Notes: a model not told the origin generated them from the sequence alone. A DNA stretch of 32,000 bases from Pseudodesulfovibrio mercurii (GCF_000189295.2 NC_016803.1:1830001-1862000), one strand, 5' to 3'; shown: positions 1 to 32,000, counted from the first letter of the stretch. Made by a program: numbers and translations.

Positions 1-720
1 CAGAACTCCGTGCCCGGCGTGACCAACAAGGTCCTGGGCCGGATGGTCCGGCGGGTGTTCCTGAGCTTCCCGGACACCATGGGCGTGTTCCCCCCGCAAA
101 AGACCTTCCTGACCGGCAATCCGGTGCGGCCCGAGATTTTCAAGGCGGGCGAACGGCGGCGCGGCCGGACGCCCGGCAAGCGGCTGTTCGTCTTCGGCGG
201 CGGCCAGGGGGCACGGCCCATCAACGACGCGGTCATCGAGGCCCTGCCGACATTCATGGAGGCCGGGATCACCCTGGTCCACCAGGCGGGCCGAATCGAC
301 TTTTCCCGCGTGCGCGCCGCGTATCAGGCGGCGGGCGCGGACCCGGCGCAGGTCCGGGAATTCATCGAGGACATGGGGGCCGAGTACGCGGCCTGCGACC
401 TGGTTGTCTGCCGGTCCGGCGCGTCCACGGTCTTCGAAATAGCGGCGGCGGGGGCCCCGGCCATCTTCGTGCCCTTCCCCCAGGCCACCCACGACCACCA
501 GACAATGAACGCCCGCGCCATGTCGGACATCGGCGCGTCCGTGCTGCTGCCCCAGTCGGGGTTGAGCGGCGCGGCGCTGGCCGACCGCGTGCTCGGCCTG
601 CTGGCCGACCGCGAGCGGCTGACAACCATGGAAACAGCGGCCCGGTCCATGGCCCGGCAATTCGCGGCCCGGGACATCGTGGCCGGGCTGGCCGCCATGG
701 CCGGCGGGCAGGAGTCATAA
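1..720 (+). CDS. murG: MurG glycosyltransferase (lipid II synthesis), C-terminal ~240 aa; 5' end lies outside the window
   Basis: Frame-1 ORF is open from the window edge to TAA 718-720. Translation shows MurG C-domain motifs ([46 protein letters not shown]). It sits immediately before murC, as in dcw clusters. Confidence 0.9.
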
Positions 721-722
721 TT

Positions 723-2174
<1,452 letters not shown>

Positions 2175-3056
2175 ATGGCCCTGGAACTGACCGCCAACCC
2201 CCTGCTCTCGGAGCGGACCACCCTGCGCCTCGGCGGCCCCGCCGTGGTCGAGGCCGTGGTGCGCGGCGAGGCGGACCTTGACGATCTCTCCGCCTTTCTG
2301 GTCCGCGAGACCCTGCCACCCTTCGTCATCGGCGCGGGCAGCAACCTGCTGGCCACGGACGGTCCCCTGGAGCTGGCCCTGGTCCGCGTGGCCGACTGTC
2401 CGGGCCCGGAACGGGTGGAACGGGACGGCTCGACCCTGATCGTCCGCTGCGGCGCCGGGGTCCGGCTGCCCGGCCTGCTCGGCTGGGCGGAAAAGGCGGG
2501 CTTCAGCGGCCTGGAAGGCTTGACCGGCATCCCCGGCTCCGTGGGCGGGGCCGTGGCCATGAACGCGGGCTCCTACGGCGTGGAGTTCGGCGACCTGATC
2601 ACCCGGGTGCGGGTCTGGACCCCGTCCGGCGGGCTCGCCTGGCTGGACCGCAACCAGTGCATCTTCGACTACCGCCACTTCTCCCCGGTCAAGCGGCCGG
2701 GCAAGTGCCTGGTCTGGGAGGTGGAGCTGGCCCTGCGCGAGTCCGAGCCCAAGGCGGTCCGCGCCGCCATGCGCGACGTCTACAGGAAGAAGAAGGCCAC
2801 CCAGCCGGTCACGGCCCGGAGCGCTGGCTGCGTGTTCAGGAATCCGCCGGACAAGAGCGCGGGCAAACTCCTGGACAAGGCGGGCATGAAGGGCGTCCGG
2901 CTCGGGCACATGGCCTTCTCGGACGTGCACGCGAATTTTCTGGTCAACCTCGGGGGCGGCATCGCCGCCGACGCGCTGGAGCTCATGGACATGGGCCGTC
3001 GGCGCGTGGAGGAACAATTCGGCATAACTCTCGAACCGGAGGTCATCGTACTGTGA
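2175..3056 (+). CDS. murB: UDP-N-acetylenolpyruvoylglucosamine reductase
   Basis: ATG 2175 abuts the murC TAG, with GAGGAG upstream. MurB motifs: IGAGSNLL, GIPGSVGGAVAMNAGSYG, RSAGCVFRNP. Confidence 0.93.
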   Translation: MALELTANPLLSERTTLRLGGPAVVEAVVRGEADLDDLSAFLVRETLPPFVIGAGSNLLATDGPLELALVRVADCPGPERVERDGSTLIVRCGAGVRLPGLLGWAEKAGFSGLEGLTGIPGSVGGAVAMNAGSYGVEFGDLITRVRVWTPSGGLAWLDRNQCIFDYRHFSPVKRPGKCLVWEVELALRESEPKAVRAAMRDVYRKKKATQPVTARSAGCVFRNPPDKSAGKLLDKAGMKGVRLGHMAFSDVHANFLVNLGGGIAADALELMDMGRRRVEEQFGITLEPEVIVL

Positions 3057-3067
3057 GCACCCTGACC

Positions 3068-3946
3068 ATGGGCAAACAGAGCCGTCTGAACATCGGCGGA
3101 AAGCGCGCCGCGCGCGGCAACACCCGCAAGCGCAGGAAACCCGCCAACCCCCTGCTCATGCGGGACAACGCCCCGCGCAGGTTGGTCGGAGCGGGCCAGT
3201 TCATCATCCGCATGGTCATGCTCAGCCTGGTCCTGTCGCTCATCGCCGTGCTCGGCGTGGGGCTGCTCTACGGGTACCGCTACATCACAGCCCACCCCTA
3301 TTTCGATCTCAAGGAGATCCGCGTGGCGGGCAACGACCGACTGAGCTACGAGACCGTGCTCAAGACCGCGGGCGTGCAGCCGGGCCTCAACTGCCTGGAC
3401 ATGAACGTGGGCGAGGTCAAGAACCGGCTGGACGCCAACCCGTGGATCGACTCCGTGACCGTGCGCCGCGAGCTGCCCGACCGGCTGCTCATCGACGTGC
3501 GCGAGAAGGTCCCGACCTTCTGGGTGCGCCAGGGCGACGGGCTGTACTTCGCCGACGCGCGCGGCCGGGTCATCGCGCCCATGCACCCAGGCGAGCAGGC
3601 CTCCCTGCCCATCCTGAGCGTGGCCGAGGACCTGCCCGACGGGCCCAAGGTGCTGTCCGGCATCCTCGAAAAGATGGCCTCGGGCGGGACCCCTTTCACC
3701 CAGGCCCAGACCGCCTGGATCAAGCTGACCAGCGCCCACGATCTCGAGATATACCTCGACGGCGCGGGCGAAGGCCGGGGGCTGACCGTGAAGCTGTCCA
3801 TGGACCGCTGGGAGGTCCAGCTGGAACGGCTCAAGGTGGTCTGGCGCGACCTCATGCGGCGCAACGAATTCGACCAGGCCGCCATCATCGCGGCCAGCGG
3901 CGACAAGATCTGGATACAGAAGCGCGAGAACCCGGCAGCGGGCTAG
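3068..3946 (+). CDS. ftsQ: Cell division protein FtsQ
   Basis: ATG 3068; the alternative GTG 3053 overlaps the murB TGA. Basic N-terminus, one TM helix (FIIRMVMLSLVLSLIAVLGVGLL) and POTRA-like FDLKEIRVAGNDRLSYETVL. Lies between murB and ftsA. Confidence 0.88.
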   Translation: MGKQSRLNIGGKRAARGNTRKRRKPANPLLMRDNAPRRLVGAGQFIIRMVMLSLVLSLIAVLGVGLLYGYRYITAHPYFDLKEIRVAGNDRLSYETVLKTAGVQPGLNCLDMNVGEVKNRLDANPWIDSVTVRRELPDRLLIDVREKVPTFWVRQGDGLYFADARGRVIAPMHPGEQASLPILSVAEDLPDGPKVLSGILEKMASGGTPFTQAQTAWIKLTSAHDLEIYLDGAGEGRGLTVKLSMDRWEVQLERLKVVWRDLMRRNEFDQAAIIAASGDKIWIQKRENPAAG

Positions 3947-3987
3947 GCGCAAAACCATATTTCACAGGGAACAACAGAGGAGTCAGC

Positions 3988-5226
3988 ATGGCTAGAAACG
4001 ATCTCATCGTGGGCCTGGACGTGGGCACCACCAAGATATGCACCGTGGTCGGCGAGGCCTCGGACAACGGCGTCGACATCATCGGCATCGGCACCGCCCC
4101 CTCCACGGGGCTGCGCCGGGGCGTGGTCGTCAACATCGAGAAGACCGTCCAGTGCATCAAGAAGTCCCTGGAGGACGCCGAACTCATGGCGGGCTGCGAC
4201 ATCCGCACCGTGTACGCGGGCATCGCGGGCAGCCACATCCAGGGGTTCAACTCCCACGGGGTCATCGCGGTCAAGGGCGGCGAAGTGACCCAGCGCGACG
4301 TGGACCGGGTCATCGAGGCGGCCAAGGCCATCGCCATCCCCATGGACCGCGAGGTGCTGCACACCCTGCCCCAGGAATTCATCGTGGACGACCAGCGCGG
4401 CATCGCCGACCCGCTCGGCATGGCCGGTGTCCGGCTGGAGGTCAAGGTCCACATCGTCACCGGCGCGGTGACCTCGGCCCAGAACATCATCCGCTCCTGC
4501 AACCGCTCGGGCCTGGACGTGTCCAACATCGTCCTGGAATCGCTGGCCTCGAGCAAGGCCGTGCTGTCGGCCGAGGAACGGGAGATCGGCGTGGCCCTGG
4601 TGGACATCGGCGGCGGGACCACGGACATCGCGGTCTTCTCCAAGGACTCCATCAAGCACACCAGCGTGCTGGCGCTCGGCGGCCACAACCTGACCAACGA
4701 CATCGCCTACGGCCTCCGGACGCCCATGATGTCCGCCGAGAAGATCAAGATGGACTACGGCTGCGCCATGGCCGACCTGGTCACCAGCGAGGAGATCATC
4801 GAGGTCCCGAGCGTGGGCGGCCGCGAGTCACGGCGCATGAGCAAGCGCGTCCTGGCCGAGATATGCGAGCCCCGGTGCGAGGAGATTCTGGCCCTGGTGG
4901 ACCAGGAGCTGATCAAGTCCGGGTTCAAGAACATGATCGCCGCCGGCGTGGTCCTGAACGGCGGCACGGTGCTCATCGACGGCATGCAGGAGCTGGCCGA
5001 GCAGATTTTCGATCTGCCCGTTCGCATCGGCGTGCCCGCGGAGGGCATCGGGGGGTTGGCCGAGGAAGTCAAGAGCCCCAAGTACGCCACGGCCGTGGGG
5101 CTGCTGCTCCACGGGGCCGAGGAGGAAGGACTGCACAAGAAGGTCCGGCCCTTCAAGATCCGCGACGATTCCGGCTTCGACCGCATCGTCGGCCGGATGA
5201 AGAAGTGGTTCTCGGACATCGCATAA
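3988..5226 (+). CDS. ftsA: Cell division protein FtsA
   Basis: ATG 3988 with AGAGGAG upstream. Actin-fold phosphate motifs IVGLDVGTTKICTVVGE and LVDIGGGTTDIAVF. C-terminal amphipathic helix GRMKKWFSDIA. Confidence 0.96.
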   Translation: MARNDLIVGLDVGTTKICTVVGEASDNGVDIIGIGTAPSTGLRRGVVVNIEKTVQCIKKSLEDAELMAGCDIRTVYAGIAGSHIQGFNSHGVIAVKGGEVTQRDVDRVIEAAKAIAIPMDREVLHTLPQEFIVDDQRGIADPLGMAGVRLEVKVHIVTGAVTSAQNIIRSCNRSGLDVSNIVLESLASSKAVLSAEEREIGVALVDIGGGTTDIAVFSKDSIKHTSVLALGGHNLTNDIAYGLRTPMMSAEKIKMDYGCAMADLVTSEEIIEVPSVGGRESRRMSKRVLAEICEPRCEEILALVDQELIKSGFKNMIAAGVVLNGGTVLIDGMQELAEQIFDLPVRIGVPAEGIGGLAEEVKSPKYATAVGLLLHGAEEEGLHKKVRPFKIRDDSGFDRIVGRMKKWFSDIA

Positions 5227-5291
5227 ACGAGGAATGATTTCGAGGATACAGGGAAACACGCAACAGGGAACTAACTGAGGAGGACACGGAA

Positions 5292-6548
5292 ATGGAATAT
5301 TTCGAAATCGAGCATGAATCCAACGCCAAGATCAAGGTCGTGGGCTGCGGCGGCGGCGGTGGAAACGCCGTCAACAACATGATCCAGTCCGCGCTCAAGG
5401 GCGTGAAATTCATCGTCGCCAACACCGACGCCCAGGACATCCACAAGTCCCTGGCCGAACACAAGATCCAGATCGGCGAGAAGCTGACCAAGGGGCTGGG
5501 CGCGGGCGCCAATCCCGAGATCGGCCGGTCCGCGGCCATGGAGTCCATGGACCAGATCCGCGAGGCCCTGGAGGGCTCGGACATGGTCTTCATCACCGCC
5601 GGCATGGGCGGCGGCACGGGCACCGGCTCCGCCCCGGTGGTGGCCCAGGTGGCCAAGGAACTGGGCGCGCTGACCGTGGGCGTGGTCACCAAGCCCTTCT
5701 ACTTCGAGGGCAAACGCCGCCTGGAACAGGCCGAGGAAGGCACCCGCGCGCTGGCCGACGTGGTGGACTCCATCATCACCATCCCCAACGACCGTCTGCT
5801 CCAGCTGGCCGCCAAGAAGGCGTCCTTCTCCGACATGCTCAAGAAGGCCGATGAAGTCCTGTACTACGCGGTCAAGGGCATCGCCGACCTGATCACCGTG
5901 CACGGCCTGATCAACCTGGACTTCGCCGACGTCAAGGCGGCCATGTCCAACTCCGGCATGGCCCTCATGGGCACCGGCATCGCCTCGGGCGAGTCCCGGG
6001 CCAAGGAGGCGGCCATGAAGGCCATCACCTCCCCGCTGCTGGAGGACGTGTCCATCGAGGGTGCCAAGGGCGTGCTGATCAACATCACCTGCGGCCCGGA
6101 CATGCTCATCGACGAGGTCTCCGAGGCCGCCGACATCATCTACAAGGAAGCCCACGACGACGCCGAGATCTTCTTCGGCACGGTCTTCGATCCGGACGCG
6201 GGCGACGAGATGCGCATCACGGTCATCGCCACGGGCATCGAGCCCGCCATGGAGGAACCCGAACCGGTCATGTCCAAGGCCGAACAGCAGAAGCTGCTGC
6301 TCCTCGGACCCCGGGGCGCGAACAAGGTCGCCGAGCAGCCGCGCCGCGCCGGGCACCAGCGGGTCCTGAACACGGACCGCAACATCCCGGCCTACCTGCG
6401 CAAGGCGGGCGGCGAACTGAACACCACGGAGTTGCCCACCCGGCAGGTCTCCCAGCGGGCGGCCATGGCCGGCCCCGGCGAGGAGGAATTCATCTTCGAG
6501 GAAGACAACCTCGACGTCCCCGCGTTCATCCGCAAGAACGTGGACTAG
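5292..6548 (+). CDS. ftsZ: Cell division GTPase FtsZ
   Basis: ATG 5292 with GAGGAGGA upstream. Motifs: [13 protein letters not shown], tubulin signature [14 protein letters not shown]-terminal peptide [10 protein letters not shown]. Confidence 0.98.
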
Positions 6549-6651
6549 ACGCATGATGCGGCGCGTGTAAGGGGGTGCCCCCATCGGTACCCGTACCCTG
6601 TATCATGGCGAGTCGGAGCCCAAGGCTCCCGACCTCGGAGGACGGCTGCCC

Positions 6652-8247
6652 GTGGCGCTGGCCGTCCCCGGAGGCGACAAGGCGGCTTTGTCCGCGCTCG
6701 GCTGGCAGTCCGTGTACCGGACCCTGGCCGAGGCGCCCGGACTGGCCGTGGAGCGGGTCTTTCCCGACAAGCTGGGAACCACCGAGGGACAGGAGCCCCG
6801 GACGCGCGAATCCAACAGCCCACTATCCTCATTCCCTGTAATAGCCTGGAGCATCACGTTCGAGGAGGATTTCCTCAGCCTTCCTCGAACGCTCCGGGCA
6901 GCGGGCGTTCCGCCGCTTGCGGCGGAACGCCCATCTCTGCCCCTGGTCGTGGCCGGGGGGCCCATCGCCTTTCTCAACCCCGCGCCCATCGCCCCCTTCG
7001 TGGACTGCTTCTGGGTGGGCGAGGCCGAGGAGCGCTTCCTCGATTTTTTCGAAACCCTGCGCAGGATGGTCTTTGACGGCGCGGACAAGGAGGCCATCCT
7101 CGACGCGGTCAAGGACATGCCGGGCGTGTACGCGCCGGGCCGCTCCAGGACTCCGGTCAAGCGCATCGTCTCGGGCGGGCCGGGGGTGCTGACCGACCCC
7201 GCCTTCTCCTGCTTCATCTCGGGCCGGGCCGCCTTCCGCGACACCCTGCTGCTCGAGGTCAACCGGGGCTGCCCCTACGGCTGCCGCTTCTGCGCCGCGG
7301 GCTACATCTACCGCCCGCCCCGCCACGCCGAGCTGGCCGAGCTCGAACGCATCGTGGAGCTGGCCGACCCGCCCAAGGTGGGGCTGGTGGGCACGGCCCT
7401 GACCGACTGGCCGGACCTGCTCCCCTTCCTCAAGTGGCTGCACGAACGCAAAAAGAAATTTTCGCTCTCGTCCATGCGCGCCGACGGCGTCACCGAGGAG
7501 CTGCTGGTCTACCTGCGCGAGCGCGGCATCCGGACCGTCACCCTGGCCCTCGAAGGGGCCTCGGAGCGGCTGCGCCGGATGATGAGCAAGAAGCTCGATC
7601 CGAACGACTTTCTCAACGCGGTCCGGCTGTGCGCCCGGTACGGCGTGAACCACCTGAAAATCTACATGATCGCGGGCTGGCCCGGCGAGACCGACGAGGA
7701 CTACGCCGAGCTGGCCGGGTTCCTCGGCGAGATCGTGCGCATCCGCTCCGAGGAACCGGGCGGGCGCAAGAAGCAGTTCATGCGCATCACCATCGGGGTC
7801 AGCTCCCTGGTGCCCAAGCCCTTCACCCCGTTCCAGTGGGCCCCCATGCTCTCCGAGGACGCCCTGAACGCGCGCATGAAGTCCCTGGAAAAGCTGGTCA
7901 AGCCGTACAGGGGTGTGACCCTGCAACACGACGACCCGTTCCAGGCGCGGCTCCAGGGGCTGCTCGCGCGCGGCGGCGAGGAGCTGGCCGGGTTCATCCT
8001 CCTGGCCGCCGACCACGGCGGCTGGAAAAAGGCCCTCAAGCTGTGGGACGGCGACCCCGCCGCGATTCTCGACCGCGAGCGCGGCCGGGACGAGCCCTTC
8101 CCCTGGGAGGTCGTGGACATCGGCGTCCGGCGCGAACACCTGTGGAAGGAATGGGAGCGCGCCAAGGAAGCCCGCGTCACCCCCGGCTGCTCCCCCAACG
8201 GCTGCGCCCGGTGCGCTGGCTGCGGCATGGAAACGACCGCGCCCTAG
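6652..8247 (+). CDS. Radical SAM protein with N-terminal B12-binding-like domain (uncharacterised family; resembles TIGR03960-type proteins from memory)
   Basis: GTG 6652 ORF of 531 aa. Carries the CxxxCxxC cluster motif NRGCPYGCRFCAAGYIY. GC3-rich coding pattern. Start codon is uncertain. Confidence 0.85.
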   Translation: MALAVPGGDKAALSALGWQSVYRTLAEAPGLAVERVFPDKLGTTEGQEPRTRESNSPLSSFPVIAWSITFEEDFLSLPRTLRAAGVPPLAAERPSLPLVVAGGPIAFLNPAPIAPFVDCFWVGEAEERFLDFFETLRRMVFDGADKEAILDAVKDMPGVYAPGRSRTPVKRIVSGGPGVLTDPAFSCFISGRAAFRDTLLLEVNRGCPYGCRFCAAGYIYRPPRHAELAELERIVELADPPKVGLVGTALTDWPDLLPFLKWLHERKKKFSLSSMRADGVTEELLVYLRERGIRTVTLALEGASERLRRMMSKKLDPNDFLNAVRLCARYGVNHLKIYMIAGWPGETDEDYAELAGFLGEIVRIRSEEPGGRKKQFMRITIGVSSLVPKPFTPFQWAPMLSEDALNARMKSLEKLVKPYRGVTLQHDDPFQARLQGLLARGGEELAGFILLAADHGGWKKALKLWDGDPAAILDRERGRDEPFPWEVVDIGVRREHLWKEWERAKEARVTPGCSPNGCARCAGCGMETTAP

Positions 8248-8256
8248 CCCTTGGCG

Positions 8257-8284
8257 AAGCGGAGGGCAGCCCCGCCGCTTTTTC
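8257..8284 (+). terminator. Putative intrinsic terminator after the radical SAM gene
   Basis: GC-rich hairpin GCGGAGGG-CAG-CCCCGCCGC (8259-8278) followed by TTTTT (8279-8283), 10 nt after the stop codon. Confidence 0.5.
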
Positions 8285-8351
8285 TCGCCCCCGGCACCCG
8301 ATATGTGCTATTCTCCGGGCATTGGACTCTGTTCAAACCAAGGAGAACGCC

Positions 8352-9092
8352 ATGAAGCAATTCCTCATCATATTGTCGTTGCTGCTGATTCCCTACACCG
8401 CCCTGGCCGCGTCCGGTCAATCGGTGGACTATGAGATCAACGGACAGACCTTTGAAGGATACTACGTCAGCCCGGCGGACAAGGCCCCGCTGGTCTTCCT
8501 GGTTCACGACTGGGACGGGCTGACCGACTATGAGGTCAAGCGGGCCAGGATGCTCGCGGACCTGGGCTACGCCGTGTTCGCCGTGGACCTGTTCGGCAAG
8601 GGCGTGCGACCCACGGAGACCGCCGACAAGAAGAAGCTGACCGGCGCGCTGTACGCGGACCGCCAGCTCATGCGCACGCGGCTCATGGCCGGGCTGAACA
8701 AGGCCGCCGACCTGGGGGCCAACCTGTCCGACGCCGTGGCCATGGGCTACTGCTTCGGCGGCACGGCGGTCCTGGAGCTGGCCCGGTCCGGGGTGAACCT
8801 CAAGGCCTTCGTGCCCTTCCACGGGGGCCTGGCCACGCCCGAGGGCCAGGACTACACGGCCGTCAAGGGATTCATCCTGGTCTTCCACGGCTCGGCGGAC
8901 CAGTCCGTGCCCATGAGCCAGTTCGCGGCCCTGACCAACGAGCTGGAGGCCGCGCACATCCCCCACGAGATGACCACCTACTCCGGCGCACCCCACGCCT
9001 TCACGGTCTTCGGCTCGGACCGCTACCGCAAGGACGCGGACGAGAAGTCCTGGGCCCGATTCACGCAGTTCCTGGGCCAGACCCTGAAGTAG
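8352..9092 (+). CDS. Secreted dienelactone hydrolase family protein
   Basis: ATG 8352 with AAGGAGAA upstream. Signal peptide MKQFLIILSLLLIPYTALAAS. DLH-type nucleophile motif MGYCFGG. Alpha/beta hydrolase pattern (LVFLVHDWDG, FHGSADQSVP, APHAF). Confidence 0.88.
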   Translation: MKQFLIILSLLLIPYTALAASGQSVDYEINGQTFEGYYVSPADKAPLVFLVHDWDGLTDYEVKRARMLADLGYAVFAVDLFGKGVRPTETADKKKLTGALYADRQLMRTRLMAGLNKAADLGANLSDAVAMGYCFGGTAVLELARSGVNLKAFVPFHGGLATPEGQDYTAVKGFILVFHGSADQSVPMSQFAALTNELEAAHIPHEMTTYSGAPHAFTVFGSDRYRKDADEKSWARFTQFLGQTLK

Positions 9093-9110
9093 TCCCGCCC
9101 GGGACAACAA

Positions 9111-9144
9111 AAAGCCCTCCCCGTCGGCCGACGGGGAGGGCTTT
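9111..9144. terminator. Bidirectional intrinsic terminator between the hydrolase gene (+) and glyA (-)
   Basis: Perfect 16-bp inverted repeat AAAGCCCTCCCCGTCG/CGACGGGGAGGGCTTT, flanked by an A-tract on the left and a T-tract on the right, between convergent genes. Confidence 0.75.
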
Positions 9145-9165
9145 GTCATTGCGTTGGGACGCGAT

Positions 9166-10404
9166 CTACCAGGCGAAGAGCGGGAATTCGCGGGCGAACT
9201 CCTCGACTTCCTCGGCGATGCCGGCCAGGGCCTGGTCGTCGTTCATGTTGTCGAGCGCGGCCACGATGGCCTCGGCGACCACGATCATGTCCTCCTCGAT
9301 CATGCCGCGGGTGGTCAGGGCCGGGGTGCCCAGCCGGATGCCCGAGGTCTGGAACGGGGACTTGGTCTCGAACGGGATGGTGTTCTTGTTGGCCGTGATG
9401 CCCGCCTTGTCCAGGGCGATCTGGGCGTCCTTGCCGGTGTAGTCCTTCTCGGACAGGTCAACCAGCATCATGTGGTTGTCCGTGCCACCGGAAACGAGCT
9501 TGTAGCCCGCCTCGGTCAGGGACGTGGCCAGCTGCTTGGCGTTCTTGACCACCTGCTGCTGGTACTCCACGAAACCGGGGGACAGGGCCTCGCCGAAGGC
9601 CACGGCCTTGGCCGCGATGACGTGCATGAGCGGGCCGCCCTGAATGCCGGGGAAGATGTTGGAGTTCAACTCCTGGCCCAGGTCCTCGGAGCTCAGGATC
9701 ATGCCGCCGCGCGGGCCGCGCAGGGTCTTGTGGGTCGTGGTCGTGGTGTAGTGGGCGTATTCGATGCAGGACGGGTGCTCGCCCGCGGCGATCAGACCCG
9801 CGATGTGGGCCATATCGACCATGAGCTTGGCCCCGACCTCGTCGGCGATGGCCCGGAACCGGGGAAAGTCGATGATGCGCGGGTAGGCGGAAGCGCCCGC
9901 GATGATCATGGTCGGCCGGTGCTCCTTGGCCAGGGCCTCGACCGCGTCGTAGTCGATGGTCTGGGTCTCGCGGTCCACGCCGTAGTGCACCATGTTGAAG
10001 AGCTTGCCCGAAAAGTTCACCGGGGAACCGTGGGTCAGGTGGCCGCCGTGGGACAGGTCCATGCCCATCACGGTGTCGCCGGGCTTGCAGGCCGCGAAGT
10101 ACACGGCCATGTTGGCCTGGGAGCCGGAATGGGGCTGGACGTTGGCGTAGGTCGCGCCGAACAGCTCCTTGGCGCGGTCGCGGGCCAGGTCCTCGACCTC
10201 ATCCACGAACTCGCAGCCGCCGTACCACCGCTTGCCCGGATACCCCTCGGCGTATTTGTGGGTCATGACCGACCCCTGGGCCTGGCGCACGGCCGTGGAC
10301 ACGAAATTCTCGCTGGCGATGAGCTCCAGCTTGGAGACCTCGCGGTCAATCTCGTCGGCAATGGCGGCAGCAACCGCCGGGTCCTGGATAAACAGCTCTT
10401 CCAT
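9166..10404 (-). CDS. glyA: Serine hydroxymethyltransferase
   Basis: ATG at 10404 preceded by GAGGA; the ORF-track start at 10455 is probably too far upstream. Motifs: [10 protein letters not shown] and PLP-lysine motif [14 protein letters not shown]. Confidence 0.97.
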
Positions 10405-10554
10405 GGTGATATCCTCGTTGAGTAAAATGTGGATGCGAATGGCTTCCCAGCCCAAGCGGGGACTCGGGCGATCCTCGCGCCACCTCGACGGTCACGGCTT
10501 TTTCACCGCTCCCGGCAGGCGCTCCCGCCGTGCCCCGTGCACTGGAGATCCGTC

Positions 10555-10582
10555 CTTATATCAATACGGAACACTCGTTCAA
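10555..10582 (-). promoter_or_regulatory. Candidate sigma-70 promoter for glyA
   Basis: Minus strand reads TTGAAC, a 16-nt spacer, then TATAAG. This would give a ~145-nt leader. Sequence match only. Confidence 0.3.
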
Positions 10583-10610
10583 GCTGTCCCGGTTGTGCCG
10601 TCGGGAGGGA

Positions 10611-10714
10611 GGAATGCCTCCGGCGGCCAGGGCGCTGCCCTGGACCCGCTCAAGAACCTTTTGGAAAAGGTTCTTGAGAATCTCCAAAACTTTTTATCGC
10701 CGCTTCGCGGGGTG
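10611..10714 (+). repeat. Modular intergenic palindromic repeat, copy A (left arm, hairpin 1, hairpin 2, right arm)
   Basis: GGAATGCCTCCGGCGGC; CCAGGGC-GCT-GCCCTGG (10627-10643); CTCAAGAACCTTTT-GG-AAAAGGTTCTTGAG (10649-10678); AATCTCCAAAACTTTTT..CGCCGCTTCGCGG. Near-identical blocks recur at 18.7, 18.9 and 27.7 kb. Confidence 0.85.
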
Positions 10715-10818
10715 CGGCGGCCACCCTTACGCCCGCCCCTTGTATCCGGCATATAGACGGTTAGGCAAGAACGTTTGGACCAAAATCCGAATTTCCTTCA
10801 CCCCGCCGCCGGAGACTC

Positions 10819-10850
10819 CAACAAAAAAGGGCCGCTTGAGCGGCCCTTTT
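10819..10850 (-). terminator. Intrinsic terminator downstream of fabF
   Basis: Minus strand reads AAAAGGGCCGC-TCAA-GCGGCCCTTTT followed by TTGTTGG, 19 nt after the fabF stop. Confidence 0.75.
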
Positions 10851-10868
10851 GCGATCGATGATCGTCGG

Positions 10869-12107
10869 TTATCCGGCGAACCGTTTGAACAGGACGCAGG
10901 CGTTGGTGCCGCCGAAGCCGAAGGAGTTGGACAGGGCGTATTCGGCCTGCATCTCCCGCGGTCCGTCGGCGCAGACGTCGAGGTCGCATTCGGGGTCCGG
11001 GTTGTCGCGGTTCATGGTGCCGGGGATGATGCCCTCGGCCAGAGTCTTGACCGCGAAGACCGCTTCCACGCCGCCCGCCGCGCCGAGCAGGTGCCCGATC
11101 TGGGACTTGTTGGCGCAGATCTTGATGTCGTAGGCGTGGTCGCCGAAAACCTTCTTGATGGCCCGGGTCTCGCAGAGGTCGTTCAGATAGGTGGAGGTCC
11201 CGTGGGCGTTGATGTGGTCGATGGCCGAGGGATCGACCTTGGCCTCGCGCAGGGCGGCGGCCATGGCGTAGGCCATGCCGGAGCCGTCCTCGGGCGGGGC
11301 GGTCATGTGGTAGGCGTCGCCGGACGCGCCGTAGCCGACCACTTCGGCCAGAATCCTGGCGCCGCGCGCCCGGGCATGCTCCAGGGACTCCAGGAGCAGC
11401 AGGCCGCAGCCCTCGCCCATGACGAAGCCGGAGCGGTCCTTGTCGAAGGGACGCGAGGCCTTTTCGGGCTCGTCGTTGCGCACGGACAACGCCTTCATGG
11501 CGTTGAACCCGGCCACAGCCAGGTGGGAAATGGTCGATTCGGCCCCGCCGCAGATCATGGCGTCCACGCGGCCCATGGCGATGTCCGTATAGGCCGTGCC
11601 GATGCCGTGGGTGCCGGAGGCGCAGGCCGTGGTGGTGCAGATGTTCGGCCCCATGGCGCCGGTCTCGATGGACACCTGCCCGGCGGCCATGTTGGCGATG
11701 ATGATGGGGATGAAGAAGGGCGACACCTTTTTGGGGCCGCGCTTCAGCAGCTTCTCGTGGCATTCCTCGATGCTTTCGAGGCCGCCGAGGCCGACGCCGA
11801 TGATGGTCCCGACGCGGGGGCGCTCCTCCTCGGGAATGGTCCAGCCCGCATCCTGAAGGAGCATGCGCGAGGCGGCCACCGCGTACTGGGTGAACGTCTC
11901 CATGCGCTTGACTTCCTTCTTGCCGATGTACTGCTCGGGATCGAATCCCTTGACCTCGCCCGCGATGGTCGTGGCGTAGTCCGTGGTGTCGAACTTGGTG
12001 ATCTGGCCGATGCCGGATTTTCCGGCCAGGAGGTTCTGCCAGCTGGTCTCGACGTCATTGCCAAGCGGCGTGACGGCGGCAACACTGGTAACAACTACCC
12101 TGTTCAT
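10869..12107 (-). CDS. fabF: 3-oxoacyl-ACP synthase II
   Basis: 412-aa ORF with active-site Cys context CTTTACASGTHGIG, His motifs HMTAP and NAHGTSTYLND, and C-terminal NSFGFGGTNA. Confidence 0.97.
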   Translation of the reverse strand: MNRVVVTSVAAVTPLGNDVETSWQNLLAGKSGIGQITKFDTTDYATTIAGEVKGFDPEQYIGKKEVKRMETFTQYAVAASRMLLQDAGWTIPEEERPRVGTIIGVGLGGLESIEECHEKLLKRGPKKVSPFFIPIIIANMAAGQVSIETGAMGPNICTTTACASGTHGIGTAYTDIAMGRVDAMICGGAESTISHLAVAGFNAMKALSVRNDEPEKASRPFDKDRSGFVMGEGCGLLLLESLEHARARGARILAEVVGYGASGDAYHMTAPPEDGSGMAYAMAAALREAKVDPSAIDHINAHGTSTYLNDLCETRAIKKVFGDHAYDIKICANKSQIGHLLGAAGGVEAVFAVKTLAEGIIPGTMNRDNPDPECDLDVCADGPREMQAEYALSNSFGFGGTNACVLFKRFAG

Positions 12108-12132
12108 AGTACCTGCCCGTTAAATCTATTTT

Positions 12133-12180
12133 GTACAACAAAAGGAGCGTCTTACACCGCCATGGTGCGTAAGACGCTCA
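12133..12180 (-). terminator. Hairpin plus T-rich tract between acpP and fabF (partial terminator or processing site)
   Basis: 11-bp arms GAGCGTCTTAC/GTAAGACGCTC (12145-12155 and 12169-12179). On the minus strand they are followed by CTTTTGTTGT. Confidence 0.5.
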
Positions 12181-12209
12181 CAATGATATGGACGTTGGTT
12201 CCGTCAAGC

Positions 12210-12443
12210 CTACAGGGCCTTTTCGATGTGCGAAATGGCGTCGCCGACCTTGAGGATCTTCTGGGCCTCTTCGTCATCGATCTCCAGGTCGAATTCCTCT
12301 TCCATGGCCATGATCAGTTCGGTCAGGTCCAGGGAATCGGCGCCCAGGTCTTCGACAAACGCGGCGCTCTCGACGACTTCGTCTTCGGACACACCCAGCT
12401 GATCCACGATGATCTCTTTCACTTTCGTTGCTACGTCGGACAT
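12210..12443 (-). CDS. acpP: Acyl carrier protein
   Basis: ATG 12443 preceded by GGAGGA. 77 aa. Phosphopantetheine attachment motif [19 protein letters not shown]. Confidence 0.97.
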
Positions 12444-12479
12444 GATTTCCTCCACTACACAAATGAGTTTTTTTCTTGA

Positions 12480-13223
12480 TTACATGTACATGCCGCCATT
12501 CACGCCCAGCACCTGGCCGGTGATGTACCCGGCTCCGGGGCCGGCCAGGAAGGAGACGGCGGCCGCGATATCCCCGGACTGCCCGAGGGTTTTTAATGGA
12601 ATTTGTTCGAGCATGGCTTCGACCACCTTTTCGGGCAGTGCCGCAGTCATGTCGGTCTCGATGAAGCCCGGGGCCACGGCGTTGACCGTGATGTTGCGCC
12701 CGGCCAGTTCGCGGGCGGCGGACTTGGTCAGGCCGATGAGGCCCGCCTTGGCCGCGGCGTAGTTGGCCTGGCCCGCGTTGCCCATCTGGCCGACCACGGA
12801 GGTGATGTTGACGATCCGGCCGAAGCGCTGCCGGCCCATGATCTTGGACGCCTCCTTGAGGAAGACGAAGCAGCCGGTCAGGTTGATCTCGATGACCTTG
12901 TCCCAGTCCTCGTCCTTCATGCGCATCATCAGGCCGTCGCGGGTGATGCCCGCGTTGTTGACCAGGACCGCGAGCTCGACCTTGCCCTTGATCTCGTCGG
13001 CGAAGAAGGCGGCCACGGCCTCGCGGTCGCCGGAATCGAGCTGGAAGGCGCGGGCCTTGCCGCCCGCCGCCTCGATGGTCTTGACCACTTCCTCGGCGGC
13101 CTCGGGACGGCTCACGTAGGTCAGATAGACCTCGAAGCCGTCGGCGGCCAGCCTCTCGGCCACGGTGCGGCCGATGCCTCGGGAACCGCCCGTAACCAGG
13201 GCGACATTGGGAAGATCGCTCAT
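12480..13223 (-). CDS. fabG: 3-oxoacyl-ACP reductase
   Basis: ATG 13223 preceded by GAGGG. SDR motifs TGGSRGIGR, NNAG and YAAAKAG. Lies between fabH and acpP. Confidence 0.95.
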   Translation of the reverse strand: MSDLPNVALVTGGSRGIGRTVAERLAADGFEVYLTYVSRPEAAEEVVKTIEAAGGKARAFQLDSGDREAVAAFFADEIKGKVELAVLVNNAGITRDGLMMRMKDEDWDKVIEINLTGCFVFLKEASKIMGRQRFGRIVNITSVVGQMGNAGQANYAAAKAGLIGLTKSAARELAGRNITVNAVAPGFIETDMTAALPEKVVEAMLEQIPLKTLGQSGDIAAAVSFLAGPGAGYITGQVLGVNGGMYM

Positions 13224-13260
13224 CGAATACCCTCGTGTCGTTCGCTTGTGGTCAGGACCC

Positions 13261-13288
13261 AATATACCAATTGGTCACGGACTGCAAA
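13261..13288 (-). promoter_or_regulatory. Candidate internal promoter for fabG-acpP-fabF with an operator-like palindrome
   Basis: Minus strand reads TTTGCA, a 16-nt spacer, then TATATT. The 10-bp perfect palindrome ACCAATTGGT (13266-13275) abuts the -10 element. Confidence 0.35.
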
Positions 13289-13364
13289 TTGGCCTTCGGA
13301 TCGTAACCAGAAAGTTTATTCCCCATCCGCCCGCAAAAAGCAAACAAACAGGTGTTTCAAAATC

Positions 13365-14351
13365 CTAGAACCGAATCAGGGCCGCGCCCCAGGTGAACCC
13401 CCCGCCGAAGGCCGGGATGAGGACCAGGTTGCCCGGCTTGATGAAACCGGTGTGCACGGCTTCGGCCAGGGCCACGGGGATGGCCGAGGCGGAGGTGTTG
13501 CCGTACTTGTGGATGTTGGAAAAGACGCGTTCCTCGGGGATGTCGAAACGGCGGCCCACGGCGTCGATGATGCGGTAGTTGGCCTGGTGCGGCAGGAGCA
13601 CGTCCACGTCGGACTTCGCGAGCCCGTTGCGTTCGAGGATGGCCTCGGAGATGTCGGTCATGCTGCGCACGGCGTGCTTGAAGACCTCGCGGCCCTGGAA
13701 CTCGACGAAATATTCCGGCCCAACGGCCTCGCCCAGCTTGTAGGAGTAGGCCGAGCCGCCGCCGTTGACCGTGAGCAGGTCGCCGAGGGACCCGTCGGCG
13801 GCGAGCATGATGTCCAGGACCTCGGGGCCGTCGCCGGGCTCGCCGGCGGTCAGGACCGCCGCCCCGGAGGCGTCGCCGAACAGGACGCAGGTGGCCCGGT
13901 CCTCCCAGTTCATACGCCGGGTGACGACCTCGCTGGCGACCACCAGGATCTTGGCCTTGGGCTCCAGGCAGAGCAGGCCGCGCGCGGTCTGCAGGGCGTA
14001 CAGGAAGCCGGAGCAGGCGGCGGCCACGTCCATGCACATCTGCCCGGTGATGCCGAACTTCTCCTGCAACCGGCAGGCGGCGGACGGGATCATGGAGTCC
14101 GGAGTGAAGGTGGCGCAGAGGATGTGGGTCAGCTCCGAGGGGTCGATGCCCGCCTCGGCCAGGGCCTGCTTGGAGGACTCGAAGGCCATGTCGGAAGAGG
14201 CCTCGCCCTCGGCGGCCACGTGCCGTTCCTTGATCCCGGTGCGGGTGGTGATCCACTCGTCCGAGGTGTCTACGATCTTTTCAAGATCGGCGTTGGTCAG
14301 GACCTTTTCAGGTGCGTACAGGCCAAAGCCGCGAAGGATGAAACTGGTCAT
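13365..14351 (-). CDS. fabH: 3-oxoacyl-ACP synthase III
   Basis: 328 aa. Motifs: TSDEWITTRTGIKERH, catalytic Cys context AAACSGF, HQANYRI, GNTSASAIP. Confidence 0.96.
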   Translation of the reverse strand: MTSFILRGFGLYAPEKVLTNADLEKIVDTSDEWITTRTGIKERHVAAEGEASSDMAFESSKQALAEAGIDPSELTHILCATFTPDSMIPSAACRLQEKFGITGQMCMDVAAACSGFLYALQTARGLLCLEPKAKILVVASEVVTRRMNWEDRATCVLFGDASGAAVLTAGEPGDGPEVLDIMLAADGSLGDLLTVNGGGSAYSYKLGEAVGPEYFVEFQGREVFKHAVRSMTDISEAILERNGLAKSDVDVLLPHQANYRIIDAVGRRFDIPEERVFSNIHKYGNTSASAIPVALAEAVHTGFIKPGNLVLIPAFGGGFTWGAALIRF

Positions 14352-14429
14352 GGGATGGGTGTTTATGCCAATGGTAAGGCGCGGTCAAGCTGCGCAAGAT
14401 TTTTCACATCCCGCGGGGTGCGGGAGGCG

Positions 14430-15479
14430 TCAGGCCGCGTTCCTGTCGGGCTTGGCGGCCAGTTCCTTGTGGGCGGCCAGCCCCTCGGCCAGGTGGCCGT
14501 GGACATTGTTGCGCACGCTGGTGGCGGCCATACGGATGCAGTTGGTCACGGCCAGTTCGTTGGACTTGCCGTGGGCCACGATGACGATGTCGCGCAGGCC
14601 GAGCAGGGGCGCTCCGCCGTATTCGGCGTAGTCCACGAGCTTCTTGAACCGCTTGAACGCCCCGAAGGAGAGCAGCGTGCCGAGCATGGACAGCCAGCTC
14701 GACTTGAGTTCGTCCTTGAGGATGCGGCTCAGGGAGCGGGCCAGCCCCTCGGAGAGCTTCAGGGCCACGTTGCCCACAAAGCCGTCGCAGACCACGATGT
14801 CCACCTCGCCGGTGAAGATGTCGCGGCCCTCGACGTTGCCGATGAAACGCAGTTGGGAGCGCTTGAAGAGCTCGAAACCCTCGCGCACGGCGGCGTTGCC
14901 CTTGCCCTCCTCCTCGCCGATGGACAGGATGCCCACGGACGGGTTGTCGAAGCCCAGGACGTGCCGGGCCAGGACGTCGGCCATGAGGCCGAACTGGAGC
15001 AGGTGCTGGGGCTTGGAGTCCACGTTGGCCCCCACGTCGATGAGCACCACGGGCTTCTTCTCGGTGGGCATGATGCCCGCCAGGGCCGGGCGCAGGACGC
15101 CGGGAATGCGGCCCAGGACGAACATGCCGCAGGCCACGGTGGCCCCGGAATGTCCGGCCGAGACCACGCCGTGGGCGCGGCCTTCCTTGACCAGGCGGCA
15201 GGCCACCTGGATGGAGGAGTCCTTCTTGCGTCTGAGCGCGTCGGCGGGCTTGTCGTCCATCTCGACCACCTGGGAGGCATGGACGATCTCGATGTCCAGC
15301 CCCTTGGCGTCGAGCTTGTCCAGCTCGGCCCGGACGCGCTCCTCGTCGCCGACGAGCACGATGGAGATGCCTTCGCGCGCGGCGGCCACCGCGGCGGGCA
15401 CAACGATGCGGGGCCCGTAATCGCCCCCCATGGCGTCCACGGCGATGCGCGGCGCCAGAATCGGCTCGTTGCTAGGCAT
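14430..15479 (-). CDS. plsX: Phosphate acyltransferase PlsX
   Basis: 349 aa with [12 protein letters not shown] and VSAGHSGA motifs. The start overlaps the rpmF stop by 8 nt (ATGCCTAG), which suggests translational coupling. Confidence 0.96.
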
Positions 15480-15651
15480 CTTCGCCGTCGATCACCTGAC
15501 GGCCCTTGTAGGTGCCGCAGACGGAACAGGCGCGATGGGGCAGAGTGGGTTCACCGCACTCGCAGTAGATGACGTTCGGAGTGGCGACCTTGTCGTGGGC
15601 GCGGCGCATTCCCTTGCGGGACTTGGACGTTCTTTTCTTGGGGACAGCCAT
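15472..15651 (-). CDS. rpmF: 50S ribosomal protein L32
   Basis: ATG 15651. Begins [21 protein letters not shown] and has a Cys-pair zinc-ribbon pattern. The longer ORF-track start is unlikely. Confidence 0.95.
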
Positions 15652-15717
15652 GATATATACCTCGTATTGATTTGTTCTCAACCATATGCCGCGAAGCATG
15701 ACTCCGGGCAAGGGGCG

Positions 15718-16239
15718 TTACTTTATCTTCAAGTCGCGGAAAACCGCAAGCCTTTCGTCGCCCTCTTCCGGCTGGCAGGTGCACTGGCCGGTATTGAGGT
15801 TGGCGCCGCAGCCGGGGCAGATGCCCGCGCACTCCTCGGAGCACAGGGGCTTGAACGGCAGGGCCAGGGCGAACTCCTCCCAGAGGATGGCGCCTATGTC
15901 GAGCTGCAGGAGGCCGTTCTCCACGCGCATGCGCGGCTCGCCATCGCTCTCCCCGCCGTCGGGCAGTTGCTCGAAGGCGTCGAACTGCGCCTCGATGGCG
16001 TAGTCGAAATACTCGGCGCAGCGGTCGCAGGCGAGCTGCACGGAGCCGGTGAGCGTGCCGCGCACCAGGGCCCCGTCGTCGGACTGGGGCAGGACCGAAA
16101 ACTCGGCCACCAGGTCGCGGCCGGGCCTGAGGTCCAGCTTGAACCGACGCCACGCATCGCGCCAGAAGTCCTGATCGTCGAAGGTGAAGTCCTTGCCCTC
16201 TGCGGCAATATCGCTGATCGTCAGCCAGTTCTCGACCAT
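15718..16239 (-). CDS. yceD: YceD/DUF177 family protein (large-subunit rRNA accumulation protein)
   Basis: ATG 16239 with GGAG 6 nt upstream; GTG 16257 is the alternative. C-terminal Cys cluster CSEECAGICPGCGANLNTGQCTC. Conserved position upstream of rpmF. Confidence 0.85.
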   Translation of the reverse strand: MVENWLTISDIAAEGKDFTFDDQDFWRDAWRRFKLDLRPGRDLVAEFSVLPQSDDGALVRGTLTGSVQLACDRCAEYFDYAIEAQFDAFEQLPDGGESDGEPRMRVENGLLQLDIGAILWEEFALALPFKPLCSEECAGICPGCGANLNTGQCTCQPEEGDERLAVFRDLKIK

Positions 16240-16289
16240 GATGTTCTCCGTGTTCACCGCCCGGCTCCGAGGCCGGACAACCGGTGCTT

Positions 16290-16317
16290 CCTATATGGTA
16301 ATAAAATCCCCTGTCAA
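16290..16317 (-). promoter_or_regulatory. Candidate sigma-70 promoter of the yceD-rpmF-plsX-fab operon
   Basis: Minus strand reads TTGACA (16317-16312), a 16-nt spacer, then TATAGG (16295-16290), about 45 nt upstream of the yceD ATG. Confidence 0.5.
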
Positions 16318-16450
16318 GAAAAAAACCCTTGCCATTTGTCGCGGGGCTCGGTAAGGATTCTCTCCCGCCGCTCGGAGAAGCTACCATGATCCGGCGACGC
16401 TGAACAAACGAAAACGAACTATTTCCTTAAGAATACACCAGGAGGTCGCA

Positions 16451-16666
16451 ATGTCCCAGGTTTGCGATATTTGTGGAAAGGGTCCCCAGACCGGCAACAA
16501 CGTCAGCCACTCCCACATCAAGACCAAGCGCCGCTTCATGCCCAATCTGCAGAAGGTGCGCCACCAGCTTGAGTCCGGCCAGGTCGTGTCCATCAAGGCC
16601 TGCACCCGCTGCATCCGCAACGGCGCCGTGGTCAAGCCCGTCGCCAACAAGACGACCGAATCCTAG
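16451..16666 (+). CDS. rpmB: 50S ribosomal protein L28
   Basis: ATG 16451 with AGGAGG upstream. Begins [34 protein letters not shown]. Confidence 0.96.
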
Positions 16667-16690
16667 GCCGCCACACTTTTCGAGTGCAAG

Positions 16691-16726
16691 AAGTTGCCGC
16701 CGACACGAATCGGCGGCAACTTTTTT
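16691..16726 (+). terminator. Intrinsic terminator after rpmB
   Basis: 12-bp arms AAGTTGCCGCCG/CGGCGGCAACTT with an 8-nt loop, followed by TTTT. Confidence 0.8.
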
Positions 16727-16832
16727 GCGTCCCGTGACCGGCGCGGCCCGACGCATCGCGCCGCTCCGCCGTTCCCATCCCCGACTCGCCCGGCCCCACC
16801 TCTCCCTGTGCAGAATTTTTCCGGCCGGGGGC

Positions 16833-16852
16833 GCAAATGATTGCACATTTGC
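16833..16852. promoter_or_regulatory. Inverted repeat, candidate enhancer-binding-protein site (UAS)
   Basis: GCAAATG-ATTGCA-CATTTGC, centred about 70 bp upstream of the -24 element at 16910. Confidence 0.35.
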
Positions 16853-16909
16853 ACTTTTCCCGTCATCGCCTGTTTCAATCAACACCCTGAAATAACAGCT
16901 TAACCCATT

Positions 16910-16925
16910 TGGCACGCTCCATGCT
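16910..16925 (+). promoter_or_regulatory. Sigma-54 (-24/-12) promoter
   Basis: TGGCACG-CTCC-ATGCT. GG (16911-12) and GC (16923-24) are separated by exactly 10 nt. The -24 half matches the consensus TGGCACG. The element lies 33 nt upstream of the SHOCT gene ATG. Confidence 0.65.
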
Positions 16926-16956
16926 TTTCCCAGGGCAAACACGCTCTGGAGGCATC

Positions 16957-17250
16957 ATGGATTATTTCACTGCATTCGGGAACTGGTGTCCCGGTCCGGG
17001 ACTGTGGCACGGCGGAGGGTTCGGGGGCTGGGCCGGGTCCATGGGCATGGGCTTCGGTTTTCCCTTCGGAGGAATTATCCAGCTGTTGATCCTCGGCCTG
17101 ATCGTCTATTTCACGGTGCGCCTGTTCCGCAGACCCGCCACACACTCGGGACCGGGCACGCCGCAGGATGTCCTCAAGCGCCGCTACGCCTCCGGCGAGA
17201 TCGACCGGGAGACGTACCGCGCCATGAAGGATGAGCTCGGCAACAGCTAG
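16957..17250 (+). CDS. Small membrane protein with C-terminal SHOCT domain
   Basis: ATG 16957 with GGAGG upstream. Gly-rich N-terminus, one TM helix (IIQLLILGLIVYFTVRLF) and SHOCT-like LKRRYASGEIDRETYRAMKDEL. Confidence 0.8.
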   Translation: MDYFTAFGNWCPGPGLWHGGGFGGWAGSMGMGFGFPFGGIIQLLILGLIVYFTVRLFRRPATHSGPGTPQDVLKRRYASGEIDRETYRAMKDELGNS

Positions 17251-17272
17251 GACATACACACCTCCCCATGTA

Positions 17273-17307
17273 AAGGCCCCCGCCGGAACGTTTCCGGCGG
17301 GGGCCTT
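17273..17307. terminator. Bidirectional terminator between the SHOCT gene (+) and gltX (-)
   Basis: Perfect 16-bp arms AAGGCCCCCGCCGGAA/TTCCGGCGGGGGCCTT with a 3-nt loop. Followed by a T-rich tract (CCCTTTTCTC) on the plus strand. Confidence 0.75.
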
Positions 17308-17333
17308 CCCTTTTCTCTGGATCGGCGCGCGGC

Positions 17334-18731
17334 CTACAATTCGACCGCCCGCCGGATGCGGGCCAGGCTCTGCTCCTTGCCGAGCACGACCATGGTCTCG
17401 AACAGGCCCGGAGACTGGGTCTTGCCGGTGATGGCCACGCGGATGGGCTGGGCGATGACCTTGAATTTGATGCCCTTCTCCTCGATGAACGCCTTGTGCA
17501 GCTCCTCCAGGGCGGGCTCGGTGAACTCGGCCAAACCCTCCATGCGCTCGGCGATCTCCTCAAGCATGGGCTTGGTCTCGGCGGTCAGGAACTTCTGCAC
17601 GGCGGCCTCGTCGTAGGCCAGGAACGAGGCGTCCACGATGAACGGGCGCGCCTGTTCAAGCATATCGAGCACGGACTTGGACCGGGGCTGGAGCAGCGGC
17701 GCGATTTTGGCGAACCGGGCGCGGCTCACGGACTTGGCCTCCTCCTCGCCCACCTCGCGGGCCAGGAAGTCGCAGAGCAGCCCGGCCAGACGGTCCGGGT
17801 CCGCCTTCTGCATGTACTGGCCGTTGACCCACTCGAACTTGGTCAGGTCGAAGACCGACGGCGAGTTGCCCAGGCCGTCCGTGGTGAACAGCGCGACCAT
17901 CTCGTCCATGGTGAACAGCTCCTGGTCGCCGTGGGACCAGCCCAGCCGGGCCAGGTAGTTGGTCACGGCCTCGGGCAGGTAGCCCATCTTCTCGTACTCC
18001 ATGACCGACAGCGCGCCGTGGCGCTTGGAAAGCTTCTTCTTGTCCGGACCCAGGATCATGGGCACATGGCCGAACTCCGGCACGTCCCAGCCCAGGGCGC
18101 GGTAGATGAGGATCTGGCGCGGGGTGTTGTTGACGTGGTCGTCGCCACGCAGCACGTGGGTCACGCCCATGTCGTGATCGTCCACCACCACGGCCAGGTT
18201 GTAGGTCGGCGTTCCGTCGGAACGGCGCAGGATCATGTCGTCCAGCTCGGCGTTCTCCACCGAGATGAACCCCTTGACCATGTCCTTGTACCCGGTGGCG
18301 CCCTCCAGCGGGGCCTTCAGCCGGACCACGCCCGAGGTCAGCCCCTTGTCCCGGCAGGTGCCGTCGTACTTGGGCTTGCGGCCCTCCCGCATGGCCGTCT
18401 CGCGCATGGCGTCCACCGCCTCCTTGCTGCAGTCGCAGTAGTAGGCGTGGCCGGACGCGATCAGCTGGTCGATGACCTCGTTGTGCCGGTCGGCCCGCTC
18501 GGACTGGAAGACGATCTCGCCGTCGTGCGCCAGCCCCAGCCAGCGCATGGAATCGATGATGGCGTCCGTCGCGGCCTGCGTGGAGCGCTCGCGGTCCGTG
18601 TCCTCGATGCGCAGGCGGAACTCGCCGCCCATGGACCGGGCCAGGAGCCAGGAAAACAACGCGGTGCGCGCACCGCCGATATGCAGGAACCCCGTGGGGC
18701 TCGGCGCGAAACGGGAAACGACTTTGCTCAT
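17334..18731 (-). CDS. gltX: Glutamate--tRNA ligase
   Basis: 465 aa. HIGH motif PSPTGFLHIGGARTALF and KMSKS-type KLSKRHG. Confidence 0.97.
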   Translation of the reverse strand: MSKVVSRFAPSPTGFLHIGGARTALFSWLLARSMGGEFRLRIEDTDRERSTQAATDAIIDSMRWLGLAHDGEIVFQSERADRHNEVIDQLIASGHAYYCDCSKEAVDAMRETAMREGRKPKYDGTCRDKGLTSGVVRLKAPLEGATGYKDMVKGFISVENAELDDMILRRSDGTPTYNLAVVVDDHDMGVTHVLRGDDHVNNTPRQILIYRALGWDVPEFGHVPMILGPDKKKLSKRHGALSVMEYEKMGYLPEAVTNYLARLGWSHGDQELFTMDEMVALFTTDGLGNSPSVFDLTKFEWVNGQYMQKADPDRLAGLLCDFLAREVGEEEAKSVSRARFAKIAPLLQPRSKSVLDMLEQARPFIVDASFLAYDEAAVQKFLTAETKPMLEEIAERMEGLAEFTEPALEELHKAFIEEKGIKFKVIAQPIRVAITGKTQSPGLFETMVVLGKEQSLARIRRAVEL

Positions 18732-18732
18732 G

Positions 18733-18809
18733 AAATGCCTCCGGCGGCTTAAGAACCTTTTGAAAAAGGTTCTTGAGAATCTCCAAAACTTTTTGGCGCC
18801 GCTTCGCGG
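18733..18809 (+). repeat. Modular intergenic repeat, copy B1 (left arm, hairpin 2, right arm; hairpin 1 absent)
   Basis: AAATGCCTCCGGCGGC; CTTAAGAACCTTTT-GA-AAAAGGTTCTTGAG; AATCTCCAAAACTTTTTGGCGCCGCTTCGCGG. Starts 2 nt from the gltX start codon. Confidence 0.85.
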
Positions 18810-18862
18810 ATGGTGCGAACGCGGCGATCATTACAAATATATGGGTCGCCGACGCTCCCCGA

Positions 18863-18944
18863 GGGATGCCTCCGGCGGCCAGGGCGCTGCCCTGGACCCG
18901 CTCAAGAACCTTTTGGAAAAGGTTCTTGAGAATCTCCAAAACTT
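18863..18944 (+). repeat. Modular intergenic repeat, copy B2 (left arm, hairpins 1 and 2; right arm absent)
   Basis: From CCTCCGGCGGCC (18869) through AATCTCCAAAACTT (18944) it is identical to copy A by eye. The first bases of the left arm differ (GGGATG vs GGAATG). Includes CCAGGGC/GCCCTGG (18879-18895) and the 30-nt palindrome 18901-18930. Confidence 0.85.
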
Positions 18945-19034
18945 CTTCTGTGCCTTCGGCAGGGCCGTGCGTCGGCCCGCATCCGTGCCCCGCCCTTCGG
19001 GATGCCGGGCACCGTCCCCACGAAAACCGCTCCC

Positions 19035-19097
19035 CTTCGCGAAGCGACACAAAAAGTTTCGGGGGGAGCGGAGGGATGGGGGGCCGGGGGAGGCATC
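19035..19097 (-). repeat. Modular intergenic repeat, copy D (inverted orientation, hairpin-less, degenerate)
   Basis: Minus strand reads GATGCCTCCCCCGGCC ... GAAACTTTTTGTGTCGCTTCGCGAAGG. It shares the left-arm core and the AAACTTTTT/CGCTTCGCG right-arm blocks with copies A, B1 and C. Confidence 0.55.
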
Positions 19098-19104
19098 TTC
19101 CTTA

Positions 19105-19326
19105 CTAAACGGCTTCGACGCCCTTCACTTCGGGGATTTCCTTGAGGATGATCCGTTCGATACCGTTCTTGAGGGTCATCTGGGACATGGGGCAGCCCTT
19201 GCAGGCCCCGGTCAGGCGGACCTTGACGATGCCGTTGTCGGTGACCTCAACCAGCTCCACGTCGCCGCCGTCGCCCTGGAGCATGGGGCGGACCTTGTCG
19301 AGCACGGCTTCCACTTTCTTCTGCAT
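19105..19326 (-). CDS. NifU C-terminal-domain (Nfu-type) Fe-S cluster assembly protein
   Basis: ATG 19326 with GGAGG upstream. 73 aa. Motifs: [17 protein letters not shown] and [18 protein letters not shown] (CxxC). Confidence 0.88.
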
Positions 19327-19360
19327 GACGAAACCTCCGTTCATTCGGGTTCGGACGGAA

Positions 19361-19389
19361 CATCTACGGCCTGGCGCGCGAGTTGTCAA
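19361..19389 (-). promoter_or_regulatory. Candidate sigma-70 promoter for the Nfu-type gene
   Basis: Minus strand reads TTGACA (19389-19384), a 17-nt spacer, then TAGATG (19366-19361), about 35 nt upstream of the ATG. Confidence 0.4.
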
Positions 19390-19447
19390 ACCCGGCGCGC
19401 GCGGCGTGTCGTTGCGGAGGATGGGGACGCGGTTTCCGGCGGCCCGG

Positions 19448-20515
19448 CTAGCGGTCGAGGAGGATGGCGAAGGCCTCGTCCAGCTCCTCGTCCAGGTCCT
19501 CGACCATCTCGTCCATCTGGTCCGGGGTGAAGTTCATGGACGCCCAGACCTCGGCGGACGGGGGCTGGACAAAGAACTCGCCGCTGGAGCCGACGCCCAG
19601 GCCGGTGGCGATGGTCTCGGCGCAGTGGACCAGGAGCGGCTCGGGCTCCTTGTGGCCCGCTTTGGGCTGATGGTGTTCGAGCACGGCAGAGACCAGGATG
19701 TAGGGGAAATTCCACTTGCGCAGGAGCATGCCGCCCAGGGTGGCGTGGTCGAACCCGAGCAGGACCTTTTCCTCGGCGAACAGGACCACGTCCTTGGCCC
19801 GGGCATGGGCGTGCACGGCCGTGGCCCGTTCCGGCTCCACCTGGAGCAGGATGAGCTGGCCGATGTCGTGCAGCAGGCCGGAGACGAAGGCGCGTTCCGG
19901 GTCGCCCTTGCCGGTCATGCGGCACAGGCGGCGGGCGATCAGCCCGCAGCAGATGGAGTGCTTCCAGAACTGCTCCATGTCGATGACGTCGGCGGGCACG
20001 TCCTTGAACAGGGACATGACCGAGGTGCCCACGGCCAGGGTGGACAACTGGTTCACGCCGACCACGGTCACGGCCCGCGAGATGGTGTCGATCTGCATGG
20101 GCAGGGAGTAGAAGGCGGAGTTGACCATGCGCAGCAGGAAGGCGGTCAGGCCGGGGTCCTGGCCGATGATCTCGGCAAGGTCGTCGGCCGAGGTGGACCG
20201 GGAGCCGATGGCCTGTTGCAGTTCAAGGAAGACCTGCGGCAGGGCCGGGAGCTGGTGGTCGTGACGCAGGATGTCCAGCGGGTCCAGGGGCCGGACCTCG
20301 GGCAGGGGCGACTCGGCCTCGAGCACTTCGTACCGGTGCGGGTTCGCGGCCATGTCGCGGGCCACGCGCCTGACTCCGAGACGGGCCAGCCGTTTCAGGG
20401 AGTCGTCCGGTTTCTTGATGAACTTGAACCGCTTGGTCAGCAGTCTCTTCGCCGCTTCGAGGGCTTCGGGCGCAATCGCGGTCTCGGCCTTCACCCGGGA
20501 GCTTTCTTCTGCCAT
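19448..20515 (-). CDS. HDOD domain-containing signalling protein
   Basis: 355-aa ORF with GAGGA upstream. HDOD-like core ([37 protein letters not shown]). Confidence 0.8.
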
Positions 20516-20609
20516 CAGTAGATCCTCAGTGGTTATGGAAGCCAGCCGTCAGCAACATAATAGAAAGCACGTAGAATATGAAGCGTTTTTTGCCCCGGAG
20601 GCACACGAT

Positions 20610-21854
20610 CTAGAGCAGCTGGAAGTTGTATTGCAGCCGCAGCCGGACCTGGTAGCCGTCCCTGCCGCCCATGCTCTCGTCCGCGTCCTGGTAGGAGAAG
20701 CGGCTGAGCAGCGACATTCCCTTGAGGTCGCCGTCGAAGTCGTAATAGATGTCCAGGTCGTACTCGCTGCGATCATAGGTGGCATTGAAGCCCGTGTCCG
20801 GGGTGTCGCCGAAACCGGCCTTGATGTCCGCCCGGTAGCCGTCCCAGCCGATGCGCGAGAAGTCGTAGGCAACGCCGAGCAGGAGCGATTTCTCCCCGGC
20901 CCGGTTGAAGGAGTAGTTCATGAGGTTGTTGAAGAAGGGATAGACGCCCCAGGAGTTGCGGATGCCCACCGAGTCGTCCACGATGGACGCGCCCAGGTCG
21001 AAGGTGAACCCGCTGTACTTGACGGTGCCCATGAGGCCCAGCTCGCCCGTGTTGTAGCTGCCCGCCAGCTGTTCGCCCACGCTGTTCTGGCTCACGCCCT
21101 GTACGAGCACCGCGTACTCGACGCCCTCGGGATCGCCGAAGGTGTACTTGAACTGGGTGAAGAAGGTGTTGTCCAAGTCCGGGGCGTAGTAGTTCCAAAA
21201 CCGCGTCGGCAGGTTGGCCAAGGGTTTCCAGTCGGCCCCGGTCATGAACACGCCCCGGTTGACGTCCGTGAGTCCGGCCACATTGCTCATGGACTTGAAC
21301 GTATCGCTGTCGCGTTTCTTTTCCTTGTCCACCCAGAACACGGACAGCTCCAGGTTGTCGATGTCGCCGGACTTCAGGCCGTAGGCCTCGAAGCTCTGGG
21401 GCAGCATGCGGCTGTCGTTGCTGTTGATGAACGGGGTCTCGATGCGCTGCCGCCAGATGCGCGCCTCGGTCTTCTCATAGCGCGCCTTGACGTAGGCCTC
21501 GCCCACGACCGCAAAGCCCTCGTTGTCCGAGGTGAGCAGGCCGGTGCCGCCCTGGTCCGGCTGGTTCAGCTCGCCGGTCAGGGGGGCCGTGCCGTACAGG
21601 GCCACGCCCAGGCCGAGGTGGTCCTCAAGCCACGGGGTCTCGTACTTGAGCCAGCCGCCCAGGGCCAGGGACTCCTTGATGACGTCGAACTCCTGGCCCG
21701 TGCCCTTGTTGCGCTGGGTGAAATAGTAGAGCCGCGCCTGGCCCGTGACCGTGCCGTACGGGGAGACGGTCTTCTCCTCGGCGGCGAGGGCGGGCTGGGC
21801 GAGGACCAGGGACAGGAGGCAGGCCAGGACAAGGTGCGAACATTTCACGGACAC
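20610..21854 (-). CDS. Outer-membrane beta-barrel porin (OprD-like)
   Basis: Likely GTG start at 21854 (AAGGAA 7 nt upstream), giving signal peptide SVKCSHLVLACLLSLVLAQPALA. Alternating-hydrophobic beta-strand pattern. OprD-like segments RLYYFTQRN and RMLPQSFEAYGL. Family assignment is from memory only. Confidence 0.65.
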   Translation of the reverse strand: MSVKCSHLVLACLLSLVLAQPALAAEEKTVSPYGTVTGQARLYYFTQRNKGTGQEFDVIKESLALGGWLKYETPWLEDHLGLGVALYGTAPLTGELNQPDQGGTGLLTSDNEGFAVVGEAYVKARYEKTEARIWRQRIETPFINSNDSRMLPQSFEAYGLKSGDIDNLELSVFWVDKEKKRDSDTFKSMSNVAGLTDVNRGVFMTGADWKPLANLPTRFWNYYAPDLDNTFFTQFKYTFGDPEGVEYAVLVQGVSQNSVGEQLAGSYNTGELGLMGTVKYSGFTFDLGASIVDDSVGIRNSWGVYPFFNNLMNYSFNRAGEKSLLLGVAYDFSRIGWDGYRADIKAGFGDTPDTGFNATYDRSEYDLDIYYDFDGDLKGMSLLSRFSYQDADESMGGRDGYQVRLRLQYNFQLL

Positions 21855-22044
21855 GGCGACATTCCTTGGTTGAAGCGTTGAAACCGGGACGGACGCCCCT
21901 GGCGGGGCGAAAGCCTGTCCTCTTGTATGCCCCCGATTGCCCAAAGGATCAAGCCGGGAAAACATGATTGCCGATACTCACCGGTCTTCGCGCGGCAACC
22001 GCCGCGCCGCGCAGGGGCCTGCCGCACCCTTTTTCCGGAGTCCG

Positions 22045-22671
22045 TCAAAAGATGAAATGCGGGTTGTTCGCCTTTTCATGGCGCACGGTGGTCATGGGCC
22101 CGTGCCCGGAGTAGACGCGGGTGTCGTCGGGCAGGGTGAAGATGCGCGAGCGGATGGAGGAAAGCAGGGCCGAGGAGTCGCCGCGCGGCAGGTCGGTGCG
22201 GCCCACGGCGATCATGAACAGCACATCGCCCACGAACACGCACCCCGCGGCCGGAAAGAAGTAGGACAGCCCGCCCGGCGTGTGTCCCGGCGTGTCCAGG
22301 ACGAGCATGGGCTGGCCGAGCACGGTGCGCCGCCCCGGCTCCAGGGCGGCGTAGGGGAAATCGATGTAGGGCGCGAACTCCCGGTTGCCGCCCGCCTCGA
22401 AGGAGAGGTCCCGCAGGAACTCGTCCTCCGCGCTGGCGAAGACCTGGGTCGGATGGGCCTCAAGGAGTTCCTTGACCCCGCCGATATGATCCAGGTGGAA
22501 GTGGGTCAGGTACACGCCCTCCAGGGCCAGGCCCAGGGCCTTGATGCGCTCGATCAACCGGCCCGGCTCCAGGCCGACGTCCACGACCACGGCGCGGCCG
22601 CCCATGGAGACCAGGTAGCAGTTGGTCTCGTCCGGTCCGAGGATGAAGGTCTCTATGGTCAGTCTGGCCAT
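22045..22671 (-). CDS. MBL-fold metallo-hydrolase (glyoxalase II-like)
   Basis: 208 aa with metal motif THFHLDHIGG, TPGHTPG and a later GD..F/H pattern. Confidence 0.88.
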   Translation of the reverse strand: MARLTIETFILGPDETNCYLVSMGGRAVVVDVGLEPGRLIERIKALGLALEGVYLTHFHLDHIGGVKELLEAHPTQVFASAEDEFLRDLSFEAGGNREFAPYIDFPYAALEPGRRTVLGQPMLVLDTPGHTPGGLSYFFPAAGCVFVGDVLFMIAVGRTDLPRGDSSALLSSIRSRIFTLPDDTRVYSGHGPMTTVRHEKANNPHFIF

Positions 22672-22736
22672 GGCTTGCCCTGTTCCGCCTGTCCGCGTAT
22701 GCAGAAGATGACGTTAACGATTTCGCAAGGATAAGC

Positions 22737-23918
22737 ATGCTGTACTTCCTGGGCAACTGTCAAATGGATTTCCTGTCCCGCTCCGTGGCCGGGCTCGGCC
22801 CGTCCGTGGCCCACTTCGAGCTGGCCTCGCCCATGACCCACGCCAGCCACCCGGACGGGGTCCCTCCCGCCCTGGCCAGCATGGTCCGCGAGCACCGGCT
22901 CGACGACGCGTTCAACGGCCGCCAGCCGGAATACCAGTTCGGCCGGTTCGACGTGCCCGGACGGGAAAACGAGCCGCCCGCCCTGCTGGTCGTGAACCTG
23001 TTCCACGAGACGGCCCCGCTCTTCCTGCACACGGAGGACGGCTTCATCTTTCACATGAACCCGGCGGCCTGGCGCGACGATCCGGCCCTGGCCGCCCGGA
23101 TGGATGCCCGCTGCCGCGCCATCGCGCCCAACCCGGCCACCTACCTGACCCGGTTCGGCCGGTTCCTGGCCCTGCTCCGCGAGCGCTTCCCGGCCACGCC
23201 CATGCTCCTGGTCACCCGCCTGGGCCACTACCCGGCCTTCGGCCCGGCACCCTACTCCTACCTGGAGAACTGGGCGGCCCTGAGCCGCGAGGCCCCGGCC
23301 CACTACGCGGTCTGGGAGCGGGAGCTGGGCGTGCGCGTGCTCGACGCGAACCGCGTGTTCGGCGGCATCTGGCGGGAGTCGGATGACGGCATCGAGGCGC
23401 ACTGCCCGTTCCTCAAGATCGAGCTCACGGAGCGGGACGGCGCGGTGATCGGCCTGCGCGCCTCGCGCGACGTGGAGCACGTGGGCCCGCTGTGGGCCGG
23501 GCTGGCCCGCAAGGTCGTGGCCTTCGCGGAGGGAGGGGAAATCCGCTACGCGGCGAACGAGACCGTGCCGCCCGAGTGGAACCGGCCATGGCAACCCTCG
23601 GTCCTGGACGACGAGGCGGTCATCGACCGCTTCGCCAGCGAGCGCAACTACCCCTGGGCCGAGGCCGTGGGCAGCTTCTTCATGGACCTCGCGCGCGACC
23701 GCACCCCCCTGCTGGCCGCGTCCGGCGAGTTCATGCCCGTGTGCCACAACACCCTGCACATGATCCGGGCCTACGGCCGCATCTTCAAAAATCCGCTCCT
23801 GGCCACCTTCTGCGACACCCACCGCCCGGCCGCCGAGGCCTTCACCGCCAACGGCCCCCTGTACCAAGCCGACTACCTGGCCCGCCTGGACGAAATCCGG
23901 GCGCATGCCCTGAGCTGA
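22737..23918 (+). CDS. Hypothetical protein, 393 aa (N-terminal FLGNCQ motif; possibly WcbI-like, unverified)
   Basis: ATG 22737 with AAGGA upstream. GC3-rich codon pattern typical of the host genes. I recognise no family with confidence. Confidence 0.7.
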   Translation: MLYFLGNCQMDFLSRSVAGLGPSVAHFELASPMTHASHPDGVPPALASMVREHRLDDAFNGRQPEYQFGRFDVPGRENEPPALLVVNLFHETAPLFLHTEDGFIFHMNPAAWRDDPALAARMDARCRAIAPNPATYLTRFGRFLALLRERFPATPMLLVTRLGHYPAFGPAPYSYLENWAALSREAPAHYAVWERELGVRVLDANRVFGGIWRESDDGIEAHCPFLKIELTERDGAVIGLRASRDVEHVGPLWAGLARKVVAFAEGGEIRYAANETVPPEWNRPWQPSVLDDEAVIDRFASERNYPWAEAVGSFFMDLARDRTPLLAASGEFMPVCHNTLHMIRAYGRIFKNPLLATFCDTHRPAAEAFTANGPLYQADYLARLDEIRAHALS

Positions 23919-23977
23919 CCGGGATCGCCGGGTCACCGCCCTTGTCGCCAAGGAGCGGAAGGCCATGCCTAACTTAA

Positions 23978-24307
23978 TTATTTTACAGAGTATTCTTTCA
24001 GAATCCAGATGGAAGATGCGATCCAGAACAGACCCATCAGTACAAAAAGAATGCGCAATGCAACGGAATCAATAACGGGGGAGATAAACAAAGACAGCAT
24101 GAAAAGTCCGGCAAAGGCTAGGTATCCACTAGTGATAAACCGAAAAAAACGGACTTTTTTCCAAGTAAAATAGCTTGCCGTGGAGAAAACAACAACGCTT
24201 GCAGCTGAGGCTGCAAATAATACAAGGTGTTCATGGAATTGTGTTAACTTTAAAATCTGAGTAATGACATATGACAAAATGATGATAATGTATAATAGTG
24301 ATCTCAT
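23978..24307 (-). CDS. Four-TM membrane protein, candidate immunity protein for orphan toxin tail 3
   Basis: ATG 24307 with GGAG 5 nt upstream; the ORF-track TTG 24322 is less likely. Four hydrophobic helices. Strongly AT-rich. Immediately downstream of orphan tail 3. Confidence 0.65.
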   Translation of the reverse strand: MRSLLYIIIILSYVITQILKLTQFHEHLVLFAASAASVVVFSTASYFTWKKVRFFRFITSGYLAFAGLFMLSLFISPVIDSVALRILFVLMGLFWIASSIWILKEYSVK

Positions 24308-24365
24308 AGCTACTCCATACAATTTGACGTGGGGACAAATATTGTCCCCACGCTCTCAGTGCAGG

Positions 24366-24854
24366 CTATTTCCCAATCTTATTTTTAGCTTTGTTGTGGT
24401 GATAGTCTATGGTGTCTTTATCAGTACTGAACCTATAAGTACTCATGATGCCATCCCAAAGGCCAAAGCCATCTGCTTCATCATCAAGATTTTTCCTCAT
24501 TTTCCAATCATTCTCATCTGTATATTCACTCTTTCGCTCCCGTAGCCCTTGTTTGATTTTTTTCTTGGTGTAATGCCCCATTAACGGTGTTGCGATCGGG
24601 TCGGGCAGCACTTCCACTATCGTTCTCCCTTTTGAGATTTGCTCCCCATACTCGTTTGTCCACAGCCCCGCCGGATCCACCCCGTTCACCGGGTCGTCCA
24701 GACAATACCCGTACCAGTCCGGGTCGCCGCCCTTGTCCCCGATGGGGTCCGGCGCGGTCCAGCGGCCGGTCCTGACGTCATAGTCGCGCCAGCCGAAGCG
24801 GACGAAGCCCAGGTCCCGGTCGTGGAGACCTCCCGCGAAGCCGATGGGCAGGCG
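24366..24854 (-). pseudogene. Orphan Rhs fragment 3: core end (RLPIGFAGG...DPAGL) fused to a 98-aa unique C-terminal tail; no start codon before the conserved segment
   Basis: The frame is open from 24890, but the first ATG/GTG/TTG is GTG 24689, inside PVNGVDPAGL. Segment 24663-24854 differs from the main rhs segment 26665-26856 at 8 of 192 positions (hand count). Confidence 0.7.
24663..24854 (-). repeat. Rhs core-end repeat R3
   Basis: Third copy of the GC-rich segment encoding GFAGGLHDRDLGFVRFGWRDYDVRTGRWTAPDPIGDKGGDPDWYGYCLDDPVNGVDPAGL. Confidence 0.9.
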
Positions 24855-24890
24855 ATTTAACCGCCCTGCCGGATTGACAGGGCGGTTGTA

Positions 24891-25118
24891 TTATTTGTTA
24901 TTTCCCCGATTGCGGGATGGAGAACGGAGAATCCAAGCCAGGATGGGAATCCCAACGCCAATGACGATGAGTGAGCCGCCAAACAGTCGAGGATACAGGA
25001 CAGGGACATCCCAACGATACATTTCCCCTTTGGACACACCGGCCACTCCGATAAAGACAAAGAGGGTTGCCATGGTTATTTCCCACAACTTGATTCGCTT
25101 CACCGTCTCTTCCTCCAT
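24891..25118 (-). CDS. Two-TM small membrane protein, candidate immunity protein for orphan toxin tail 2
   Basis: 75-aa ORF overlapping the end of orphan tail 2 by 19 nt. Helices ATLFVFIGVAGV and GGSLIVIGVGIPILAWIL. The internal ATG (MATLF) is an alternative start. Confidence 0.55.
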   Translation of the reverse strand: MEEETVKRIKLWEITMATLFVFIGVAGVSKGEMYRWDVPVLYPRLFGGSLIVIGVGIPILAWILRSPSRNRGNNK

Positions 25119-25687
25119 ACATCCACAATTTCCTCTACTCCTTTCCTAACACCACTTCCCGCCACTCCTGCAGGTGTTTGCGGAGGAGGACCCGGATCAA
25201 AAAAACCGGATACGAAATCTGCACCGGCCGCGAGCTTATCCGGATGCTGCATGGCCGCCCCTAAAACAGCGGGGGCCCCTTCGACCGCTCCCGCCACCAC
25301 GATGGGGAGAGCCCCCGCACCTAAGGCGATCGCCGTATATTTTTGCAAATCCTTGTTGGTGGCAAAGGCGTCCGCCGTTTTGCTCAATGCCTTGCCAGCC
25401 CCCTTCACGCCCTTGGTAACGGCCTCACCGATACCGGCCGGGGCCTTGTCCCACAGCTTGCCGAAGCCCGCTTCGATTTTCTTCACGCCATCCCAAAATC
25501 CGCCTTCCAACCCCGCCGGATCAACCCCGTTCACCGGGTCGTCCAGACAATACCCGTACCAGTCCGGGTCGCCGCCCTTGTCCCCGATGGGGTCCGGCGC
25601 GGACCATTTGCCGGTCCTGACGTCGTAATCCCGCCAGCCGAAGCGGACGAAGCCCAGGTCCCGGTCGTGCAGGCCGCCCGCGAAGCC
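25100..25687 (-). pseudogene. Orphan Rhs fragment 2: core end (GFAGG...DPAGL) fused to a 135-aa unique Ala/Gly-rich C-terminal tail; no start codon before the conserved segment
   Basis: The frame is open from 25870, but the first possible start is GTG 25534, inside PVNGVDPAGL. Segment 25508-25687 differs from 26665-26844 at 11 of 180 positions (hand count). Confidence 0.7.
25508..25687 (-). repeat. Rhs core-end repeat R2
   Basis: Second copy of the core-end segment. It shares three variant positions with R3 relative to R1. Confidence 0.9.
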
Positions 25688-25707
25688 CTTGCTGACGGCC
25701 TGGATAG

Positions 25708-26145
25708 CTATTCCAAGTGTACCTCCGAAGAAAAAAGCATCGATCTTTTTTGGATGCCACGCATATTCAGTTCCTTGACCAAGTTGTTTTCTTTTGTGCT
25801 CAGCAGATAGTAAAAATTCAAAAATCCGGGGAGTACAATAATTACATTTTTTATCGTCATGTCCGTGTAGCTAGCCTGCCATATCCTGGCGTAGCGTATC
25901 TCATTGAATAATATTCTTCCTTTCCCGAACAATGAATTGTATTCAATGCAATCGTGGCGAAAGCTTTCTGGAAGGACTATACGGGCAAAAAAACGGAGTA
26001 TAAAGATGCCAATAGGGATGAAAAGGATTGCAAGAGGAGTCGTCGGCAATATAAATACCCCAAAGAAAAGGCAACTCGTCCCGAAAGCGAAAAGAAATAT
26101 CCTAAAAAACCAAATTGAAAACAGAACGCGGGCTTTTTCTTGCAT
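25708..26145 (-). CDS. Membrane protein (two N-terminal TM helices plus ~80-aa soluble domain), candidate immunity protein for the Rhs C-terminal toxin 1
   Basis: ATG 26145 preceded by GGAGGAAAA. AT-rich. Helices VLFSIWFFRIFLFAFGTSCLFFGVFIL and LAILFIPIGIFILRFFARIV. Lies 48 nt downstream of the rhs stop. Confidence 0.7.
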   Translation of the reverse strand: MQEKARVLFSIWFFRIFLFAFGTSCLFFGVFILPTTPLAILFIPIGIFILRFFARIVLPESFRHDCIEYNSLFGKGRILFNEIRYARIWQASYTDMTIKNVIIVLPGFLNFYYLLSTKENNLVKELNMRGIQKRSMLFSSEVHLE

Positions 26146-26193
26146 TTTTCCTCCAAAGGCCGGGAGTATATTTCTCCCGGCCTTCTTTACTCT

Positions 26194-27567
26194 TTAGCGA
26201 ATACCTCGTTTAGTCCCAAAGCGTTCGTCCATTCTTTTCCGGATTTGGCCGTCATACCAATCGCCAAATTTTGAAAACGGATTCTCGATGACGATGCTTT
26301 TCTCTTGTTTCACATGCGTCTCCATCGGAGGCGACCAGCCCGCACTTACCCCGAGGCTGGCAGATTTTCCGGTATAGCCATCTCCCTTGACCGCTTCCCC
26401 GCCCACTTCAGGCTTTAATCCCAAAATGGGAACAACGACTTTCCCACCTGCTTTGTTCGACGTTCCTTCCAACTGGCCTATGTCGGAAGCATTCGTTTTC
26501 TGATGAAAGGCTTCTCCTGACAGATTCCACCCGGATGATGCCCCATAGTCCATGAAAAGCTCGACACCGGAAGCTCCCTTTTCGTCAGTTACATAGGCTG
26601 CTCCCCCTCCTATGCTTCCGCCAAATCCGTCCAGAGATGCGGATATGCCGCTTCCCTTGGTTTCCAACCCCGCCGGATCAACCCCGTTCACCGGGTCGTC
26701 CAAACAATACCCGTACCAGTCCGGGTCGCCGCCCTTGTCCCCGATGGGGTCGGGCGCGGTCCAGCGGCCGGTCCGGACGTCATAGTCGCGCCAGCCGAAG
26801 CGGACGAAGCCCAGGTCCCGGTCGTGGAGGCCGCCCGCGAAGCCGAGGGGCAGGCGCAGGCTCGGGTTGGTGTCCTCGATGATCCCGCCAAAGGGATCGT
26901 ACAGGACCTCCTTTATCACGTTTCCGTCCACGTCGGCAACCACGCGCAGGGAGCCGACCTGGTCATAGAACAGCCCGGCCACGGTCCCGTCGTCGCGGCG
27001 CATGGCGTAGGGCGTGCGCTCGCCCTCGCGGTAGGCGAACTCGTAACCGTGCCGCCCGTCGTGGAACGCGGCCAGGCGCACGAAATCGAGCCAATGGTAG
27101 ACCTCGACCATCTGCCCATTCAGGTACTTGGCCGCGCGCCGCCCGTCACCGTCGTGGGCAAAGGTCAAGGCCTTGCCCCGGCCTTCCTCCTCGGCCTTGA
27201 GCAGCCGGTAGTCCGGGCTGTACTCGTACAGGGTGTACACGCCCCTGTCCGACCAGATGGACCGGAAGCCGCGCTCGTCGTGGGAATACTGCCCGGACCC
27301 GGCTCGCATCAGCCGGTTGTCCTGAGTATACTGGTAATCCCGATAATTCGGCCCGGTCGTGGCGGGCAGATAGTCCCGCACCCGGCGGCCCTCCCGGTCG
27401 TACCAGCACTGGCAGATGACCCGCCCGTCCAGTTTGGCCTCGATCAGCCGTCCGTCCCCGTCATAGGCGTAGGCCCAGACGGACTTCCGCCCCCTGACGG
27501 TCTCGATTTTCTCCACAATGTGCCCGTCCGGGTCGCGCCTCAATTCCAGGGTATACGGTATGCTCAT
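26194..27567 (-). CDS. Short RHS-repeat (YD-repeat) protein with RHS core end and ~156-aa C-terminal toxin-like tail
   Basis: ATG 27567 with GGAGG upstream. YD repeats: YAYDGDGRL, WYDREGRRV, FAHDGDGRR, LYDPFGG. Core end: LGFAGGLHDRDLGFVRFGWRDYDVRTGRWTAPDPIGDKGGDPDWYGYCLDDPVNGVDPAGL. This is followed by an unrelated Gly-rich tail. Confidence 0.85.
   Translation of the reverse strand: MSIPYTLELRRDPDGHIVEKIETVRGRKSVWAYAYDGDGRLIEAKLDGRVICQCWYDREGRRVRDYLPATTGPNYRDYQYTQDNRLMRAGSGQYSHDERGFRSIWSDRGVYTLYEYSPDYRLLKAEEEGRGKALTFAHDGDGRRAAKYLNGQMVEVYHWLDFVRLAAFHDGRHGYEFAYREGERTPYAMRRDDGTVAGLFYDQVGSLRVVADVDGNVIKEVLYDPFGGIIEDTNPSLRLPLGFAGGLHDRDLGFVRFGWRDYDVRTGRWTAPDPIGDKGGDPDWYGYCLDDPVNGVDPAGLETKGSGISASLDGFGGSIGGGAAYVTDEKGASGVELFMDYGASSGWNLSGEAFHQKTNASDIGQLEGTSNKAGGKVVVPILGLKPEVGGEAVKGDGYTGKSASLGVSAGWSPPMETHVKQEKSIVIENPFSKFGDWYDGQIRKRMDERFGTKRGIR
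26665..26856 (-). repeat. Rhs core-end repeat R1 (inside the intact rhs gene)
   Basis: Reference copy for R2 and R3. Confidence 0.9.
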
Positions 27568-27711
27568 TCGGCCTCCGTTGGTTTCGTCCCCGAGGCCCAT
27601 CCCCGGGAATCCGAACCAGCATACCCCCGGTTTTCGCCAACACCCTGTTTTGTCGAAGAATGACGCCCAAAAGCGCCCGATAAGCATAAAAAAGCAACTT
27701 GACAGGGAGTA

Positions 27712-27804
27712 GGAATGCCTCCGGCGGCCAGGGGGGAAACTTTCGAGAAAGTTTCCCCCCTGGACCCCTCTTCAAAGCTTTTTGGCGCCGCTTCGCGGGG
27801 TGGG
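27712..27804 (+). repeat. Modular intergenic repeat, copy C (same arms, different single long hairpin)
   Basis: GGAATGCCTCCGGCGG; perfect 17-bp hairpin CCAGGGGGGAAACTTTC-GA-GAAAGTTTCCCCCCTGG (27728-27763); ACCCCTCTTCAAAGCTTTTTGGCGCCGCTTCGCGGGG. Confidence 0.85.
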
Positions 27805-28067
27805 CACCCCCAACAAAAAGACCTCCGACTCAACATAGAGTCGAAGGCCCTGTCTTACCTCTTTGGAGCGATTCGGGTGCGCAGCACCCGACAGCGGCTC
27901 TCTCCCCCGCGCTCGCACTAGGCTTGCGAGAGTGGTGCAGCTGTGCATTTTCTTCCGGCCGGGGCAACCGCAGCGTAGCCGTCTACGTGAGGATTGGCCC
28001 GGCCGGAAAAAATGTGCAGATGCGCCGCTATCGCAAGCCGCCCCCCCGTTCTCCGAAGGGAGCCCCC

Positions 28068-29456
28068 CTAACGTCTTGTCAGTCCGTATTTTTTCAACTT
28101 GTACTGAAGGGTCCTGCGACTGATGCCGAGGGCCTCGGCGGTGCGCTCGCGGTGGTTGCCGTTTTCCTCGAGGGCCTGGATGATGGCCTGTTTCTCGGCC
28201 TCTTCGAGGTTGGCGGGGGTGGGGGCGGGACGGCCGCCGTGGGTGAATTCCATGTCGATGACGTTTTCGCGCGCCCCGGTGATCTGGGGCGGCAGGAGGT
28301 CCGGGCCCAGCGCATCGGAACGGGACAGGATCAGGGCGCGTTCCAGGACGTTCTCCAGTTCGCGCACGTTGCCGGGCCAGTCGTAGCCGGACAGGGCGTC
28401 GAGGAAGGCCGGGGTCACGGTGCGGATGATCTTGTTGTTCTTGTTGCCCAGCCGCCGGAGCAGGAAGCTGACCAGGAGCGGCAGGTCCTCCTTGCGCTCG
28501 CAGAGCGGCGGGATGCGGATCTCGAGCACGGCCAGCCGGTAGTAGAGGTCCTCGCGGAAACGGCCCGCCTCGACCTCCCGCTTGAGGTTGCGGTTGGTGG
28601 CCGCGATGATCCGGGTGTCCACCTGGATGGTGCGCACCGAGCCGAGCGGCTCCACGGTCTTTTCCTGCAGGGCGCGCAGGAGCTTGGCCTGGAGCGCGGC
28701 GGGCATCTCGCCGATCTCGTCCAGGAACAGGGTGCCGCCGTCGGCCAGCTGGAACCGGCCGGGCTTGTCCTTGACCGCCCCGGTGAAGGCCCCCTTCTCG
28801 TAGCCGAAGAGCTCGGATTCGAGGAGGTCGTCGGGCAGGGCCGCACAGTTGACCTTGATGAGCGGCTTGTCGGCCCGCTGGCTGGCCCGGTGCAGTCCCT
28901 CGGCCACCAGCTCCTTGCCGGTGCCGCTCTGGCCCAGGATGAGCACCGTGGCCTCGGTGGGCCCGGCCTGGGCGATGAGGTCACGCACCCGCTCAATGCC
29001 GGGGCTCACGCCGATGAAGTCGGGCTCGCCGCCCACCTCGGCGCGCAGCCGGGCGTTTTCGTCCAAAAGCTTGTGGTATTCGAAGGCCTTGCCGAGCACG
29101 GCCGTGAGCTCGTCGTTGTCGGCGGGCTTGGTCAGGTAGTCGAAGGCCCCGCGTTTCATGGCGTCCACGGCGCTGCCCACGGAGCCGAAGGCGGTCAGCA
29201 GGACCACGGGCATGGAGGGCCGCCGGACCTGGAGCTCCTTGAGCAGCTGCATGCCGTCCATGCCGGGCATCTTCATGTCCACCATGGCCACGTCCGGGTA
29301 GGTGTCGGACTCGGCTTCCTCGGCCAGCACGGTCAGGGCGCGCTCGCCGGATTCGGCTTCGAGCACGGTCCAGCCGTCGTCCTCGAGCACGGCGCGGACC
29401 ATCATCCGATGGCCCGGCTCGTCATCGACGATCAGCGCGATACGTTCTTCGTTCAT
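28068..29456 (-). CDS. Sigma-54-dependent response regulator (NtrC/AtoC/ZraR type: REC, AAA+, Fis-type HTH)
   Basis: REC domain (ALIVDDEP, MVDMKMPGMDG). Walker A GQSGTGKE. GAFTGA loop (YEKGAFTGAV). DEIGEM. C-terminal HTH RTAEALGISRRTLQYKLKKYGL. Confidence 0.95.
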   Translation of the reverse strand: MNEERIALIVDDEPGHRMMVRAVLEDDGWTVLEAESGERALTVLAEEAESDTYPDVAMVDMKMPGMDGMQLLKELQVRRPSMPVVLLTAFGSVGSAVDAMKRGAFDYLTKPADNDELTAVLGKAFEYHKLLDENARLRAEVGGEPDFIGVSPGIERVRDLIAQAGPTEATVLILGQSGTGKELVAEGLHRASQRADKPLIKVNCAALPDDLLESELFGYEKGAFTGAVKDKPGRFQLADGGTLFLDEIGEMPAALQAKLLRALQEKTVEPLGSVRTIQVDTRIIAATNRNLKREVEAGRFREDLYYRLAVLEIRIPPLCERKEDLPLLVSFLLRRLGNKNNKIIRTVTPAFLDALSGYDWPGNVRELENVLERALILSRSDALGPDLLPPQITGARENVIDMEFTHGGRPAPTPANLEEAEKQAIIQALEENGNHRERTAEALGISRRTLQYKLKKYGLTRR

Positions 29457-29460
29457 GATG

Positions 29461-31419
29461 CTATTCCTTGTCTGCCGTGGGCAGCGGATCGGGGAAGAAC
29501 AGCTTCATCTCGGTCCCCCGGCCCGGTTCGGATTCGATGATCACGCGGCCCTTGTGGGCGCGCATGATGTTCTGGACGATGGCCAGCCCCAGGCCGGTGC
29601 CGGTCTTCTTGCCCGTGACGAAGGGCTTGAACACGTCGTCGCGGATCTCCGGGTCCATGCCCGGTCCGTTGTCGGCCACGATGATCCAGGTGCCCTTGTG
29701 GCCGCGCATGGAGACCAGCCGCACGTGGCTAGGCTTGTCGCAGTCGGCGCATCCCCTGAGGGCGTCCAGGCTGTTGGAAATGAGATTGAGCAGGACCTGG
29801 CGGAGCGCGTCGGGATCGGCCCAGACCGGCTCGGGCCCGAAGTCGAACTCCGGCTCGATCTGCTTGTCCTCGAAGTCGAAGCGCATGAGCTGCCGGAGGG
29901 AGTCCCCGGCCTTGAACATGTCGATGAACATCGGGTCCAGCCGGCGCGGCTTGGCCAGGTAGAGCAGGTCCGTGACCACGCGGTTGAGGCGGTCCGCCTC
30001 CTGGACCATGGCCGCGGCGTACTGGTCCAGCGGGGCCTGGCCCTTGAGCTTGGTGGCGAAGAGCTGGGCGAAACCGCGCAGGGAGGACAGCGGGTTGCGC
30101 ACCTCGTGGGCCACGCCCGCGGCCAGGGAGCCGATGGCGGCCAGCCGCTTGGCCTCGTTCAGGTCCTCCTCCAGGGAGCGAATCTCGGTGCGGTCGCGGA
30201 TGAGCACCAACCGCTGGGCCTGCTCCGGGGCCTCGTCCTCGTCATGCTCCAGGAAGGGCAGAAAGAGGATCTCCAGCTGGCGGCCCTGGTAGTCGAACTG
30301 TTCCCAGTCCACCGGCCCGGACGGCGGGGTCTCGCTGGTCTGGCGGCCGAAGTCGAAGTCCCGCCAGTTGGCCCCGACGATCTCGGGCGGCACGGGCTTG
30401 TCCGCGCCCTTTTTCCCGCCCTTGTCCCGCTTGGCGGTCTCGGCCTTGTCGCCCGCTTCCGGGGCGGCCTCCGGGCCGGGCCCGTCGTCGGGCTCCGCCT
30501 GCGGCACCGGGGAGAGCAGCTCCAGGGCCGAGCGGTTGGCGGCCAGGATCTCGCCGTCCTCGGCCAGGGTGACCAGGCCGTCGGGCATGTTGTCGAGGAG
30601 CTTGTTCTGGAACCGTTCCAGGCGGACGAGCTTGCGGCTCGCGCCCCGGCGGCGCAGGTAGGCGAAGGCCAGGGACCAGAGAACCACGGCGGCCAAGAAG
30701 ACGTAGCCGGTCTGGTAGGTGGCGGCCTGGCGGTACTGGCGGAACTGGCGCATGTGCTTTTCGGCGTTCAGGCCGACCACCAGGTAGACCCTGGACTGGG
30801 CGTCGTCGTCGAACATCATGCCCGGCCCCATGTTCGAGCCCATGTTCGAGCCCATGTTCGGGCCCATGCCCCGGCCCATGCCGTTGCGGCCCTGGCCCCG
30901 CTCCTGGGACCCGGCCTCGGGCTCCACCCCGAGCAGCGAGGCGATGCCCGCGCGGACCTGGAGCCCGGACAGGAGCACGCTGGTCTTGTCCACCTCGGCC
31001 ATGACGTGCCAGGCGCGGCCGGGCTCGATGTCCTCGGCCACGGCGTCGGGCAGCTGGAAGATGGGGTGGTTGTCCTTCTTGACCGAGGTCACGATGGGAT
31101 GCCCGGCCCTGTCGAACAGGGTGACGAACTCGATGTCCTCGGACTTGGCCAGCTCGGTGAACAGCTCCTCGGTCATGGTCCGGAACAGGGCCGAGGACTG
31201 GCCGCCCATGCGGAGGGTCCTGGCGATGCGGAAGATGTTGTTGTCCACGCCGCGCAGGATGGAGTTGCCGGTCATGACCATGTGGTCCTCGACAATCTTG
31301 CGCTGCTGGGCGATGGACTGCCAGGTCAGGTAGAGGCTGCCCAGTCCCAGCACGATGAGCGCCAGGACCAGGGCGACCAGGGGACCCTTCTCCCTGCCTT
31401 CCGGATGGACAACCTCCAT
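29461..31419 (-). CDS. Sensor histidine kinase (two TM helices, periplasmic domain, PAS, HisKA, HATPase)
   Basis: H-box VAHEVRNPLSSLRGF, N-box LLNLISNSLDAL, G-boxes DNGPGM and GTGLGLAIV. Lies 4 nt upstream of the regulator gene. Confidence 0.93.
   Translation of the reverse strand: MEVVHPEGREKGPLVALVLALIVLGLGSLYLTWQSIAQQRKIVEDHMVMTGNSILRGVDNNIFRIARTLRMGGQSSALFRTMTEELFTELAKSEDIEFVTLFDRAGHPIVTSVKKDNHPIFQLPDAVAEDIEPGRAWHVMAEVDKTSVLLSGLQVRAGIASLLGVEPEAGSQERGQGRNGMGRGMGPNMGSNMGSNMGPGMMFDDDAQSRVYLVVGLNAEKHMRQFRQYRQAATYQTGYVFLAAVVLWSLAFAYLRRRGASRKLVRLERFQNKLLDNMPDGLVTLAEDGEILAANRSALELLSPVPQAEPDDGPGPEAAPEAGDKAETAKRDKGGKKGADKPVPPEIVGANWRDFDFGRQTSETPPSGPVDWEQFDYQGRQLEILFLPFLEHDEDEAPEQAQRLVLIRDRTEIRSLEEDLNEAKRLAAIGSLAAGVAHEVRNPLSSLRGFAQLFATKLKGQAPLDQYAAAMVQEADRLNRVVTDLLYLAKPRRLDPMFIDMFKAGDSLRQLMRFDFEDKQIEPEFDFGPEPVWADPDALRQVLLNLISNSLDALRGCADCDKPSHVRLVSMRGHKGTWIIVADNGPGMDPEIRDDVFKPFVTGKKTGTGLGLAIVQNIMRAHKGRVIIESEPGRGTEMKLFFPDPLPTADKE
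30815..30886. repeat. Imperfect in-frame 12-nt tandem repeat (about six units) inside the kinase gene
   Basis: Units are atcatgcccggc, cccatgttcgag (twice, identical), cccatgttcggg, cccatgccccgg and cccatgccgttg. They encode NGMGRGMGPNMGSNMGSNMGPGMM on the minus strand. Confidence 0.85.
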
Positions 31420-31426
31420 GACCGAG

Positions 31427-31990
31427 CTACTGACCCCTGACTATGGCGTAGATGTCCTTGGGCGACATGTCGTGCTCGGAGGCCAGGGTCTTGAAGGAAC
31501 TCTCCGGGGTGGCGTCGATGCCCGCGCCCTTGAGCCGGGCCAGGACCTCTTCCAATTCCAGGCCGTAGGTCTTGCACACGACGGCCACCGTGAGCTTGCC
31601 GGTGCCCTCGGGCGGCTGGACGGGCATCAGGGCGAAGGGATCGCCGCCCTGCTTGGCGCGGATGATGTCGTAGACGTGCTGCGGGCTCATGTTGCGCGAC
31701 CGGGCGATGTCCTTGACCAGGGTCTCCCCGTTGATGGACGGGTCAAAGCCCGCCTCGTGCAGGGCGGCCAGGGCCTTGTCCACGTCCAGGCCGAGGAAGC
31801 CGCAGAACTTCTTCAGCGGGCTGGTCTCGGCGTGACCGTAGGGCGGGTTGCCGTAGGTCTCGGTGGCGTCCTCCTTGATCTGCGCGCCATAGTCGAGCAG
31901 CGTGCTCATGGGCGGCAGGCCGACGAGGGTGCCGGCGAAGACCAGGAAGACCAGGACGAAGCTGACGATCATGGGGGTGGTCATGACCAC
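31427..31990 (-). CDS. Membrane-anchored protein with two tandem ~48-aa repeats, first gene of the kinase/regulator operon (start uncertain; frame stays open to the window edge)
   Basis: Stop lies 7 nt upstream of the kinase ATG. Hydrophobic N-terminal segment IVSFVLVFLVFAGTLVGL. GC3-rich. Possible starts are GTG 31990 and ATG 31984, or the start lies beyond the window. Confidence 0.7.
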   Translation of the reverse strand: MVMTTPMIVSFVLVFLVFAGTLVGLPPMSTLLDYGAQIKEDATETYGNPPYGHAETSPLKKFCGFLGLDVDKALAALHEAGFDPSINGETLVKDIARSRNMSPQHVYDIIRAKQGGDPFALMPVQPPEGTGKLTVAVVCKTYGLELEEVLARLKGAGIDATPESSFKTLASEHDMSPKDIYAIVRGQ

Positions 31991-32000
31991 CAGCTCGCGG

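Follow-up and report, generated by a model that had tools for sequence, protein, structure and literature searches.

An architecture in which a main rhs gene is followed by orphan modules, together with a model of C-terminal displacement, has been established in other bacteria, for example in the loci of the bee-gut bacterium Snodgrassella alvi (PMC5727410) and in the rhs loci of enterobacteria (Jackson et al. 2009, PMC2935791). In these loci a translated rhs gene and its immunity gene come first and are followed by 5′-truncated units of core end, tail and immunity gene. The conserved core end is a direct repeat that permits the exchange of tails, and the modules are AT-rich. The first gene, in or near a T6SS cluster, encodes a complete cocoon of ~1400 aa whose N-terminus is PAAR or VgrG-linked.

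Three further groups of proteins are of use for comparison. The T6SS Rhs effectors for which cocoon structures have been solved (P. protegens RhsA 7q97, Tse5 8cp6, S. bongori Rhs 8qjb-d and A. baumannii Tse15 8uxt) share a YD beta-hairpin fold and a core end with two aspartates and a DPxGL cleavage motif, directly after which the toxin domain begins. The TcC proteins (TccC3 and YenC; 4o9x, 4igl) form the C-terminal part of a cocoon, about 680 aa of shell, with an autoprotease and a hypervariable toxin; they occur as several paralogues per genome, each genome thereby having a range of toxins, and are encoded beside TcB and TcA. Finally, a survey of T6SS Rhs containers described short Rhs proteins of <100 kDa that have few YD repeats and a full tail and whose shell, partial in AF2 predictions, is unable to envelop the effector, and suggested that these are unexpressed orphans, some of which have a complete Rhs gene near them (bioRxiv 10.1101/2024.02.26.582050).

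Here we describe a Rhs-family polymorphic-toxin island of ~4.1 kb, at positions 23932-28046 of a window of 32,000 nucleotides from the chromosome of Pseudodesulfovibrio mercurii (NC_016803.1:1830001-1862000). The island is flanked by a sigma-54 two-component system on one side and a conserved 393-aa gene on the other, and its features are collected in Table 1. The locus probably consists of one translated short rhs gene and two displaced, silent modules of core end, toxin and immunity gene. Enterobacteria are known to have main-plus-orphan layouts of this kind; what is unusual here is the length of the main gene, which, as in all of its Desulfovibrionaceae relatives, is only about one third of the normal Rhs length. 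An initial reading of the locus, made from the sequence alone, is supported by our analysis: every checkable detail of its observation was reproduced, and the sulfate-reducing host that it proposed is borne out by the nearest relatives, Pseudodesulfovibrio and Desulfovibrio caledoniensis.

Table 1. Features of the P. mercurii rhs island, in window coordinates
Feature	Position	Strand	Description
Leader	27568..28046	-	Non-coding leader in front of the main short rhs gene; conserved, with 70-92% nucleotide identity to regions upstream of short-rhs genes at unrelated chromosomal sites
Long inverted repeat	27921-28039	-	Imperfect; element of the short-rhs leader
Palindrome	27728-27763	-	Perfect, 30 nt; element of the short-rhs leader
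Hairpin	about 27590-27611	-	Just 5′ of the ribosome-binding site; kept via compensatory changes in >15 loci
Shine-Dalgarno	27573-27577	-	GGAGG of the main rhs gene
Main short rhs gene	26194..27567	-	457 aa; residues 1-301 partial YD shell and core end to DPAGL, 302-457 CT1
R1	26665..26856	-	Core-end repeat within the main gene; presumed recombination substrate; encodes D273, D297, DPAGL
CT1	26197..26664	-	156-aa tail; glycine-rich; predicted beta-rich with C-terminal helix; GC 52%
I1	25708..26145	-	Candidate immunity protein for CT1, 145 aa; two TM-like segments (hydropathy); GC 40%
R2	25508..25699	-	5′-truncated core-end fragment heading orphan cassette 2; without upstream start codon
CT2 + stop	25100..25507	-	135-aa tail; Gly/Ala-rich hydrophobic stretch YTAIALGAGALPIVVAGAVEGAPAVLGAAM
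I2	24891..25118	-	Candidate immunity protein for CT2, 75 aa; two TM-like segments; GC 50%
R3	24663..24866	-	5′-truncated core-end fragment heading orphan cassette 3; without upstream start codon
CT3 + stop	24366..24662	-	98-aa charged tail; C-terminal ~75 residues predicted to form four helices
I3	23978..24307	-	Candidate immunity protein for CT3, 109 aa; four TM-like segments (hydropathy); GC 38%

A repeat search returned one family of three direct repeats (24663-24854, 25508-25699 and 26665-26856) of ~190 nt that are 90-96% identical, which cannot be a product of chance. The mismatches counted earlier by hand, 11/180 between R1 and R2 and 8/192 between R1 and R3, were exact on recount. The homology has an abrupt end on the toxin side, at the L codon of DPAGL, and a gradual one on the 5′ side, near 26868/24866 (R1-R3) and near 26845/25688 (R1-R2). 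Translated on the minus strand, all three copies read GFAGGLHDRDLGFVRFGWRDYDVRTG(R/K)W(T/S)APDPIGDKGGDPDWYGYCLDDPVNGVDPAGL and run on in frame into unrelated tails of 156, 135 and 98 aa, as the sequence-only reading had it. Its assignment of these segments to the Rhs core end also holds: TIGR03696 scores 64.2 bits in the main gene, 51.9 in orphan 2 and 59.6 in orphan 3, all above the curated cutoff of 32.5. Across 106 family members D273, D297 and the DP.G motif never vary, and all three copies in the window carry them. From the alignment with canonical Rhs core ends, the two aspartates are presumably those of the autoprotease, and cleavage is predicted.

The two downstream stubs cover main-gene residues 238-300 and 242-300, with 97-98% amino-acid identity. 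Both are 5′-truncated and, in agreement with the earlier description of them as start-less, no in-frame ATG, GTG or TTG is found 5′ of PVNG in the stop-to-stop frames 25870..25100 and 24890..24366. Because the stubs lack a start codon, translation of CT2 and CT3 as Rhs fusions is improbable. Some translation of the orphan tails is still conceivable, since in-frame GTG codons occur within the conserved segment, where they encode the V of PVNG (25534 in R2, 24689 in R3), and again after it at 24617, where GGGAG lies 8-12 nt upstream.

The main gene begins at ATG 27567, with GGAGG 6 nt upstream, a start that matches the N-termini of >100 homologues. The YD repeats ascribed to this ORF were recovered with the Pfam TEN_YD-shell model (75.9 bits, cutoff 50), although the match spans only profile positions 624-866 of 909, and the RHS_core equivalog NF041261 gives only 24.4 bits against a cutoff of 2000. 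An AF2 model of residues 1-270 is all beta (pLDDT 83-97), and Foldseek fits it to teneurin and Rhs shells at 2.3 Å over about 280 residues. The protein shares the fold and the core end of the T6SS Rhs effectors. Unlike them, it has no N-terminal plug, PAAR or transmembrane region, and its Foldseek alignment to them is limited to 280-350 residues, out of target lengths of 960-1400. A complete closed cocoon, with a shell of about at least 1000 aa, is absent, as the alignments cover only 13-24% of the solved Rhs and teneurin shells, and a partial shell of ~300 aa would be unable to enclose a toxin as canonical Rhs cocoons do. The analogy with enterobacterial rhs loci is therefore incomplete, since the main gene here is a short form with ~300 aa of YD shell and without PAAR, VgrG-binding or signal domain. 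Here the neighbours are housekeeping genes, and the short form is the rule for the clade. The sequence-only reading had not pointed out the short length, 457 aa against ~1400 aa for canonical Rhs.

The main gene is a member of a large Desulfovibrionaceae family of short Rhs proteins, each with a partial YD shell of ~300 aa and a variable tail. Its members begin at the same N-terminus, share a conserved leader and occupy several loci in each genome; after their conserved N-terminal 300 aa, a hypervariable tail follows directly on DPxGL (31 members; 106 aligned members). The survey cited above read short Rhs as unexpressed material for diversification (bioRxiv 10.1101/2024.02.26.582050). In that light the entire locus, including the 457-aa gene, could be a set of fragments from a lost or distant full-length rhs, with the short gene no working toxin but either decaying or kept as recombination stock. 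The small part of the shell that is retained is in keeping with this, as are some broken copies in the family: L003 has an internal TAG, and L007 and L010 miss the first 25-58 codons. We nevertheless consider it improbable. Random truncation would produce variable 5′ ends, whereas the start codon, Shine-Dalgarno, N-terminus and a leader of ~200-480 nt are conserved in >100 proteins from several genera. The N-terminal 300 aa are under purifying selection (dN/dS 0.06-0.26 in the family; 0.19-0.26 for the main gene against paralogues and orthologues), and each complete genome has 4-8 or more unlinked loci at which a short rhs gene stands at the head of its own array. Whereas some of the surveyed short Rhs have a complete Rhs gene close by, none is seen here: when 55 loci were scanned by HMM, none of the 36 full-length starts was preceded by a long YD region, and no long form appeared in any of these loci. 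In two complete genomes, a pattern scan likewise picked up no long protein with the same core end. The leader of the main gene has no match in Rfam.

In long Rhs proteins (1100-2770 aa), the counterpart of the short shell is the final ~300 residues of the shell, with which the 300 aa can be aligned over their full length. Given this match, the superposition on solved shells and the inability of the fragment to close on its own, short Rhs may be a TcC-like half, with a single partner encoded elsewhere that provides the N-terminal two thirds and the link to secretion or injection; the paralogues would then be interchangeable ‘C’ subunits with different toxins. Many paralogues in each genome share one highly conserved N-terminal part, like the TccC paralogues, and a sub-family carries an extra conserved N-terminal domain of ~100 aa, with no assigned function, that might be a docking module. 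This arrangement is rather doubtful in our view. TcC proteins have their partners beside them, whereas an HMM scan of the window and of about 600 kb flanking the 55 loci found no partner gene; the neighbourhoods of these loci consist of unrelated housekeeping genes. Global Foldseek matches between short Rhs and TcC are poor, with an rmsd of 12-14 Å.

Returning to the reading of the locus as a translated gene with displaced modules, the tails are the candidate toxins. In profile and structure searches none of the three matches a known toxin family or fold, in line with the earlier impression that they resemble no recognised toxin. CT1 has no match in Pfam, NCBIfam, PHROGs, PADLOC or the PDB sequences. 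The hydropathy of CT2 peaks at 1.85 (19-residue Kyte-Doolittle), and CT3 is modelled by AF2 with a pLDDT of 76-91 over residues 24-98, a model for which a Foldseek search found no match. CT3 is also 99% identical to an 83-aa P. mercurii ORF, the sole difference being the start residue. As had been claimed, a small AT-rich ORF comes after each tail; CT2 and I2 overlap, with the ATG of I2 16 nt before the CT2 stop. The exact I1 protein is also present on an SRA contig. The core and flanks have a GC content of 67-72% against 38-59% for the tails and immunity candidates, which suggests that these modules were acquired horizontally. As I1, I2 and I3 are all predicted to be integral membrane proteins, we infer that the candidate toxins CT1-CT3 target the cell envelope, CT2 most plausibly by inserting into the membrane and forming pores.

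The same tails are found elsewhere, in main position in some loci and as orphans in others. CT1 has homologues fused to short Rhs in L001 (88%) and as an orphan in L016 (72%), and I1 accompanies it in both (73% and 61%, respectively). CT2 follows the core end directly in the full short-Rhs proteins P0010, P0020, P0022, P0060 and P0077 (64-74%); the CT2/I2 pair holds the main position in L006 and L016, and I2 accompanies CT2-type tails in L001, L006, L013-L016 and L031. Full short Rhs proteins that end in CT3 are P0007/L002 (86%) and eight others; the CT3/I3 pair is in main position in L002 and an orphan in L012, with I3 present in both (72% and 33%). Arrays of a main gene and orphan stubs occur in about 30 of the 55 related loci. 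The syntenic locus is itself hypervariable in two sister species: in D. caledoniensis (L005) the same flanks, at 89-90% identity, enclose different tails and immunity genes, and in P. karagichevae (L044) the same right flank is likewise found with different tails and immunity genes. Across genomes, then, the segments behave as swappable modules and not as parts of one ordinary conserved gene. These comparisons support the view that cassettes are shuffled among Pseudodesulfovibrio genomes; in the present genome R1 was not seen joined to CT2 or CT3.

Such modules would be expected to serve in conflict between cells and to be exported. No secretion signal, PAAR, VgrG or chaperone gene was found in the main gene or the 32-kb window, and no PAAR, prePAAR, VgrG-interaction or signal domain in the 457-aa protein; the genes vgrG, eagR and tss are absent from the window and from the listed neighbours of L001 and L002. 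This lack of an export signal or linked secretion gene would also suit toxin-antitoxin or abortive-infection systems that act inside the cell, with the Rhs part being only a recombination handle or a triggered autoprotease that releases the toxin. A small neighbouring gene, presumed to protect, is closely tied to each candidate toxin gene, CT2/I2 even overlapping, and the islands resemble other mobile defence cargo in that their chromosomal sites vary. We regard this as highly improbable, as there is no match to PADLOC defence models or phage families, and relatives of the same family carry tails of interbacterial-toxin type, namely Ntox44 (P0125) and PF10908/PF03734 (P0033, P0098). PF10908 is the Tlde1-type T6SS effector domain. 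Arrays of orphan immunity genes are, moreover, a signature of between-strain conflict (PMC5727410).

We propose that the 457-aa Rhs is translated as a YD shell and aspartyl-autoprotease core (D273, D297, DPAGL) fused to CT1, and that the membrane protein I1, encoded just downstream, would protect the producer from CT1. Behind the main gene would lie two displaced modules, core-end stub/CT2/I2 and then core-end stub/CT3/I3. The orphan immunity genes I2 and I3 may still protect against neighbours that carry the matching toxins. Homologous recombination across the ~190-nt core-end repeats would give the expressed N-terminal part CT2 or CT3 as its new tail. Conversely, an incoming module may recombine into the locus and push the resident tail downstream, as in C-terminal displacement.

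A main gene followed by an array of orphans is a well-known and ordinary architecture for rhs loci. The locus studied here differs in its main gene, a one-third-length Rhs, which is a conserved state in this family of sulfate reducers. Judged from its sequence, the product is a short-form Rhs and no canonical one. The sequence-only reading had recognised the end of an RHS core in three copies, and the NCBIfam profile for the RHS repeat-associated core (TIGR03696) bears this out for each, with 64.2 bits for the main gene and 51.9 and 59.6 bits for the two orphans, against a curated cutoff of 32.5. The Pfam TEN_YD-shell profile matches the main gene with 75.9 bits (cutoff 50) over profile positions 624-866 of 909 only, and the full-length Rhs equivalog NF041261 is not matched by it (24 bits, where the cutoff is 2000).

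A search of 5.8 billion proteins with the main-gene protein returned 400 matches. The best 120 of these are all 290-600 aa long and share 52-88% identity with it over the first ~300 residues only; where source names are present among these 120, they are almost all Pseudodesulfovibrio. The N-termini of the homologues align (M-x-x-P/V-Y/F ... R/H-x-x-x-G-R-I-V-E-K), and almost all of these proteins have DPxGL at roughly residue 291-301. This confirms ATG 27567, which GGAGG precedes by 6 nt, as the start. In an exhaustive phmmer search of 1.84 billion representative proteins, the 300 aa of the main gene match over their whole length the final ~300 shell residues of long Rhs proteins (1100-2770 aa; 36-45% identity), and relatives at 45% identity or above are short without exception. 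The closer relatives that carry names come from Pseudodesulfovibrio, Salidesulfovibrio, Humidesulfovibrio and Desulfovibrio.

AlphaFold2, given an alignment of 106 sequences, models residues 1-270 as beta-hairpins (pLDDT 83-97), and Foldseek superposes this short shell at 2.3-2.5 A on teneurin YD shells (1300-1900 residues), over ~280 of their residues. Further Foldseek matches are bacterial Rhs cocoons, namely RhsA, Tse5, RhsP, Tse15, the S. bongori Rhs and TcB-TcC, with ~13-24% of each target covered. Since the predicted fold covers so small a part of these cocoons, the modelled product would be a partial shell for which self-closure is impossible. A sub-family of short Rhs homologues (proteins P0125, P0127, P0128 and P0141) has an additional conserved N-terminal domain of ~100 aa. 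This domain, with the motif ...ER.WIQYADG.FEPVR...WW.V..P..W.P..., is without a Pfam match and could serve trafficking or docking, a possible hint at delivery.

A repeat finder reports one direct-repeat family in 21-32 kb, with three copies that are 90% and 96% identical to the reference copy (R1-R3, see table). Direct counting gave exactly the mismatches claimed in the sequence-only reading, 11/180 nt between R1 and R2 and 8/192 nt between R1 and R3. The homology ends sharply on the downstream side, at the codon of the final L in DPAGL, and fades on the upstream side at ~26868/24866 (R1-R3) and ~26845/25688 (R1-R2). Translated from the minus strand, the three copies read ...GFAGGLHDRDLGFVRFGWRDYDVRTGRWTAPDPIGDKGGDPDWYGYCLDDPVNGVDPAGL and then continue into unrelated tails of 156, 135 and 98 aa (CT1, CT2 and CT3). 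Behind each tail lies a small AT-rich ORF, as had been claimed; these candidate immunity genes (I1-I3) have 38-50% GC, compared with 67-72% in the core ends and flanks. The junction of CT2 with I2, where the ORFs overlap by 19 nt (25100-25118), differs from the junctions that carry GC-rich hairpins.

The downstream copies had also been described as start-less. There is indeed no in-frame ATG, GTG or TTG 5' of PVNG in the stop-to-stop frames 25870..25100 and 24890..24366, with the caveat that three in-frame GTGs, at 25534, 24689 and 24617, do lie inside the conserved segment or beyond it. GTG 24617 (minus strand) is 15 codons into CT3 and has GGGAG at 24625-24629, 8-12 nt upstream. From this position NCBI annotates an identical 83-aa ORF in P. 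mercurii (P0275). An ORF beginning there would span the entire predicted helical domain of CT3, and this domain of the 'silent' orphan might be translated separately.

Features of the rhs locus and its flanks
Feature	Position	Strand	Description
Main gene	26194-27567	-	short rhs, 457 aa; residues 302-457 are CT1
R1	26665-26856		core-end repeat within the main gene
R2	25508-25699		core-end repeat heading orphan cassette 2
R3	24663-24854		core-end repeat heading orphan cassette 3
I1	25708-26145	-	145 aa, 40% GC
I2	24891-25118	-	75 aa, 50% GC
I3	23978-24307	-	109 aa, 38% GC
GC-rich hairpin	26156-26184		CT1 stop to I1 start; AAGGCCGGGAG...CTCCCGGCCTT
GC-rich hairpin	24862-24893		directly 3' of I2 stop; AACCGCCCTG...CAGGGCGGTT
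GC-rich hairpin	~24330-24355		CT3 stop to I3 start; CGTGGGGACAAATATTTGTCCCCACG
Leader hairpin, 8-9 bp	~27590-27611	-	UUCCCGGGG-loop-CCUCGGGGA; just 5' of ACGAAACC + GGAGG + ATG 27567
Perfect 30-nt palindrome	27728-27763		in leader; GGGGGGAAACTTTCTCGAAAGTTTCCCCCC
Long imperfect inverted repeat	27921-28039		in leader
Conserved 393-aa protein	22737-23918	+	flanks the island; no Pfam match; conserved in relatives
187-aa protein	31427-31990	-	beyond the histidine kinase; no Pfam match; conserved in relatives

When the three tails and three small ORFs were searched against related loci (L-numbers) by local tblastn, each tail was found to travel with its own downstream ORF and to change position between genomes. 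CT1/I1 is the main pair in L001 (88% / 73%) and an orphan in L016 (72% / 61%). CT2/I2 is main in L006 and L016 and orphan in L001, L013-L015 and L031, and CT3/I3 is main in L002 (86% / 72%) and orphan in L012. CT2 and CT3 also occur as in-register fusions directly 3' of the core end in many full short-Rhs proteins, and a main gene followed by 1-3 core-end stubs is seen in ~30 of the 55 related loci. The switching of tails and ORFs across related genomes rules out the alternative of a single ordinary conserved gene to which these segments belong.

The orthologous site is marked by its flanks, a response-regulator gene (90% identical) and the 393-aa gene (89%). Here D. caledoniensis (L005) has a short Rhs with another tail of 82 aa, as well as additional ORFs and one for a membrane protein of 197 aa. 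P. karagichevae (L044) shares the right flank, before which lie three core-end stubs carrying two other tail types, and ORFs bearing signal peptides. In both, the rhs array and the ~390-aa gene are separated by a gene for an alpha/beta-hydrolase of 277-289 aa (L005 8594-9463, L044 4989-5822); its absence from the window (~23932) indicates that deletion or replacement has reshaped the downstream island boundary. The main-plus-orphan architecture has been described (PMC5727410), and the tail switching and variable syntenic content match, in these comparisons, the prediction of the C-terminal displacement model (PMC2935791).

Is the short form functional? A survey (bioRxiv 10.1101/2024.02.26.582050) views short Rhs proteins as unexpressed recombination stock. 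In the present family, loci at unrelated chromosomal sites conserve the N-terminus, the start, the Shine-Dalgarno sequence and a leader of 200-480 nt, and pairwise dN/dS over the 900-nt N-terminal part is 0.06-0.26. Complete genomes hold several unlinked short-rhs copies: D. caledoniensis has at least 7 such loci, and a Pygsuia-associated isolate has 4. A family HMM applied to all six-frame ORFs of the 55 loci found 36 full-length starts, with no long YD region upstream of them, and gave long multi-repeat matches in outgroup phyla only. Together, the conserved start and leader, the dN/dS, the unlinked copies and the lack of a long YD region disfavour the unexpressed-stock view for this family, and we lean towards regarding the short form as a functional unit. 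The new part of the locus is its main gene: by sequence, a one-third-length Rhs is the only expressed carrier in the clade of Pseudodesulfovibrio, Salidesulfovibrio, Humidesulfovibrio and Desulfovibrio. It is present at several loci in each genome, with a conserved leader at each, and evolves under purifying selection. Some copies have decayed, through an internal stop (L003) or 5' truncation (L007 and L010). The 770-aa open frame of L020 was rejected as a long form, its upstream part aligning with the non-coding leaders of other loci.

The leader itself, ~480 nt 5' of the rhs start (27568-28046, minus strand), retains 70-92% nucleotide identity at unrelated short-rhs sites in other genomes. 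Its conservation starts ~20 nt past the stop of the neighbouring response-regulator gene, and it seems to be part of the mobile rhs unit. Rfam contains no match to it. Compensatory changes preserve the leader hairpin in over 15 loci, e.g. CCCGAAA/UUUGGG (L016), CCCUAAAG/CUUUGGG (L013) and CCCGCCGC/GCGGCGGG (L037), a qualitative form of support in which each leader was folded singly. Its outer pairing extends towards the Shine-Dalgarno sequence; as an element of the 5'-UTR, the hairpin may affect stability or control translation. RNAalifold gave no consensus structure for the gappy alignment of 26 leaders, and promoter and terminator consensus scans did no better than on shuffled sequence. A conserved GCCGAAAACCGGGG-TATGCT box was rejected as a sigma-54 or sigma-70 promoter, the consensus spacing being a misfit by eye. 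Copies related to the palindrome in the leader also lie on other Pseudodesulfovibrio contigs (L001 13919-14003, L007 622-697), at a distance from rhs starts, a distribution that points to a dispersed element, REP- or MITE-like. A piece of the module with the long inverted repeat is inverted in L001 (2032-2218), near umuDC-like genes.

The tails and small ORFs have no match in Pfam, NCBIfam, PHROGs or PADLOC beyond sub-threshold noise (AmaP, 18.9 bits with a cutoff of 55; PHA synthase, 15 bits with a cutoff of 622). Profile searches with CT1 and CT2 against PDB sequences gave nothing with E < 0.04, and a word-indexed protein search gave one match each for CT1 alone and CT3 alone, which left their alignments shallow. 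For CT1 (19% glycine) the prediction is a beta-rich chain with a helix at the C-terminus, in a model that is uninterpretable at pLDDT 30-46. In CT2, a hydrophobic stretch rich in Gly and Ala, YTAIALGAGALPIVVAGAVEGAPAVLGAAM, reaches a hydropathy maximum of 1.85; the C-terminal half of CT2 is a module common to other tails. CT3 is modelled as four helices (pLDDT 76-91), for which Foldseek found no structural neighbour (best E = 1.8). Hydropathy marks 2, 2 and 4 TM-like segments in I1, I2 and I3, which are predicted integral membrane proteins. Because all three candidate immunity proteins would be membrane-integral, we infer that CT1-CT3 act on the envelope, CT2 being a likely pore former that would insert into the membrane. 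Polymorphic-toxin domains are recognised in relatives, namely Ntox44 (P0125) and PF10908/PF03734 (P0033 and P0098), and support an interbacterial-toxin reading of the short-Rhs family. The three uncharacterised tails are candidates for new envelope-targeting activities.

In the mechanism that we propose, the expressed product would consist of the short shell, the core end and CT1. The family alignment contains two invariant aspartates, D273 and D297, and the DPAGL motif. Autoproteolytic tail release is established for canonical Rhs, and by analogy these residues could release CT1. I1 would protect the producer, and the orphan modules would keep I2 and I3 available against the toxins of neighbours, with CT2 and CT3 held in reserve. 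Recombination of R1 with R2 would delete 1157 bp and of R1 with R3 2002 bp; either deletion would put a reserve tail behind the expressed N-terminal part.

As for export, no signal peptide, PAAR or VgrG-binding region was found in the main gene. The rest of the 32-kb window is housekeeping (murC, murB, glyA, fabF/G/H, plsX and gltX, plus genes for an HDOD protein, a porin of the OprD type, an MBL hydrolase and a sigma-54 two-component pair). We offer only as a tentative idea, with the odds rather against it, that the short Rhs of Desulfovibrionaceae (~300 aa) is an autonomous toxin-delivery scaffold, working without a closed cocoon or linked T6SS. A partial YD shell, its N-terminus fixed and accompanied by a conserved structured leader, would then have been copied to many chromosomal sites, and envelope-acting toxins would be exported or presented, possibly once several partial shells have self-assembled or the short Rhs has docked to a partner.

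Environmental sulfate reducers of the Pseudodesulfovibrio type are important in mercury methylation and corrosion, and to our knowledge interbacterial antagonism has scarcely been studied in them. In the literature we found no description of Rhs systems, short Rhs or T6SS in Desulfovibrio or Pseudodesulfovibrio. The locus yields three uncharacterised candidate toxin/immunity pairs. The short Rhs as a possibly autonomous unit, its structured leader and the three toxin candidates with their membrane immunity partners merit experimental follow-up. The short-form family challenges the view of short Rhs as mere unexpressed orphans, and of the closed cocoon as essential. A functional short form would raise the question of how an Rhs-linked toxin is kept from its producer and delivered unencapsulated. 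Should the short form also be an autonomous scaffold, Rhs biology would come to include strict anaerobes and a new architecture.
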